A stretch of DNA of 64,000 bases from positions 2,761,097 to 2,825,096 of the forward strand of contig CBDIID010000003.1 in assembly GCA_965279515.1 (NCBI GenBank), read 5' to 3'. This DNA is from Turneriella sp. (GTDB lineage Bacteria; Spirochaetota; Leptospiria; Turneriellales; Turneriellaceae). The notes beneath the pieces are model-generated. The model ran no database searches. It was not told the origin of the DNA and saw only the letters and a program-made list of their open reading frames with translations. This document shows, in pieces, positions 1 through 64,000 of the stretch. Positions within the stretch are counted from its first letter, which is position 1. Each line of letters starts with the position of its first letter. Made by a program: the position numbers and the translations under genes.

Positions 1-41
1 CCCATGCCTCGCGGTATGGAGGGACGCCGTAAGGAGTGAAT

Positions 42-916
42 ATGTTTTCTGAAAGCAAATATGCAACCGCACGCAAAGACCGCGGTGAAAAAAAACTGCA
101 GGTGCGGGCGCCGAAATGGACCTTTGACGACCTGAATCCGGGGCGGATGTCAGTGTCTTTGCCCGTACCCTATTCCATGCGCTCAGCCTGGTTTTCCCGG
201 ACGGTGAAAGATTCTTTATCCGCAGCGTAAAAGCATTCCAGGATCAGATTTCAGACGCAAAGCTGCTCGGCGATATCAAGGCCTTTATCGGCCAGGAAGT
301 GCAGCACGGCAAGGTGCATGAGTACTACAACGAAAAGATTGTCGGCAGCCGCTTTGAGATCCAGAACTACCTCAAACTGCACCGCTGGGTAAATTATTCA
401 GTGATCGAACCGCTGACAAACTGGTTGTTCACGCCGAAATTTTCGCTTTCTGTCACTGCGGCGGCAGAACATTATACGGCGACATGGGCACACAATGCCC
501 TTACCGATGACCGCGTCAGAAGTATCCAAAGCGAATCGCTGCGCAACCTCATCTACTAGCATGCGATTGAAGAGATTGAGCATAAGCACGTGGCCTTTGA
601 TGTGCTGCGCCAGGTCGACGATGACTATGTTTTGCGTATCAGCGGTATTCTGTTTCTCGCGGTTACCATGCCGGCCTGGGTCGGGCTCGGGTTCATTTAT
701 CTGCTGGCCCAGGAAAAAGACGTGAAAATTGCGGATGTCTTGCGTGACCTCGCAGCGGATGCCTCGTCGGACAGCGGCCTCACCCGGCAGTTCGTCAAAG
801 CATTCTTCAGTTATTTCAAACCGGGTTTTCACCCGGACGATCTGGACGACGAAGGATTGGTTGCCGGGATTGCCGCGCAAGTTGAAAAAAGTATCGGCCG
901 GCCCAGCGCGGCTTAA
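42..916 (+). pseudogene. Disrupted predicted metal-dependent hydrolase (PF10118-like), with one frameshift and one in-frame nonsense codon
   Basis: RBS AAGGAG at 31-36, ATG at 42. The frame changes at the G-run near 140-144 (...DDLNPG / ADVSVFARTLFHALSLVFPDGERFFIRSV...FIGQEVQHGKVH). TAG at 557-559 sits where the family has W of WHAxEExEHK (LIY*HAIEEIEHKHVAFDV). The same frame continues to TAA at 916. Confidence 0.8.
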
Positions 917-923
917 AAACTAC

Positions 924-953
924 AGGGTTGTCTTTACAGACAACCCTTTTTTT
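924..953 (+). terminator. Rho-independent terminator
   Basis: Perfect 10-bp stem AGGGTTGTCT-ttac-AGACAACCCT followed by a T run, directly after the stop at 916. Confidence 0.75.
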
Positions 954-1852
954 CAGGTGCCGTATTCTGACAGCAGCGCGTCGCGGGCAGCATCTGGCCG
1001 CCGTTGGTGCTGCGTACGCATGGATTTTGACCGCCAGGGTGGAATAAAAACCGAAAGCACATACGTGCGAATGATGTACCAGACGAGGCTGCGTTCGATG
1101 AGGCGCGGATCGATCTTTCCGGCGATCTTGGCATGCGCTTCAGCTAACTGGCTCCAGTGCAGGCTCATCTGCTCGTGGTGAGCGGTATGAAATCCTGCAT
1201 TCAGTAACAGCCTGCTGCCGATACCCGTAAAATTGCGCGAATGATTCAGCGCCGAATCTTCGTCACAGTGGACGTGTTGCATATAATTCACCATCAGCAC
1301 GGCGATGACTGAAAATTGCGACGGTATAATGATACAATAGAGTGCTTTCTTCCAGTCGAGCAGCAATGCGCCGCCCATCCAGGTAATCCAGATTGCGTAT
1401 TCGCTGATATAGAAAAAGAAACGCGCTTTATCGTTTCTCCAGGCATGCTTCAGAAACTGGCTGGTGGGTGTCTGCTGGTAGATGGCGCTGATCACCGGAT
1501 AGGTCAGAAGCGTAAATAGATTGTTGGCCTCGGAAAAGCGCCAGGTAATCGTATAATCGCCGTCCTTATTCCCGAAACGGTGGTGATTCAGGTTATGCGT
1601 CGGAATCCATGCGTAGACGGGAAAGCCGTAGAAAAGTGTCAGCCAATAATCGGTCAGCCGGTTCAGCAACGGACTCTTCCACATGTTGTTGTGGTTATGG
1701 TTATGGGCCATGGCAAAACAGGGCGCGGCCATCAGCATTGCGGCCACGAACAAATAAATATTAAATTCGGGAAGGGACCAGTGCCAAACCAGAATACCCG
1801 TGGTCAGAATCATATAAAACACCGAAAGCAAATCGGCTTTAAAGCGTAACAT
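953..1852 (-). CDS. Membrane fatty acid desaturase family protein
   Basis: Three His boxes (HNHNH, HNLNHH, QHVH...HTAHH) and hydrophobic segments. AGGAGG RBS precedes the ATG at 1852, shorter than the ORF-track start of 1924. Confidence 0.85.
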   Translation of the reverse strand: MLRFKADLLSVFYMILTTGILVWHWSLPEFNIYLFVAAMLMAAPCFAMAHNHNHNNMWKSPLLNRLTDYWLTLFYGFPVYAWIPTHNLNHHRFGNKDGDYTITWRFSEANNLFTLLTYPVISAIYQQTPTSQFLKHAWRNDKARFFFYISEYAIWITWMGGALLLDWKKALYCIIIPSQFSVIAVLMVNYMQHVHCDEDSALNHSRNFTGIGSRLLLNAGFHTAHHEQMSLHWSQLAEAHAKIAGKIDPRLIERSLVWYIIRTYVLSVFIPPWRSKSMRTQHQRRPDAARDALLSEYGT

Positions 1853-2021
1853 AAGCCTCCTATAAAGATAAATCCATCGATTTATCTTTATTTGCCTGAG
1901 TGAGAGATCCAAACAACGCGTCAATTCCCGAACACGTCGCTGAAAGCGGCTTTAAATATGGATTAAAGGATAAATATCTCTTATTTTGATCGACAGAGTA
2001 TTTCCTTGGGATGTTTAGCCC

Positions 2022-3152
2022 ATGGCTATATCTGGTACGCTTGAAGCACTCAATATCGGCGCCGAATTCCAGGAGTCCTTGAAACAGTTCTGGATCAAGA
2101 ACGCCCTCAAGCTCGACATTCCCGTCATTGACCTGCAACATGTTTGGCTTGTTTATCTCATTATGGAGCTCGAGAAGACAAATCACGGAGCGCCTGAAGA
2201 AGAATTTCCCGAAGAAGATATTCTCAGGATCATGGGCGACCTGCTGGCCTTCGCCGCCGAACACTTCAGCGTCGAAGAAGATTTGTTCATGGCGTTTGAA
2301 CTACCCGAGGCGCTGGAGCACACCGACCGGCACCGTAACTTCGTGCAGTTCTTATCGCAACGCGCCAGTGAGGTAAAAGCCGGACAACGTGAATCCGTGA
2401 AGGTTCTGATCTCGTTCCTCAAGGATTGGCTGACGATGCACATTCTTAAGGACGACAAACATTATGCGGATTTCTACCGTGATAGTGGAGTAAACCTGAA
2501 ACAATATTTTCAGCGCCAGATCGAAAAACACGCTCTCACGATAGACCGCGGCCAGGTTGCTGTCTATAAACTCGTTTCAGAATCCGACGAAGTACGCGAA
2601 ATCGTCAACGACAACATCACAAGTAACGTCATCAAAATATGGAATGCAAACCACCTGAACCTGCATATTCCTATCATCGATTTGCAGCACCTGTGGTTGA
2701 TCCATTTAGTTGTCGAGCTCGATCTCGCGAGCCGTAGCCGCAATATGGGTAGTTCTGCGCGTGAAAAAATTTTCCAGCGCGTCGTACAGGGAGCCGTGCA
2801 ATATGCTCAGGAACATTTTTCAACAGAAGAGCGCATTATGCAGAAGTTTGCTTTCCCGGGTGTGCAGGCACACATTAAACAGCATGACGCCTTTCGTGAG
2901 TTTGTTGCACGCCGTGCCCAGCAGTACCGCCAGGGAGATTCACAAGCGGCGATTAAGTTAGTCCAAGATTTGCGTGATTGGCTGCTTTCGCATATCGCGA
3001 TAGAGGACCATAAGATACATCTGCACCTGCGTACTCACCTGAACGAAGTACAGAAATACGTGCGCGAGCTGATCAATTCAGGTGAGATAGCGATACGTAA
3101 GTCGCAGGTTGAGCTCTATAACCAGGTCTGCGGTCTGCAGCGCGTAGAGTAA
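2022..3152 (+). CDS. Tandem (two-domain) bacteriohemerythrin
   Basis: Two copies of D-x-QH...HFSxEE...H-x3-H...WLxxHIxxxD. Confidence 0.85.
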   Translation: MAISGTLEALNIGAEFQESLKQFWIKNALKLDIPVIDLQHVWLVYLIMELEKTNHGAPEEEFPEEDILRIMGDLLAFAAEHFSVEEDLFMAFELPEALEHTDRHRNFVQFLSQRASEVKAGQRESVKVLISFLKDWLTMHILKDDKHYADFYRDSGVNLKQYFQRQIEKHALTIDRGQVAVYKLVSESDEVREIVNDNITSNVIKIWNANHLNLHIPIIDLQHLWLIHLVVELDLASRSRNMGSSAREKIFQRVVQGAVQYAQEHFSTEERIMQKFAFPGVQAHIKQHDAFREFVARRAQQYRQGDSQAAIKLVQDLRDWLLSHIAIEDHKIHLHLRTHLNEVQKYVRELINSGEIAIRKSQVELYNQVCGLQRVE

Positions 3153-3171
3153 TAATTCAAAAGGCGGTAAA

Positions 3172-3417
3172 TCAGGTCTTGGGAATCTCAACGCGCGGTG
3201 GTGCGGTGCAGACATTCTTTTCGCCGGCCTTACTGCACGTGTGATGCCTCTGGCATTCGTCTGAGGTTTTACATTCGGCGCCAGCCTTCTTCTTTTTCGT
3301 ATCGGGTGCAGGTTCCATGAGGGCATCCGCGGCCTGTATTGGCGCGCCCGCATAGGCGCTGGTGACGCAAAGGACCAGGCCTGCGATCATGACGATTCTT
3401 GTGAGTTTGTTTAGCAT
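3172..3417 (-). CDS. Small secreted 4-Cys peptide, copy 2 (81 aa)
   Basis: GGAG RBS then ATG at 3417 (MLNKLTRIV...AYA|G signal peptide). Motif C-x5-C-x5-C-x8-C. Paralog of 3452-3694. The 140-aa ORF-track call is over-extended. Confidence 0.75.
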   Translation of the reverse strand: MLNKLTRIVMIAGLVLCVTSAYAGAPIQAADALMEPAPDTKKKKAGAECKTSDECQRHHTCSKAGEKNVCTAPPRVEIPKT

Positions 3418-3451
3418 AGTTATTCTCCCGGACAACGCGGATAATCCCCGG

Positions 3452-3694
3452 TTACGTGGGTGGAACAGGTAGTGGCGAGACTGTACAGACATTCTTTTCG
3501 CCGGCCGGACTGCAGATATAATGCCTTGGGCATTCGGTAGAGACCTTACATTCTTCACCGGCTTTTTTCTTTTTCGGATCGGGCGCCGATTCAATAGCTT
3601 CAGCCGCAGGTTTCATGGGCGGACCGGCAAATGCACCGGCGGCAACAAAGACCAAGGTCGAAATCAGGATATTTCTGGTTATCTTGTTCTTCAT
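3452..3694 (-). CDS. Small secreted 4-Cys peptide, copy 1 (80 aa)
   Basis: AGGAGA RBS, signal peptide ending AFA|G, KKKKAG-E-E-C-x5-C-x5-C-x8-C. Confidence 0.75.
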   Translation of the reverse strand: MKNKITRNILISTLVFVAAGAFAGPPMKPAAEAIESAPDPKKKKAGEECKVSTECPRHYICSPAGEKNVCTVSPLPVPPT

Positions 3695-3818
3695 GGTTCA
3701 TTCTCCTAAGGAAAAGCTACAGGGCATTCGACGATTCTAAAGGCGTATTGGGTCAATTTAATTTCCCTTTAGCAAGAACTTACAAGTCAAAACGAGCCAG
3801 CAGCAATATACTCCAGCT

Positions 3819-4682
3819 ATGGAAAACCGTAACGGCACCAATCCTGTTCGCACCGATCGCGTCATGGTGGAAGATACCTCCATCTACTACCGGACCAGCG
3901 GCAGCGGCACACCTTTACTGATGATACATGGTTGGCCTTTTCACGGTGAAACATGGTTGCCCGTGGCCAGCATCCTGAGCAAAAAATTCCGATGTTATGT
4001 CGTCGATCTGCCGGGTCTTGGTCTAAGTCAACATACCGATAAGACGGATTTCTCCTTCACTGCACACGCGCGACGATTGAAGAAATTTGCCGCGCAGGTG
4101 ATTGGCGGCGATTATTTCTGCATCGCGCATGATACGGGCGCAACGATTGCCCGCTATCTCGCGCTTGAGGATCCGGCGATGCAAAAGCTGGTGATGCTTA
4201 ATACGGAGATCCCCGGGCACCGGCCACCATGGATCGAGGCGTTTCAAACATCGATGAAACTACCCGGCTCACGCTTCGTTTTCCGGACTTTAATCCAGCA
4301 GCAGGCATATCTCGAAAGCAGCGCAGGGTTTGGCGGATGTTTTTTTGACAAAACGCGCCTGGATGCAGATTTCAAGAGTGCGTATGTCACTCCGCTTGTC
4401 GCTGACAGCAAGCGTATGGATGGCGTTGTGCGCTATCTCCAGGGTATCGATTTTAAGCTCGTAGACAAGCTCAGGGAATTGCACCGCCAAATTACGATTC
4501 CTGTGGAATTTATCTGGGGTGCGGATGATCCCACTTTTCCCGAAACCAACGCGCGCGGAATGCTGGATCAATTTCCGGGGCCTGTCGCATTTCATTCTAT
4601 TCCCAACGCACGCCTGATGCTGCATATGGAGCACCCCGGGTTGGTTGCACAGAAAGCCGAAAACTTTTTGCTAAATCGATAA
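3819..4682 (+). CDS. Alpha/beta hydrolase (epoxide hydrolase/haloalkane dehalogenase-like, Asp nucleophile)
   Basis: HGWP oxyanion motif, DLPGLG, AHDTG nucleophile elbow, WGADD, C-terminal His. Confidence 0.85.
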   Translation: MENRNGTNPVRTDRVMVEDTSIYYRTSGSGTPLLMIHGWPFHGETWLPVASILSKKFRCYVVDLPGLGLSQHTDKTDFSFTAHARRLKKFAAQVIGGDYFCIAHDTGATIARYLALEDPAMQKLVMLNTEIPGHRPPWIEAFQTSMKLPGSRFVFRTLIQQQAYLESSAGFGGCFFDKTRLDADFKSAYVTPLVADSKRMDGVVRYLQGIDFKLVDKLRELHRQITIPVEFIWGADDPTFPETNARGMLDQFPGPVAFHSIPNARLMLHMEHPGLVAQKAENFLLNR

Positions 4683-4707
4683 GCGTCGCTTCTTCGCGGC
4701 GCGACTT

Positions 4708-5310
4708 TCAGGCCAAGTGATTTTTTATCAGCGGTAGAATTTCCGCGGGCCGGTCGTGCACAAAGGAATGATCGCCGCCGGGTATGACGTGTAGGCTTGC
4801 ATTGGGCAATAGCTGTGAAAGGCGCTGCCCCACGGCAACGGGGCTGATGGGATCGCTCTCGCCCCAAAGCAAAAGAGTGGGATGATGTACCTTGTGCAAT
4901 TCATTGTCGTAGTGCGGTCTCGTTTCCATAATCCAGGATGAGGCTTCAGGGTATTCCCGCCGGTATTCAGGCCGCCAGTCGGCTGCACCCAGCGCCGAGA
5001 TATCTATGCCGCCCGCGGTGACAGCAAGCACCAATCGCCGGATCTTCCTGGGATAATTCAGCGCGACGCGCAGGGCAACAGCGCCGCCCATCGATTGAGC
5101 CAGCAAATCCACGGGGTCATCACCCAGGTTATCTTCTGCCATCTTTACAATATCAGCAAAACTATCGATGCCAGGCTTCGGAGGTTGATGGCCAATGCCC
5201 GGCCAGCCGAAATAGTGTTTCTGCCACTCTGCGGGCAGCAGGTTACCCAAAGGCTGCCAGAACAGGGGGTCGGCTCCTGCGCCAGGCAAAAACAGCAGGC
5301 GGTGCTTCAT
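4708..5310 (-). CDS. Alpha/beta hydrolase (Ser nucleophile)
   Basis: AQSMGG elbow, LWGESDP, GGDHSF. Confidence 0.85.
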   Translation of the reverse strand: MKHRLLFLPGAGADPLFWQPLGNLLPAEWQKHYFGWPGIGHQPPKPGIDSFADIVKMAEDNLGDDPVDLLAQSMGGAVALRVALNYPRKIRRLVLAVTAGGIDISALGAADWRPEYRREYPEASSWIMETRPHYDNELHKVHHPTLLLWGESDPISPVAVGQRLSQLLPNASLHVIPGGDHSFVHDRPAEILPLIKNHLA

Positions 5311-5430
5311 GACTGCGCCACTCTACGGGCAGACGAGTCTTCGGCAAAGTGTTTTCACCTGCTCGCAGGCCCTGCCTTTGACGGGTTGCCTGGGAGATAG
5401 TGGGTTAAACACCCTACTCATCACAACACC

Positions 5431-5883
5431 ATGACGGATTTGGAAATAATGAAGATAGCCTTTGAAGAAGCGAAGATAGCTTTTGATCGGGGAGAGTATC
5501 CCGTTGGCGCAGTTCTGGTGGAGAACGACCAGATTATCGCCAAAGCCGGCAACCGCTCCATTTTGGATTCAGACCCAACAGCGCACGCGGAAATTCTCGT
5601 CATTCGGGAAGGCTACAAGAAACTCGACAGAAAAAGCCTGAGACATTGCACTCTGTATACAACTCTGTTCCCTTGCCCCATGTGCGAAAAAACAATCGTA
5701 GAGGTCGGCATTCCCAGAGTTGTATTTGGGGCCACCACTTTCAAATGGATCCGGGAATATAAATACGTGAACCTCATACCGACAATCGCAGGACCAATTA
5801 TGGAGGAAGAATCCCGTGCTCTCTTTCAGAAGCGTTTGGAAGAAAATGGTCGCGACGATATCCTCTCCTACGAAAGCCAATGA
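5431..5883 (+). CDS. Zn-dependent nucleoside/nucleobase deaminase (TadA/guanine deaminase-like)
   Basis: PVGAVLV, DPTAHAE, PCPMC motifs. Confidence 0.85.
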   Translation: MTDLEIMKIAFEEAKIAFDRGEYPVGAVLVENDQIIAKAGNRSILDSDPTAHAEILVIREGYKKLDRKSLRHCTLYTTLFPCPMCEKTIVEVGIPRVVFGATTFKWIREYKYVNLIPTIAGPIMEEESRALFQKRLEENGRDDILSYESQ

Positions 5884-7043
5884 AAGCACATCTGTTGAAT
5901 TTTGACCCGACGCACTTTATGCGTAACCACTGGCAGCAAAAACCGCTCTTTGTGAAAAATGCGCTTGCCGCGGATTTTATCCAGCTGCGCCCCGCAGATT
6001 TGTTTAAGCTGGCGCACCGGCCTGAGGTGGAATCGCGATTCATCTCGCGGAAAAATGTGCGAAACCACTGGCGCTACCGCGCGGACGACGGCCCTTTTGA
6101 AAAACACAAACTCGCCGCGTACAAAACAAAACCCAACTGGACATTGTTAGTGCAAAGAGTGAACGAGTGGCTGCCGCGCGTCGACTTATTCTTTGAATAT
6201 TTCAAATTTATCGCGAACTGGCGCATCGATGATATCATGATCAGCTATGCGACACCCGGTGGAACCGTGGGCCCCCACCTCGACAATTACGACGTATTCC
6301 TATGCCAGCTTCAGGGCAACCGCACCTGGCAATATAGCCGTCGCGCATCTAAAGAAGAAAGACTTGAAACCGGCCAACCAGTGCGCCTGCTTACAGATTT
6401 CAAAAATGACTCTGTGGTCGTCGCTCGCCCGGGCGATATGCTCTATATCCCCCCGAAATTTGCGCATTACGGTATTGCTGACACTGAATCGATCACGGTT
6501 TCGGTCGGTTTTCGCGCTCCCCAGGTCAGGCAACTGATGGGTATCCTCCTGGATGGGGTCATGTCACAGTCAGGGGAACAATTCTATGGCGACAAAGGCG
6601 CAGGCATCGCGGGAAATCCCGGCCAATTGGATGAACAGGCGCTTAAGAAATTATTTTTGCTGGGAAAATCAGCTTTGGCATCGGGTACCCGGAACCTGAA
6701 AATGGAAACACTCAGCGATACTTTGCTGAGCGATCTGTCCGCCACGCCGAATGCACAGATTGCACGGCGAAAAAAAACCGCCTTAAGTGAGTTTAAATCA
6801 CGTTGGCAGGGACAATCCCTGCAGCGCAACCCGCGGAACCAGTATTTTTACCGCGTGGGCCGCGGCGGCGTGATCTTATATGCGGCAGGCGAAAGTTTTA
6901 CGCTACCAGCAAGTCTTGAGGCCGCGGTCGCCGATTTTTGCAATACGCGGATTTTTACCTGCACACCCGCGCGACTCAAGACGCGCGCGCTGGCTTTTTG
7001 GCATGAAATGTATGCGCTGGGTTTTGTATTTTTTCAGAAATGA
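5880..7043 (+). CDS. roxA: JmjC/cupin 2OG oxygenase, YcfD/RoxA (L16 arginine hydroxylase)-like
   Basis: WTLLVQxVNxW, GPHLDNYDVF (HxD), PGDMLYIPP..AHYG. ATGA overlap with the upstream deaminase. Confidence 0.7.
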   Translation: MKAHLLNFDPTHFMRNHWQQKPLFVKNALAADFIQLRPADLFKLAHRPEVESRFISRKNVRNHWRYRADDGPFEKHKLAAYKTKPNWTLLVQRVNEWLPRVDLFFEYFKFIANWRIDDIMISYATPGGTVGPHLDNYDVFLCQLQGNRTWQYSRRASKEERLETGQPVRLLTDFKNDSVVVARPGDMLYIPPKFAHYGIADTESITVSVGFRAPQVRQLMGILLDGVMSQSGEQFYGDKGAGIAGNPGQLDEQALKKLFLLGKSALASGTRNLKMETLSDTLLSDLSATPNAQIARRKKTALSEFKSRWQGQSLQRNPRNQYFYRVGRGGVILYAAGESFTLPASLEAAVADFCNTRIFTCTPARLKTRALAFWHEMYALGFVFFQK

Positions 7044-7489
7044 AATCCCGCATATACACGACAACATGGCAGCACGATGGCGCACGGCTGGGGGCTTTGA
7101 GACGGGAAGTTTTTGTCGTCGAACAGGAAGTTCCCGAAGAATTGGAATGGGATGAACATGATACGGCAGCAATTCACTTTGCCTGCGAAGATGGTTCGCC
7201 GGGTATTATCATTGCTACTGCGCGTCTCGTCATCGATACAGAATCTAACAAGGCGACAATCGGCCGCCTTTGTGTGGAAAGTAAATTCAGACGTCAGAAG
7301 CTGGCAACGCGGTTGATGCAGACGATTCTACAATATTGTGAGGACCGAAAATTTAAGATCATCGAGCTGCATGCCCAGCTCTATCTGAAAGCGTTCTATG
7401 AAAGCTTCGGTTTTTTTTCCCGAGGTGGTATTTACCGGGAAGCGAATATCGAACACATAACGATGGTAATGCAGCACGGCGAATACTAA
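7040..7489 (+). CDS. GNAT N-acetyltransferase (ElaA/YjcF-like)
   Basis: LRREVFVVEQ, IGRLCV..FRRQKLA, LHAQ...FYESFGF, EANIEHITM. Confidence 0.85.
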   Translation: MKSRIYTTTWQHDGARLGALRREVFVVEQEVPEELEWDEHDTAAIHFACEDGSPGIIIATARLVIDTESNKATIGRLCVESKFRRQKLATRLMQTILQYCEDRKFKIIELHAQLYLKAFYESFGFFSRGGIYREANIEHITMVMQHGEY

Positions 7490-7499
7490 GTGATTGAAA

Positions 7500-8171
7500 A
7501 TGAAAAATAATTTAGTGACCAAACGAGCAACGGCAAAACTGAGCCTAAAAACTGAAGCCAAAGAAGTTCTCAAACGGAGTACCTTGAAAGCGGTACCCGA
7601 GGATCTGCTCAATCTTCTTGTTGAGCGGGGAATATTTGCGGAATTCACCCAAGGATCAGTGATAAACCAGCCTGGTGACCCCATTCGTGTTGCGCTTGTT
7701 CTCTCCGGAACGTTAAGAATCTACTATGAACACGATGATGGCAGGCAGTTGACTATTTGCCGACTGGGTGAAGGCGATCTGGCCGGAGCCGTCTCCGTGG
7801 CCTCCAAGATGAATTCACTATACGTGGCGGCCGAAGGCCACGTGAAGTTTTGGATTATTCCGCCCGATATCCTTGAAGAAGTTCTTCGTAAATTTCCACT
7901 GGCTTACCGAGCTATGGTCGATGAACTCGGCAGACATCTGGATAGCGTAGTCCAGGAATGGATTCTATTCGCATTCTCATCGGTTGAAAACCGCATATTA
8001 CATTGGCTGGCACAAGTGACGGACAAGCAACGCTATATCAGGATATCGCAACAAGCCCTGGCTGATGAAATTGGCACCGTGCGGGAGGTAGTGACAAGAG
8101 CGCTGCGGCGTTTAAAAAACGAAGGGAAAATTGTGTCCGATAAATTTGGCATCAAACTGCCTGACTTGTGA
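7500..8171 (+). CDS. Crp/Fnr family transcriptional regulator
   Basis: N-terminal cNMP-fold beta-roll (VLSGTLRIY...LGEGDLAG). C-terminal HTH QQALADEIGTVREVVTRAL. Confidence 0.9.
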   Translation: MKNNLVTKRATAKLSLKTEAKEVLKRSTLKAVPEDLLNLLVERGIFAEFTQGSVINQPGDPIRVALVLSGTLRIYYEHDDGRQLTICRLGEGDLAGAVSVASKMNSLYVAAEGHVKFWIIPPDILEEVLRKFPLAYRAMVDELGRHLDSVVQEWILFAFSSVENRILHWLAQVTDKQRYIRISQQALADEIGTVREVVTRALRRLKNEGKIVSDKFGIKLPDL

Positions 8172-8182
8172 CTAAAGTCACA
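8167..8182. promoter_or_regulatory. CRP-type operator TGTGA-N6-TCACA
   Basis: TGTGActaaagTCACA, a perfect consensus, overlapping the crp stop codon and 56 nt upstream of the next ATG. Confidence 0.7.
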
Positions 8183-8238
8183 TCCCCAGCGTGCTTACGG
8201 TCCTTGCGAAAGGGAAAAAAATATGCAACTTGCGGGGT

Positions 8239-9168
8239 ATGAAAAACAAACTTATTTTCACAACTCTCTTATTCACTTCATGTATCACGATGGGCGATCC
8301 GCCACGTAAATCTGCGATGCTGCCAATGCAGCCTTCTCTTATTGAATGGCCGGAGGTTTTGAGGCGAAAAACACAGATTAACGATCTGCGGATTTTGAAC
8401 ACCGGGGCCGTGGAGGTTCCGTTATCCGGTATGCTGAATCTGAAAGATGCGCGAATGCAGGATGAAAAGGATCACCGTTTATTTGTCGATGTTTTGGCAA
8501 TCTGGTTCTGCCACGCCGACCGCGGTTGCTTTCTGATCGATAGCGGACTTGACGAAAGTTTTCAACGCGGGGGTAATCTGCGCGGTTTGGTTTCCGGTAA
8601 TTACGTAAGTAGTACGAGGCAGGAAAAAGGTCAGGATATTTTTTCGCAACTGCAACAGATCCGTAAACCTCTGGCCGGTGTTTTTTTTACGCATCTTCAC
8701 GGCGATCACACCTCAGGCGTACCGGCACTGCCAAAGGGAATTGATTTCTACGTAGGGGCCGGAGAAAAATACATTAACTATTGGCTGCTCTACTATGGAA
8801 ACCACCTGGACGCGGTTGATAAGTTGTACGAAATAGATTCGGCCCAAGGTACAATATCGCCGATTCTGGGAAGAGTCGTGGATATTTTTGGCGATGGATC
8901 ATTGTTTGCGATTCCAACGCCCGGGCATTCGAAGGCAAATCTTTCTTATCTGATGGTTACAGACCATGGCGCCTTTCTTTTCACCGGCGATGCCTCTCAT
9001 ACCTGCAGGGGCTTTACACTGGGCGTCGAACCAGGTTGGGCAGACGATCGCAAGCTTGCAATCGAGAGCCTGGAAAAGTTAAGGGCCTTCGCCAAATCAT
9101 ATCCAGAAGTGAAAGTAGTTTGCGGTCATGAAGATTCTGCTCTAAAACCAAATTGGCGTAGCAAATAG
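8239..9168 (+). CDS. Lipoprotein metallo-beta-lactamase-fold hydrolase (N-acyl homoserine lactonase-like)
   Basis: MKNKLIFTTLLFTSC lipobox; LIDSG, THLHGDH (HxHxDH), TPGH, TGDA, CGHE. Confidence 0.8.
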   Translation: MKNKLIFTTLLFTSCITMGDPPRKSAMLPMQPSLIEWPEVLRRKTQINDLRILNTGAVEVPLSGMLNLKDARMQDEKDHRLFVDVLAIWFCHADRGCFLIDSGLDESFQRGGNLRGLVSGNYVSSTRQEKGQDIFSQLQQIRKPLAGVFFTHLHGDHTSGVPALPKGIDFYVGAGEKYINYWLLYYGNHLDAVDKLYEIDSAQGTISPILGRVVDIFGDGSLFAIPTPGHSKANLSYLMVTDHGAFLFTGDASHTCRGFTLGVEPGWADDRKLAIESLEKLRAFAKSYPEVKVVCGHEDSALKPNWRSK

Positions 9169-9247
9169 GCAGAGGAATGATAAAATGGCGGTAGTATTCG
9201 CGCGGAAATCCTGCCGTTAGTGCGCCGCGTAAGGTTTGAGCCTAAAA

Positions 9248-9658
9248 TCAAACATGGATAACAACCTGCGCCGCTGCCTTCTTTGGCAGGTGCGGGTTTT
9301 TGACCCAAAGCGTTTTGAGGAATGCCTGTTTTTCCTTCTCGGGTAATTGCACGTCAAAAATCTTGCCGGTGGCACCGACCACAACGTGATCATGCTCTTC
9401 CGTATTCGAGTCATAGAGCAACACATCACTGCGCGCCTGCACGGTTTTGAGAAGACCGTGCTCGACAAACAGGTTCAGTACGTTAAAAACAGTCGCACGG
9501 GAAACACGGGAGAAATCCGCATTGACTTCTTTGAAAATCTCTTCGGCCGTAAAATGGCGGTGCTCGCCCAGCACATGCTTCGCAATCTCGAGCTTTTGCA
9601 GCGAGACGCGCAAACCCCGGGATTTGAGGAATTCGGCAATGTCTGCGGGCTTTTTCAT
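9248..9658 (-). CDS. Fur family transcriptional regulator (no CxxC; Irr/PerR-like)
   Basis: HFTAEEI, SRATVFNVLNLFVEHGLL, YDSNTEEHDH. Confidence 0.85.
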   Translation of the reverse strand: MKKPADIAEFLKSRGLRVSLQKLEIAKHVLGEHRHFTAEEIFKEVNADFSRVSRATVFNVLNLFVEHGLLKTVQARSDVLLYDSNTEEHDHVVVGATGKIFDVQLPEKEKQAFLKTLWVKNPHLPKKAAAQVVIHV

Positions 9659-9734
9659 GGTTTGCCTTCGATTTCAATATAATGCGATACTTAGAGTTTG
9701 TCTATTTTTAGATGAATGGAGACCCTGATTCTGC

Positions 9735-10892
9735 TTGACGGTTCGCTGCTTCGTCTTTAAATCCGCCACTTTGTGGAAGTACCTTGCAGCGATCTTTTCG
9801 CTCGCCCTGTTGCCTCTCACCGCCGCGCCGACCGTCAAACGCCTGCTGATCCTGAACCCGGTGAATGAAGGCAGTGAGGCGAATTCCTATATCGGCCCGT
9901 CTCTGGCCGACGCCTTGCGCACGGGCCTCGCCGAAAACTACTTCTTTATACATCCCGAAGCGGATGCCATCGAAGCGGTGCGCAAAGAAAATCTGATCCA
10001 GGACGAAGACCTCTACACCAAATCTGCAGCGCTGCAAATGGGCGCATGGCTCAGGCAAGATCTTGTGCTGGGCGGCAAATACTCTGTCGCCGGCAACCGG
10101 TTGAAACTCAACCTCACGCTTTACGAAATCGAGACCGAAAAGGCCCTCCTCACTTTCAAAAGTGAGACCGCCATTTCGGCGAAAATGTTTGATACCTTTG
10201 CGAAAATCGCCGCTGACCTCGGCAAACAGATGGCTGAGGCGCTGCCATCGCAACAAGATCTCGCGGCGTCGGGTGGCAGATTTTACGATCCGGAAAAAGG
10301 CAAGCGCACCCTGTTGCTGAGTTTTGGTACGCGCGCCGCGGGTTTTGCCAAGACGAATGACAATCTCTCTTCAGGCACGACGGTTTCGACAGCTGAAGCA
10401 CTCCACTTCAATGCTGAGTTTGCCTATCAGCGTCACAATGCGGGTGAAATACTGAACCGCAAATATAAATGGCCCGTATTTGTGCAGTTCAGCCTGAACG
10501 GCGGCTATGCGAAAAAAAATTATGCGCGCGACGGGCAAAGTGTGCCCACACGGGTCATAGCTATAGAAGGATTGCCTTCTTTGGGTTATGCCTTCTCCCT
10601 ACCGAAGGGCATCCGTCTTGAGCCCTATGCGGGTGTCGGCTTTGGTTATTCGAATTATAACTTTGATTATTCGGGGCTTGCCCGCAAACCTGTCGATACC
10701 AGTGCTGCACAGAGCGTTTCGGCACAGACGCTCGAGCAGTTTTATTTTTTCTCTCAGGCGGGCCTGATCGCCAAGTATGCCATCACACCGCGTTGGGCGG
10801 TGGTGTTCGCCCCATCTTTTTCGCTGTTTCATTTTTCTGACGGCGTGCAGGCCGAGCTCAACGCGAAAATCGGGGCGGGGTGGTACTTTTGA
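9735..10892 (+). CDS. Predicted outer-membrane protein: TolB-N/CsgG/FlgO-like alpha/beta domain plus C-terminal beta-barrel
   Basis: Signal peptide; KRLLILNPVN...DLVLGGKY domain; amphipathic strands ending KIGAGWYF (terminal aromatic, BAM-type signal). Confidence 0.6.
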   Translation: MTVRCFVFKSATLWKYLAAIFSLALLPLTAAPTVKRLLILNPVNEGSEANSYIGPSLADALRTGLAENYFFIHPEADAIEAVRKENLIQDEDLYTKSAALQMGAWLRQDLVLGGKYSVAGNRLKLNLTLYEIETEKALLTFKSETAISAKMFDTFAKIAADLGKQMAEALPSQQDLAASGGRFYDPEKGKRTLLLSFGTRAAGFAKTNDNLSSGTTVSTAEALHFNAEFAYQRHNAGEILNRKYKWPVFVQFSLNGGYAKKNYARDGQSVPTRVIAIEGLPSLGYAFSLPKGIRLEPYAGVGFGYSNYNFDYSGLARKPVDTSAAQSVSAQTLEQFYFFSQAGLIAKYAITPRWAVVFAPSFSLFHFSDGVQAELNAKIGAGWYF

Positions 10893-11824
10893 AAAAGGGA
10901 TTGATTCTGGTTCTGGCGGCAGCGGGATTTAGTGCGTGTATTGCACAAAAAACCGTGGGTGTCACATTCACCGAAAGCGGAAAGGGCGTCGGGATTTTTT
11001 CGGGCCAGGTGGATAAGACGGCTACTACGGCCACTACAACTTTAGGCTCGATGGTAAATTCCATAGGCTTGGCTGTTACTATCCTCGAATTCACAGTCAA
11101 AGAAAATGGATCAAAAGACGGCTATCCGCTTCAGATCAAAGAACTGCGTTTTACGAATACCGGCACGGCTGATACTTCCGACCTGCGCTTTGTGCTGGAA
11201 GGCCCGGGAAGCAACAATACAATCGGTACCAGCAGCGGTACGATAGTAACCTTTAAAGACTTTGGCGACATTATCGTAACTGACGGCGATACTACAGGAA
11301 AAACCTATCAGGTGAAAGTGCATGTCCGTTCAAACATTGTCGGTTCCACGGCTGATAATAATACCATCGTCCTGAAGACTTCTCCGGTCACGGATTTTGA
11401 CGTGGCTGAAACCTCTTCTAATTTTTTGCAAAGCGTCGCTTCTTTTCAGCAAAGCCCGGGAACGGCCGTCGATGTTGTCGCCACCACCGTCCAGTTCAAG
11501 GGAACATTCAACTTCGGCAATGTCGCCGTGAGTGCAGCTTTTCCCGGAACACCCTCGGTCTATGCGACAGACGCCAATGGCAGAATCGACAAGAACTGGT
11601 CGACGGCCATTGCGGTGATCGACAAACTAACCGATTGTGCCGGTGCCAACACCGACGCGCCGGGTACATTAACCAACGCTGGTGGTGGTGGACTTTCCCT
11701 GACGCCTACGCAGGGCGTGGTTACTTATACCGACTTACGCTATAACGCTACCGGCTCCATTCAGATCTATGCAACTTCGGCCGGGTTGATTGCGAATTGT
11801 TCGTCCATCATCACGTTACCCTAA
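10889..11824 (+). CDS. Hypothetical lipoprotein, Thr/Ser/Gly-rich and beta-rich (Ig-like?)
   Basis: TTG start overlapping the upstream stop (TTGA); lipobox GFSAC. Confidence 0.65.
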   Translation: MKKGLILVLAAAGFSACIAQKTVGVTFTESGKGVGIFSGQVDKTATTATTTLGSMVNSIGLAVTILEFTVKENGSKDGYPLQIKELRFTNTGTADTSDLRFVLEGPGSNNTIGTSSGTIVTFKDFGDIIVTDGDTTGKTYQVKVHVRSNIVGSTADNNTIVLKTSPVTDFDVAETSSNFLQSVASFQQSPGTAVDVVATTVQFKGTFNFGNVAVSAAFPGTPSVYATDANGRIDKNWSTAIAVIDKLTDCAGANTDAPGTLTNAGGGGLSLTPTQGVVTYTDLRYNATGSIQIYATSAGLIANCSSIITLP

Positions 11825-11832
11825 GTCAGAAC

Positions 11833-11860
11833 TTGTTCCGTCAGGGTGATTCGAACACCC
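11833..11860 (-). other. tRNA 3'-end-like hairpin (T-arm plus acceptor half)
   Basis: Minus strand reads GGGTG-TTCGAAT-CACCC-TGACGGA-A-CAA. No 5' half was found. Confidence 0.3.
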
Positions 11861-11946
11861 GAGTACAAAAGCGGATGCCCCTATCGCCATGGATCGTTGC
11901 GAATTCTTTACCGCATGACGACCAATGGCGTGGCATGCGAGACGCC

Positions 11947-12879
11947 ATGAAAATCATCATCCCCGGTGGCACAGGTCAGCTCGGTCAGGTGCTGCGCCGT
12001 GAGTTTGAAAGCACCGGTGACGAAGTCGTGATTCTCACACGCCGGCCGACCCGGCCCGGCGAAATCGAGTGGGATGGCAAAACGTTAGGCGCATGGCAAC
12101 GTGAACTCGATGGCAGCGACGTCGTGATAAACCTCGCAGGCCGCACGGTGAATTGCCGCTATACCCAAGAAAATCTCGCGCAGATGATGGACTCCCGCGT
12201 CGATTCAACCCGCGTGGTGGGTGAAGCCATCCGCCTTGCGAAAAAGCCGCCGAAGCTGTGGCTGCAGATGAGCACCGCGACAATCTATGCGCATCGCTTC
12301 GATGCCGCGAACGATGAAGCGACGGGAATCATCGGCGGCAGCGAAGCCTGGGTGCCAGAGTACTGGGCATTCAGCGTCGAAATTGCGAAAGCATGGGAGC
12401 GCGAACAGGAAAAAGCAAAGACACCTAAGACGCGCAAGGTCGCCATGCGCACGGCCATGGTCATGGCGCCGGGTAAGGGCGGAGTGTTTGACGTGCTCCA
12501 CAACATGACACGCGGGGGTCTGGGCGGAGCGATCGGCGGTGGCAATCAATTTGTCTCATGGATTCATTATGCCGATTTCTGCGCGGCCGTTCGTTTCGTG
12601 ATGGAAAAAAAGAAACTCGCAGGCGCGATCAATTTTACAGCGCCCAACCCGCTGCCGCAAAAGGAATTTATGCGCGAGCTGCGTACCGCTGCACATGTAC
12701 CGATCGGGTTACCCGCGACAAAATGGATGGCCGAGATCGGCGCCTTTTTTCTGCGCACCGACACCGAGCTCCTTCTCAAGAGCCGGCGCGTGGTGCCGAC
12801 ACGCCTTCTTAAGGAAGGATTTAGATTTGCCTTCAATGACTGGCACACCGCAGCCGCCGATCTGCTGAGCCGCAAATAA
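11947..12879 (+). CDS. TIGR01777 family NAD-dependent epimerase/oxidoreductase (DUF1731 C-terminus)
   Basis: MKIIIPGGTGQLG Rossmann motif, VINLAG, SWIHYAD, NFTAPNP, ELLLKSRRVVPTRL. Confidence 0.9.
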   Translation: MKIIIPGGTGQLGQVLRREFESTGDEVVILTRRPTRPGEIEWDGKTLGAWQRELDGSDVVINLAGRTVNCRYTQENLAQMMDSRVDSTRVVGEAIRLAKKPPKLWLQMSTATIYAHRFDAANDEATGIIGGSEAWVPEYWAFSVEIAKAWEREQEKAKTPKTRKVAMRTAMVMAPGKGGVFDVLHNMTRGGLGGAIGGGNQFVSWIHYADFCAAVRFVMEKKKLAGAINFTAPNPLPQKEFMRELRTAAHVPIGLPATKWMAEIGAFFLRTDTELLLKSRRVVPTRLLKEGFRFAFNDWHTAAADLLSRK

Positions 12880-12884
12880 AGCCC

Positions 12885-14663
12885 ATGGTGCGCCATACTT
12901 CTCTAATACTGCTCATCGCTGCGGGTACATCTTGCTTTTTTACGCGTAACCCTGCATCTAACCCGAACCAGCTGTTCATAACCGATGCCGCCGAACTCAA
13001 AGCTCTTGAGGACCAGGGATTCGGTTTTTCTGAGCTCGTCTTCGCCTCCAAAAAACTTTTAGCCACGAATAAGCAGCTATACCAGGTATCTGCATACAAG
13101 GAAATCAGCGACAGTCTCTCCACTGATCTGAAAAATCTGCCAAAGGCGGATAAACTTTTGGGCGTGGGCATGGCTTATTCGCACAGGCTTTTCAACCCCG
13201 ACTGGCTCGCCGCAGAATCTGCTTTCTATGAACTTGTCGGCATCGTCGCGCGGCTCGACCGCGCACCATTTCAAGCACAGAGCTGCGGCGAGATCCGTGT
13301 TATCTATCGGCTTGCCTACCGTACGCGCAGCGGCAAAAGTACTATTTATTCTCGCCTGCCGATGACTGTGAATGCGGTCTTCTGGGCCAAAGACGAAAAC
13401 AACAGTTCCAACGATTGTCGTAAGGTTGCGGCCTATTGGCAAAACCTGTCGGGAAATTTGCCACGGAATCGGTCGGCTCTGACAGCCGCAAGTCTCAAAT
13501 CCATCGAAGTCAATATGCAGTCCGTGCGCTGGCCTTCCACCGTGCGGCCCGATTTTGGCGGTTATGCAGAATATTTTCTGCGCGTGTTTAAGAAAACAGG
13601 AGGGAAGTATAAACCGGCTGCTCTCGAGAATACTCCGGATGTCAAAAAAATCCAGGGCAGTGCGCAACTAAAAGACGAGATGCTCACCTGGATTTCGCAG
13701 AATCTTACTGCCATCGATCAGGGTATTGCAGTTCTACCCGATAAATTTCTTACCCGAAAAACAACATCGGTTGCGCTCAATGGATCAGGGCGCCTCGCGA
13801 ATTTGCCGTTCCGGCAGATTTTCAGCGAAACGGAAATAGAGCCTTTGGCAAAAGCTGGAAAATACACGGCCTCGGCGGCTTGGCTCTTGCGGCGCCTCGA
13901 CGATATGACCTGCAGTGGCTGTCACCAGGGCCGTGCCGTCGCGGGTTTTCATTTCACGGGCGCCGATCGCCCGGAAACCGACACCGTGAATTCGATCTTC
14001 AATGCCGCATCGCCGCACTTCTTTGCCGATCAAGGAAGACGTCAGCATTATGCCGACGCATTGCTGCAAAAAAAACCTGCCGATAATTACCGCGAGATTT
14101 CACTGCGCAGCGATCATGAAGCCGGTGTGTTCGGTTCTGTTTGTGAAACGGGAGATAGGGCTTTACCTAAGTTCGGCTGCAATGCCGGTTTTGCATGCCT
14201 GCCCCTGAACAGAGACGAAAAAATTCATAACCTGGGTATTTGTCAGCCGGTAACCACGCTCGCAGGTTCCGCGTGTACGAATGGCCAGCCCATCGCGGAT
14301 ATCCATCCGCATAAAGATAGAATTACCAGGAGCAAAAATCTCTCTTGCAACAAGGGTTACCGCTGCCAAAATGTACCGGTGGGTTTTCCCGGTGGCATGT
14401 GTTCCAATAATTGCAGTTCACTTAAAGAGGGAGAAATCTGTGGCAGCATCGCTAACTTGCAGGGCTTCAACGATTGCCTCGCGCGCACCGAGCCGTTCGC
14501 GACCTGCCTTTCAGGCAACGTCAGGCCGGGTGCCTTGAAGGCCTGCGATCAAAACAATGCCTGCCGGCCCGACTATATCTGCGCGAGAATTTCAGGGAAT
14601 AAAGGCGGATGCATACCGCCTTATTTTCTTTTTCAGTTACGCGTCGATGGCCACAACTTTTGA
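12885..14663 (+). CDS. Hypothetical lipoprotein with a CxxCH motif and a Cys-rich C-terminal domain
   Basis: Lipobox-like AGTSC; TCSGCHQG; 16 Cys in the last ~175 aa. Confidence 0.7.
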   Translation: MVRHTSLILLIAAGTSCFFTRNPASNPNQLFITDAAELKALEDQGFGFSELVFASKKLLATNKQLYQVSAYKEISDSLSTDLKNLPKADKLLGVGMAYSHRLFNPDWLAAESAFYELVGIVARLDRAPFQAQSCGEIRVIYRLAYRTRSGKSTIYSRLPMTVNAVFWAKDENNSSNDCRKVAAYWQNLSGNLPRNRSALTAASLKSIEVNMQSVRWPSTVRPDFGGYAEYFLRVFKKTGGKYKPAALENTPDVKKIQGSAQLKDEMLTWISQNLTAIDQGIAVLPDKFLTRKTTSVALNGSGRLANLPFRQIFSETEIEPLAKAGKYTASAAWLLRRLDDMTCSGCHQGRAVAGFHFTGADRPETDTVNSIFNAASPHFFADQGRRQHYADALLQKKPADNYREISLRSDHEAGVFGSVCETGDRALPKFGCNAGFACLPLNRDEKIHNLGICQPVTTLAGSACTNGQPIADIHPHKDRITRSKNLSCNKGYRCQNVPVGFPGGMCSNNCSSLKEGEICGSIANLQGFNDCLARTEPFATCLSGNVRPGALKACDQNNACRPDYICARISGNKGGCIPPYFLFQLRVDGHNF

Positions 14664-14665
14664 GA

Positions 14666-15598
14666 TCAAAACTCCGTAGCGATGATGACCCCGTAAACAC
14701 CGCGGATGACCTGCGTGATCTTTTCATAATCCAGCGTATCGGGAGTATCTGTTGCCTCATGGTAGTTGTGGTTACGCATGAAGGCGGTGTCGGTCACCAT
14801 CGCTGCATTCCAGCCCTGCGCCCAGTAGTTGAGATGGTCTGAAAAATCGACGCCGGTAACAAAAGACGGGGCCGCAAGGGTAATGATTTTGAGCGGTGAA
14901 TGTTTCTGAAAATTTTTCTTGAAGCCGCTCAGTAAATCGCTGTCAGCCTGACGCCCAACGGCGGCGATAAAATTCCCTTCGCCGGGATAAAACCAACTGA
15001 GTCCGGGCGGGTAACTCTGAGATCCCTTCTTATCGGAATAATAGCCGATGGTTTCTAGCGACAGCATATACTTTACCCTCGCCCCTTTATCTTTCAGCGA
15101 GCGTGCATGCACCGCGCTGCCCATGAACTTTGTACGAAAATACGGGGGCTCCTCCAGTGAATAAAACACCAGTTCGTAGTTGTAGCGGAGCGCAGCCTTG
15201 TTCTCGGAAAGATATTTTGCCAAAAGCAATAATCCCGCAACGCCGCTGGCGTTGTCGTCGGCGCCCGGCTGGTCACCGCAGACATCGTAGTGGGCACCAA
15301 TCACGATAATCTCAGCACTCTGTGGGCCGATGTTCGCCACCAGATTGCGGTAGATGCGATTATCCACCTTATAATCCTGAGTGCGGATGGTTTTCGTAAA
15401 CGGCCGCAATTCACGGTTGATATATTTTACTGCTTTTTCGAGCGATTCTATGTTCCGGTGGTTACGCGGTGGTTGAATCGAAGAGAGGGCAGCGACGTGC
15501 CGCTTCACTAGCGCCATATCTTCGACCGGCGAGGCCTCCAGCGAACCTAAGAGCGTGACAGAAATAAGCGCTCCAACGAAACACGAGGCCTTGCGCAT
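14666..15598 (-). CDS. M28 family metallopeptidase
   Basis: IGAHYD, GADDNASG, LEEPP, LETIG, SDH, YHEATD. Confidence 0.9.
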   Translation of the reverse strand: MRKASCFVGALISVTLLGSLEASPVEDMALVKRHVAALSSIQPPRNHRNIESLEKAVKYINRELRPFTKTIRTQDYKVDNRIYRNLVANIGPQSAEIIVIGAHYDVCGDQPGADDNASGVAGLLLLAKYLSENKAALRYNYELVFYSLEEPPYFRTKFMGSAVHARSLKDKGARVKYMLSLETIGYYSDKKGSQSYPPGLSWFYPGEGNFIAAVGRQADSDLLSGFKKNFQKHSPLKIITLAAPSFVTGVDFSDHLNYWAQGWNAAMVTDTAFMRNHNYHEATDTPDTLDYEKITQVIRGVYGVIIATEF

Positions 15599-15699
15599 GC
15601 GAACTTAACGGCATAAAGGATAGCGAAGCGTCAAGTGCCATTTGCCTAAATTCCGATTGACGGAACGCGGCGGTGGATATCCCGCTGACTGCCTACTCC

Positions 15700-16797
15700 A
15701 TGATTTTCAGAAACGTGCTTTTGGTTGTTTTCGTTGCCTCTGCCGGAACAGTATCGGCGCAAACGGCGGCGCTTGCCGATGTGCCGGCAGGTTGCAACGC
15801 GGAAATCCGCCTCAATCGCCCAAAGGTCTATATCGCTAACTTTTACGTCACCTATGGCAAGGCTGACATGGGCAAGAACATCGGCGATTATATTGCACAG
15901 CGCTTCGAAACCGACGGCCGTTTCGAGCTGGTACCGCGCGCTGCGATCAGCGAAACGATGAGCCGTTTTCTGACCGGAAAAAAGATCAGTGCAGACCAAT
16001 ACCTGCAACGCACACTCGCGCTTGCCGCAGGCGAAAACGCCGACTGCGTCATCTTCGGAAGAATTTCAAAAAAGAAAAACAAAGTCTCTTTTTCAGTGCG
16101 GATGTCCTCCGTCAGCAGCGGTGCCAGCGCGCGCAAAGTCGACACCGATGTCGAGCGCGACGCGGCGCTCGGCTTCTTAGAGGGCATCGGCGATTCGTTT
16201 GTCAGTTATTTTGTCACTGCCGCGCCGGTGCCCGTTGCGGACAACAATACCGAGGGCAGACACCGCGGTTTTCACCTGAGTCTTACGGCCGGCAGCGGCT
16301 ACCTCACCGCATCCAAGCCGATCGGCAGTGATAGTTTTTCCGTGGATTCTTTTGCAGGCCATGCAGGTCTGAAAATCGGCGCGGCGATCCGGCCGGATGT
16401 CATTCTGTTCGGCGCCTTCGATGGTTTTATAGGTTTCTCTCCCGTGGGTAAGTTACAGCAGAGCGGCATTCAGGACGCCGTTTCGTTCTCTGAACTCAGC
16501 CATAACATTCTCACAGCGGGTGCGGGGTTGAAATTATACAGCGAAGAAAATTATTTTTTTTCCGCCTCGCTTGGCTTTGCTACCGGAACTCTGGGGTACA
16601 GCAACAACGGCGTCAGCACTTCCGGAAACTCAGGCTATGGTGTGGCAGTGCAGCTCAGCCTCGGCCGCGAATGGTGGATTGCCCAACGCCTGGGCATCGG
16701 CATCGCATTGACGGGCCACTATAGCAACCTGCCGGGAAACTCGGTTTCTGTGAATCAGTATTATGCAGGCCTCGGAATCTCGGCCAGTTATAACTGA
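15700..16797 (+). CDS. Predicted OMP: TolB-N/CsgG-like domain plus beta-barrel (paralog A)
   Basis: Signal peptide ending VSA; PKVYIANFYV...ADCVIFGRI; C-terminal strands ending LGISASYN. Confidence 0.65.
   Translation: MIFRNVLLVVFVASAGTVSAQTAALADVPAGCNAEIRLNRPKVYIANFYVTYGKADMGKNIGDYIAQRFETDGRFELVPRAAISETMSRFLTGKKISADQYLQRTLALAAGENADCVIFGRISKKKNKVSFSVRMSSVSSGASARKVDTDVERDAALGFLEGIGDSFVSYFVTAAPVPVADNNTEGRHRGFHLSLTAGSGYLTASKPIGSDSFSVDSFAGHAGLKIGAAIRPDVILFGAFDGFIGFSPVGKLQQSGIQDAVSFSELSHNILTAGAGLKLYSEENYFFSASLGFATGTLGYSNNGVSTSGNSGYGVAVQLSLGREWWIAQRLGIGIALTGHYSNLPGNSVSVNQYYAGLGISASYN
15790..16215 (+). repeat. 426-bp domain duplication, copy 1 (copy 2 at 17036-17461)
   Basis: Colinear, same-length segments encoding near-identical GCxAEIRxNRPKVYIANF...EGIGDSFVSYFV. 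Confidence 0.9.
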
Positions 16798-16820
16798 CTT
16801 GCAGATCCCTGAAATTCGAA

Positions 16821-16850
16821 TTGACGGCGCGATACGGCGGTTGCTATTAT
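16821..16850 (+). promoter_or_regulatory. Sigma70-type promoter candidate
   Basis: TTGACG-N18-TATTAT upstream of the ATG at 16916. Confidence 0.5.
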
Positions 16851-16915
16851 GAGCCACCGCCTGTTAGCCCTCCGCAGCTATCACTTACATAAAACAGGCC
16901 TTTAATTGAACTACT

Positions 16916-17980
16916 ATGTTAAGACGCTTCCTGATCGCGGCCGCTTGTGTCACAATACCCTGTAAGGTTTTTAGCCAAAATCCCGGCCAAATGATTTCTG
17001 CGACGGGCGTTTCCGGATTAATCAGCCCGCCGACAGGCTGCAGTGCCGAAATCCGCGGCAACCGGCCAAAGGTTTACATCGCCAACTTCTTCGTAACCTA
17101 CGGGAAAAAAGACATGGGCAAGGCGATCGGTGACTATATCGCCGAACGTTTCGAAACGGATGGCCGCTTTGAAATCATTCCCCGGGCCCAGATCAATGAA
17201 ACGATGATGCCTTTTTTCAAGAACAAAAAGGCCACGGCAGACCAATACCTGCAGAAAACGCTCGAACTCGCCGCCAGCCAGGATGCCGACTGTGTAATCT
17301 TTGGCCGCATAGCCAAAAAGAAAAACAAAATCTCTTTTCTTGTACGGATGGCAGCCGTCTCGACGGGAAACAGCGTGCGCAAAGTCGATACCGACGTCGA
17401 AAAAGCCGAAGCCGTCCAATTTCTCGAAGGTATCGGCGATTCTTTTGTCAGTTATTTTGTCTCAGCACCCGCTCTGCCCGTGCCGATTGCAGATAAGCCG
17501 GGAAAAATCCGCGGTTTTTATCTTGCTGCGAATGGTGTCGGCGTTCTTCCCTTTGGTTTCGTGCGCAATGGGTTCTCCTGGGGCTCAGGCGGGTCATTTG
17601 AATTCGGGCATAAAGGGCTGCTGGGCAAAGATTTGTTTTTCGGTGTGAACGGAGAATACGTCTATTATTTCAAGAGCAACGATAATTTTACAAGTCTCTA
17701 TAGCATGACCGCGCTGGGTCTCGCCGGTTATGAATTTCTGACTTTGGAGAAACTGAAATTCCAGCTTGTGCTGTATGGCGGTTACCAGATGGGTCGACTC
17801 ACCGGGGCCGTGGAAACCTTTGATTATGGTTACGGTATCTTTATGGCCGGCAGCCGAGCCGTTTATGATCTGAGCGAACGTTGGGGACTCATGGGTGAAG
17901 CACGCTACTCACTGGCAATTGCGGGTTCAACGAAGATTTCCTCAGTCGGTTTTTCAGCTGGTGGCCAATGGAGGTTTTGA
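16916..17980 (+). CDS. Predicted OMP: TolB-N/CsgG-like domain plus beta-barrel (paralog B)
   Basis: Same N-domain as 15700-16797 with a different barrel ending AGGQWRF. Confidence 0.65.
   Translation: MLRRFLIAAACVTIPCKVFSQNPGQMISATGVSGLISPPTGCSAEIRGNRPKVYIANFFVTYGKKDMGKAIGDYIAERFETDGRFEIIPRAQINETMMPFFKNKKATADQYLQKTLELAASQDADCVIFGRIAKKKNKISFLVRMAAVSTGNSVRKVDTDVEKAEAVQFLEGIGDSFVSYFVSAPALPVPIADKPGKIRGFYLAANGVGVLPFGFVRNGFSWGSGGSFEFGHKGLLGKDLFFGVNGEYVYYFKSNDNFTSLYSMTALGLAGYEFLTLEKLKFQLVLYGGYQMGRLTGAVETFDYGYGIFMAGSRAVYDLSERWGLMGEARYSLAIAGSTKISSVGFSAGGQWRF
17036..17461 (+). repeat. 426-bp domain duplication, copy 2
   Basis: Aligns without gaps to 15790-16215. Confidence 0.9.
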
Positions 17981-19038
17981 TGCGACGTCAAATACACATA
18001 CTACTATCATGCTGTTTCGCACTCGGCATCTCGGATTGTAAATCCTATGAAGACAGCTTTAACCGCGATATCGATAGCACAGGGGTCTACGTACCTAATT
18101 CCGGTTCAAACACAGTTTCGCAACTCGCCGCCGACCCTAAATCCGGCATATTGAATGACCTGGGGCAATTAGGCGTGGGCAACCTGCCCGGTTATCTCAC
18201 AGTAAATTCGACCGGCACGCTTGCATATCTGGTAAACACCAACGACAATTTGGTTCATGTTTACAGCATCAGTAAAACGACGCGCAAACTCACCTTAACA
18301 AGCACGGCAACAACAGGCACGCAGCCGATCATGATCGCCTTCCATGGTTCGGGAAAGTTCGCCTACGTGGTGAACGCTACGTCGAAAACGATCTCGGCCT
18401 ATTCCGTCGATGCGACGAGCGGCGCTCTCACGTCGCTTGGTACTGCCACCAATATGGAGGGCTCCGGAACGCGAATCCCTTATTTTATCGCGATTACAGG
18501 AAACTATGCAATCGTAACCGCTTTGGCTCATGCCGAAATCTATTTGTACGATATTGCGCCCACTACGGGGGCAATTTCTTCAAATGCCACACCTTTTGCC
18601 AACATCGGTGCGCTTCCGAAATGGATTCGCACTGTAGATTCAGGAAATAATCCGTATATTTTCGTTGCGACCGCTGCCAACAAGATTGAATCGTTTCAAT
18701 TTTCCAGTTGGACTCTTAATCCGACGACAGCTCAAACGACTACGGGTGTAAACCCGATGGTATTCAGTTTTAATCCGGCATCTTCTGCGCTGTATGTTTC
18801 TAACTACGATGCCGCGACAATTTCTATCTATTCGGTTTCCGGAATAAACCTGACTTTAACGGGCACAGTTAGTACCTGCACGAACCCTTCGCAATCTTAT
18901 CTCAATTCTTCCGGCTTTATGTATCTCATCTGCAGGGCCGATGGCAAGATTAACGGGTATTCCTATACTTCCAATAGCCTTACAGCCGTTGGCAGCGTGA
19001 CTGTCGGAACAACCCCTGCGAGTATCGCCGGCTACTGA
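17980..19038 (+). CDS. Lipoprotein, lactonase-family (6-phosphogluconolactonase/YVTN-like) beta-propeller
   Basis: ATG overlaps the upstream TGA; signal with ISDC; repeated TGTQP/GKFAYVVN/ISAYSVDATSGALT blades. Confidence 0.75.
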   Translation: MRRQIHILLSCCFALGISDCKSYEDSFNRDIDSTGVYVPNSGSNTVSQLAADPKSGILNDLGQLGVGNLPGYLTVNSTGTLAYLVNTNDNLVHVYSISKTTRKLTLTSTATTGTQPIMIAFHGSGKFAYVVNATSKTISAYSVDATSGALTSLGTATNMEGSGTRIPYFIAITGNYAIVTALAHAEIYLYDIAPTTGAISSNATPFANIGALPKWIRTVDSGNNPYIFVATAANKIESFQFSSWTLNPTTAQTTTGVNPMVFSFNPASSALYVSNYDAATISIYSVSGINLTLTGTVSTCTNPSQSYLNSSGFMYLICRADGKINGYSYTSNSLTAVGSVTVGTTPASIAGY

Positions 19039-19081
19039 CCTTTTTCCTTTTCACCCTGTCTGAATTTTCATTTTTCCACGC

Positions 19082-20098
19082 ATGGATTACAAGTCGGCCG
19101 GTGTCGATACGCATTACGCGCAAAGGCTGATCCATAATCTCAAAGACCGCATCACCGCGACACACCGCGTCCCCAATGTCGGTGAAATCGCCGGCCAGTA
19201 CGGCGGCTTTGCGGGACGCTTTACATCCCCCCAGATACCAGGCTTTGACGTCGTCGCCACCACCGATGGCGTCGGCACCAAGACGCAACTCTTACGCCGG
19301 TTCAACTACCTCGACGGTATAGGCCAAGACCTCGTCGCCATGTGTGTCAACGACCTGTTCTGCTCCGGCGCCACCCCCGCTTTTTTCCTGGACTACATCG
19401 CCTGCGGCAAGCTCGATGAGAGCTGGTATGACCGCGTGCTCAGCAGTATCGCCGACGCGTGCGCGGCAACGCCGATGGCGCTCATGGGCGGAGAGACAGC
19501 CGAGCATCCCGGCGTTATGCCTGACGACGATTTTGACCTCGCGGGTTTCGCGGTCGGCTTTGTTCCCAAAGAGCGCAAGCTGCCGAACTTCGAGGCGCAA
19601 AAAGAGGGAGATCTACTCATTGCTCTGCCCGCATCGGGCCTGCATTCAAACGGCTTCTCTCTGGTGCGGAAAATTTTTGCCGAGATGGAAAAACAGAGCC
19701 CGGCTGAGTTTCAAACCATGGTCGCCAACCGCGATGAACTCATTGCCACCTGGCTGAATCCCACACGCATCTATTCTGAACTGCCGGGTCTCATTGCCGC
19801 GGCGCAAATCAAGGGGATTGCCCACATCACCGGCGGTGGCCTCCACGAAAACCTGCCGCGCGCCATTGCACCGGGTTTTGGCGCCGTTGTCGAAAACGCC
19901 GAACCGTTTCGCCTGAAGGCCGCACCAATACTTGAAAAATACGTCGAGCGTGAAAAACTCTTCCATACCTTCAACATGGGTACGGGAATTATTCTGATAG
20001 CTGCTGAATCCGAACTTACAACAATCAGAACGCATTACCCGCAGGCCGCGGTCATGGGCAAGCTCGCGCAGGGCGCCGGCGTTTCAATCCAGAAGTAG
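19082..20098 (+). CDS. purM: Phosphoribosylformylglycinamidine cyclo-ligase (AIR synthetase)
   Basis: YKSAGVD, TDGVGTK, GQDLVAMCVND, FFLDYIACGKL, GGETAEHPG, SGLHSNGFSLVR, AHITGGG, FNMGTG. Confidence 0.95.
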   Translation: MDYKSAGVDTHYAQRLIHNLKDRITATHRVPNVGEIAGQYGGFAGRFTSPQIPGFDVVATTDGVGTKTQLLRRFNYLDGIGQDLVAMCVNDLFCSGATPAFFLDYIACGKLDESWYDRVLSSIADACAATPMALMGGETAEHPGVMPDDDFDLAGFAVGFVPKERKLPNFEAQKEGDLLIALPASGLHSNGFSLVRKIFAEMEKQSPAEFQTMVANRDELIATWLNPTRIYSELPGLIAAAQIKGIAHITGGGLHENLPRAIAPGFGAVVENAEPFRLKAAPILEKYVEREKLFHTFNMGTGIILIAAESELTTIRTHYPQAAVMGKLAQGAGVSIQK

Positions 20099-20128
20099 TT
20101 TTGGCAAGATATTCGCCTCACGGCGGGT

Positions 20129-21034
20129 ATGACAAAAGCAGAATTTCTCGCGAGCGAAACCGGCAAACAGTATACAGCGCAGATGCGCCTGACGGGATTA
20201 AGGCCTGTCACCATCAATAACTATGCCCGGCGCGTCAGCGCGGCAGCAAGGTTTTTGCGGAAGGAGCCCTCCAGCCTCAGTTCAAAAGACGCAGAAGAGT
20301 TCATCCAGAAGGCGGCGCTCGAGGGTAACTCGAACATTAACAGCATTATTACATGCGTGGCGCTGAAATTTTATGTGACGCGCATACTGAAGAAACCCTG
20401 GCACAGCTTTGCGTTACCGCGCGTCCATAAACACCGTAAGCGGCGCGCACGGCCGTTGACGCGCGACGAAATTCTCGCCATCATCGATCGCACGCAGGGT
20501 CGTCGGTACCGGCTGCTCTTCGCCCTGATCTATGGCAGCGGCCTGCGCGTGGGTGAAGCGTGCCGGCTGCGTCTCAGAGATCTGGATTTTCACAATCTGA
20601 AAATTTATATCCGGGATGGAAAGGGCGGCCGTCACCGTGAAACGGTACTTTCTTCCGCGCTGGCAAAGGAACTCATGCTTTATATTTCCGAAAGGCGCCC
20701 GATCCAATGGCTTTTCCCTTCGAACCGCCAGACTTACGCGGCGGAAACCCTCTTTCCTGTGGTAATCAGAACAAAGCCTATCTCTGTGCGTTCGGCCCAG
20801 CGTGAGTTTGAAATTGCCTCCAACCAACTGAATCTTTCAGGGCTGGTCACCATCCACTCGCTGAGGCACTCTTTCGCCACCCATCTCGTGGAATATAATA
20901 TGCCGCTGTTTTCTGTGCAGCGTTTGCTGGGCCACCAACACCTCAACACAACGCTGGGTTATTTGTCGTCGATGGGTCGGCCCGTGGTTGAAGATTTTAG
21001 CCCGCTAGACCGCTTGCGCATCGCGCACCTGTAA
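20129..21034 (+). CDS. Solitary tyrosine recombinase (N-terminal SAM-like domain; IntI/IS91-associated-like)
   Basis: YGSGLRVGE, GKGG, HSLRHSFATH, LLGH...TTLGY and C-terminal SPLD; the full R-K-H-R-H-Y catalytic set is present. Confidence 0.9.
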   Translation: MTKAEFLASETGKQYTAQMRLTGLRPVTINNYARRVSAAARFLRKEPSSLSSKDAEEFIQKAALEGNSNINSIITCVALKFYVTRILKKPWHSFALPRVHKHRKRRARPLTRDEILAIIDRTQGRRYRLLFALIYGSGLRVGEACRLRLRDLDFHNLKIYIRDGKGGRHRETVLSSALAKELMLYISERRPIQWLFPSNRQTYAAETLFPVVIRTKPISVRSAQREFEIASNQLNLSGLVTIHSLRHSFATHLVEYNMPLFSVQRLLGHQHLNTTLGYLSSMGRPVVEDFSPLDRLRIAHL

Positions 21035-21784
21035 CAGCTGCGCGGCAATACTGACCGCAATTTCGGCGGGCTCGCTCTTCCCCAGCTTCAGGCCAATCGG
21101 GCAATGGAAGTCTTCGGCACGGGTGGGATGTATCCCCGCGGCAATCAGATCGGCGATAAGTACGGCCCTTTTACTCTTGCTGCCAATCACTCCCACATAA
21201 GGGAAGGATCTGTCGCGTTGCAGGCAGGCCATCAGAACGGGAAAATCCGTGGCATGGCCCTGCGTCATCATCAGCACGAATGTCTCATCAGACAGGCTAT
21301 GGATTTCCATAGCCGGGTTTTCGCGCAGGCGCTTTATCAGCTTCGGGCTATTGGGCAGTGCCTGCAACCATTCGTCGCGAGCATCGACACAAATCACCCG
21401 GCAATTCAGGGTAAGCAGCGAAACCACCAGCGCCTGCGCTACATGCCCTGCACCAAAGACGGCAATCTGCCAATCCGAAACAGCGTAGGTTTCAAAGTAG
21501 AGTTTTACGCGCCCACCGCAGGTCATACCGACGTCACGTTCTAAATGCCAGTCGAAATGCGTGTTCGCCTGTTTCCGACGAAGTAAATCCGCCGCTGTCG
21601 CCAGCGCCTTCGCCTCGACTTTGCCGCCACCCACCGTGCCATAGATAAGACCCTGTTCATCGCAGAGCATTTTTGCACCGGATTCCTGGGGCGCAGAACC
21701 GAGCGCCTCGGTCAGAATGACCATGGCGAATGGGCGACCCGAATCAAGCAATTCGCGGTGTTTTTCCCAGAACAAGGATTTCAC
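21005..21784 (-). CDS. xdhC: Xanthine dehydrogenase accessory protein XdhC
   Basis: GSAPQESGAKM, GTVGGGKVE, GMTCGG, FGAGHVA, MTQGHATD, CPIGL..GKSEPAEIAVSIAAQLL. Confidence 0.93.
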   Translation of the reverse strand: MKSLFWEKHRELLDSGRPFAMVILTEALGSAPQESGAKMLCDEQGLIYGTVGGGKVEAKALATAADLLRRKQANTHFDWHLERDVGMTCGGRVKLYFETYAVSDWQIAVFGAGHVAQALVVSLLTLNCRVICVDARDEWLQALPNSPKLIKRLRENPAMEIHSLSDETFVLMMTQGHATDFPVLMACLQRDRSFPYVGVIGSKSKRAVLIADLIAAGIHPTRAEDFHCPIGLKLGKSEPAEIAVSIAAQLLQVRDAQAV

Positions 21785-21808
21785 TAAGGGGATATCTGCG
21801 ATACCCCC

Positions 21809-24175
21809 TTAAACCCCCGCAATAAGCATTAAGATTTCTTCGTTTGTGGCAGGTAGGTTGATGTGTGCTGGTTTACCAGTCATATATGATAAGGCATTCT
21901 TCACCGCGCAGAAAACTGCCAGGCCGAGCATCAGCGGTGGCTCGGCGACAGCCTTCGACGAACGGATGTTGAAGTCGTGCAAGGTATTCTCGAAAAATTC
22001 CAGCCGGAAATCGTCGGGGATATCCTGAATGTTCGGGATCTTATACGTCGTCGGCGAATGCGAGAGCAAGGCGCCTTTCTCATTGTATTTCAGCTCTTCT
22101 GCCGTCACCCAACCGATGCCTTGCACCAGGCCACCGATTAGCTGCCCACGATCGATGCCAGGGTTGATCGCCTTGCCAATATCCATAAGCACATCAAGGC
22201 GGTCGATCGTGAGCGCTCCGGTAAAACGGTCGATCGAAATCTCGGCCACGCAGGCACCGTTGGTAAAATAATAGAACGGGCTGCCCTTGCCCGTTGCATA
22301 ATCGAAGTCGATGCCCGGCGTGGCATAGAAGCCACGCTCACCCATCGAAATGCGTTCACGCCACGCCTTTTGTGTAAGTTCGGCGAAGGTGATACTTTGT
22401 CCCCCCTCCGCCTTACCGGGCACCTCCCCCCGCCTGCGGGGGGAGGACGGGAGGGGGGACACGCCCACTATTCCATCACAAAACTCGATTTTATCAGGAG
22501 TAGTCGAAAACAGCTTCGCCGCAAATTCGGTAAGCCGCCCGCGGATCTTTTGGCAAGCCACAGCCGCCGCATTGCCGTTGAGGTCTGTACCCGCGGAAGC
22601 AGCCGTCGGCGCCGTGTTATTCGACTTCTCGCTCGATGTTGCCATCACACGCACATCTTCATAACGCACACCTAACTCGTCGGCGACGATCTGCTGCACC
22701 TTCGTGTAGAGGCCCTGCCCCATTTCCGTGCCACCGGTTGAAACCTGCACGGTGCCGTCGGTGTAGACGTTGACCAGGGCATTACCCTGGTTCAGAAATT
22801 TCGTGGTGAATGAAATGCCGAATTTGACACCGGTAAGGGCGAGACCTTTGATTTGCTCCCTTCCCCCAGACTTGGGGGAAGGGCCGGGGTTAGGGGCGAG
22901 GGCGGCAAAATTATGGTTATCAATTTCTTTACGTCTTTCGGCATAATTCGAACTTGCATAAAGCTGATCAAACAACTCGGGCAAGACATTATTTTTTACG
23001 TGCTGCCCGTAGTAGGTTACGGCATTCTGTCCCTGATAAAGATTTCGTTTGCGTACTCCGAGCGCATCGATCCCTAGCTCGACGGCGATATCTTCCAGAA
23101 TATTCTCGATAGCCGCTACCCCCTGCGGTCCGCCAAAGCCACGGAACGCAGTGTTGGATGGATAATTCGTACGGCAGATGGTTCCCGTGGCGCGCAGGTT
23201 GGGAATGTCATAGCAGTTATCGGTATGGAAAAGAGTGCGTGAGATAATCGAAGTCGAAAGGTCTGCCGTGCAACCGCCGTCGGAAAAATAATCGATCGCA
23301 AGTGCAGTAACCCGGCCCTCTGCGGTAAATCCCACTTCGTAAAAAGATTTCACCGGGTGGCGTTTGCCCGTCACCATCATGTCGGTGTCTTTGTCGAACT
23401 GGCAGCGCGCCGGCCGGCGTGTCTTCGCTGCCACAATACCCGCCATCAGCGCGGGCATCACCGCTTGCGTCTCTTTTCCCCCGAAGCCGCCGCCCATGCG
23501 CTTGCAGATACAGATGACATCGCTGTGCTTGAGGCCCAGAACTTCGGCGACTACCTTCTGTACTTCGGTGGTATTCTGCGTCGAGGAATGCACGACAAGT
23601 TCGCGGCCCTCGCCCGGCACAGCATACGCGGCCTGCGACTCAAGATAAAACTGTTCCTGGCCACCGGTAAAGAATTCACCTTTCAAGCTGCGTTCTGCCG
23701 TTTTCAGCGCGGCTTCAACATCACCCTGTTCCATCTTGATGGTCTTGTCTATGAAGAGTTTTTTTTCGCGCGCCTCGTCGATCGAGAGCACGGCGGGCAA
23801 CTCCTTCAGCTCAAGCTTCACGGCTTTTTTGGCGAGATTTACCAGGTCGCGCGTCGGCGCCGCTACAACAACAATGGGCTCACCCAAATAATGCGCGTGT
23901 TTTTCCGCTAAGAAAACTTCATCTTTGATAATCGGGCCAAAGAGGTTGATGCCTTCGATATCCTTATGAGTGAATACAAACGCTCCGGGAATTTCACTGA
24001 CCCCGCTGGTATCGACCCTGAGGATTTCACTATGCGCAAATCTACTGCCCACGAAGTCGACGATGAGCTCGCCGGGTAACTGCGGCATATCATCGATATA
24101 CGGCGCCGCGCCCTGCACATGGCCAATAGCCGATTCGTGCGGGTGTGAAACTCCGACTGCGCCCGTCGCCGTCAT
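21809..24175 (-). CDS. xdhB: Xanthine dehydrogenase molybdopterin-binding subunit
   Basis: PHESAIGHVQG, GGQEQFYLE, RMGGGFGGKETQ, AFRGFGGPQG, GTEMGQGL, PTAASAGTDLNG, SKAVAEPP. Confidence 0.95.
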   Translation of the reverse strand: MTATGAVGVSHPHESAIGHVQGAAPYIDDMPQLPGELIVDFVGSRFAHSEILRVDTSGVSEIPGAFVFTHKDIEGINLFGPIIKDEVFLAEKHAHYLGEPIVVVAAPTRDLVNLAKKAVKLELKELPAVLSIDEAREKKLFIDKTIKMEQGDVEAALKTAERSLKGEFFTGGQEQFYLESQAAYAVPGEGRELVVHSSTQNTTEVQKVVAEVLGLKHSDVICICKRMGGGFGGKETQAVMPALMAGIVAAKTRRPARCQFDKDTDMMVTGKRHPVKSFYEVGFTAEGRVTALAIDYFSDGGCTADLSTSIISRTLFHTDNCYDIPNLRATGTICRTNYPSNTAFRGFGGPQGVAAIENILEDIAVELGIDALGVRKRNLYQGQNAVTYYGQHVKNNVLPELFDQLYASSNYAERRKEIDNHNFAALAPNPGPSPKSGGREQIKGLALTGVKFGISFTTKFLNQGNALVNVYTDGTVQVSTGGTEMGQGLYTKVQQIVADELGVRYEDVRVMATSSEKSNNTAPTAASAGTDLNGNAAAVACQKIRGRLTEFAAKLFSTTPDKIEFCDGIVGVSPLPSSPRRRGEVPGKAEGGQSITFAELTQKAWRERISMGERGFYATPGIDFDYATGKGSPFYYFTNGACVAEISIDRFTGALTIDRLDVLMDIGKAINPGIDRGQLIGGLVQGIGWVTAEELKYNEKGALLSHSPTTYKIPNIQDIPDDFRLEFFENTLHDFNIRSSKAVAEPPLMLGLAVFCAVKNALSYMTGKPAHINLPATNEEILMLIAGV
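22399..22460. repeat. Nested GC-rich palindrome (family A) inserted in frame in xdhB
   Basis: Outer stem GTCCCCCCTCC/GGAGGGGGGAC; inner stem CCTCCCCCCGC/GCGGGGGGAGG; translated as VSPLPSSPRRRGEVPGKAEGGQ. Confidence 0.8.
22858..22897. repeat. GC-rich palindrome (family B) inserted in frame in xdhB
   Basis: 11-bp stem CCCTTCCCCCA-gact-TGGGGGAAGGG plus ccggggttaggggc tail; translated as APNPGPSPKSGGRE. Confidence 0.7.
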
Positions 24176-24567
24176 GTGATTCTCCCGACTGCCTTCAGAT
24201 AGGCAATCGTGGTTCCGAAAATAAGACCAGCCACAGCGGTTAAAGGTGCAATTCTCAGCAGGCGGGGAAACCGCGTCGCCGCGCCGCGATAAACACGAAC
24301 CGATAAGAACAGAATCAACCCCAAACCACAGATGCAGAAAATCCCGAGACCCAGTGTGACATAGTCTCCCGGAAGTTGTGGCTGAAGCAGTCCGGTAAGG
24401 CGGCGGTACGCTGTGACCGCGACACCGCCGAGGATTATACCCAGGGTGGGTGGCAAAAAGATCAAAACCGTCATCAGCCTGGGTTCCAGAAGATCCATCA
24501 CCCGCCGCCGGCGCTCCGCCTTTTGTTCGGCGCGCTTTATCGTTTCATTGCCTGCGCCGATTTCCAT
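24172..24567 (-). CDS. Small hypothetical membrane protein (about 3 TM) between xdhA and xdhB
   Basis: Starts 2 nt after the xdhA stop; its TGA overlaps the xdhB ATG; three hydrophobic stretches. Confidence 0.6.
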   Translation of the reverse strand: MEIGAGNETIKRAEQKAERRRRVMDLLEPRLMTVLIFLPPTLGIILGGVAVTAYRRLTGLLQPQLPGDYVTLGLGIFCICGLGLILFLSVRVYRGAATRFPRLLRIAPLTAVAGLIFGTTIAYLKAVGRIT

Positions 24568-24569
24568 AC

Positions 24570-26021
24570 TTAGCCCGCCTTAACACTCGCCGCATTTACG
24601 GTTTCAAAATGAAATTTCCGGAACAGGTTACGGATCAGAATCTTTCGGAAATCCGCCGAACCCCGCACATCGCTCTGCGGTTGCACTTCTGACATCGCAG
24701 ATTCACCGGCTTTGCGAAACCCTTCTTCTGAAAGTTCAGTACCCATCAAGAGCTTCTCCGTATTGCTGAGGCGCAGAATGGTCGCCGCAACGCCACCCGC
24801 AGCCAGTTGCGCACCGGCAATTTTAGATCCGGCCATTTGCAGGTGGATGGCCAACGTCACGGTTGAAATATCGAGATCACGGCGCTTCGATACTTTGTAG
24901 AGCTTGAACAAACTGCCCGGCTTGGGTAACGGTACGATAACTTTCGTCAAAAGTTCATCGGGCTTCAGGTCGAATTTTCTATAACCCGTGTAAAAACTAT
25001 GGATGTCAATTTCACGCGAGCCCGTAGCCGAGGTGACGACCAGGCGCGCACCCAATGCATAAAGGCACGGCAACGAATCGGCGATCGGCGAAGCGTTGAT
25101 GATATTGCCGCCAATGGTAGCGGCGTTTCTGATCTGCTCTGCGGCAAAAATCTTGAGGATGCCATGCAGTTCAGGCAATTCGGTTTTTGTGACAGCCAGC
25201 ACGTCAGACCAGTTCGCCGCCGCGCCGATTTCGAGCGCATCACCTTTTTTTTGTATCGCGGCGATTTCATGCAGGTGCGCGATAAACAGCGCCTGCGTAA
25301 TCACCGACCGTCCTTTGTTATGCTGCACGCCGAGGTCAGTGGCGCCCGCTACGATTTTTAATTGCGGCATCGCGGCGCGTAGCTTCAGCGCTTCAGCCAG
25401 ATTCGCGGGTTTAAAGAAGGTTTGTCCCGAAGTCGTTCCGATCTTCAGGGATTGGCCGGTGGTTTTCGCAAACTCGGTTTCCATCGTTTTGCGGTCAAAA
25501 CGTTCGCTGATTTTGACCTGCTGCGCCGAATTCAGCGCCAAACCGGCTTTGACGATTGCCTCATAACCGGTGCAACGGCAGAGATTCCCAGCGAGTTTGT
25601 CTTTGATGGTAACAGTGGTATGCGACTTTTCTTTTTCAGCCATGTCGGCGAGCGCCATAACAAAGCCAGGCGTACAGAAGCCACATTGCGAACCGAAACA
25701 CTCGACCATCGCCTGTTGCGCGGGGTGCAGCGTACCGTTTTCTGCAAGGGCTTCGACGGTGATGACATGACACGAATCGAGCTGGAATAAAAACTGGATG
25801 CAGGAATCGACAATGCGGTATTCGAGTTTGCCGACGGGGTTCATCCAACCGAGAATGATCGTGCAGGCGCCGCAGTCACCTTCACTGCAAACAATCTTGG
25901 TGCCCGTCATGGCTCTTTTTACCCTGAGCCAGGTCGAGAGCGTCAGAAATGTATCTTCGCCCGAAATCTCAACACGTTCATGGTTCAGATAGAAGACAAT
26001 CTTTTCGCGGGTAACAGCCAT
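24570..26021 (-). CDS. xdhA: Xanthine dehydrogenase small subunit (2x[2Fe-2S] plus FAD)
   Basis: CSEGDCGAC, QCGFCTPG, GNLCRCTGY, AGATDLG, IRNAATIGGNIINASPIAD, SKRRDLDIS. Confidence 0.95.
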   Translation of the reverse strand: MAVTREKIVFYLNHERVEISGEDTFLTLSTWLRVKRAMTGTKIVCSEGDCGACTIILGWMNPVGKLEYRIVDSCIQFLFQLDSCHVITVEALAENGTLHPAQQAMVECFGSQCGFCTPGFVMALADMAEKEKSHTTVTIKDKLAGNLCRCTGYEAIVKAGLALNSAQQVKISERFDRKTMETEFAKTTGQSLKIGTTSGQTFFKPANLAEALKLRAAMPQLKIVAGATDLGVQHNKGRSVITQALFIAHLHEIAAIQKKGDALEIGAAANWSDVLAVTKTELPELHGILKIFAAEQIRNAATIGGNIINASPIADSLPCLYALGARLVVTSATGSREIDIHSFYTGYRKFDLKPDELLTKVIVPLPKPGSLFKLYKVSKRRDLDISTVTLAIHLQMAGSKIAGAQLAAGGVAATILRLSNTEKLLMGTELSEEGFRKAGESAMSEVQPQSDVRGSADFRKILIRNLFRKFHFETVNAASVKAG

Positions 26022-26138
26022 GGCAATACAGGTTCGCTTAAGTCAGCATCTTTTGTGCCAAGCGGATGGCAGTAAAGCAGAAAAGCTTTGGGAGAAAAAA
26101 GTACTCTTGCTTTCGGCGGATTATGCCGATCGACAAGC

Positions 26139-26831
26139 ATGATGTCCCGATTCACCGCCTTCGCCCTCGTTTTCGCTGGCCTCTTTGCCCTCGCTGCAGG
26201 TATCACCGCGATCGATAGCGCGTATAAAAACGCCCCTGATACCGAGGTAAACCTCGAAGACCAGGCGCTCGATTCTCAGATTAAAGAAGAGATCGTAAAA
26301 ATTGAAAAACTGCATACGCTGCGTAACCTGAAATCCATCCACATGGCCCCCCAGCAAACTAAAGTACGCATGAGCAGCAACGGCGAATGCCTCGAAGTCG
26401 ATGCGCACGCAGAAAACCATGAAATGGTCCGTATCAAATCTGCACCGATTGACTACAAAGTGCAGAATATTCAGATCTGCTTCACGGGCGATAAAGTGTC
26501 ACGCATCGAATCGGCTTTCACGACCATTTCACTGCGCAAGCAAGAAACCGCAAATAATAGTTTTGTCCATAAAGACCCGGCCAAGGTGGGGGCCAATGAT
26601 ATTGTACTCACGACGGCAATGAACCAGCGACCGAAGCCGCCGCTACGGGTCGGCGACCTCGAAAACACCAAGGTTAATCCGTTGCGCTTGTCGTTCAAGC
26701 GCGATTATTATTTACCACACCTGCGCAACACAACCTACATTTTACAGCTCACGTACGATTGGCATAAGCGCGAAGCGGTGAAAACAAACGAAAAAACCGT
26801 AAACACCTATATCAACGCGACTACTCCGTAG
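26139..26831 (+). CDS. Hypothetical exported protein
   Basis: N-terminal hydrophobic signal; no recognised domain. Confidence 0.6.
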   Translation: MMSRFTAFALVFAGLFALAAGITAIDSAYKNAPDTEVNLEDQALDSQIKEEIVKIEKLHTLRNLKSIHMAPQQTKVRMSSNGECLEVDAHAENHEMVRIKSAPIDYKVQNIQICFTGDKVSRIESAFTTISLRKQETANNSFVHKDPAKVGANDIVLTTAMNQRPKPPLRVGDLENTKVNPLRLSFKRDYYLPHLRNTTYILQLTYDWHKREAVKTNEKTVNTYINATTP

Positions 26832-27486
26832 CGCCGGCCTTTTTTAGAATTTTACGGATTTCGTCCGTGTCCTTGCTGGGCGTGCCATAACCCTGGCCGA
26901 TAATGCCCAGCGGGGATTGCCCCTGTTTATTGCGGGTCGTTGCCTGCGCGCCGGCCTTCACCAGCAATTTCACGACGATAAGATCGTCGCGCCGCACCGC
27001 ATGGTGCAGCGCGGTTAAACCTTCACTATCCGCCTTATTCACATCAGCGCCGGATTTCAAAAGTAATGCGACAACCTTCGCGACGGCAGCCTTGCGTTTT
27101 TCCAGGGCTTTTGGCCCATCCTTTTTCATTTCTTCTTTGAGACCGGGAGCAGTCCTGCCGCCGCCTGACTTGCGTATATGATGCATATCGAGGCCGCAGA
27201 CCATGAGCGCTGTTTTACCCTCGGCGTCCGTTGTATTAACATCGGCGCCCTTTTTCACCAACGCGGCAACCGCTTCCGGGAAATTACGCTCCGCCGCGTA
27301 CATCAACGGTGTGCCGGCATCGGCAGAGCGCTGGTTGAGTTGTGCCGCGTTCGCGGACAGGGCTTCGTTAACCTCTTTGATATCGCCCGAAGCAATGGCG
27401 GCCATCAGTTTTTGGTTGGGTTCTTCGCCATGTAGCGCCGTCAGCGCCAAGGCGACGAACAAGGTTGGATAAAAAATATTCCGCAT
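26821..27486 (-). CDS. Exported ankyrin-repeat protein
   Basis: Signal peptide; GTPLMYAA, GKTALM, GLTALHHA, GADVN repeats. Confidence 0.9.
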   Translation of the reverse strand: MRNIFYPTLFVALALTALHGEEPNQKLMAAIASGDIKEVNEALSANAAQLNQRSADAGTPLMYAAERNFPEAVAALVKKGADVNTTDAEGKTALMVCGLDMHHIRKSGGGRTAPGLKEEMKKDGPKALEKRKAAVAKVVALLLKSGADVNKADSEGLTALHHAVRRDDLIVVKLLVKAGAQATTRNKQGQSPLGIIGQGYGTPSKDTDEIRKILKKAGATE

Positions 27487-27528
27487 AGCGGCCAGCACCG
27501 CTCTCAAACTTCCGCCGGGAATTCTTTT

Positions 27529-28818
27529 TTAAGCTTTGGGGCTGAAAACCCGGACGGGTTTCTCGCGTCCCTTGACGGGAACCTCGCCTTTTTCGACAAA
27601 CTGAAAAGATTCCCCCGCAGCAACGCGCACTTCTTCAGAAACGAGAATCTCGCTCGCAAACTGCTTGTTGAGCTGCTCGATGCGCGAAGCCACATTGATG
27701 ACATCGCCAATCACGGTGTATTCCTTACGTTTGTCAGAGCCGACATTGCCCGTCAAAGCCTCGCCGCTGTGAATGCCGATACCGATACCCAGGGCTGCAA
27801 CAGTGCCAGCTTCGGTGCGTTTTTTAAGCTCATCGGAAATCACCAGCGCCGTTTTCACGGCGTTGATGGCATGGCTGTTATCGTCGAGCGGCGCGCCAAA
27901 CACGGCGAGAAACCCATCACCCAGGAACTTATTGATGATACCCGAATGCGCATGCACGATATCGATCATAAATTCGAGCAATTTGTTGAGCTCAGTATAA
28001 ACCTCGTGCGCGCTGCGACTCTCCGAAAATGTCGTAAAACTGCGAATATCGAGAAACAGCGCGGTAATATGGCGGATCTCCGCCAGGTTCGTGTCACGCG
28101 ACGTGAGCAGTTTCTGCACGACTTCCTGCGAAACATGTTCGCCGAAGAGCGCCTCAATTTCTTGTTTCTTTCGCTGTGATTCGATAACATGGAGGACGCG
28201 CTGTCTGAGCTGAGACGCGACGAAACCTGCGATCGCCGCGCCGCCCAGAATAAAGAACGCTTTCACAAAGTGGTTGGGCATCGTAAAAAGTAGCGACGGG
28301 TATGGGGGCTGGTTCGTTCCCATAATATGATAAACAAAAGCGATATAGGTAATCGCGGCGCTCAGCCCCGTCGTCAGGCAAATCCAGGGATTCAGCCGCA
28401 GCACCGATAAGATCACGAAGAAAGCGTACGCGAAAAGCGGTGGCATAGCCAGCCCTGCTGCCAGATCACCCTGGGGCGCGAAGAGCCAGAGCGCAAAGCT
28501 CGGTACCGTGCCTTCCATCGCAGCGTTGAAAAGACGTCCCGGTAGGGGCAGCGTTTTCTTTTTACGGGCCAGGCGCGAGATCACGGCGAAGGCGAGTGCA
28601 TAAAACACAGTCACACCTCCAAAAAAAGCCGGCAAAAGAGCTACGTTGACGCGGCCACGGAAAAGTTCATTATAACGCTCCGCGGCAACCAGGTAAAAAC
28701 CGAGGCTGAGCACAAACATCGAAGCAAAACTGATGACGATAATCTTAATGCGCAGGACTTCGGAAGTGGCAATTTCTTCTGAGAGTGCGTCTAAAAGTTC
28801 GGTATTCGGGTGGGCCAT
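27529..28818 (-). CDS. Membrane-bound class III adenylate/guanylate cyclase
   Basis: Multiple TM helices followed by FLDIRSFT, NKFLGDGFLAVFG, GIGIHSG, YTVIGDVINVASRIE. Confidence 0.9.
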   Translation of the reverse strand: MAHPNTELLDALSEEIATSEVLRIKIIVISFASMFVLSLGFYLVAAERYNELFRGRVNVALLPAFFGGVTVFYALAFAVISRLARKKKTLPLPGRLFNAAMEGTVPSFALWLFAPQGDLAAGLAMPPLFAYAFFVILSVLRLNPWICLTTGLSAAITYIAFVYHIMGTNQPPYPSLLFTMPNHFVKAFFILGGAAIAGFVASQLRQRVLHVIESQRKKQEIEALFGEHVSQEVVQKLLTSRDTNLAEIRHITALFLDIRSFTTFSESRSAHEVYTELNKLLEFMIDIVHAHSGIINKFLGDGFLAVFGAPLDDNSHAINAVKTALVISDELKKRTEAGTVAALGIGIGIHSGEALTGNVGSDKRKEYTVIGDVINVASRIEQLNKQFASEILVSEEVRVAAGESFQFVEKGEVPVKGREKPVRVFSPKA

Positions 28819-28873
28819 AACGAAGCCTCAAAACGAATCTCAACCTGTAAATTCTCTTTGCCGAACTGAATAG

Positions 28874-29554
28874 CTATTCAGGAATCCGAATACTAAAATC
28901 GTCAAACGCAAAAGAGATTGGAGTGCCTGGCGTGGCGGCAAAACCATAGACACCTGAATAGCCCGTCACATAAGTTGAATCCAGAACAGTTAATGAATCC
29001 GATACGGCACCGGCTAACTCGCAGCTTAGCTGGTTATATTCCAGTTTAAAGGTTATTAAATATTGATTTCCTACAATAACGGTAATCGGCGATGAAGAAA
29101 CGGACAAATCCGATCGAAGACCTGCACTGTTTTTGAAAATCGTAAGCCTTTTGGGATTTGTAGTCCCGTCAATTCCGCAGAAATATCCATCAGATGGCGC
29201 AGACTTTAACTTTGATCTCGCAACCAGCATAAGCGAATGGTTCTGCGCGGGAAGAGTGGTTAAGGCCGTAAGCCGAGTGGCATGAAACGATTTCCTTTGA
29301 TCTACTTTGCGTGAACAAGCTACAAAAGTATAGTTTCCCCCGGAAAAATTAACTACAGCATTTTGGTTTATGATTGATGCTTGAAAATAATTAACCCCCG
29401 AAACCTGCCAATTTTCACCCAAACTTGAAGAATCGCTCCTGTTGAAATCATCATTGCAGAATTCAGGATTGGATTCCCTTTCCATGTTTAATTGCGTACA
29501 GCACGTAAGAAGCACCAAAATAATTGACCCATAACGCAGTCGAAATCGCAGCAT
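28874..29554 (-). CDS. Hypothetical lipoprotein (concanavalin/LamG-like beta-sandwich), paralog 2
   Basis: LLTCC lipobox; FCNDDFNRSDSSSLGENW motif shared with 29556-30251. Confidence 0.65.
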   Translation of the reverse strand: MLRFRLRYGSIILVLLTCCTQLNMERESNPEFCNDDFNRSDSSSLGENWQVSGVNYFQASIINQNAVVNFSGGNYTFVACSRKVDQRKSFHATRLTALTTLPAQNHSLMLVARSKLKSAPSDGYFCGIDGTTNPKRLTIFKNSAGLRSDLSVSSSPITVIVGNQYLITFKLEYNQLSCELAGAVSDSLTVLDSTYVTGYSGVYGFAATPGTPISFAFDDFSIRIPE

Positions 29555-29555
29555 A

Positions 29556-30251
29556 TTATTGTGCTACCTCCGACTTAAAACTATCAAAGAGTACCGTAAT
29601 CGGCCCGCCTGTCCCTTCGCCGAAGAATCCCACTTGGCCGACCTGAAGGGCGCTATCCGTGGTCCGTAAAGCAACCTGACTCGAGCCGATATTTACGCTA
29701 CACAAAAGCGATGCCCCATCCATCGCGAAAATAATAGATGCTGTTGTTCCTGCAGGAATACTGGAGATTGAATTATCTACCGCTAACTGTATAACGTTTC
29801 CTTGACTAACATTAAACAGAGCAATTTTATTTTGATAGAAGCCACATAAATAAAGGTCTGTGATCAAATTCTTCACGCGCGCCACCAAGGCGAATTTGTG
29901 GTTTGCCAAAGCTGTCATTTGAGGCTGAATTCTAAGCGATATTTTAGATTTGGTATGCTCTATGCGATTCTTACAAGCGAGGACAATATACCTAAGCGTC
30001 AGATCAAGTTTCCCCATTTGGTTGCTGATGCTAACTGTCGGTGGCGCCGAGTAGGGAAATAAGCCTGTAGCCTCCCATTTATCTCCAAGGTCCGAAGAAT
30101 CTGGTCGATTAAACTCATCAGAGCATAAATCGTTATTAGAGGCTTCAAGTAAGTCTACTTGCGCGCAGTTTATGAACACTCCCAAGAGGACAAAAAGGGA
30201 AAAAATAGATCCCGAAACAAAGCGATTAACCGACACCCCCTTAAAAACCAT
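29556..30251 (-). CDS. Hypothetical lipoprotein (concanavalin/LamG-like beta-sandwich), paralog 1
   Basis: FINC lipobox; LCSDEFNRPDSSDLGDKW...GQVGFF...FDSFK. Confidence 0.65.
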   Translation of the reverse strand: MVFKGVSVNRFVSGSIFSLFVLLGVFINCAQVDLLEASNNDLCSDEFNRPDSSDLGDKWEATGLFPYSAPPTVSISNQMGKLDLTLRYIVLACKNRIEHTKSKISLRIQPQMTALANHKFALVARVKNLITDLYLCGFYQNKIALFNVSQGNVIQLAVDNSISSIPAGTTASIIFAMDGASLLCSVNIGSSQVALRTTDSALQVGQVGFFGEGTGGPITVLFDSFKSEVAQ

Positions 30252-31311
30252 AACCCATACCCATTAAAACTTGCAGGGTGTTTAAATCTGCGCCCTGGAA
30301 TAGGATATGTGAGTAACTTCCCATCACTGATAGCGAAAGAGTTCGCCAGAGAATATAACGTAACTCCAGATTTGCGCGCAGTTCAATGTCCCGCGATTGC
30401 AATATGGCATTGTCAAAATCCCGCTGCAGCTCGGAAATTGCAGCACCCACGAGTGCCGAGAAATGGATGGTAAACGTTCGAAAAGCTGAATAGCCGAAAT
30501 CCACGCCACCCAATATAGAAACGGGTTGAATACGTAAGCCAGGAAAGATACCTGCTTTATTCTGGTATTTAACGTAAGAGCCTGCAATTACAGGTGAAAA
30601 ATGGAATCTACCCGACTGAAATGCCGAATAACCAATCTGACCATAAATTCCGAATGCGCCTTTGTAAATTTCGCTGAATTGTCCCTGCAGTGGCGCCGAG
30701 TAGAATCCGTAGACACCAACGTGAAGTTCGTTTGTTTTTTGATAGCGAATAATTTCTTCGCGTGGGAGCGGAGGTAAGGCTGTTTTCATTTTCATACTCA
30801 TCTTATTGGAAAGCATATTAATGCCCTCAAATAATTTCAGGCTGGTTACCTGCATGACAATATTTTCCGTCACTTTTACCCGTTGGGATTGAACGTCGAT
30901 AGCTTGAGCCTGAACCTGGGCAACTCCCTGGATCGTCAGAAAATTACCAATCAGCACAATATCAGCCTCAGCTTTCTTTCCCAAACCAACTGCCGTTTCA
31001 ATTTCGTATAACTTAGCGGCCGAAATTTGCAGATCTTGAGCGAGTTTGCGACCTTTTTGTGGATCAAGGATATCAAAGGAGCCCGTTTCCTCCAAAGGTT
31101 TTACAAAGGAATCGGGAATTGTTGGTGTTAGGAAATCACTCGCCACATCTTTTTTCTGGTTAACGAAATCCAGAATCAACACACGGCGCTTAATCATTTC
31201 CTTAGCACCGATAGTGGAAGAATACACCAGGAACAAAAGGAAGAATAAGCAATAATTTTTCACTGGATTAGCACCGGAAAAATGAACGTCACGTAAATAG
31301 ACTTTCACCAA
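30241..31311 (-). CDS. Predicted OMP: TolB-N/CsgG-like domain plus beta-barrel
   Basis: Signal; RRVLILDFVN...ADIVLIGNF; barrel ending MGMGYGF. Confidence 0.65.
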   Translation of the reverse strand: MVKVYLRDVHFSGANPVKNYCLFFLLFLVYSSTIGAKEMIKRRVLILDFVNQKKDVASDFLTPTIPDSFVKPLEETGSFDILDPQKGRKLAQDLQISAAKLYEIETAVGLGKKAEADIVLIGNFLTIQGVAQVQAQAIDVQSQRVKVTENIVMQVTSLKLFEGINMLSNKMSMKMKTALPPLPREEIIRYQKTNELHVGVYGFYSAPLQGQFSEIYKGAFGIYGQIGYSAFQSGRFHFSPVIAGSYVKYQNKAGIFPGLRIQPVSILGGVDFGYSAFRTFTIHFSALVGAAISELQRDFDNAILQSRDIELRANLELRYILWRTLSLSVMGSYSHILFQGADLNTLQVLMGMGYGF

Positions 31312-31391
31312 TAGCTGCCAGGAATTCCGGTGTTTTTCCTCGGGCTCAAAATCCTTGACCCGGCATAACGCGGCACACCAACGCTACCATT

Positions 31392-32579
31392 ATGGAATCT
31401 TACCTTCTCGACTGGTTACAACTCGGCGTGCGCTGGCTGCACATGATCGCCGGCATCGCCTGGATCGGCGCCTCGTTCTATTTCGTCTGGCTGAATAATA
31501 ACGTCCGCCGGCCCGTTGAGCCCAATGCTCCCGATGGCGAAAAAGATGGCGAGCTGCATGCCATCCACGGCGGCGGGTTTTACCGCGTGCAGCGCTATGC
31601 GCTCGCGCCGAAAGAACTTCCCCATGACCTGCATTGGTTTAAATGGGAAGCGTATACGACATGGCTTTCGGGCATCAGCCTTCTGGCCTTAGTCTATTAC
31701 CTGAATCCCCAGGTCTATCTCGTCGACACCGCCATTGCAAAAATCGGCTCGGGTGCCGCCATCGGCATCGGCGTGGGATTCATACTTGCGGGGTGGTTTG
31801 TTTACGATTTGCTGCAACGCTCGCCCCTGGGCAAAAGCCAGCTCGCGTTTGGGATTGTTTTCTTCGCTCTCGTCATGGGCGCGACCTGGTTTATCTGCCA
31901 CACCTTCGGCGGCCGCGCCGCCTACCTGCATGTCGGCGCGATGCTAGGCACGATCATGGTCGCGAACGTGTTCTTTGTCATCATTCCCTCGCAGCGCGAA
32001 CTCGTGCACGCCAAAGAGCAGGGCCGCCTGCCCGAAAAGAAAATGGCCGAAATGGCCAAGAACCGCTCGCTGCATAACAACTACCTGACGCTGCCTGTGC
32101 TCTTTATCATGATCTCGAATCATTACCCGATGACGTTCTCGCATGAATATAACTGGGCGATTCTGGGCGCGATCTCGATGGGTGGGGCGCTTATCCGCCA
32201 CTGGTTCAACCTGCGCGGCCAAGGGAAGTCCGCACCATACCTGTGGGTCATCAGTGCGGCCGTCTTCATTGCCGTGATCTGGTTCACTGCCCCCAAAAAA
32301 CAAGCCGCTGGGGCGCCCGTCGCATTCAGGGAAGTCGATGCCCTCATGGGTAAACACTGCCGGGGATGCCACTCGGAGAAACCGACAGACGCGATTTTCA
32401 AGATCGCCCCGAACGGCGTGAAATACGATACCGCTCAGCAGATCGCCGTAATGGCCTCTAAGATCAAACAAAGGGCGGTTGAAACGCCTTCAATGCCCTT
32501 TGGAAACAAGACAAATATGACCCCCGAAGAGCGGGTGCTGCTCGGACGCTGGATCGATCAGGGCGCGAAGGTTGAGTAA
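31392..32579 (+). CDS. puuD: Urate hydroxylase PuuD (COG3748 membrane domain plus cytochrome c)
   Basis: RWLHMIAGIAWIGASFYF, HGGGFY, LHWFKWEAYTTWLSG, RSLHNNYLTLPVLFIMISNHY, C-terminal CRGCH. Confidence 0.9.
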   Translation: MESYLLDWLQLGVRWLHMIAGIAWIGASFYFVWLNNNVRRPVEPNAPDGEKDGELHAIHGGGFYRVQRYALAPKELPHDLHWFKWEAYTTWLSGISLLALVYYLNPQVYLVDTAIAKIGSGAAIGIGVGFILAGWFVYDLLQRSPLGKSQLAFGIVFFALVMGATWFICHTFGGRAAYLHVGAMLGTIMVANVFFVIIPSQRELVHAKEQGRLPEKKMAEMAKNRSLHNNYLTLPVLFIMISNHYPMTFSHEYNWAILGAISMGGALIRHWFNLRGQGKSAPYLWVISAAVFIAVIWFTAPKKQAAGAPVAFREVDALMGKHCRGCHSEKPTDAIFKIAPNGVKYDTAQQIAVMASKIKQRAVETPSMPFGNKTNMTPEERVLLGRWIDQGAKVE

Positions 32580-33933
32580 GACTCTGCTTAAGAGCCGGCG
32601 GGCCGTCATTGGCAATGAAGTCAAACCCGCGGCGGTCATGATCGACGGCGAAATGATTACCGATATTCTCCCCTATGACGCGGCTTTAGGGTCGACGGGT
32701 ATCCATATCATCGACTACGGCGACCTCGCTCTCATGCCCGGCGTCGTCGACACGCACGTGCACATCAACCAACCGGGCCGCACCGAGTGGGAGGGCTTTC
32801 AGACGGCCACCGCCGCCGCCGCAAAAGGCGGCATCACTACCCTCGTCGACATGCCGCTCAACTGCGACCCGGTCACCACAACGCGTGCGGCGCTCGAGGC
32901 AAAACTCAAATCGTGTGCGGGACTCTTGCATGTCGATTGCGGTTTTTATGGCGGCGTGATTCCCGGCAACCTGAACGACCTCGAACCGCTGATCGATGCC
33001 GGCGTGCTCGGCTTCAAGAGTTTTCTTATCCATTCGGGCATCCACGAGTTTCCGCACTGCGGCGAAGCCGAACTGCGCGCGGCGATCCCGATTCTCAAAA
33101 AAGGCGGAGTCCCCTACCTCATGCATGCGGAGTTGGAGTCCCCCTCCGCCTCCGGCGCCTCCCCCGTAAACGGGGGAGGCCGGATGGGGGACAATCGTTC
33201 GTATGCTACCTACCTAGCCTCGCGCCCGCGCCGCTGGGAAAATGATGCCATCGAACTTATGGCCCGCCTCGCGGATGAGACCAACGCGCACCTGCATGTC
33301 GTGCATCTGTCGTCGTCGGATGCCCTCACGACGCTGGAAGGTGCGCGCAAAAAAAATATCCCGCTGAGCGTCGAGACCTGCCATCATTACCTGACGTATT
33401 GCTCCGAAGAGATTCCTGACGGCCGTACCGAATTCAAATGCGCGCCGCCGATACGCGAAAGAGAGAACCGCGAAAAACTCTGGGCGGCGCTGAAAAACGG
33501 CACGATTGATTTTGCCGTGTCAGACCATTCGCCGTGCACGCCTGAACTCAAGGCCGCCGAATCGGGCGATTTTATGAAAGCGTGGGGCGGCATCGCCGGA
33601 TTGCAATTCAGCCTCTCTGTCTTCCACACGGGGGCATCCGCCCGTGGTCTTTCGCTGGCGCAGATCAGTCATTTTCTCTCGGCGGCGCCGGCGAAATTTG
33701 TCGGCCTGAAGAACAAGGGCGCCATCGCGCCAGGCATGGACGCCGATCTCATTGTTTTCGATTCAGGAAAAAAATTCCGCGTCGAGCGCAGCGACATAGA
33801 ACACCGCCACGATGTTTCACCCTATATCGGTATGGAGCTTTTAGGGCAGGTCAAAGAAACCTGGCTGCGCGGCGTCTGTGTACATAAAGAGGGAAAATCC
33901 GTCGGCCCGGCGGGCAGGCCAATCTTACGCTAA
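32572..33933 (+). CDS. allB: Allantoinase
   Basis: PGVVDTHVHINQPGRTEWEGF, GGITTLVDMPLN, GFKSFL, ETCHHYL, FKCAPPIR, SDHSPC, AWGGI. Confidence 0.92.
   Translation: MSKTLLKSRRAVIGNEVKPAAVMIDGEMITDILPYDAALGSTGIHIIDYGDLALMPGVVDTHVHINQPGRTEWEGFQTATAAAAKGGITTLVDMPLNCDPVTTTRAALEAKLKSCAGLLHVDCGFYGGVIPGNLNDLEPLIDAGVLGFKSFLIHSGIHEFPHCGEAELRAAIPILKKGGVPYLMHAELESPSASGASPVNGGGRMGDNRSYATYLASRPRRWENDAIELMARLADETNAHLHVVHLSSSDALTTLEGARKKNIPLSVETCHHYLTYCSEEIPDGRTEFKCAPPIRERENREKLWAALKNGTIDFAVSDHSPCTPELKAAESGDFMKAWGGIAGLQFSLSVFHTGASARGLSLAQISHFLSAAPAKFVGLKNKGAIAPGMDADLIVFDSGKKFRVERSDIEHRHDVSPYIGMELLGQVKETWLRGVCVHKEGKSVGPAGRPILR
33138..33192. repeat. Nested GC-rich palindrome (family A) inserted in frame in allB
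   Basis: GTCCCCCTCCG...GCCTCCCCCGT-aa-ACGGGGGAGGC-CGGATGGGGGAC; same family as 22399-22460 but read on the opposite strand (SPSASGASPVNGGGRMGD). Confidence 0.8.
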
Positions 33934-36011
33934 TGCTCAAAACTGCCTGAACCGATGAATTCGCGCAGAATCGATGTTGAGGGTACATCGTCGGGCGAGA
34001 CCGCGACGAACTGTTCGAGCAGTTGCCGCAGGCGAAATGCAGTCGCGTACGACGGGCTGTGCGGCGGCACTTCGAGCAGGTAGCGGTCGGCATAGACCTT
34101 GAGCACCGACATCTCATAGATCAGCGAAGTATCAAACACGGCATCAGCCCGGTCGACGTGCGGAAAGATATAGGCGTGCTCGCCCGCGCGCACATCGCCC
34201 CAGCGCCGGATGTTATCTTGCGTCGCGAAACCGCGCTGGCGGCGGTCGCGCACAATACGGCGCAACAGGCGCAGGTCAGAGGGATTCACATGGCTGACCT
34301 TGTCGATCGGCAGCGTCAAGAGCGGCTGAATGAAGATGCGGAACACGTGGTTCGCCGGCACAACATCGCTCAAAAGTTCAGGGTTGAGACCATGGATGCC
34401 TTCGAGCACGAGCAGCTTTTGCGGACCGAGTGTGATTTCGGGCCCTGCCGTGTGTTCGCAGACGCCGGTGCGAAAATCGTAACGCGCGGTTTTTTGCGGC
34501 CTGCCTGAAACCAGCGCCTTCAAATGTTCCGCCAAGAGCTGCAGATTCAGCGAATGTATAGTTTCGAAATCTTTCTCACCGCGCTCGTTGAGTGGCACAT
34601 CGTCGCGGTTATGGTAATAGTCATCGATCGAAATGCCCTCGGGAATGAGTCCGTTGATGCGCAGCTGAATCGAAAGCCGGCGAATAAAAGTGGTTTTTCC
34701 GGAAGATGAGGGCCCGGCAACGCAGACAATCTTGATCTCGGGACGCGCCGCAATCTGGTCGGCGAGCGCTGCCAGCCGCTTTTCATGGTAACCCTCGGCA
34801 ACGCGAATAACTTCGCTGACCCGGCCATCGACGCAGGCGCGGTTGAGCGCGCCGAGGCTATTCAGCTCGAAGGATTTCAGCCATTGCTGGCTCTCTTGAG
34901 AAAGACGCGCAAACGAGGAAAATCCGGCGGTCACCGTACTTTCAGCGCCTGAAAGCAGAATGAGGCTTGAGCCATTGGCTTTGATGCGGAAGTCGCCGAC
35001 GAGACCGGCATGCGGCAAGAGCGGCCCATTGTAGATCGCCAGCATTCGGCCGCAGGTCACGAGGGGCACGTTGAGCATGCGCGCGGTCTGCAGTAACTGC
35101 ACCGCGTCGACCTGACCGCGCTTTTCGAAATAATTGAGTGCTTCATCGATATTCCACCACTCTTCACGGAAATCCGCATGGTGCTGTATCAGCTCGCGCA
35201 TGCGGCGCGTGAGCTTGTCGGCGATTTGTTGCGGGGTCAATGGATGGCCGTGCGGCAATTCAAGCCATTGCCCGGCGCCGACGCCGAAACCGAGCCGCAG
35301 CGATAATTTAGGCGTAATTTCTTCTGCCGCCTCCATGAGCAACAAAGCGAGCGAATGGCGGAGCACACGCTCGCCCTCCCAGTGTGCGCTGGTCAGAGGC
35401 TCGACGTCGACGTCGGAAAATATCTGCGTATCGAGCGAACTGACCCTGCGGTTCACGAGCGCCGCGACGACGGTTATCCCCGAAACCTGGGCAGGTAGAA
35501 TATCCCGCACGAAAGTGCCGGTCTTCACTTCGCTGACAGAGCCGTCTTCACGCGTGACTTTAACCTCTGCCTGCCGCGGCAGAGAACGTTGCCGCAGAAC
35601 CAGATCGAGGCTTTCTGTGCGCTCGACCAGCTGGCGGCCCAGCGTCGCAATAAGGCCCGACATGAGTTTCACAGCAAGCTGCGGCTGTGAGGCCTGCAAC
35701 TCTTCAAATCCCTTACGGTTGAGGCGGGCCAGCCGCAGGGATGTCTCGGCCCTGATGGTCGCGGCGCGGGGCCGGTGGGCAATGAGGCCCAGTTCGCCGA
35801 AATGATCGCCCGGCTTCAGCATGCCGAGCTCGAGATCATGCTTGAACATACGCACCGTGCCTGAAAGCACGAAGTACATGTCATCGGCGGCGCTGCCGAA
35901 ATGCACGACTTCTTCGCCGGGTTTAAACTCAGGGTATTCGAAATATTTCCCGAGATCTTTTCTTTCTTCTGTATTGAGGCCGGCGAGCACATCCACGCCT
36001 TCGGGAAGCAT
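33930..36011 (-). CDS. cNMP-binding domain fused to TGS/ThrRS-N-like domains and a uridine-kinase-like P-loop kinase
   Basis: FGELGLI...PRAATIRA phosphate-binding cassette; VAALVNRR TGS-like segment; AGPSSSGKTT, SIDDYY, LEGIHGLNP, RLLRRIVRD, GEHAYIFP. Confidence 0.85.
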   Translation of the reverse strand: MLPEGVDVLAGLNTEERKDLGKYFEYPEFKPGEEVVHFGSAADDMYFVLSGTVRMFKHDLELGMLKPGDHFGELGLIAHRPRAATIRAETSLRLARLNRKGFEELQASQPQLAVKLMSGLIATLGRQLVERTESLDLVLRQRSLPRQAEVKVTREDGSVSEVKTGTFVRDILPAQVSGITVVAALVNRRVSSLDTQIFSDVDVEPLTSAHWEGERVLRHSLALLLMEAAEEITPKLSLRLGFGVGAGQWLELPHGHPLTPQQIADKLTRRMRELIQHHADFREEWWNIDEALNYFEKRGQVDAVQLLQTARMLNVPLVTCGRMLAIYNGPLLPHAGLVGDFRIKANGSSLILLSGAESTVTAGFSSFARLSQESQQWLKSFELNSLGALNRACVDGRVSEVIRVAEGYHEKRLAALADQIAARPEIKIVCVAGPSSSGKTTFIRRLSIQLRINGLIPEGISIDDYYHNRDDVPLNERGEKDFETIHSLNLQLLAEHLKALVSGRPQKTARYDFRTGVCEHTAGPEITLGPQKLLVLEGIHGLNPELLSDVVPANHVFRIFIQPLLTLPIDKVSHVNPSDLRLLRRIVRDRRQRGFATQDNIRRWGDVRAGEHAYIFPHVDRADAVFDTSLIYEMSVLKVYADRYLLEVPPHSPSYATAFRLRQLLEQFVAVSPDDVPSTSILREFIGSGSFEH

Positions 36012-36125
36012 GCGTCTAAACCGAACCCCAACACGCGGCGGCGAGTAAGTTCATTAGCGCGCCAGGCTTGGCTGTTTTTCTATTTACGCCCGCCGCGGCC
36101 CAAACCCTTATCGCAGGCAAAACAT

Positions 36126-37340
36126 ATGTCAAACTATATCGAACTCGCAGAGACAGCCTTAAAGCGGGCTGACGAGCTTGCCCAATGCACCGAGGTACCG
36201 GGTATTCTCAAGCGCACCTTCATGTCTGACCCGATGCAAAAGGCACATGGTCTGGTGCGCAGCTGGATGCAAGCGGCGGGCATGTCGGTGCGCGTCGATG
36301 CACTCGGCAACCTGATCGGCCGCTTACCTGGCAAAACCGAAAAGATGTTTTTGACCGGCAGCCATCTCGACACCGTGCCCGACGCGGGTAAATACGACGG
36401 CATGCTGGGTGTGCTGATCGGCATCGCCGCGGCTGAAGCCATCGGCAAAGACCAGTTGGATTTCCACTTTGATACCATCGGCTTCAGTGACGAAGAGGGC
36501 GTGCGTTACAAAATGCCCTACCTGGGTTCGCTCGCCATCAGCGGCCTCTTTAAAGAAGAGTATCTTGCCCGTGTCGATGAGAAGGGTATCACGATGGCAG
36601 ACGCCATCAAAAATTTCGGCCTCAACCCGGCGGATTACCCCAGTGCTGCGTACAATTTCGCCGACGTGAAAGGTTTTGCCGAAGTACACATCGAGCAAGG
36701 CCCCGTACTCGAAACGGAAAGTCTGGCTCTGGGAGCCGTGACTGGTCTCGTGGGACAATCCCGCATCAAACTCTATTTCAAGGGATTAGCCAGCCATGCG
36801 GGCACAACACCGATGCCGGGTCGCCGCGACGCCTTTGCCGGGCTCAGCGAACTCTCCGTTTTCGTCGAAAAGTATGCCCAATCGGTGCCCCACCTCGTTG
36901 CCACGATCGGCATGGCGCAGATACGCCCCGGGGGGGCAAACGTGATTCCGGGCGAAGTCTATTTCAGCCTTGATATACGCCACGGCGACCAGCAGACGCT
37001 CGATAAGGCCACTGAAGTCATTTTACATGAGGCTAAAACGATCTCAAGCGCTCGTAAGATCAAAATGGAGATCGAAACGCAAGAGGCGCAGGCGGTCGTT
37101 AAATGCGACGATGGCTTAGTTAATAAAATGGCCCTGGCTATGGAAAAACACAGCCACAAGCCATTTCGCCTGGCCAGCGGGGCGGGTCACGATACGGCCA
37201 TTCTCTCCAAAGTCACGCCGACCGCCATGCTATTCATCCGCAGCCCGGGCGGTATCAGCCACAACCCGGTCGAGACGGTGAATGTCGAAGATGTGGCCGA
37301 GGCGATTCAAGTCTTCGTTGAATTTTTGAAATCCGTTTAG
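36126..37340 (+). CDS. allC: Allantoate amidohydrolase (M20 family)
   Basis: GSHLDTV..AGKYDG, FSDEEGVRY, EVHIEQGPVLE, HAGTTPM..RRDA, SGAGHD, GGISHNP; next to allB. Confidence 0.8.
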   Translation: MSNYIELAETALKRADELAQCTEVPGILKRTFMSDPMQKAHGLVRSWMQAAGMSVRVDALGNLIGRLPGKTEKMFLTGSHLDTVPDAGKYDGMLGVLIGIAAAEAIGKDQLDFHFDTIGFSDEEGVRYKMPYLGSLAISGLFKEEYLARVDEKGITMADAIKNFGLNPADYPSAAYNFADVKGFAEVHIEQGPVLETESLALGAVTGLVGQSRIKLYFKGLASHAGTTPMPGRRDAFAGLSELSVFVEKYAQSVPHLVATIGMAQIRPGGANVIPGEVYFSLDIRHGDQQTLDKATEVILHEAKTISSARKIKMEIETQEAQAVVKCDDGLVNKMALAMEKHSHKPFRLASGAGHDTAILSKVTPTAMLFIRSPGGISHNPVETVNVEDVAEAIQVFVEFLKSV

Positions 37341-38491
37341 GATTCCACCGCGAATTTTAATCCGGCATGCGCTTCGAGGCGTGCGACGAGTGGCCCCGCC
37401 ATGACACCGCCCGGCGTAAAACAGCCACCGTCAGATTCGACATCGAGCAGCGTCAGCGCCGCTTCAGATATCATCTTCGAAGTCGAGCCATAGCCGGGGT
37501 CACGGTCGCCCTTGACCGAAGCTTTAATTATACCGCCGTCGGGATATTCACCGGTGAAGAGCACATCGTAGAAACCGTTTTCTCTTTCTTCTTTAGATGG
37601 GCCATCGCCGGGCTTGAGACCCTTTCCGGAAAACGGATTGGCTTTCGCTGCGGCGTCGACGAGAGCGCGTGCGGCCTCGCCCAATGTTGTGAGCATCATT
37701 TCATCGTAAACGAAATCGGTGCCGTACTGGTGCTTCAGTAGAAAATTGGTACGGTGCACGTTCTTCGTATTGATCGGCGCCATCACAAAGGGAGCCGCCC
37801 AGACGCCCATGGTCTTATCGTATTCAGGAACCAGGCCCGACGGCTGCGACGGGCCGGTAAAGCCCGGCGTCAGCGCAAAGGGATTATTCAGCAGGCCCAG
37901 AATACCCGGGTCTTTGATCGAAGCTTTCAGCGTGGCCTTCATACTCGCCATGGTACCGCCCGAAGCGCCGCCCTGCATCTTGCGCACGCGGCCCTTGACG
38001 CGCGGCGCAGGTTTGCCGAATTTCTGGATGGCTTCTTGTTGCAAAAACCAGACGCCGAGATCGAACGGAATTGAATCGAAACCAGCGGAGAGCACAATAC
38101 GCGCGCCGCTTTTCTTCGCCGCCTCTTCATGCGCATCGATCATCTGCCGCGCCCAGGCGGGCTCGCCGTTGAGGTCGAGGTAGTCGGTGCCCGATGCGGC
38201 GCAGGCGGCGACGAGCGGAGTACCATAGAGCTGGTAGGGACCGACGGTGGTTAAGACCGAGCGGGTGCGGTTACACATCGCGGCCAGCGATGATGGGTTC
38301 TCCGCGTCAGCGGCAATGAGGGGGATGTCCTTCGATGCACCTACCGCATCGCGCACTTCGGCGAGTTTTGCCGTGTTGCGGCCCGCCATTGCCCAACCCT
38401 GGATGCCGCGCTGTACAAGGTACTCGGCGACAAGCCGACCTGTAAAACCGCTTGCGCCATAGACGATGATGTCGAATTCTCTTTGTGCCAT
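37337..38491 (-). CDS. Saccharopine dehydrogenase-like/trans-acting enoyl reductase family oxidoreductase
   Basis: YGASGFTGRL, TTVGPYQLYG, YLDLNGE, GFDSIPFDLG, DPGYGSTSKM. Confidence 0.9.
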   Translation of the reverse strand: MAQREFDIIVYGASGFTGRLVAEYLVQRGIQGWAMAGRNTAKLAEVRDAVGASKDIPLIAADAENPSSLAAMCNRTRSVLTTVGPYQLYGTPLVAACAASGTDYLDLNGEPAWARQMIDAHEEAAKKSGARIVLSAGFDSIPFDLGVWFLQQEAIQKFGKPAPRVKGRVRKMQGGASGGTMASMKATLKASIKDPGILGLLNNPFALTPGFTGPSQPSGLVPEYDKTMGVWAAPFVMAPINTKNVHRTNFLLKHQYGTDFVYDEMMLTTLGEAARALVDAAAKANPFSGKGLKPGDGPSKEERENGFYDVLFTGEYPDGGIIKASVKGDRDPGYGSTSKMISEAALTLLDVESDGGCFTPGGVMAGPLVARLEAHAGLKFAVES

Positions 38492-38573
38492 GGGTTATTT
38501 TAAGGAGGCGATTACTCGTGTCGCCACAAATTCCCTTAGGATGTAGCGTTCAGATTTTTAACGGAGAAAATTC

Positions 38574-39470
38574 ATGCGGCTAAAAATTCCGATTGTTTTT
38601 ATTAAGCCATTTTTTATCCTTTTGCCCTTGCTGACCGTCTGGGCAGGCTTCGAATACTTTCAGATCCGGAAGAAACTGAATTATTCTACACAACACCCAG
38701 ATTCACGAAAGACCCCGGCGCTGGCCCTACCTGATGTGCAAGGCAAACTGCACCGCCTGGATAAAATCAATGCCCCAGGAATCGTCGTATTTTGGGCATC
38801 CTGGTGCGGACCCTGCATTGAAGAACTGCGCAAACTCGAAAAACAGGATTTGGGAAGCTGGAGTTATCTTGCTATAAACTCTGCGGATAATCGGGAAGAC
38901 GCCGAAAAATTTCTTAAAAAAGAGAAATTTCAAAAACCGCTGATCTTATTCGACGACAAGGGGGAAATTTCCGGAATCAAGGGTTATCCCAGTGTCTATG
39001 CTTCCTTTGGCAATGGTGTTTGGGCGGGACCAATGCTCTGGGGTGATTTCGATGAGGTCATCACGGAGGTGAAGAACACCTTGAGTCAAACAGACTATAA
39101 GCCGCTGCAGGAATCCCAAAAAAGAAGGAGCGAGTATTTCGAAAATGCTGCATGGCACTTCTACTACGCTGTGACGAACTTAGTAGGCGTCGCATATATG
39201 CTCATTTTACTTTTTCTAATGCGTAATGTAGTGCGCCGGACCGTCTTTCTTCGCTGGGTACTTCTCGCCTATCTCACGATATGTATTTTGGAGTCCCTGA
39301 ACGTTTTTAGTATAAAGGAAGTCTTTGGGAAAGGAAGCCATTCGCCATGGCGGATAGTCATCTATCTTTATTACAGTCCATTATTCTGGGGAGCATGGGT
39401 TAGTTTGGGGATCCTGATCTACTTGCGTCAGTTCGTCCCGGCTACTAAACCTGAAAATTCCTTGTCGTAG
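38574..39470 (+). CDS. Membrane TlpA-like thioredoxin (CxxC) with extra C-terminal TM helices
   Basis: FWASWCGPCIEE, GYPSVY; N-terminal anchor and three C-terminal hydrophobic helices. Confidence 0.8.
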   Translation: MRLKIPIVFIKPFFILLPLLTVWAGFEYFQIRKKLNYSTQHPDSRKTPALALPDVQGKLHRLDKINAPGIVVFWASWCGPCIEELRKLEKQDLGSWSYLAINSADNREDAEKFLKKEKFQKPLILFDDKGEISGIKGYPSVYASFGNGVWAGPMLWGDFDEVITEVKNTLSQTDYKPLQESQKRRSEYFENAAWHFYYAVTNLVGVAYMLILLFLMRNVVRRTVFLRWVLLAYLTICILESLNVFSIKEVFGKGSHSPWRIVIYLYYSPLFWGAWVSLGILIYLRQFVPATKPENSLS

Positions 39471-39494
39471 GGTAGCAAGCCACTAACGCGAGCC

Positions 39495-40745
39495 ATGTCT
39501 TCTATCCCCAAATTCACCATCGACGGCAAGCGCACTGCCGACGAACTCGAAAAGCTCGCGCGCTTTTCTGACCACAAGTACCCCGCTGTCACGCGCATCA
39601 TCTTCACCGAGAACGATGTTAAAGCGCGCAATTATTTTAAGTCTCTGGCGAATGAAGCGGGACTCTCTGTGCGCGAAGACACGATCGGTAATATCTTTGT
39701 GCGCCTCGAGGGTTCGCAAAAAGACGGCGCGATCGGTACCGGTTCACACTGCGACGCGGTACCTTTTGCAGGACGCTTCGATGGTACGGTGGGAGTTTTC
39801 GGCGGCCTCGAAGCGTTGCGCGCGCTGAAGAATGCCGGCTTTAAGCCGAAGCGCCCGCTCGAAGTTGTCTTCTTTACCTCTGAAGAACCCACGCGCTTCG
39901 GCATCGGCTGCATCGGCAGCAGAATCATGTCAAACACCATTACGATGGAAAAAGTGGCTGCTCTGCGCGATAAAGACGGCCTCAGCTTCGACCAGGCGAG
40001 AGAATCGGCAGGGTATAAAGGCGCAGTACAAGACTCTATCCTACCTAAAGGTTATTACGATTATTTCTGCGAGCTGCACATCGAGCAGGGCCCTGTGCTC
40101 GAGCGCGAAAAAAAGCAGATCGGTGCTGTGACGGGCATCGCCGCGCCCGCTTCGTTCCGTATTCACTTCACGGGCGAAGGTGGCCACGCAGGGGGAGTTC
40201 TCATGCCGGCGCGCAAAGACGCCCTGGTGCCGTGCGCTATCCTCATTCAGGAGACTGAGCGTCTCGCAAAGTCATCGGCGAGCCCTGACACTGTCGGCAC
40301 CGTAGGCGTGGTGAAAGTGCATCCCGGTGCGATCAACAGTATTCCAGCGAAAGCAACGGTAGAGTTCGACATTCGCGACATACGCCTCGATACGCGCGAC
40401 CATGTTGTGACCGAGGTCAAAAAACTCGCGCAGAAGCTCGCCGACGAGCGCGGCTTGAAAGTGGAAATCGAAGACATCAATTCCGATCCGCCGGCGGTTT
40501 CTGACGAGGCCATCCTCAAAATCACGGAAAAGGCCGCGGCAAATTATGGTTATTCGCATATGCGTCTGCCGAGCCGCGCCTACCACGATTCGCTGTTCAT
40601 CGCGCGCATCGCGCCGATGGGTATGATCTTTGTGCCCTCAAAGAGCGGTTACAGCCACCGCAGCGACGAGTATACCTCGCCTGAGGAAATCCAACGCGGC
40701 GTCGAGATGCTGGCGCAGACTATGGCCGAACTTTCACTGCTGTAA
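39495..40745 (+). CDS. M20 Zn/Mn amidohydrolase, ureidoglycolate amidohydrolase-like
   Basis: GSHCDAVP, FTSEEPTRFGIGCIGSR, ELHIEQGP, GGHAG, SRAYHDSLF, GYSH; these motifs match what I recall of plant-type UAH. Confidence 0.75.
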   Translation: MSSIPKFTIDGKRTADELEKLARFSDHKYPAVTRIIFTENDVKARNYFKSLANEAGLSVREDTIGNIFVRLEGSQKDGAIGTGSHCDAVPFAGRFDGTVGVFGGLEALRALKNAGFKPKRPLEVVFFTSEEPTRFGIGCIGSRIMSNTITMEKVAALRDKDGLSFDQARESAGYKGAVQDSILPKGYYDYFCELHIEQGPVLEREKKQIGAVTGIAAPASFRIHFTGEGGHAGGVLMPARKDALVPCAILIQETERLAKSSASPDTVGTVGVVKVHPGAINSIPAKATVEFDIRDIRLDTRDHVVTEVKKLAQKLADERGLKVEIEDINSDPPAVSDEAILKITEKAAANYGYSHMRLPSRAYHDSLFIARIAPMGMIFVPSKSGYSHRSDEYTSPEEIQRGVEMLAQTMAELSLL

Positions 40746-40746
40746 C

Positions 40747-41154
40747 TTGGCTTCGTACCAAAGTTTCATTTTCTCAGCAGAGACGGCGCAGGTGTTCTGG
40801 CCCAAAGCACGGGCCGCTGTGGAAACGTATTGCCGCAAAGCCGGCCGTCCCGTTTCACTGATGGCCGATACGAAACGAATGCGCGTCGAGTATGGGCGTG
40901 AAGAATATTATTTTTATCTTAGCCTCTTTGAGGGTGAGGCCGCGCTGGCTGAGTCGGAAGATATTGCCAGAAGCCGTCTATCCCACCCTTGGGCCAAAAC
41001 CGTTGCAAACTGCGCTTACCGGATTGAATTTTCCGGGGATGACGACCCCGACATGGATTATTTCAACGAGTACTTTGCCTTAATGGAAGAGCTCGTGCAA
41101 GGTGCCGGGGCTATTGTTTTTGATTACCCAAGCGGCAAGTTCTTCGGCACTTAG
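40747..41154 (+). CDS. Hypothetical protein
   Basis: TTG start 1 nt after the upstream stop; acidic C-terminal motif DDDPDMDYFNEY. Confidence 0.55.
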   Translation: MASYQSFIFSAETAQVFWPKARAAVETYCRKAGRPVSLMADTKRMRVEYGREEYYFYLSLFEGEAALAESEDIARSRLSHPWAKTVANCAYRIEFSGDDDPDMDYFNEYFALMEELVQGAGAIVFDYPSGKFFGT

Positions 41155-41197
41155 GTTTTTTTGACACCTTGCATCGGCATCGGGCGTACATGAGGCT

Positions 41198-41782
41198 ATG
41201 CAAAAATTATCATTCACCCTGATTTTCGCCATTTTCATCGCCGGATGCGGCAAGGGCAAGGGTTCTGCGGCTGGCGCGCTCGTGGTACCCGCATTACCGG
41301 CAGATTATACTGCCTTAGACTTAACCCAGACCGGCCTCAAGGCTACCGTGAAGGCACCTGCAGGCGCCACAGCTGAAAAATCTACCCTCGATGACAACGA
41401 GGGTAAGCGGCCCTATTACATCGTGCGCGCATTTTCGATTCCGAGCGATGCCGCGAACCCGGACAGAACCGCCCAGGCGAAATTCGATATCTATTCGACG
41501 AAGCGGCCCTTTGGCCAGCACCGCGAAGAAGTCAAATTCAGGCCGACCATCGGCTGGAAAAGCTGGCTCAAAGACGAAGGCGAACTGATCGTCTTTGCGG
41601 CGCGGCCCGGCAATTCGATCGGCCAGCCGATACGCGAAAAAGACAGTGAAGTCTATCACTTCATGCTGCTGCGCCAGGGCGCGGATGGCCAGCACTACAT
41701 CGTGGCCTCTAGCTCGTCTATGGATTATACGAAGGATGAAATGCTGAGACTGCTGGCTATCGCCCAGTCGCTGAAGATCTGA
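41198..41782 (+). CDS. Hypothetical lipoprotein
   Basis: MQKLSFTLIFAIFIAGC lipobox. Confidence 0.7.
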   Translation: MQKLSFTLIFAIFIAGCGKGKGSAAGALVVPALPADYTALDLTQTGLKATVKAPAGATAEKSTLDDNEGKRPYYIVRAFSIPSDAANPDRTAQAKFDIYSTKRPFGQHREEVKFRPTIGWKSWLKDEGELIVFAARPGNSIGQPIREKDSEVYHFMLLRQGADGQHYIVASSSSMDYTKDEMLRLLAIAQSLKI

Positions 41783-41784
41783 CC

Positions 41785-42138
41785 TCAGCGCGCCGCAAGG
41801 GCGCGCAGTGCTTCCTCTTGAGACGCATAGATGGAGACATAACGCGTGATCTGCACAAGATCGAGCATTTTTCTGACATGCAGGTTCGCGCCAAAAATGC
41901 ACACGGAGCCGGAAACGGGGCTAAGCAGTTTCAGCAGCGAGAATAAAACGCTGACCGCGGGGGAGTCGATCGCTTCCATTTTAGTCGCATCGACCAGAAA
42001 GGTGCGGCCGCCACCCTGAACCCGGGCCGTGAGTTCTTTGCGCAGCGCCTCGGCGCTTTCCATATTCATGTCGCCGGAGGTACTGAGGATCAGGGTCGTC
42101 GGATCAACGGCGTGGAATTCTAATGTAAACGCCTGCAT
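41785..42138 (-). CDS. STAS domain anti-sigma-factor antagonist
   Basis: SGDMN, LVDATKMEAIDSPAVSVL (conserved DS), VRKMLDL. Confidence 0.85.
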   Translation of the reverse strand: MQAFTLEFHAVDPTTLILSTSGDMNMESAEALRKELTARVQGGGRTFLVDATKMEAIDSPAVSVLFSLLKLLSPVSGSVCIFGANLHVRKMLDLVQITRYVSIYASQEEALRALAAR

Positions 42139-42169
42139 CGTTCATAATACGAACGGGCAGGCTTGGGGG

Positions 42170-42574
42170 TTACAGGCCGGCGATGCCGGCTTTGGCGACC
42201 TGGGTATCTTGCGTCGAAAGCGCGCCAGAGACGCCGATCGCGCCAACGATCTTATCGCCTTTGACAATGATCTCTCCGCCTTCGACGGGAATCACATTCG
42301 GCATGCCAAGAATCTTGAGACCCGCGCCGCCCTTTTCGACAGTCTCTTCAAAAGCCTTCGTGGCACGCTTGAATTTTATCGAGGTCAGTGCCTTGGCCTG
42401 GCAGATTTCAATCGAACCCAGCTGCGTGTTATCCATCTTTTCGAGCAGCACGAGATTCGCGCCCGAATCGACGATGGCAATCGCCATGTTCCAGCCGTTT
42501 TTCCCGGCCTCTGCCTGCGCAGCCGCGACAATTTTTTTCGCATCGGCAAGTGCGATGGGTTCACCGTAAGTCAT
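42170..42574 (-). CDS. GlcG/HbpS family heme-binding protein
   Basis: AIAIVDSGANLV, AKALTS, GGEII..GDKIVGAIGVSG...DTQVA. Confidence 0.85.
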   Translation of the reverse strand: MTYGEPIALADAKKIVAAAQAEAGKNGWNMAIAIVDSGANLVLLEKMDNTQLGSIEICQAKALTSIKFKRATKAFEETVEKGGAGLKILGMPNVIPVEGGEIIVKGDKIVGAIGVSGALSTQDTQVAKAGIAGL

Positions 42575-42620
42575 GGGTAAATAAAGATTGCCGCGCACAG
42601 GCTGGCAATCGCAATAAGCA

Positions 42621-43340
42621 ATGTTATCACCTTTCTGGGGCGAATTTCTGGGCACGATGGTGCTCATCATCTTAGGCAGCGGCGTTGTCGCGGGCGTGCT
42701 GCTTGAAAAATCGAAGGCGCAAAACGCCGGGTGGATTGTCATCACGGCGGGCTGGGCCTTTGCCGTCACGCTGGGGATTTTCACCGCGAAGACTTTCGGC
42801 AGTCCCGATGCGCACCTAAACCCGGCCGTAACGCTGGCCTTCGCGATCAAATCGGGCTCGTATGAAAACGTGCCCGTCTTCTTCGCCGCCCAGTTCGCGG
42901 GCGCTTTTGCGGGAGCTGTCATCACCTGGCTGCACTATTTACCGCACTGGGGCGAAACAAAAAACCCCGCACTAAAACTCGCGGTCTTCTCAACCGACCC
43001 GGCCATTCGCCATCCGGTGCACAACATGGTGAGCGAGATCATCGGCACATTGGTTCTCATCATCGGCGTCTACGTCATCTTCTCACGCGGCTCCGGCGGC
43101 ATCAGCGCAGGCATGGGCCCGTTTCTCGTCGGCATACTCGTCTGGGCAATCGGCCTCTCGATGGGCGGCACGACCGGCTACGCGATCAACCCCGCCCGCG
43201 ACCTCGGCCCACGCCTCGCGCATGCACTGCTGCCGATTGCTGGCAAGGGCTCATCGGACTGGCGCTATGCTTGGGTGCCAGTGGTCGCACCGCTGATTGG
43301 AGGGGGGATTGCGGGGGTGGTGTTGCGGTTGGTTTCGTAG
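42621..43340 (+). CDS. glpF: MIP channel, aquaglyceroporin (GlpF-like)
   Basis: Two NPA motifs (HLNPAVT, TGYAINPARDLGPR), EFLGT, six TM helices. Confidence 0.88.
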   Translation: MLSPFWGEFLGTMVLIILGSGVVAGVLLEKSKAQNAGWIVITAGWAFAVTLGIFTAKTFGSPDAHLNPAVTLAFAIKSGSYENVPVFFAAQFAGAFAGAVITWLHYLPHWGETKNPALKLAVFSTDPAIRHPVHNMVSEIIGTLVLIIGVYVIFSRGSGGISAGMGPFLVGILVWAIGLSMGGTTGYAINPARDLGPRLAHALLPIAGKGSSDWRYAWVPVVAPLIGGGIAGVVLRLVS

Positions 43341-43374
43341 AATAGGTGGAGTGTGACATGGGCAAAGAGTAATT

Positions 43375-44163
43375 ATGTACGCAAAATATTTTATCGCATT
43401 ATTGATTATCTTCTTAGGAAATTGCCGAGACCCCAAAGGCCAGATTGTTGAAGATTACTTAGATTCTACTCTGACGAGAGAAAGTACGATCAGAATGCAA
43501 GAGGTTTTTGTCGAAAAATTGCCACCGCAAATGCCGCGCTCAGTCAAGTTAAAACTCGGTGCCTTTGCACGCCGGATATGGGACTTTGAAACATACGCTG
43601 ATACATTAAAGCAAACCTCGATACCGCCGGAAGTCATAGCCGGCATGAAGTCGACTATAGATTTCAGTAAGACAGAAGCTGGCAGGTCGTACAAAAAATC
43701 CCTTAAGAATTATTTTGACAATGAGCGGCAGCTTTTAGGCCAGAAGAGAATCTCCGATTTCCCCGCCGCTCGAATCGACTTTTTTACGCAGCGCTTTTTT
43801 GCCAATAACGAGCCTGAAAACGGGGAACGGGTAAACCGCGACTTCAACTATCGTATGATGAAAATCTTTTGGATATTGAGCCATCCAAATAAACCCATTG
43901 ACGAGGCAGAAATCAAGGCAAAGTCTCAGATTATCATAAACGCTGAGCGTAACAAAATGCAGAAATCAATTATTCAGGGCAAAGTCCCAGATTCTATGCT
44001 TCTTCGCAGCTTGGTACAGACTATGCTCTTAACCGAGCAAGAATTTGAGGCGTACAAATCCTACCTTAATGCAACAGAGGCCATTTCTCTGAAAAAGTTC
44101 ATTTTTGACTTTGACCATACTCAGTCGCAAATCCGCATGGACAAATACATACAATCACTATAA
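43375..44163 (+). CDS. Cassette 1: hypothetical lipoprotein
   Basis: MYAKYFIALLIIFLGNC lipobox; helical. Confidence 0.7.
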   Translation: MYAKYFIALLIIFLGNCRDPKGQIVEDYLDSTLTRESTIRMQEVFVEKLPPQMPRSVKLKLGAFARRIWDFETYADTLKQTSIPPEVIAGMKSTIDFSKTEAGRSYKKSLKNYFDNERQLLGQKRISDFPAARIDFFTQRFFANNEPENGERVNRDFNYRMMKIFWILSHPNKPIDEAEIKAKSQIIINAERNKMQKSIIQGKVPDSMLLRSLVQTMLLTEQEFEAYKSYLNATEAISLKKFIFDFDHTQSQIRMDKYIQSL

Positions 44164-44175
44164 GTTGCCCACGTC

Positions 44176-44359
44176 ACACAACAAATTTTACGCGCTGCGC
44201 CGCTGCGGTGCAGTAGCTCCCCGCGTGCTCCCTAAGGGGAGATTCGCTTCGCGCGTCGCCGCGAGCCGCTACGACCACATTTTTTGACGCAAATCGGCTT
44301 TACAAAGTGAATAATGACACAAGCATCAAAAAACGTCATCGTAAAATCCAACGTTAGCT
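44176..44359 (+). repeat. attC-like element 1 (about 184 bp)
   Basis: ACACAAC-aaa-TTTTACG ... CGTAAAA-tccaac-GTTAGCT; internal stem TTTTTGACGC/GCATCAAAAA. Confidence 0.7.
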
Positions 44360-44372
44360 GCCATGGTGCATT

Positions 44373-45293
44373 ATGTCAGACCACTTAAATAAACTAATTA
44401 ACTCAGTTCACTTTCAATCGATCCTTAAAGAGCAGAGTGTTTTTAACGTAGTTAAACAGCATTTACCAGACACTCAAATGGGGACTTTTTATGTAGACCC
44501 TGATACGAGTAAGTACAGAGAAATTGATGTATTGGCTTTAAAGGAGAGCACAATAAATCAAAAATCTGAAGAAATTAGAGTAAGAACTATTATACCAATC
44601 GAGTGCAAGACGTTGAAAAATTTTAGTGTCTTTTTGTATAATGAGCAGCCTAAAGAAAAATCCAGGCCAAATACGGTTTGGCCTCTTGAAATTCTTCAAA
44701 CAACAATTTTTCAGAAGATTCACCGTGAATCACTGAGTCTAAAAGTCCAAAAACGGTTTGAGCTTGAGCATTCAAATACACGCCCGAAACTAACAGATCA
44801 GATAGATTTGGCCGCCAGTTTCGCTGAACCTGTCTTTCCTACTTATGCGAGTTTTAGGGAGATGAACCCAGCAAATGTGCGACGCAAGGATGATGATGGG
44901 AGCGTCGTTTGGGAAGCTAGCCAAAGTCTTCGGGCCTGCCAGATGTACTTCGTAAATGAGGTTATCAAGACCGCCGTTGAGGATTCGATTGAACAAATGG
45001 CAGGCTTTATTGATGAAGTTGACAAAGCTAGAGATGCAACTTATACACGCATACCGCTAATAAGACTTGATGCCATTAAAGCATTGCATAATAGATTTTA
45101 CTCAATTCATCCCATATTGGTGGTAGACGCTCAGCTTTTTACAATTGATGAGAATGAAAACCCTAAGGAGATTTCCGCAGGCAATTTGGCATTTTACGGC
45201 GTTGGCGGCTTCGCAAATTTTCAAATGACAGTCATGCGGTATTCGACCTTTCAAGAGTCAATCGCTGCTTTGATAAAAGGCATCTTGATCTGA
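44373..45293 (+). CDS. Cassette 2: PD-(D/E)xK restriction-endonuclease-fold protein
   Basis: YVDPDTSKYREIDVLA...IPIECK motif; low GC. Confidence 0.6.
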   Translation: MSDHLNKLINSVHFQSILKEQSVFNVVKQHLPDTQMGTFYVDPDTSKYREIDVLALKESTINQKSEEIRVRTIIPIECKTLKNFSVFLYNEQPKEKSRPNTVWPLEILQTTIFQKIHRESLSLKVQKRFELEHSNTRPKLTDQIDLAASFAEPVFPTYASFREMNPANVRRKDDDGSVVWEASQSLRACQMYFVNEVIKTAVEDSIEQMAGFIDEVDKARDATYTRIPLIRLDAIKALHNRFYSIHPILVVDAQLFTIDENENPKEISAGNLAFYGVGGFANFQMTVMRYSTFQESIAALIKGILI

Positions 45294-45305
45294 ATGCCCC
45301 ACGGC

Positions 45306-45602
45306 AGCTAACAAATTTTACGCGCTGCGCGCTGCGGTGCCGTAGTTCCTCTGAAAACAGAGACCCGAGGACAGGTCGCGTGTGCTCCCTCAGGGGAGAT
45401 TCGCTTCGCTCATCGCGGGTCTTCGCAGCAAAGATCGCGGACGACGCGCACACCGGGAGGTGTGTTTTCGCGCGGCGCTGCGTGACCTTTTAGGTCTTCG
45501 TCTTCGGTGCCGCTAGACCACATCTTTTGACGCGAATCGGCTTTACAAATTGATTAAATGGCACAGGCGTCAAAAAACGTCGGCGTTAGATCCAAGTTGT
45601 GT
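45306..45602 (+). repeat. attC-like element 2 (about 297 bp)
   Basis: AGCTAAC-aaattttacgcg ... gcgttaga-tccaa-GTTGTGT; shares blocks with elements 1 and 3. Confidence 0.7.
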
Positions 45603-45612
45603 TACCTTTACT

Positions 45613-46401
45613 ATGAAACCATTCTCAAAGCGCTATTTTCTACTTATAATACTTGGCCTAAATTCGATTACGTGTAATAATCATAAAATTGCAACGAAAG
45701 ATATACTTATTGTCGAAATCACTGATGCCGATCTCGGCCTGAAAATAACTGCTGAGCCGGAGTATCGGAGAATGATCCCCTTGTTCCGCACATCTCTGAC
45801 GAAGTTTCTAACGGATTTAGGACCGTTAGCTCGATATGTTCTAATTCATATGACCCTTAGTTCGCACGAAAAAAATGACATCGATCATAACTTGCGCGAC
45901 GCCATACAGAAGCTGCCCCGTAAGACTCTAATTTATGGCAACTTACTTAAACGAAAGATGACGCATAAGTTTTTTTCCTCCGCAGTCGCCGAAATGGGTC
46001 ACGTTGAATTTGCCGAAGCAGACGAAATGACATGGTTATTCTATCCGAGTATTTGTGACCGTGATAATGTAAACTCTGACAATGAGCCCGGCGATTGCCC
46101 TGAAAACAAAATCCGCAGAGATATTGCTTTGATCGCCGCTGAGGGGTATGCAGGTAAAAAAATTACGACAAAACTTGCTGATTCTATTGCCTACGAAAAA
46201 TGGAGATTAAAAGGGTTATCGCGAATTACCTATACGAAAGCAACGCAATCGCCCGAGCTCTTGAAGGACAAGCTCATCATAATAATCAATCAACCGACAC
46301 CTGACAGCGATATGCACGATCTAATGGGGGATTCAAAAATATCCGGTTCAGAAATTCTTGGGAATCGAGTTTTGTTTTACAATGAATTAGCTGCCCCGTA
46401 G
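45613..46401 (+). CDS. Cassette 3: hypothetical lipoprotein
   Basis: ATG 17 nt after GTT; MKPFSKRYFLLIILGLNSITC lipobox-like. Confidence 0.65.
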   Translation: MKPFSKRYFLLIILGLNSITCNNHKIATKDILIVEITDADLGLKITAEPEYRRMIPLFRTSLTKFLTDLGPLARYVLIHMTLSSHEKNDIDHNLRDAIQKLPRKTLIYGNLLKRKMTHKFFSSAVAEMGHVEFAEADEMTWLFYPSICDRDNVNSDNEPGDCPENKIRRDIALIAAEGYAGKKITTKLADSIAYEKWRLKGLSRITYTKATQSPELLKDKLIIIINQPTPDSDMHDLMGDSKISGSEILGNRVLFYNELAAP

Positions 46402-46409
46402 CAAACGGC

Positions 46410-46722
46410 GCACATCGAGGTTTGCGGGGCTACGCTCGCTGGGGCGCCATAGCTTGAAACCGCAAGGGCGATGGCGCGGGCTTCCTAAAGGGAGATTCGC
46501 TTCGCTCATCGCGGGGTCTCCGCGGCAAAGATCGCGGATGACGCGCACACCGGGAGGTGTGTTTTTGCGCGGCGCTCGTGACCTTTTAGGTCACTGAAGA
46601 CAGAGGCGAAGACGCCACCGTCTTCGGTGCTACGAGGGCACATTTTGTGTCGCGAATCGGCTTTACAGATTGATTAATTGGGGCAGGCGTCAACAAACGT
46701 CAGCGGAAAATCCACGTTGAGC
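46410..46722 (+). repeat. attC-like element 3 (about 313 bp)
   Basis: GCACATC (degenerate R'') ... gcggaaaa-tccac-GTTGAGC; about 67-bp block nearly identical to element 2. Confidence 0.65.
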
Positions 46723-46740
46723 TCTATCGCCAGGAGACGA

Positions 46741-47265
46741 ATGAAAAAGAAACATTACTCCTATTCATTATTGATTCTTGTCATTTTCTTTGGAGTATCC
46801 TGCCAGCCGCGACTAAAGCTGTTTATCATTCAGAATATGACCGAAAAACCTTTAGCTATTGAACTATTTATTCATCCCTTTGAGGACATGCCAGCCAAAC
46901 CGCCTGAAGATTTCCCCTTCGAAGTAACTTTCTTTAAGTCTGGCTATTTTGGAGAGCCGAGCATTGAGGAGAATGGTACGCGAATACCCTTAAAATCTTC
47001 TGCGATTAAGTTAGATACGAAAAGGCATTCGATTATTTTTTCCCTAAAGCCCAGGGCGGGATTAGAGATTTTTAAAATGACGTTTCACCAGTTTAAGGCT
47101 TTGGATGATAAAACTATTTCAAAGTTTCCTTTCAAATTACTTGCAATACAAACTCCAAGCAAGCAACTAGAAATTGCCATAACATCGAAAGGTTTAACTG
47201 AAAACTTCCAGAGACCGTTTTTTTCAATCTGGGATCATGAGCGAAATGAACTAATTGTCCAATAG
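46741..47265 (+). CDS. Cassette 4: hypothetical lipoprotein
   Basis: AGGAG RBS; MKKKHYSYSLLILVIFFGVSC lipobox. Confidence 0.7.
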   Translation: MKKKHYSYSLLILVIFFGVSCQPRLKLFIIQNMTEKPLAIELFIHPFEDMPAKPPEDFPFEVTFFKSGYFGEPSIEENGTRIPLKSSAIKLDTKRHSIIFSLKPRAGLEIFKMTFHQFKALDDKTISKFPFKLLAIQTPSKQLEIAITSKGLTENFQRPFFSIWDHERNELIVQ

Positions 47266-47350
47266 GCAACGGCTCACAGCAAGAATTACCTGCGGTGCGG
47301 TAGCTGCCCTACAGACATAGACCCGAAGACGGGTCGCGCTTTGCGCGTCG
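47265..47350 (+). repeat. Truncated/degenerate attC-like element 4 (5' part only)
   Basis: ggcaacggctcacag...ctgcggtgcggtagc...agacccgaagacgggtcgcg resembles the 5' part of element 2; the 3' conserved block is absent. Confidence 0.5.
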
Positions 47351-47557
47351 CGGCCCTGGCAGCAGCAAGCGGTATACTTCTTTTGTGCACAACCCTCGGC
47401 GGATATCCGAAAGCGAGTTACAGAGAGGCGCCAGGAGTATATTAACTGCCGCAAGATCCCGCTACAGGCTAAAAAGTCGAACAAGGCGTCATTCAACGGT
47501 AAATAAAATTCACGCCGCCGGCCCTCCAACAGCAAAAATATTTCGTCTAAGTAGAGT

Positions 47558-47949
47558 ATGAGCATCTATCGAAGATACATGCTGGATGAATCCTGGGGCG
47601 ATGAGCCCGAAATCAAGGCGCAGAAAAGTCTCGTCGCCGCACTCCGAAAAACACTGCTCACCCCTGCCGACGTTAAGAGCGCCCTCAAGAAGGGCATAAA
47701 TCCCATTGATTCATCCATAGAGAAATGGTCTCGCATTCAAGCGGTTTTGGCCGAAGCGAAGCGAATTGAAACATTGGCTGCTTTAGAAACCTTCATCGGC
47801 GCCAAGACCTGCGCGCTCTGTATCAGATTGTACAAAATGCCCGGCATGCACCCCAGCTCTATGCCGAAGATGAGGAGATATTTGAGCAAATAAAACAGCT
47901 GGCTCTTCAGATGGTGAATTTACTGAAATCAATTCCTCAGAATAGCTGA
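47558..47949 (+). pseudogene. Probably frameshifted small Cys-motif protein
   Basis: KTCALCI in frame 1, DCTKCP in frame 2 and LYAEDEEIFEQIKQLALQMVNLLKSIPQNS* in frame 3, all within about 130 bp. Confidence 0.4.
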
Positions 47950-48027
47950 GGGGTTATCTAAATAAAACGCCTTCACACTTAAACAGAAGATCAAAGCTTG
48001 CTCCGAAACCTTCTTTGGTTAACTAAG

Positions 48028-49062
48028 CTACGGTCGTCGCACGGGACGGAAACCGATGCTGGAGAACGCCTGATACGGGGAAATCGCGTTGATGCGGCTC
48101 GAGGTGCGTACAATGCCGGAACCGGGATCGTTCCAGCTACCGCTACGCCTGATACGAAGCGGGCCGGTTGCTGGGCCTATGCTATCCGCATCCGTGTAAG
48201 GTGAGGCGGTTGTATACGAGCCATTCCAGTCCCAAACCCATTCATAAACGTTGCCACTCATATGATAGAGGCCCAAAGCATTGGGTGCTTTGGTGTCTAC
48301 CGGGTGTGTTGTTGTGGTATTGCCTGTAGTGCCATTAACGATGTTGCCGAACCAAGCTACGAAATCTGTTGCGGCAAAGTCAGAAACGTCGGCTGTTGCC
48401 CCGCTCGCATAGTTGCCCGGAGTGAATGCGGTGCCGTTAATATAACGTGCCGCATATTCCCACTCCACTTCGGTGGGCAACCGATAACCATTCGCCGACC
48501 AGTTGACGAAAGGAAAATCTATGCTGCCACTCCCCGGTGTGCCCAGAATCGAGAAGGTAGCCGACGAGGTTTTCTGCACGACCGAAAAACCAGCGTCACT
48601 GTAATACACAGGGGTCAGTCCATCTTTTTGCGATGCCGCGTTGCACCAGAGGATGCTATCCCGCCAACTAACAGCCGTCACCGGGTGCTGGTCGGTGCGC
48701 GCTCCGTTGTCACCCGGAATGCCTGGGTTGGCGAAAGTGTACCCGTTATTCGTGGCCCAAGCCTTCACCGTTACCCAGTCGCTGTATTGCACCTCATATT
48801 TCGCGATGGCGAACGCGGTGATCGAGGGAACCGTGTGCGTCAGTTCAATACCAGTATCGTCCATAACGAAACCGGTAGTATTCGCTGGCACGCGTACCAT
48901 CAGCAGGCTACAAGAGGCCATACTTATGGTGCAACTGCTTGAAATGTCGGTCGAGTCCCAGAATTTACCCCAACTCGTGCAGGAGTGGCTCATCCCTGTT
49001 GCTATGCAAAGAAAAAACACGCCGATATAAGATATTTTTCCGGATAGCATTTCCGTAAACAT
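48028..49062 (-). CDS. Lipoprotein with formylglycine-generating-enzyme (SUMF1/FGE-sulfatase) domain
   Basis: FAIAKYEV, HPVTAVSWRDSILWCN, YRLPTEVEWEYAAR, PNALGLYHMSGNVYEWVWD, IGFRPVR; start uncertain. Confidence 0.85.
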   Translation of the reverse strand: MFTEMLSGKISYIGVFFLCIATGMSHSCTSWGKFWDSTDISSSCTISMASCSLLMVRVPANTTGFVMDDTGIELTHTVPSITAFAIAKYEVQYSDWVTVKAWATNNGYTFANPGIPGDNGARTDQHPVTAVSWRDSILWCNAASQKDGLTPVYYSDAGFSVVQKTSSATFSILGTPGSGSIDFPFVNWSANGYRLPTEVEWEYAARYINGTAFTPGNYASGATADVSDFAATDFVAWFGNIVNGTTGNTTTTHPVDTKAPNALGLYHMSGNVYEWVWDWNGSYTTASPYTDADSIGPATGPLRIRRSGSWNDPGSGIVRTSSRINAISPYQAFSSIGFRPVRRP

Positions 49063-49226
49063 ATCAGAATTTTGCCCTTTGTCGACCGGAATGATCATTC
49101 AAGACCAATTTTTTTGCTTTATTCAGGGCGAGTCTCTGACTTCAGGGGCGCGGCATTAAAAATTTGTTTCATTTACGCCATGTACTTTTTATTAACTTTA
49201 TTCGGGAAAATTGTTAAGAATCAAAA

Positions 49227-50147
49227 ATGGCTATGCTTAAAGATAAAATTCTGCAGAAAAAAAGAGGCTTGATATTTTATGGGTTAACACCTCCAAAAAT
49301 AAATACCGAACCTCAACGCATAGTTGAAATTGCCCATAAGCAGGTTGAAAGGCTTCAAGACATCGATATAGACGGGTTGATATTGTATGATATCCAGGAT
49401 GAATCTGCACGAACGGATGCGCCGCGACCATTTCCATATATACCTACAGTTGCACCGGATAATTACAGCGAAATATACCTGAAAGAATTGAATGTTGCTA
49501 AAATAATTTATAAAAGTGTCGGTAAATATTCAGCACAGGACTTTAAGACGTGGATAAGTGCTAAAAACCACGAAATAGAATGTGCCGTATTTGTCGGTAG
49601 CCCGTCTAAAAGTCATTTGCCGGCGTTAGCATTACATGACGCCTATAAACTCAAGCGGGAAGTAAATTCACCCATCGTGCTGGGCGGAGTTGCAATCCCG
49701 GAACGGCATCTGATTAAGAACGATGAACATTTGAGAATGTTTAACAAGATAGATGAGGGCTGTTCTTTTTTCATTTCGCAATGCGTGTATAATATGGATA
49801 ATGCTAAAAATCTTTTATCGGATTATTATTATACCGGCGTAGATACGGGTAAACCATTAGTGCCGATCATATTTACATTAACTCCATGTGGTTCACTCAA
49901 AACGCTGGAATTCATGAAATGGCTGGGCATAGATATGCCGCATTGGCTAAATAATGAATTAAAACATTCTGAGAATATTCTACAGAAGTCGCTGGATATT
50001 TGCAGGAAAATAGCTGTGGAGTTGCTGGAATTCAGCGCCGGTAAAAATATACCTGTAGGCTTTAATGTAGAAAGTGTTGCCATCAGAAAAGAAGAGATAG
50101 AAGCCTCTATACATTTGCTGAAAGATGTGAAAGAATTCATGAAATAA
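49227..50147 (+). CDS. Methylenetetrahydrofolate-reductase-like FAD-linked oxidoreductase
   Basis: YGLTPPK, YDIQDES...RPFP, LGGVAIPERH, GCSFFISQCVY, FMKWLG; low GC. Confidence 0.65.
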   Translation: MAMLKDKILQKKRGLIFYGLTPPKINTEPQRIVEIAHKQVERLQDIDIDGLILYDIQDESARTDAPRPFPYIPTVAPDNYSEIYLKELNVAKIIYKSVGKYSAQDFKTWISAKNHEIECAVFVGSPSKSHLPALALHDAYKLKREVNSPIVLGGVAIPERHLIKNDEHLRMFNKIDEGCSFFISQCVYNMDNAKNLLSDYYYTGVDTGKPLVPIIFTLTPCGSLKTLEFMKWLGIDMPHWLNNELKHSENILQKSLDICRKIAVELLEFSAGKNIPVGFNVESVAIRKEEIEASIHLLKDVKEFMK

Positions 50148-50338
50148 GATACAGAAGCTGGCAAAGGCACGACATGGTCATTTTTCAAAGCTTTTTACCG
50201 CGGATTCCCCCGGCCATCCCCCGCCTTACGCACCAGAATCTGCATTTTTTCGTAACGTAACTGTCACAAACCCAAATTCAGGCGATATCACCTTTAACGG
50301 CGGGAACCCTGAGTTCTCCGCTGGTTAAGGAGAAATAA

Positions 50339-50662
50339 ATGTATATTCAATTGGCCCCAGGAAAAGTAAAAGCGGGTGTGGACGAGACTAAGATTCTTAA
50401 AGCATCCGACGAATTTGATTCCCAGTTCGTTGCCCGGCAGCCGGGCATCGTCAAGCGCATACTCTTGAAAGGAAAAGACGGCACTTACGCAGATTTGGTC
50501 TTCTTTGAAAGCAAAGAGGCCGCGGATCGGGTCGCACAGGCTGAACAGGCCGGCCATCCGGCATGCGCGAACTTTTTCCAATTGTTTGAGATGGACGAAA
50601 CAAAGCCAGATATGGGTGTCCTCAGTTTTCAGGAAATCAAGGCATACGGTAAGCAGATATAA
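50339..50662 (+). CDS. Small hypothetical protein (Dabb/ABM-like dimeric alpha-beta barrel)
   Basis: AAGGAG RBS; FVARQPGIVKRILL...YADLVFFES...A pattern. Confidence 0.6.
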   Translation: MYIQLAPGKVKAGVDETKILKASDEFDSQFVARQPGIVKRILLKGKDGTYADLVFFESKEAADRVAQAEQAGHPACANFFQLFEMDETKPDMGVLSFQEIKAYGKQI

Positions 50663-50671
50663 GGTCTGACT

Positions 50672-51556
50672 ATGATTTTTTTAAGCAACAACGCACAGAG
50701 AAAAACTGAGCATGATTGGGCTGACCTCGTGCGTAAGAGCCTCGCGGGAAACCGCGAGGTGCTGGATCATCTTCTCGCATCATTGCAGCCTTATATTTTC
50801 AATCTCGCCCAAAAAATGCTGCTGAACCCGGATGATGCCGCAGACATTACCCAGGAAGTACTGCTTAAAGTCATCCTGGGTCTCCAGACCTATGCGCCCG
50901 AGAAAGCCGAATTTACAACCTGGGCCTATGCCATAGCGCGGAATCAGCTTCTGAAATTCCGCAAAGGAAAAATCGAGGCCTTGACCGGTTCCTTCGACGA
51001 GTTTGCTGAAGAAATTTATGCCGTCGCCGATGAGGTCATCGAGGCGCGGGAGTTTCAGAATCCGGAGACCCAACTCTTGGTAAAGGAAGCCAATGTCGGC
51101 TGCATGCTGGGGATGTTGTTGTGCCTGACACGCGAGCAGCGCTTAGTCTTCATTCTCGGCGAAATTCTTGCCCTCAAATCGGACGTAGCTGGTGAAATTT
51201 GCGGAGTCAGTTCTGAGAATTACAGGCAGCAGCTTTCCCGTGCAAGGCGCGATCTTTACTCATTCATGCAGAACAAATGCGGACTTGTCAACAAGGCGAA
51301 CTCCTGTCGCTGCCACCGAAAAACGCGAGGCTTCGTTAAGGCAGGATATGTTGACCCGCAAAACATCCGCTTTGCCACGCCACACTATGAAAACGCGAGA
51401 ATTTTTTCAGAAGAGCATGCGGCCGCGATGTGCGATCTGGATAATGAGTATGGGCAAATGTTCCGCAACTTGCCCGCATATGATGCCGGGCACACGCTGC
51501 TCACGGTTGAGAGTCTTTTGCGTTCAGAAGAATTTAAAGGGACCTTCGGCATTTAA
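50672..51556 (+). CDS. ECF sigma factor with Cys-rich C-terminal extension
   Basis: Region 2 DAADITQEVLLKV...FTTWAYAIARN; region 4 LTREQRLVFIL...LSRARR; extension CGLVNKANSCRCH. Confidence 0.9.
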   Translation: MIFLSNNAQRKTEHDWADLVRKSLAGNREVLDHLLASLQPYIFNLAQKMLLNPDDAADITQEVLLKVILGLQTYAPEKAEFTTWAYAIARNQLLKFRKGKIEALTGSFDEFAEEIYAVADEVIEAREFQNPETQLLVKEANVGCMLGMLLCLTREQRLVFILGEILALKSDVAGEICGVSSENYRQQLSRARRDLYSFMQNKCGLVNKANSCRCHRKTRGFVKAGYVDPQNIRFATPHYENARIFSEEHAAAMCDLDNEYGQMFRNLPAYDAGHTLLTVESLLRSEEFKGTFGI

Positions 51557-51696
51557 GATACCACTACTCAACCCATAAAACATGGAGTGTCTCCGGACAG
51601 GTCGGTTTTTTTATGGCATGGCATGTGTGCGGCGAGCGTATTTTAAAGGCGGCGGAAAAATCGGGGTTCCGGTCTTTTTGCACTTTAAGGAATCAA

Positions 51697-52170
51697 ATGT
51701 TACACCTGTTCTGCGGAAAAATCGCATCCGGTAAATCGACGATGGCAAAAGAAATTGCCTCGAAGGAAGGCGCGATAATTATCAGCCAGGATGAATGGAT
51801 GGCCACCTTATTTCCCGGAGAAATTAAATCCATTGAAGATTTTGCCCATGCCCTGGGAAAGTTGCGAAAGGTCATGGGCCCGCACATCGTCATGTTATTG
51901 AAACGGGGACAAACGGTAGTGCTCGACTTTCATGCAAATACGCTAAATGCGCGCCATTGGATGAAATCCATCTTTGAAGAAGCCGGCGCTGACCATACCC
52001 TGCATTACATGAAAACGCCGGACGATATCTGCAGAACAAGACTCAATCAAAGGAATGCCAAAGGTGATCATGAATATCAGGTTAGCCAGGATGATTTTGA
52101 TGCCTTTGCCCTGCATTTTTTGGCGCCATCAGCGGAAGAAGGTTTCAAGATAAAGATGTATAGGGTTTGA
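51697..52170 (+). CDS. AAA_33-like predicted P-loop kinase/ATPase
   Basis: CGKIASGKST, SQDEWM, VVLDF; RBS AAGGA. Confidence 0.85.
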   Translation: MLHLFCGKIASGKSTMAKEIASKEGAIIISQDEWMATLFPGEIKSIEDFAHALGKLRKVMGPHIVMLLKRGQTVVLDFHANTLNARHWMKSIFEEAGADHTLHYMKTPDDICRTRLNQRNAKGDHEYQVSQDDFDAFALHFLAPSAEEGFKIKMYRV

Positions 52171-52512
52171 CTTTTTTGCCGTTTTCTTTGGGATATTATA
52201 AATCACGGGGCGACGGCGGCTGGGCAGACCCGGAAAGAGGATGCCTCGCGACAAACCGGCGGCGAAGTCACCCGACTTTCAAGATCGATGATTTGGGATT
52301 TCGCCTGGCGAGATCGCTCTGAAAGCATCGACTGGATGACGGTCGCTGGGCGCGTCACCGCAGCGACCCGAAACTTTTTTTGGCATTATCCTGAGCCGCA
52401 CGGCGTACATGCCTGAAGGATCAATGCCCGCTTTCCCTGCCTCAAACCGCGAAACGCTGCCAAATCCTACCCATCAGCCCCGAGTTCACTGTAAGGAGTT
52501 TTCTCATTTCGC

Positions 52513-53868
52513 ATGGAATCGATCAGAAATTTCGACGCCGGTCGAACACTTACCTACATCGGCATTTTAGAAGGCTTAACCAATGACATGAATTCGGCCA
52601 TCCTGGCCGCTACTGGGCGGGGTCAAAGTTTGCCGCCCGAGATCTTCGAAATTGCAACACGCTGCAAGTCAATGCAGCAGCTTTCGGCTGACCTGCAGGA
52701 AGACCTGGTGACCCTTCTGGACGTTCATGACCAGAAAACGCGCCAGGCGGAGGAACTCGAAATTCTCGTACGCGAAAGGACACAAAAACTCGAAGAGAGC
52801 TTCGCGCAGACGCTGCGGCTGAAAGAAGTCCAGGATGCTGATTATTTTCTTATCTCCCTGTTGCTGAAACCTCTGCTAAAACATGAATTGCAAAGTGAAC
52901 ATTTCCGGGTTTATTTTGACATCGAGCAGTATAAGAAAATTTTCTTCAAGAACCGTTATGCGGAGATCGGCGGCGATATCTGCGCTGCGCAGGAAATATG
53001 GCTCGGGGATCAACGCTACTGCCTGCTCATGAACGCCGACGCCATGGGCAAGTCGATGCAAGGTGCCGCAGGTTCACTGATACTTTCTGCCGTCCTGCGA
53101 ACCCTCATATCACGGCCCACGGTTTCGGGGTTGAGGGGACAGTTTCCCGAACATTGGCTTATCAGCACATTCATCGACCTGCACAGGATATTCGAGTGCT
53201 TCGAGTATAGCATGATGGCTTCAATGTTCATCGGACTGTTGCATGAAGCAACGGGGATTCTCTATTTCATCAACGCGGAGCATCCATATCCCATCCTTTA
53301 CCGCAATGGCGCTGCGTCTTTTGTCGAAAGTGCCGCACTAAATAAGATCGGCGCTTTTATCGATCTGGAAAATATTCACGTTAACATACTGGCATTGGAG
53401 GCGCACGATATTCTATTCGTCGGTTCGGATGGAAAAGACGATTTGATTATCGGCGAACACCACGAAGGCAGCCGAATCTTTAACGAGGACGAAACCAGAA
53501 TTCTTCGCCACATTGAAGCAGGCAAGGGTGACGGAGAAAAGGTGCGCGCTGAAATCATAGACGCGGGCAAACTTGCCGATGATTATTCTTTGTTACGCCT
53601 GCAAATTCTGGACACAGCCGTGACCGCGAACTGGAAAAAGCCGCGGCCCAACCGGGGGTCGCGAATGGAATTTTGCCGGCAAATTCGCGCCGGCGATTAT
53701 CATGCGGCACTGGAATCTGCGCTAAGAGCAATGCACGAAGATCCGTTAGATGAGGAAGTTGTAATCGCCTTTGCGAAAACAAATGAGAAGTTATCGAATT
53801 TCGACGCCGCACGGGTTGCACATGAAAGACTGTTATACAGGGGGAAATCCCCAAAAAAAGCAATCTAA
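52513..53868 (+). CDS. PP2C/SpoIIE (RsbU-like) phosphatase with coiled-coil and C-terminal helical tail
   Basis: EIGGDIC, NADAMGKS, INAEHP, GSDG, DDYSLL. Confidence 0.85.
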   Translation: MESIRNFDAGRTLTYIGILEGLTNDMNSAILAATGRGQSLPPEIFEIATRCKSMQQLSADLQEDLVTLLDVHDQKTRQAEELEILVRERTQKLEESFAQTLRLKEVQDADYFLISLLLKPLLKHELQSEHFRVYFDIEQYKKIFFKNRYAEIGGDICAAQEIWLGDQRYCLLMNADAMGKSMQGAAGSLILSAVLRTLISRPTVSGLRGQFPEHWLISTFIDLHRIFECFEYSMMASMFIGLLHEATGILYFINAEHPYPILYRNGAASFVESAALNKIGAFIDLENIHVNILALEAHDILFVGSDGKDDLIIGEHHEGSRIFNEDETRILRHIEAGKGDGEKVRAEIIDAGKLADDYSLLRLQILDTAVTANWKKPRPNRGSRMEFCRQIRAGDYHAALESALRAMHEDPLDEEVVIAFAKTNEKLSNFDAARVAHERLLYRGKSPKKAI

Positions 53869-55289
53869 TAAACCGCAATGCCCTGGGCATTCGTGGCTGA
53901 TTGCAGATTAATTTGGGTTAGGGCACCGGTTTGCTGGTCAATGGTGTAAGAACCCACCTGATTTGTCGTCGAACCATAGCTAATAACCGCAAAACGACCG
54001 CTGGCCTCGATCGCGATAAATGTCGGAAAATTCGCCACACTCAACGTTTGTACCGTGGTCGGGAAACCCGTCGAAGCGTTAATGCTGAATACGGAAATCG
54101 AGGGGCCGCTTGTGTTCACAATATAAACAAAGCGGCCCGTGGGATCGACAGCGGCGCCTTGGGGATTCGAACCGACGGAAACTGTGCCTAACAGCGTCAG
54201 CAGGCCGGTGGATGCATTGATGGAGTAGTAGGACATCGTTTGCGGAGTATTGTTTGCAGAATACAGATAATTACCACTGGGCTCGATGACCGGCGTTAGC
54301 GGACTCGCACCGCCTGCGGAAACCTGTCCGGCCAGGCCCGTCAGGCTTCCGCTAGTCTGATTTACCTGTGCGACATAGATTTGGTTATCCCCACTCGAAG
54401 AAACATAAACGTATTTACCATTCGGATGAATACCGATGCCCGACGGAGCGCTACCTGAAAGCGCAAGATTGGCAGCGCTGAGCGGCGCTCCCGTGCTCAT
54501 ATTGATTGAGTATTGCGTAACGGTTGAATTATTAGCGGCGCCATAAAGCACCGAAAGGGTTGGGTGATAGACAAACCCCCGGTTGAAGGTCACATCGGCA
54601 TAGGTTGATCCGGTACTGGGCACACCCGTGGACTGGTTGATGCTGGAATAATTCAACGAAGTGCCGGAATTGGTACTCGAGACCAGGACTTTTCCATTAG
54701 GGTCCATCGCAACGGGTATTGTCAGCGACCCATTGGGCACCGTTAGGAACGTACTCACATTGCCCGTTGTCTGATTCAAGGTAGCGTATGAGAGGTTGGC
54801 CGAGGTAAAATTTCCCGTAAACACCCACTTACCAATATCCTTAGTCGTGTACGTGGTACTCGTGTATTCGCTGCCCAGTGCCACGCCTTGATAACTCCTG
54901 AGCCCCGTCGTAATGCGCACCTTATAGGTAGTAAGCGGTTTCAGGAAAGGTAAAGGGACTATGTTTAATCGAGTGCCGTCATTCGACAGGGTGGGCGTTT
55001 TAAGCGAAAGGCACGATGCAAAATTATCCAATGAAACCTGCACTGATCCCAAACAAAACGTGCTGCCGATGCTGGTATTTGCTGAAATCGATGCCGTATC
55101 AATGGCGACAGTGAAATCGACTGTAAATGGGCCGGAGACAGGAAAATTAGCCACGGCGCCTGCGCCGGAGTTCAAAGGCTCAAAACGCAGCTCCCAGAAT
55201 CTGCTCCATGAAGAGCATCTGCCAAACCATAAAATAAGAAATACCAGCGGCATACGAACCCAAGCGCTTGTTTTATTACCGATAACCAT
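53865..55289 (-). CDS. Lipoprotein: Ig-like (Big_5-like) domain plus lactonase-type beta-propeller
   Basis: FGRC lipobox; LKPLTTYKVRITTGL Ig strand; repeated P-x-G...Y-V...YSINxSTG blades. Confidence 0.75.
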   Translation of the reverse strand: MVIGNKTSAWVRMPLVFLILWFGRCSSWSRFWELRFEPLNSGAGAVANFPVSGPFTVDFTVAIDTASISANTSIGSTFCLGSVQVSLDNFASCLSLKTPTLSNDGTRLNIVPLPFLKPLTTYKVRITTGLRSYQGVALGSEYTSTTYTTKDIGKWVFTGNFTSANLSYATLNQTTGNVSTFLTVPNGSLTIPVAMDPNGKVLVSSTNSGTSLNYSSINQSTGVPSTGSTYADVTFNRGFVYHPTLSVLYGAANNSTVTQYSINMSTGAPLSAANLALSGSAPSGIGIHPNGKYVYVSSSGDNQIYVAQVNQTSGSLTGLAGQVSAGGASPLTPVIEPSGNYLYSANNTPQTMSYYSINASTGLLTLLGTVSVGSNPQGAAVDPTGRFVYIVNTSGPSISVFSINASTGFPTTVQTLSVANFPTFIAIEASGRFAVISYGSTTNQVGSYTIDQQTGALTQINLQSATNAQGIAVY

Positions 55290-55477
55290 ATTGCGGCCGC
55301 CACGTTTGCTAACTCATGCCGGTATGCAACCAAAATACCCAGACTTTTTCTGAAAAAATGAAAAACTTAGGGACTGCTGGCAAGGTGGCTTAATTGCCTG
55401 GCTGTCACCTAACCATGCTTGCATGATTCGAATGCGAATTTCGCAGGCATGATGTTACCCAGTAGGCGCTTTATCTT

Positions 55478-56053
55478 TTATTTCTTAGTGACAGTCCACT
55501 TGAAATTCGTCGTCTTTACGTCTTTCCAAGAAGCAGTTAAAGATGAGCCCTGTGAAACGCAGGTTGTACCGTTACCAACATACGTGGGGGTAAGCAGAAC
55601 GAAGCCAGCAGCAGCAGCGGTATATGTATATGTCTTAGGCGTATTAACATCTAACCCACTCAATGCTAAAGCCGGAGTACCGTAAATTCCGTAATCATAG
55701 ATTCCCGATGTGTTGCTAACTGTATCATTGAGAGAACCCGGCGTGGGCTGACCAATTAACCTGAGCTGAAGTGTAGCTGAAATAGCGCTATTTCCGCATT
55801 TACCTTCCAGTTTGCCCGCGGCCATTACAAATTCATAGGTACCGGCCGCGGGGATGGCAATCTTCGCCTGACAATTATCATAGCAAGAGCCACAAATTTC
55901 GCCCGTGCTGGCAGTTTGTTCGTAAATCACTTTGTTGCCCGACATCAGGCAGGCCGGGCCTTTATCTTCAGCTTCCGTTGTTTTTGCGCATGCCCCCAGA
56001 AACAAGATGGCAAGCATACTCAAGATGAGAGGATTATTGGGGATTTTTTTCAT
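55478..56053 (-). CDS. Hypothetical Cys-containing lipoprotein
   Basis: LFLGAC lipobox; six further Cys including CGSCYDNC. Confidence 0.65.
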   Translation of the reverse strand: MKKIPNNPLILSMLAILFLGACAKTTEAEDKGPACLMSGNKVIYEQTASTGEICGSCYDNCQAKIAIPAAGTYEFVMAAGKLEGKCGNSAISATLQLRLIGQPTPGSLNDTVSNTSGIYDYGIYGTPALALSGLDVNTPKTYTYTAAAAGFVLLTPTYVGNGTTCVSQGSSLTASWKDVKTTNFKWTVTKK

Positions 56054-56291
56054 GCATCTCATTAGAAATTATCCAACAATTGGTCAATGATATTGTTAGT
56101 CAAAATCTGACACTGTTAAAAATCCAACTACTCACCGGAAGTGTCCCGGGGAATTTGGGCTTAAATATACCTCTACGCGGGATTTAGTATCAGCGTTTAC
56201 GATAAGATGGGTATTCCGTCTCCATTAGCCTGCCGCGCGCTGAAACGACTCTGTCATTGACGCCCAACTTAAATCACGGGAGCTATCCGCA

Positions 56292-57035
56292 ATGACAGCG
56301 CCCCATACCGCCCTCACCCGCAGCCGCATTACCAGCGATCACGCGCTGATCACACCAGAAAGCCATGTGTTGCTTTCGCCGCCGGGCTGGTCGAAAGCCA
56401 CCGTGGTTTATTTTATCTCGCCGCAGATGGGTGCCAACTTCACCATGTTTATGGGCGTCTTCGAAGCGGGCGGCGAAGTCAAACGCAACCTCGGCGACAA
56501 TGAGATTCTGGGTTATGTCTTAGAGGGGGATGCAGAGCTGAGCGCAAAGTCGAAATCCGCGCTGCAACCGGGTTCGTTCTTTTTTCTGCCACCGGGCACC
56601 GCATTCAGCATCGCCGCGAAGAAACCCAGTCGGGTATTGTTTTTCGAAAAGATGTATGAACCCCTCGCGGGAGTTAATCCCCCTGCTGAAATTATTTCAC
56701 ACGAAAACAAAGTCACCAAAGAACCCTTTCTCGGTGACCCAGGTGCCCTTTTGCAAGTGCTCATGCCGATGGGCGCCGAGTTCGATATGGGTGTGAATAT
56801 TTTTGAATTCGCCCCGGGCGGTACGTTACCGAATGTCGAGAACCACTATATGGAGCATGGGCTGTATGTTCTGCAGGGCCAGGGCGTCTACCGCCTCAGC
56901 GAAAGCTGGTACCCCGTGCAAAAAGACGATGCCATCTGGATGGCGCCGTTTTGCCTGCAATGGTTTGTGGCATCGGGAAAACAGAATACGAAATATATTT
57001 ATTACAAGGACATGAACCGTCCACCGTTGGTATAA
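56292..57035 (+). CDS. allE: (S)-ureidoglycine aminohydrolase (bicupin)
   Basis: HALITPESHV, ISPQMGANF, ENHYMEHGLYVLQGQG, DAIWMAPFCLQWF, YIYYKDMNR. Confidence 0.92.
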   Translation: MTAPHTALTRSRITSDHALITPESHVLLSPPGWSKATVVYFISPQMGANFTMFMGVFEAGGEVKRNLGDNEILGYVLEGDAELSAKSKSALQPGSFFFLPPGTAFSIAAKKPSRVLFFEKMYEPLAGVNPPAEIISHENKVTKEPFLGDPGALLQVLMPMGAEFDMGVNIFEFAPGGTLPNVENHYMEHGLYVLQGQGVYRLSESWYPVQKDDAIWMAPFCLQWFVASGKQNTKYIYYKDMNRPPLV

Positions 57036-57036
57036 T

Positions 57037-57195
57037 ATGGCACTCGGGGAAAATTTAATCGCGAAAGGCCTGCTGACGAAGCAGCAACTCGACACTGCTC
57101 TCGCAAAGCAGAAAGAAACGCCCGGCGAACGTATCGGTGAAATTCTCGTCAAACTCGGCTTTGTGACTAAAGACCAGGTTGAAAGTTCACTTTAA
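57037..57195 (+). CDS. Stand-alone MshEN (c-di-GMP-binding) microprotein, 52 aa, absent from the ORF track
   Basis: MALGENLIAKGLLTKQQLDTALAKQKETPGERIGEILVKLGFVTKDQVESSL*; two tandem (R)LGxxLxxxGxxxxxxLxxxLxxQ motifs; ATG 1 nt after the allE stop. Confidence 0.85.
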   Translation: MALGENLIAKGLLTKQQLDTALAKQKETPGERIGEILVKLGFVTKDQVESSL

Positions 57196-58628
57196 TTAAT
57201 TTTTCGCCACGGCTTCGCCGCTTCGAGCGCAAAGGCAAGTTCAATGAGCGTGCGTTCGGCACCATGCGGCGCTTGCAGTTGCATGCCGATCGGCAGGCCA
57301 TTCTTATCGGCACCCATCGGCAGCGAAATCGCCGGGCTGCCGGCAGCGTTGTTGAGCGGGGTAAAGGCGACGTAGCGCATCAGGCGCTCATAGAGCTGTT
57401 CGTAGTCCATATCGGGGTTTAAATGCCCGAGCTTCGGCACGACATGCCCCAGCACCGGTGAAAGTACCGCATCATAACCGCGCATCGCATCAGCATAGAG
57501 CTTTTGCGTCTGATTTAAACGGTAGAGCATCAGCGGTGCGCTCAGCATGCGCGCCTTAAAATAGTCTACCAACCCACGGCTAAACGGATCGAGCTTGGCG
57601 CCGTCAAAATCGCGGCTGACGACAAAACGCCCGAAAGTGCTGATCAGAAATGCCAGCATGGCCCAGTAGAGCGTGAAGTCTTCGAGAAAATTTTTACTCA
57701 CAGGCAACGGCATCGGTACCAGTGTATGACCCATGGATTCGAAAATCTTCTGTGTCTCACTGAGTACCGCGCGCGTTTCCTCACAGGTGTGAGTTCCCGT
57801 AATCGAATCGACAATCACACCGATGCGCAGCTTTTTTTTCCCGGGGCCCTCGACGCGGCCAATCACGGGTAACTTAGGATTGCGGTAATAATCCTCAAGG
57901 CCGGCCATGAAGGCCGCAGTATCGCGCACGCTGCGCGTCACAACGCCTTCGCTCACGATATTGATCGGCATGGAACTCGCGGATGCATTATTGAGATGCC
58001 TGTCGCGCGTCGGTTTCAGGCCCACGAGGCCACAGCATGCGGCCGGCACGCGGATCGAACCACCGCCGTCGTTCGCGTGCGCGATCGGTACAACGCCGGC
58101 AGCGACGAGCGCCGCCGAGCCGCCCGACGAGCCGCCGGCAGAATAATCGGTATTCCAGGGATTGCGCGTCGGGTGGTCGCTCTCAAATTCCGTCGAAGCA
58201 TTGAAGCCGAATTCGGGCAACGAACTCTTGCCCAGAACGTTGAACCCCTGCGCGAGAAACTGCGCGGTAAATTTTCCATCGTCGGCCGCAATGTGCGCTT
58301 TCGCGGCCCGCGTGCCGTTGCGCGTGGGTAATCCCTTCATGTCGGCGTTGTCTTTAACAAAAGTGGGAACTCCCGCGAATATGCCCTGGCCATTGAATTT
58401 CCGCGCTGCATCCTGCGCACGTTCGAAGATAGGAAATTCGATCGCATTCAGGCTACCGTTCACCTTTTGGGCGCGCCGGATGGCAGCCTCGGTGACTTCG
58501 GTGGCAGTAATTTCACCGCGGTGGATGAGCCCGGCGAGGGCCACAGCGTCGTGTTCTGCAAGCACGTCGTTGCCAAAGGCATGGACGCGCTCTCCCAATG
58601 TTTCAGATTTCAAACGGGCAGATGGCAT
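57192..58628 (-). CDS. Amidase signature family enzyme
   Basis: VPTFVKD, GKSSLPEFG, SAGGSSGGSAA, DGGGSIRVPAACCGLVGLKP. Confidence 0.9.
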   Translation of the reverse strand: MPSARLKSETLGERVHAFGNDVLAEHDAVALAGLIHRGEITATEVTEAAIRRAQKVNGSLNAIEFPIFERAQDAARKFNGQGIFAGVPTFVKDNADMKGLPTRNGTRAAKAHIAADDGKFTAQFLAQGFNVLGKSSLPEFGFNASTEFESDHPTRNPWNTDYSAGGSSGGSAALVAAGVVPIAHANDGGGSIRVPAACCGLVGLKPTRDRHLNNASASSMPINIVSEGVVTRSVRDTAAFMAGLEDYYRNPKLPVIGRVEGPGKKKLRIGVIVDSITGTHTCEETRAVLSETQKIFESMGHTLVPMPLPVSKNFLEDFTLYWAMLAFLISTFGRFVVSRDFDGAKLDPFSRGLVDYFKARMLSAPLMLYRLNQTQKLYADAMRGYDAVLSPVLGHVVPKLGHLNPDMDYEQLYERLMRYVAFTPLNNAAGSPAISLPMGADKNGLPIGMQLQAPHGAERTLIELAFALEAAKPWRKIN

Positions 58629-58729
58629 GAGAGCGGGTGCGACGCACAAATCGCAGCGTCAACGGAGAAAGTATTCCCTGAATTGTATTGACTTAGGGTG
58701 TAAATGCGTCTGATTGCAACCATCTATCC

Positions 58730-60901
58730 ATGCGTTTATTGATCCAGGCATTACCCATCTTATTGCTCAGCGCAGCGCCGATCATTGCTGCCGGGGAGCC
58801 CCCCGCTATTGTCTATGGCGCCGACGAAGCATTTCGCCCCTATGAGTGGTTCAGCGAAGACGGCAAGCTCGAGGGTTTCCAGATCGATCTGGTACGCGCC
58901 ATCGCGGCCTCGACCGGCCGGCGAGTGAATTTTGTCACCGGCGCATGGAATACCATCCGCAACGGATTCATGGATGGCAGCGTGCATGTCGTCACCATGT
59001 TCGATCAGCCCGTGCGCAGGGGATACGCCGATTTCAGCAAACCGCACTCCGTGCTCGCTTCAGAAATTTTTATCCGTCAGGGCTCGAAGCCGATTTTATC
59101 ACTCGCCGAACTCGCCGGTAAGGAAGTCATCCAGCAAGCGGGAGCTCTTTCTTCGGAATATCTGCACACGCAGACAATAAAGTATAAATCCATTCCCGTG
59201 CGCGATCCGCTGGAAGCGATACAGCTTCTGGCCTCAGGCAAGCACGATTGTGTTATCACCACGCAGGTCGGCGGCCGCTACGCTTTGCAGAAACTCGGCA
59301 TCAAAAATGTCATCGGCACGGGGCAGCCGATTTTGGCCTCCAATGTCGCCTTCGCGGTGCGCAAAGGTGATACAGAAATGCTGCGTTGGCTCAACGACGG
59401 TATCGACAAGGTCAAGGCCGACGGCAGTTACGAACAGATTTACCAGCGCTGGTTCGGTGACGGCGACCAGGCAAAAAAAGCGGAGCTACAAAAGTTACAG
59501 CGCGTCTTTTTTGCGGCGCTCGCAGTTCTGGTTTTAATCATCAGCGGCAGCCTGCTTTGGGTGAAAATGCTGCGCCGCGCCGTGGCGGCGCAAACGCTCG
59601 AACTGCAGTACCTCGCTGACCATGACTCTCTCACGGGCGTCTACAACCGCCACTATATCACACGCGCGGTCAGCGATGCTATCCAGGAATTTACCAACCT
59701 GGGGGCAAAAGGTTCCTTCGGTTTGTTATTCATCGACCTCGACCGCTTTAAGCTCGTCAATGACAGCCTGGGCCACCATTTCGGCGATCTTGTCATCAAG
59801 GCGGTGGCTTTTGAAATTCTCGCGGCGGTCGATAACCGCTGCCTGGTGGCGCGCTGGGGTGGGGATGAATTCATCGTGCTGGTAAATTCGGTGCCGCACG
59901 GGGGTGCGCTGGAAAAAATTGCCAACCGTATTGCCGACAAACTCAAATCTCCCTACAGTTTCCGTGATAAGGATATCTATGTCGGCGCGAGCATCGGTGC
60001 GGTGATGTCATCGCTGCGTTATGGCAGTGCCGAAGAAATGCTCCGCGATGCCGATAACGCCATGTACAGCGCCAAGGCCGACAAACGCGCTTCGGTAAAA
60101 CTTTTCGAACCGCAAATGCATGAGATTGCGGTACGCAGCATGCGGCTCAGCTCTGATTTTCGAAAGGCAGTCGACCGCGGCGAAATCATCAACTATTACC
60201 AGCCCATCTTCACGCTGAAAAACGCTGAACTCCGCGGTTTCGAAGCGTTGGTGCGCTGGCAGCACCCGGAACTGGGATTACTGTTGCCCGCATCATTCAT
60301 GCCTATTCTGGAAAAGACGGATGCGATGCGTCTTCTGGGCGATTGTGTAATGAAGAACGCGATTGCAGCCGCAAAAAGCTGGTCTCAGAGTTTTCCGGGT
60401 GATTTTTATATCAGTGTCAATATCTCTGACGAACAATTTGCCTTTGGCAACCTGACCGAACATATCGGTGGTTTGATTGATGCGGCAAAGCTTCCCCCAC
60501 ATTTTATGCGGTTGGAAATTACCGAGACGGTCCTGATGGCCGATACGGTGAGTGGCATGTCGCAGCTGGATGAACTCAAGGGCATGGGCCTCAGGTTACT
60601 CATCGACGATTTCGGTACCGGATTTTCTTCCCTGAGCCACCTCGCCTCGATTCCCGCAGATACGATTAAGATCGATCGTTCTTTCGTGCACGGTTTGAAG
60701 CCGGGCCTCAAGAACTATGAAATCGTCAAAGCCATGCTGGCTTTAACGGCGAATTTGCACCTCGAGGCCGTGGCAGAGGGTGTGGAAACCGATGAGGAGC
60801 GCGAATGGTTGGGCAAGCTCGGCTGTGAATATGCGCAAGGTTTTCTGTTTTCGCATCCCCTCACCGAAGCTGCGGCGCTGCAACTTTTGGAGAAACAGTG
60901 A
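58730..60901 (+). CDS. Periplasmic SBP_bac_3 sensor - TM - GGDEF - EAL c-di-GMP enzyme
   Basis: Signal; PBPb fold (FRPYEW...GFQIDL); DSLTGVYNR, DLDRFK, RWGGDEF; EAL, VNIS, EITE, DDFGTGFSSL, KIDRSF, AEGVET. Confidence 0.92.
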   Translation: MRLLIQALPILLLSAAPIIAAGEPPAIVYGADEAFRPYEWFSEDGKLEGFQIDLVRAIAASTGRRVNFVTGAWNTIRNGFMDGSVHVVTMFDQPVRRGYADFSKPHSVLASEIFIRQGSKPILSLAELAGKEVIQQAGALSSEYLHTQTIKYKSIPVRDPLEAIQLLASGKHDCVITTQVGGRYALQKLGIKNVIGTGQPILASNVAFAVRKGDTEMLRWLNDGIDKVKADGSYEQIYQRWFGDGDQAKKAELQKLQRVFFAALAVLVLIISGSLLWVKMLRRAVAAQTLELQYLADHDSLTGVYNRHYITRAVSDAIQEFTNLGAKGSFGLLFIDLDRFKLVNDSLGHHFGDLVIKAVAFEILAAVDNRCLVARWGGDEFIVLVNSVPHGGALEKIANRIADKLKSPYSFRDKDIYVGASIGAVMSSLRYGSAEEMLRDADNAMYSAKADKRASVKLFEPQMHEIAVRSMRLSSDFRKAVDRGEIINYYQPIFTLKNAELRGFEALVRWQHPELGLLLPASFMPILEKTDAMRLLGDCVMKNAIAAAKSWSQSFPGDFYISVNISDEQFAFGNLTEHIGGLIDAAKLPPHFMRLEITETVLMADTVSGMSQLDELKGMGLRLLIDDFGTGFSSLSHLASIPADTIKIDRSFVHGLKPGLKNYEIVKAMLALTANLHLEAVAEGVETDEEREWLGKLGCEYAQGFLFSHPLTEAAALQLLEKQ

Positions 60902-61401
60902 CATTAAACGAACTAAATGCCTTACCCGAGACCGAAGCCCGCAAGGTGTTCCATGACTGCAATGCCGCGGAAAAATGGGGCAGCACGCTTGCGGCATCTC
61001 GCCCCTTTGCTGATCTCGATGCGCTGAAAAATCAAGCGGCATCGGTCTGGAAAACTCTCGGCGAGCCGGACTTTTTGCAGGCCTTCGAGGCACACCCGAT
61101 GATCGGTGACGTGGACTCGTTACGCAAGAAGTATGCCTCGACAAAAGCCATGGCTTCGGGCGAACAATCGGGAGCCACAGGTGCCGACGAGGCGGTACTC
61201 ACGGAACTTGCAGTAAAAAACCGCGAGTACCTGGAGAAATTTGGCTTTATCTTCATTGTCTTTGCCACCGGAAAAACCGCTGCCCAGATGCTCGATTTGC
61301 TGCGCGCACGCATCGGTAATACCAGGGCAGAGGAAATCCGTAATGCGGCGGCAGAGCAGTTGAAGATCAGTCTTTTACGTATCGATAAACTGCTGGCGTG
61401 A
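60898..61401 (+). CDS. uraD: OHCU decarboxylase
   Basis: AFEAHPMIG, SGEQSG, NREYLEKFGFIFIVFA, EQLKISLLRI; GTGA overlap with the upstream gene. Confidence 0.92.
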   Translation: MTLNELNALPETEARKVFHDCNAAEKWGSTLAASRPFADLDALKNQAASVWKTLGEPDFLQAFEAHPMIGDVDSLRKKYASTKAMASGEQSGATGADEAVLTELAVKNREYLEKFGFIFIVFATGKTAAQMLDLLRARIGNTRAEEIRNAAAEQLKISLLRIDKLLA

Positions 61402-61441
61402 ATTTGTATTGGCGCGGCATGAGCCGCACTTACATGCGATT

Positions 61442-61771
61442 ATGAAAAGCATCAGCACGCACATTCTCGATATCTCACGCGGCAAGCCTGCACAGGGCGT
61501 TCAGGTTGTTCTCGAGTTTCTTGACGGAGAGTTCAAAAAGGCCGCTGAAGGTGTGACCGATGCCGACGGCCGCGTGCGCGATTGGCAATTCACCATGAAG
61601 ACCGGAACCTGGCGCATCCGTTTTGAAATCGCCTCGTATTTTGAAGGCCTGAAAGAATCGTGCTTTTATCCTTACGTCGAAATCGTCTTCCAGGTGACAA
61701 ATGCCGAACAGCATTACCACGTGCCCTTACTGCTCAGCGCCTACGGGTTTTCCACCTACCGCGGCAGCTGA
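61442..61771 (+). CDS. uraH: 5-hydroxyisourate hydrolase (transthyretin-like)
   Basis: ISTHILD...GKPA, TDADGR, HYHVPLLLS and the diagnostic C-terminal YRGS. Confidence 0.95.
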   Translation: MKSISTHILDISRGKPAQGVQVVLEFLDGEFKKAAEGVTDADGRVRDWQFTMKTGTWRIRFEIASYFEGLKESCFYPYVEIVFQVTNAEQHYHVPLLLSAYGFSTYRGS

Positions 61772-62836
61772 TTACACCAACACCGCCGCGCCCTTAACCT
61801 GCGCGAAAACCTGCGCGCCGGCGATGAGGCCTAGGCTCTGCAGAGATTTGCGCGTGATGCGCGCGAGAACGATAGTTCCGCCCAGATCGAGCTTCAGTAA
61901 TGCAAGGGGGATCTCCCCTTCGGAAATTTCCAGGATACGTGCCGGAAAAATGTTCACCACGCTGGTATCGGTGCCGTGACTGAGTGCAATACTGACATCG
62001 CTCGCCGCAACGCGCAGCTTTACACTTTCTCCCGGCGGCTTAGCAATGCGCGGAACAAGAAACTTACCTCCGGGAAAGGTTATCTCGCTGAGCTGCCATG
62101 CTTCATCGTGAGAGACGACGATACCGGGGATAACCACTTCGGCCTCAGGACTTTTCGCGAGAGGCAGGTCCAACCGGGTGAGCATCCCGGTTGTCTCCCC
62201 CATGGCGGTAATTTTGCCCGCGTCGATCAGAATCATCTGATCGGCGAGGCGGGCAACCTCATCGAGTGCATGGCTGACATAAAGAATGGGGATGCCCATG
62301 CTATCGGCAATATGTTCCAGAAGGGGATAGATACCGATACGCGCGGAAATATCGAGAGCCCCCAGGGGTTCATCCATCAGCAACAGTTGGGGCGAACTCA
62401 GCAGCGCACGCCCTAAGGCGATAAGCTGCCTCTCACCGCCGGAAAGATTTTGCGTACGGCGCCGCAGCAAATGGCCGATTTTCAACAGGTCAATGACCTG
62501 ACCGGGCTGAAAACGCCGTTTGGCTATGGCGCGCCGACTGTATCCATAGAGAAGATTCTTTTCCACATTCAGGTGATCAAACAGATCAGCTTCCTGGAAA
62601 ATATACCCTACGTGACGGCTGTGCGGGGGTACAAAGTGTTTTTTACTCTGCCAGTCCGAATCTCCGATCTGCAATATGCCATCGGCACGTTCGAGACCCA
62701 CTATCGCACGCAACAGCGAGGTTTTTCCGGAACCTGACGGCCCAAAGAGCGCGGTAATTCCGTTCAGAGGGAAATCCAACTGTGCATGCAACTCAAATGC
62801 ACCCCGGGTCAGCTTCAGATCGGCGGTTAATTTCAT
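61772..62836 (-). CDS. modC: Molybdate ABC transporter ATP-binding protein
   Basis: GPSGSGKT, LSGGERQ, LLMDEPLGALD, YVSH, C-terminal TOBE/Mop (AQVKG). Confidence 0.92.
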   Translation of the reverse strand: MKLTADLKLTRGAFELHAQLDFPLNGITALFGPSGSGKTSLLRAIVGLERADGILQIGDSDWQSKKHFVPPHSRHVGYIFQEADLFDHLNVEKNLLYGYSRRAIAKRRFQPGQVIDLLKIGHLLRRRTQNLSGGERQLIALGRALLSSPQLLLMDEPLGALDISARIGIYPLLEHIADSMGIPILYVSHALDEVARLADQMILIDAGKITAMGETTGMLTRLDLPLAKSPEAEVVIPGIVVSHDEAWQLSEITFPGGKFLVPRIAKPPGESVKLRVAASDVSIALSHGTDTSVVNIFPARILEISEGEIPLALLKLDLGGTIVLARITRKSLQSLGLIAGAQVFAQVKGAAVLV

Positions 62837-62838
62837 TT

Positions 62839-63516
62839 TCAGATTTTGATCAAAATTTTGCGCCGACGCAGCACGTAGATCGTCAGCAAAATCAGAAAAG
62901 AAAATATCACGAGCCCCAGTGCCAGGCGGTGCGCTTCTGTATAATGTAATGCTTCGACATGATTGTAGATCACCGTCGACAGCACCTGCGTGCGACCCGG
63001 AATATTGCCGCCGATCATCAGTACAATACCGAATTCACCCAGCGTGTGCGCAAAAGTCAAAACAGCCGCAGTCAGGTAGGCTGGTCGTGCCAAGGGCAAC
63101 GCCACGGTCAGAAAACGGTTCAACGGCGATGCGCCGAGCGTTGCCGCGACTTCGAGCGGACGGCGCCCGATGGCCTCGAAGCCGTCTTTGAGCGGCCCAA
63201 CGGCAAAGGGCAACGAATAGATAATCGAACCCACGACGAGCCCCGGAAAGGAAAACACCAGTTTTTCGCCGAAGATTTTTTCAAAAAACGCCCCGACGGG
63301 ATTTGCAGGCGAGAACATCAGCAAAAGATAAAAACCCAGCACCGTGGGCGGCAAAACCAGCGGCAACGCGACGAGCGCTTCAGTAACAAGGCGTAACGGC
63401 GAGCGCGAATGCGCAAGCCACCATGCAATGGGTGTGGCAATGAGCAGTAGAAGGCATGTCGTCACACTGGCCAGCTTCAACGTTAAAAAAAGCGCACTCA
63501 CATCACTGCCGGACAC
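62839..63516 (-). CDS. modB: Molybdate ABC transporter permease
   Basis: LPLVLPPTVLGFYLL, SLPFAV, AATLGAS, FAHTLGEFGIVLMIGGNIPGRT. Confidence 0.93.
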   Translation of the reverse strand: MSGSDVSALFLTLKLASVTTCLLLLIATPIAWWLAHSRSPLRLVTEALVALPLVLPPTVLGFYLLLMFSPANPVGAFFEKIFGEKLVFSFPGLVVGSIIYSLPFAVGPLKDGFEAIGRRPLEVAATLGASPLNRFLTVALPLARPAYLTAAVLTFAHTLGEFGIVLMIGGNIPGRTQVLSTVIYNHVEALHYTEAHRLALGLVIFSFLILLTIYVLRRRKILIKI

Positions 63517-63572
63517 GGATGGGCAAATGTACTATTTATTTCACACGGAGTCCGCATTTTTTTAACTACACA

Positions 63573-64000
63573 ATGCGGGCCGAGCCTGTGCACATTTCCC
63601 CGGAATCCATTATCCGCTATCGCGACCTGTGCCGCGTCTGCAACCGCTCACGCGCGACGTGTTTCTGCAAGTATACGACTCCGCTCAGAACAAACACACG
63701 TTTTATTATTCTCATGCATCCCAAGGAATTCAAACGCCAGCGCACCGGAACCGGGCGCGTCACACGGTTATCGCTGCTCAACTCGGAAATCATCGTGGGT
63801 GCAGAATTTGGCGCCGATGCGAAATTAAGCGCAACCCTGAATGACCCGGCCTATTTTCCGCTGTTGCTTTTTCCTGGATTACATGCCATCCATGCCGCAT
63901 CGGTCGAGTTTAGTTCCATGGTCTCGAATCGTCGACCCTTAGTCGTCATTGTGGATGCGACCTGGTCGAGCGCACGCAAGATGTTAAGGCTGAGCCCCAA
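63573..64000 (+). CDS. DTW-domain tRNA-uridine aminocarboxypropyltransferase (partial, runs off the window)
   Basis: CRVCNRSRATCFC, ILMHPKE...TGTG, LLFPG, IVDATW..ARKM; not in the ORF track. Confidence 0.85.
   Translation, partial: MRAEPVHISPESIIRYRDLCRVCNRSRATCFCKYTTPLRTNTRFIILMHPKEFKRQRTGTGRVTRLSLLNSEIIVGAEFGADAKLSATLNDPAYFPLLLFPGLHAIHAASVEFSSMVSNRRPLVVIVDATWSSARKMLRLSP

What the first reader, a model, noticed from the sequence alone, without database searches (positions are those of the whole stretch)
44176..46722. Giant, modular attC-like sites (about 184, 297 and 313 bp)
Canonical attC sites are roughly 55-140 bp. These are much longer and are built from interchangeable hairpin modules: TCCCT(A/C)AGGGGA, CACACC-gggag-GTGTG, GACC-tttta-GGTC, and TTTTGACGC...GCGTCAAAA enclosing a conserved AATCGGCTTTACA-a-(g/t)TGA(a/t)TAA block. 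A block of about 67 bp (45430-45496 vs 46526-46592) is nearly identical in sites 2 and 3 but absent from site 1. In site 1 the right arm (CGTAAAA-TCCAAC-GTTAGCT) looks like a textbook L'-spacer-R'. The left arm has only 3 nt between R'' and L'' instead of 5 plus an extrahelical base, so the geometry is non-canonical. This could be a new attC class, attC sites colonised by REP-like hairpins, or elements that also act as structured RNAs or promoters.
Basis: partly seen in the sequence, partly recalled or inferred. Interest (0 to 1): 0.75.

Follow-up and report, generated by a model that had tools for sequence, protein, structure and literature searches.

The report
Integron-like cassette sites without integron integrase
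The three long repeats are worn copies of a ~215-base recombination site that separates mobile gene cassettes in Turneriella spirochaetes; the system is built like an integron but is paired with a recombinase that lacks the integron integrase's hallmark domain, and I found no description of it.

Summary
Four GC-rich repeats (184, 298, about 325 nt and one decayed) separate five low-GC + strand ORFs at 43.3-47.9 kb.

They belong to a family of about 138 sites in this genome (a Turneriella sp.), mostly in two arrays of about 75 kb. The usual unit is 216 nt: R''(nnnnAAC)-AA-L''...three-way junction...L'-CCAC-R'(GTTnnnn).

- **Structure.** 37 of 47 consensus pairs show compensatory changes.
- **Cassette ends.** The R' after each site complements the R'' of the next site in 75% of 118 pairs, against 5% for controls.
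- **Mobility.** Repeated cassettes keep their own downstream site but sit behind different upstream sites. This places the exchange point in the GTT.
- **Recombinase.** No genome checked has an integron integrase by TIGR02249. In five of five relatives, a divergent XerA/IntI-like recombinase lies 0.7-1.6 kb from the first site, next to a conserved attI-like junction. It lacks the IntI I2 insertion.

The "new attC class" reading is supported. The REP-like reading is refuted.

The window's own sites are degenerate members of a small satellite array at a pseudo-attI site at the stop codon of a MIP-channel gene. Recombination itself was not tested. Interest is high.

The parts
43341..43362 (+). 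Array start at a pseudo-attI junction, straight after the MIP-channel stop codon: TAGAATAGGTggaGTGTGACAT. The R' GTT is mutated to GGA here.
   Evidence: The closest relative G001 has TAGAATAGGT|GTTGTGTGAAAG at the same spot with a different cassette. The junction resembles the attI-like (T/G)AATAGAC|GTT at the heads of the big arrays and in G005/G007. GTGTGAC complements the R'' of site 1.
43375..44163 (+). Cassette 1 ORF (262 aa, lipoprotein-like N-terminus, GC 42%)
   Evidence: (no Pfam)
44171..44364 (+). Site 1. Extended R'' is ACGTCACACAAC (7-nt R'' at 44176-44182), then AA and L'' ATTTTACGCG. The long H2 hairpin is deleted and replaced by CTCCCTAAGGGGAG. H3 runs TTTTTTGACGC...ATCAAAAAA. 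L' is TCGTAAAAT, the spacer is CCAAC, and R' is GTTAGCT (44353-44359), extended to GTTAGCTGCCAT. Length 184 nt.
   Evidence: L pair has 2 mismatches; left-arm model, 54 bits; weak fold, z -1.2
44373..45293 (+). Cassette 2 ORF (306 aa, GC 40%). Its 5' end TTAGCTGCC is the exact complement of the R'' of site 2.
   Evidence: Absent from 19 other genomes of the family.
45301..45608 (+). Site 2 (298 nt from R'' to R'). R'' is ACGGCAGCTAAC (45301-45312), then AA and L'' ATTTTACGCG. Extra hairpins TCTGAAAACAGA, GACCCGAGGACAGGTC and CTCCCTCAGGGGAG are present. The H2 core is CACACCGGGAGGTGTG, followed by GACCTTTTAGGTC and H3. L' is degenerate (GCGTTAGAT), the spacer is CCAA, and R' is GTTGTGT (45597-45603).
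   Evidence: 37 bits; z -2.1; the closing stem is not formed
45613..46401 (+). Cassette 3 ORF (lipoprotein-like MKPFSKRYFLLIILGLNSITC, GC 42%)
   Evidence: (only a sub-threshold CHASE2 hit)
46400..46728 (+). Site 3. The left arm (R''/L'') is lost and replaced by a local hairpin CCCCG..GCAAAC/GTTTGCGGGG. The internal modules match site 2, with an added GAAGACGGTGGCGTCTTC hairpin. The right arm is intact: CAGCGGAAAAT-CCAC-GTTGAGC (R' at 46717-46723).
   Evidence: no left-arm hit; z -4.75, from internal hairpins only
46741..47265 (+). Cassette 4 ORF (lipoprotein-like MKKKHYSYSLLILVIFFGVSC, GC 37.5%)
47266..47557 (+). Site 4, a decayed remnant. It has a GAATTACCTG-type L'' and CGGTGCGGTAGCTGCC. 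The right arm is unrecognisable and there is no GTT.
   Evidence: (D4, D7)
47558..47893 (+). Last ORF of the island (111 aa). No site follows it.

Best explanation
The repeats are attC-like recombination sites of an integron-like gene-cassette system found in Turneriella and its relatives (Leptospirae).

Each cassette is a gene plus its own downstream site of about 216 nt. The site is a long imperfect palindrome. Its outer R box (nnnnAAC / GTTnnnn) and L box (10 bp) are separated by a 2 x 4 nt internal loop, and they close a three-way junction of hairpins.

Shown here:
- the pairing is conserved by compensatory changes;
- cassettes are discrete units whose two ends are complementary;
- cassettes travel with their own downstream site;
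- the exchange point lies in the invariant GTT;
- in related genomes the arrays start at a conserved attI-like junction, next to a divergently transcribed tyrosine recombinase.

Inferred:
- this XerA/IntI-like recombinase, which has all catalytic residues but lacks the IntI I2 insertion, cuts at GTT and excises and inserts cassettes;
- the site most probably acts as a folded single strand, probably the bottom strand.

The window's array is a small satellite array, CALIN-like, inserted at a pseudo-attI sequence at the MIP-channel stop codon. Its sites are degenerate (arms mutated or lost, hairpins added or deleted), so these copies are probably poorly active or inactive. In this genome the recombinase gene (C3:2926093-2927193) lies 118 kb from the window array and far from both big arrays, so it would have to act in trans.
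For: - **Family and distribution.** There are about 138 sites. Two co-oriented arrays lie at C3 90.8-169.9 kb and 3734-3805 kb, with 119 cassettes. Median site length is 216.5 nt.
- **Complementary cassette ends.** R'(n) against the reverse complement of R''(n+1) matches at 7/7 variable positions in 88/118 pairs. The same-site control gives 5% and random pairs give 5.7%. In the window, the site 1 R' GTTAGCTGCC is the exact reverse complement of the site 2 R'' GGCAGCTAAC.
- **Covariation.** 47 consensus pairs, 37 with double changes, 94.5% paired against 73% in shuffles (0/500 reach it) and 30-43% in slid controls. L-box types include ACCTG/CAGGT, AAAATACCCG/CGGGTATTTT and GATTTACGAG/CTCGTAAATC.
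- **Mobility.** Five cassette families occur in 2 or more copies. Each keeps its own site type but has different upstream site types and neighbours. For nine of the ten copies of the 194-nt cassette, identity starts exactly at GTT after five different L' types and four spacer variants, and for all ten it ends at CCAC|GTT.
- **Recombinase.** No IntI by TIGR02249 in this genome or in 8 relatives. The genome has only four tyrosine recombinases. The ortholog of the 366-aa protein (51% identity) lies divergently 0.7-1.6 kb from the first site in G002, G005, G007, G011 and G013.
- **attI-like junction.** TTGACA-N33-GTT with (T/G)AATAGA(C/A)|GTT is conserved in G005 and G007 and at both array heads here.
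- **Recombinase features.** Catalytic R, K, HxxR, H and Y are invariant in 23 homologs. The best fold match is VchIntIA 2a3v, followed by XerA. IntI4 residues about 182-245 have no counterpart.
- **Strand asymmetry.** The bottom strand folds more stably in 110/122 sites (p = 1.6e-20). A conserved A.C on the top strand, which is G.T on the bottom strand, occurs in 115/118 R boxes.
- **Cassette properties.** Cassette GC is 44% against 53% for the genome. 66/88 ORFs are in array orientation. Cassette 2 is strain-specific.
Against: - No recombination was observed. No circular cassettes, read-level polymorphism or RNA data were available.
- In this genome the recombinase gene lies next to no array, and the full attI motif of the relatives is absent.
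- The I2 helix, which integron work treats as the innovation that allowed single-strand attC recombination (PMC7790495), is missing. Single-strand recombination is therefore not assured.
- The spacer geometry (2 vs 4 nt) and the lack of clear extrahelical bases on the R''-L'' arm differ from canonical attC (PMC2727003).
- The near-absence of one-sided G.U-type changes fits DNA palindromy, but it does not tell hairpin from cruciform or from duplex recognition.
- The window's own sites do not fold into the closing stem.
Confidence: 0.8

Rival explanations
1. These are ordinary integron arrays whose canonical IntI has been lost (pure CALINs). The neighbouring Xer-like recombinase would then be unrelated, and the sites merely long attC sites once served by a normal IntI.
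For: The R''/R' AAC...GTT cores, hybrid sites and cassette structure are integron-like. CALINs are common (PMC4889954). In this genome the arrays have no adjacent recombinase.
Against: No IntI reaches the TIGR02249 cut-off in 9 genomes of two genera. The same I2-less recombinase sits divergently at the head of the array, beside a conserved attI-like junction, in 5 of 5 relatives checked. Nearly identical sites and repeated cassettes in different contexts point to recent activity.
Confidence: 0.07
2. The repeats act mainly as structured RNA or as transcription signals between genes (terminators, insulators, processing sites or promoters). The cassette-like layout would be secondary.
For: Very strong conservation of secondary structure. 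The sites always lie between ORFs. The H3 loop holds a conserved GGCTTT(A/C)C motif, and TTGACG-N17-TTGAAT can be read in some subfamilies (my own reading).
Against: No Rfam family matches. No promoter-like site in the repeats passes the scan, and terminator-like hits are few and lie on both strands. Paired positions change almost only Watson-Crick to Watson-Crick, with about 8 one-sided changes in 1244 cells, which is unlike typical RNA families. The H3 loop content differs among subfamilies. An RNA role does not explain complementary cassette ends or the GTT exchange point. A secondary RNA role is not excluded.
Confidence: 0.08
3. They are REP/BIME- or MITE-like selfish intergenic palindromes that spread by transposition or a RAYT-like enzyme and simply accumulate between genes.
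For: They are palindromic, GC-rich, modular hairpins in intergenic positions. A few solitary or partial copies lie elsewhere in the genome (C3 1067951, 1703332, 2383651, 3496635).
Against: About 120 of about 138 copies lie in two co-oriented arrays. The flanks are cassette-specific and complementary across each cassette. Each cassette keeps its own site type. There are no target-site duplications or terminal inverted repeats of a MITE. An IS481-like element occurs inside the arrays, and none of its copies has been checked for intactness, but its termini bear no relation to the site ends.
Confidence: 0.03

Closest known systems
Sedentary chromosomal integrons and their attC sites (e.g. Vibrio cholerae superintegron, VCR sites)
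   Same: There are co-oriented arrays of tens to more than 150 promoterless, low-GC, mostly unknown-function cassettes, each with its own 3' palindromic site. The inverse-core AAC and core GTT are invariant. The L boxes are paired. The sites are hybrid, so the bases after GTT belong to the next cassette. A branched variable terminal structure is present. A divergent tyrosine recombinase and an attI-like junction sit at the array head in relatives, and TA modules are present.
   Different: The sites are 170-226 nt (window copies 184 to about 325 nt), against the 55-140 bp the finding gives for canonical attC. The spacers are 2 and 4 nt rather than about 5-6 nt. There are no clear extrahelical bases on the R''-L'' arm. 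R pairing extends to 12 bp and sometimes about 21 bp. The recombinase fails the IntI model (161 against 265 bits), lacks the I2 insertion and carries an N-terminal extension of about 100 aa. In this genome the arrays are separated from the recombinase gene.
CALIN (cluster of attC sites lacking an integron integrase; IntegronFinder, PMC4889954)
   Same: The window's array is a cluster of 2 or more attC-like sites with cassettes and no nearby integrase. Such clusters are typically degraded remnants.
   Different: CALINs are defined by matches to the canonical attC covariance model. To my knowledge of the software (not tested here), the default size limit for attC is 200 nt, so these sites probably exceed it.
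Treponema chromosomal integrons
   Same: They are the only integrons reported in spirochaetes (PMC3607928), and they are chromosomal cassette arrays.
   Different: Treponema integrons have a genuine IntI and ordinary attC sites. The Turneriella system has neither.
Xer/XerA-dif site-specific recombination
   Same: By sequence the recombinase is closest to XerA-type proteins (NF040815, 196 bits; PDB 4a8e) and has the same catalytic set.
   Different: Xer systems act on one short dif site of about 28 bp per replicon to resolve dimers. Here a dedicated paralog is linked to hundreds of 216-nt palindromic sites flanking cassettes, and XerC- and XerD-like genes are present separately.
REP/BIME intergenic palindromes
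   Same: They are modular, GC-rich hairpins between genes.
   Different: REP/BIME elements are dispersed around the chromosome and have no cassette-specific complementary flanks. These sites are arrayed, oriented and bound to cassettes.

Membership tests
integron attC site | Inverse core R'' (RYYYAAC) and core R' (GTTRRRY) at the two ends | tested here: met
   AAC and GTT are invariant in about 125 sites and in the window's sites 1 and 2. The RYYY/RRRY purine-pyrimidine code is not kept (e.g. AGACAAC / GTTGTCT).
integron attC site | L''/L' boxes that pair within one strand | tested here: met
   A 10-bp L stem, 94.8% paired, with 7 of 10 pairs showing double changes. The window's sites 1 and 2 have 2-3 mismatches, and site 3 lacks L''.
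integron attC site | Crossover in R' (G/TT), so that the bases after it belong to the next cassette | tested here: met
   88/118 adjacent pairs are perfectly complementary against 5% in controls. Identity of repeated cassettes starts and ends at the GTT, and the spacer stays with the upstream site. The exact phosphate cannot be resolved.
integron attC site | Unpaired central spacer plus 2-3 extrahelical bases on the R''-L'' arm (G in L'', T 6-8 nt on) that set strand choice (PMC2727003) | tested here: not met
   The spacers are AA (left) and CCAC (right), so the extra bases are on the R'-L' arm. No consistent bulged G/T is seen. Only subfamily A can be drawn with a bulged G (my reading).
integron attC site | Length roughly 55-140 nt | tested here: not met
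   Median 216.5 nt, range 170-226. Window copies are 184, 298 and about 325 nt.
integron attC site | Recombined as a folded bottom strand by IntI | not testable with these tools
   Indirect evidence only: the bottom strand is more stable in 110/122 sites, and an A.C on top (G.T on bottom) is conserved.
integron (platform) | IntI: a tyrosine recombinase with the IntI-specific additional domain (I2 helix) | tested here: not met
   TIGR02249 gives 161 bits against a cut-off of 265. IntI4 residues about 182-245 have no counterpart, and the alignment to XerA is contiguous. The model has no helix in residues 272-292.
integron (platform) | Recombinase gene divergent from, and adjacent to, attI and the first cassette | tested here: met
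   Met in relatives G002, G005, G007, G011 and G013. Not met in the window's own genome, where the gene lies at C3:2926093-2927193 and the arrays are elsewhere.
integron (platform) | Pc promoter that drives the cassettes | tested here: inconclusive
   A conserved TTGACA lies 39 nt upstream of the junction GTT in four array heads, but no conserved -10 is present.
CALIN | Two or more attC sites with no integrase within a few kb | tested here: met
   Window sites 1-4, with no recombinase within 22 kb. This is conditional on accepting the sites as attC-like.
REP/BIME-like elements | Copies dispersed in unrelated intergenic regions, with no cassette-specific flanks | tested here: not met
Rfam structured RNA families | Match to a curated covariance model | tested here: not met
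   No hit at E <= 1 in window 40-52 kb, or at E <= 0.1 in 23.6 kb of the big arrays.

The most novel reading that the evidence does not exclude
Turneriella and related Leptospirae carry a second class of integron. A XerA/IntI-like recombinase without the I2 helix captures and shuffles cassettes through recombination sites of about 216 nt that fold into a three-way junction. The arrays rival the largest known superintegrons (at least 150 sites over about 210 kb in the Turneriella parva-like genome).

The system would be either a surviving pre-I2 stage of integron evolution or an independent invention of cassette capture. I would expect standard integron-finding tools to miss it (not tested here).
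Probability: 0.55. Interest if true: 0.92.

Novelty: new variant of a known kind. Interest (0 to 1): 0.85.

Why it matters
Integron work treats the I2 helix of IntI and the 55-140 nt attC hairpin with extrahelical bases as the innovations that made single-strand cassette recombination possible (PMC7790495, PMC2727003).

This lineage has every genomic signature of cassette capture: complementary cassette ends, exchange at GTT, an attI-like junction, a divergent recombinase, and arrays of 50 to more than 150 cassettes. It has neither of the two defining features.

If the recombinase works on folded single strands, I2 is not required for that chemistry. If it works on duplex or cruciform DNA, cassette arrays can be built by a different route. 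Either result makes the origin of integrons directly testable.

There are two practical consequences.
- It extends integron-like gene capture to the Leptospirae. One complete site lies in a Leptospira alstonii genome.
- Searches limited to IntI and short attC sites may be missing large cassette reservoirs.

Tried and rejected
- **Rfam.** Searches of the window and of two array segments found nothing.
- **Promoters and terminators.** The consensus scan found no promoter inside the repeats, and the terminator-like hits were not convincing.
- **RNA-seq.** Only DNA-type runs of the organism and drinking-water metagenomes hold the stretch, so transcription could not be tested.
- **IntI.** TIGR02249 and PF00589 searches found no integron integrase.
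- **Window recombinase as partner.** I considered the window's own 301-aa recombinase (20129-21034). Its orthologs are syntenic core genes in relatives (G003 C1:312133, G011 C1:1305444), 16-26 kb from the MIP gene. They are not next to any array, so it is the less likely partner.
- **Full attI motif.** The motif of G005/G007 is absent from this genome. Only the TTGACA-N33-GTT / AATAGAC|GTT junction is kept.
- **Empty site.** The FGE-sulfatase gene downstream is not syntenic with the MIP gene in relatives, so a clean empty site could not be shown. G011 simply has another gene after MIP.
- **Distant recombinase homolog.** In a Leptospiraceae MAG it has no comparable array within the 3 kb available, only one palindrome of about 190 nt.
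- **Literature.** Searches for Turneriella with integron or cassette, and for attC-like sites with other recombinases, found nothing relevant.
- **First anchor search.** My regex-based anchor search was too loose and was replaced by nhmmer profiles.
Full report
**1.

Between a MIP-channel gene (42621-43340, +) and an FGE-sulfatase-domain gene (48028-49098, -) lie five low-GC ORFs on the + strand (GC 37-50%; four at 37-42%, the last at 50%). They are separated by four GC-rich repeats (53-58% GC). So is the block of about 63 nt shared by sites 2 and 3 at 94% identity.

- Site 1 runs 44176-44359 (184 nt).
- Site 2 runs 45306-45603 (298 nt).
- Site 3 ends at 46723 and has a degenerate left arm.
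- A fourth, decayed copy lies at 47266-47557.

**2. The repeats belong to a large family**

The window is C3:2761097-2825096 of a 4.9-Mb genome. BLAST, nhmmer profiles and a sequence model find about 138 sites. About 120 of them lie in two co-oriented arrays on the minus strand, at 90.8-169.9 kb and 3734-3805 kb. The rest are in a few small clusters, one of which is in the window.

The usual unit is 216 nt (range 170-226). Its layout is R''(nnnnAAC)-AA-L''(10 nt)...L'(10 nt)-CC(A/G)C-R'(GTTnnnn). At least six subfamilies differ in their L boxes, and always in a complementary way. Examples are AATTTACCTG/CAGGTAAATT, AAAATACCCG/CGGGTATTTT, GATTTACGAG/CTCGTAAATC and GAATTTCGCG/CGCGAAATTC.

**3. 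The structure is conserved**

RNAalifold on 27 diverse sites predicts these elements:
- the L stem;
- a short hairpin H1;
- a long interrupted hairpin H2;
- H3, a 13-bp stem with a large loop that often carries GGCTTT(A/C)C.

There are 47 pairs, and 37 carry compensatory double changes. 94.5% of cells are paired, against 73% in shuffles (0 of 500 reach it) and 30-43% when partners are slid.

Changes go almost only from one Watson-Crick pair to another. This fits a DNA palindrome better than a typical RNA.

A reconstituted site with matched R box folds as a bottom strand at -65.4 kcal/mol, z -6.6. The bottom strand is the more stable one in 110 of 122 sites. One R-box position is A.C on the top strand, which is G.T on the bottom strand, in 115 of 118 cassettes.

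**4. The units between sites are mobile cassettes**

The seven variable bases after GTT match the reverse complement of the R'' of the next site in 88 of 118 adjacent pairs. The same-site control gives 5% and random pairs give 5.7%. The window shows this too: GTTAGCTGCC after site 1 against GGCAGCTAAC in site 2.

Five cassette families occur more than once. Each keeps its own downstream site type but lies behind different upstream types and next to different neighbours.

One 194-nt cassette has ten copies. In nine of them, identity begins exactly at GTT after five kinds of L' box and four spacer variants; in all ten it ends at CCAC|GTT. So the spacer belongs to the upstream site, and the exchange point is inside the GTT, as in integrons.

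Cassettes average 44% GC against 53% for the genome. 66 of 88 ORFs point along the array. Cassette 2 of the window is found in no other genome of the family.

**5. The recombinase is not an integron integrase**

The genome has only four tyrosine recombinases. None reaches the integron-integrase cut-off, and none lies next to an array. Eight relatives also lack IntI.

In G002, G005, G007, G011 and G013, one recombinase of 367-411 aa sits divergently 0.7-1.6 kb from the first site. Between the gene and the first cassette lies a conserved region ending in TTGACA-N33-GTT, with (T/G)AATAGA(C/A)|GTT at the junction. In G005 a toxin-antitoxin pair is also there. The same junction heads both big arrays in this genome.

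This genome's ortholog (C3:2926093-2927193, 366 aa, 51% identity) is intact. R225, K250, H316, R319, H342 and Y351 are invariant in 23 homologs.

| Model or match | Score | Cut-off |
|---|---|---|
| XerA_Arch (NF040815) | 196 bits | 220 |
| IntI (TIGR02249) | 161 bits | 265 |
| Best fold match, VchIntIA 2a3v | E = 2e-16 | - |
| Next fold match, XerA | listed after 2a3v | - |

IntI4 residues about 182-245, where the I2 insertion lies, have no counterpart. The AlphaFold model (pLDDT 84) has no helix there. It does have an extra N-terminal three-helix domain. Public records name the homologs only "tyrosine-type recombinase/integrase", in Turneriella, Spirochaetes and Leptospiraceae MAGs.

**6. 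Organism and spread**

Record titles and a 4,384,015-bp contig point to the genus Turneriella.

| Genome | Sites |
|---|---|
| G011 | at least 150, over about 3.457-3.668 Mb |
| This genome (G000) | 138 |
| G002 | 51 |
| Other genomes of the genus | 0-26 |
| Genomes of other genera in the family | 0-4 |

One complete site lies in a Leptospira alstonii contig.

**7. The window's array**

It begins right after the MIP stop codon at TAGAATAGGTggaGTGTGACAT. The closest relative has TAGAATAGGT|GTTGTGTGAAAG there, with a different cassette. The T. parva-like genome has no cassette at that spot. The sequence resembles the attI-like junction, so I read it as a pseudo-attI site.

The window's sites are worn:
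- Site 1 lacks H2.
- Site 2 has a mutated L' and extra hairpins.
- Site 3 has lost its left arm.
- Site 4 is a remnant.

Only sites 1 and 2 match the left-arm model. None forms the closing stem in its minimum-energy fold. The "giant" sizes of sites 2 and 3 therefore come from added modules on a family that is already about 216 nt long.

**8. Comparison with the known**

The system works like a sedentary chromosomal integron, and the window's array is like a CALIN. It fails the defining tests for membership:
- there is no IntI-specific domain;
- site length is well outside the 55-140 nt range the finding gives for canonical attC;
- the spacers are 2 and 4 nt, with no clear extrahelical bases on the R''-L'' arm (PMC2727003).

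Treponema is reported as the only spirochaete clade with integrons (PMC3607928). I found no paper linking Turneriella to integrons or cassettes. By my own knowledge of the software, not tested here, IntegronFinder's default upper size limit for attC is 200 nt, so it would probably skip these sites.

**9. Limits**

Nothing here shows recombination happening. Which strand or form of DNA is used, and whether the I2-less recombinase is the enzyme, are inferences from anatomy and from gene neighbourhood in relatives.

Noticed in passing
G000 C3:3735724, 3736121, 3746559, 3752529, 3756400, 3773105, 3781851, 155727, 115567, 113437 (outside the window): A 194-nt cassette with no ORF (GTTAGCCACCATTACCTCCTTCGCGCC...) occurs ten times. 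It always has the same site type (L'' AAAATACCCG). On the bottom strand its 5' end reads AAGGAGGTAATGGTGGCTAAC, which looks like an RBS plus a start codon reading into the upstream site.
   Followed up: partly
G000 arrays, e.g. C3:170640-170680; many cassette starts listed: Many cassettes begin GTTGTCTGAAATAATTGCGCC, followed by a hairpin with covarying stems and a conserved loop ATCC(N)TG (CGTCGCCATCCTTGGCGACG, CGCCGACCTCGTGTCGGCG). Their 3' ends read GGCGCAATTACTTCAGACAAC, so R-box pairing can reach about 21 bp.
   Followed up: no
window 20129-21034 (+): A second intact tyrosine recombinase (301 aa; TIGR02249 149 bits, below the cut-off). Its orthologs keep the same neighbourhood in relatives, 16-26 kb from the MIP gene, and are not next to arrays. 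It looks like a conserved core gene rather than the cassette recombinase.
   Followed up: partly
window about 38000-49000: The cumulative GC skew of the 4.84-Mb contig has its minimum at about 2.78-2.81 Mb, inside the window and around the mini-array. The maximum is at about 0.30 Mb. The replication origin may lie here. Both big arrays are on the replichore where the site's bottom strand is the lagging-strand template.
   Followed up: partly
L087 7625-7850 (Leptospira alstonii serovar Sichuan str. 79601, NZ_ANIK01000016.1); L096 about 1210-1290: A complete site of about 216 nt of the AATTTACCTG type, with R'' ..CACATAAC and R' GTTATGC, lies in a Leptospira genome. A truncated copy lies on another contig. 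This suggests cassette transfer between Turneriella and Leptospira.
   Followed up: no
L070 2880-3090 (Leptospiraceae MAG JAGRNJ010000003.1): A palindrome of about 190 nt (GCCTGGGCGGGAAC...GTTCCCGCCCAGGC) lies just upstream of a 43%-identical homolog of the array recombinase, followed by one small ORF. It may be a distant relative of the same kind of site.
   Followed up: no
G000 C3:89395-90841: An IS481-like element (426-aa transposase) truncates the last site of array 1. The same IS ends (GGTACTATCACGACATAGGTAACAC) occur after several R' sites inside both arrays.
   Followed up: no
L055 3250-3800 (G005): A MazF/PemK-like toxin gene and an AbrB/MazE-like antitoxin gene (assigned by my own reading of the sequence, not by a family search) lie between the recombinase gene and the attI-like region. 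G007 lacks them.
   Followed up: no
window 48028-49098 (-): The FGE-sulfatase-domain gene that bounds the island is not syntenic with the MIP gene in any relative. It has up to 8 paralogs in one relative (G012). It may itself be accessory DNA.
   Followed up: partly
L080, L089, L101, L104 and others: The exact 21-mer of the site also occurs, often several times per short contig, in MAGs labelled Flavobacteriales, Chlamydiae, Nitrospira, Lachnospiraceae and Patescibacteria. These are probably mis-binned Turneriella array contigs, but this was not checked. The single hit in Ureibacillus looks like chance.
   Followed up: no
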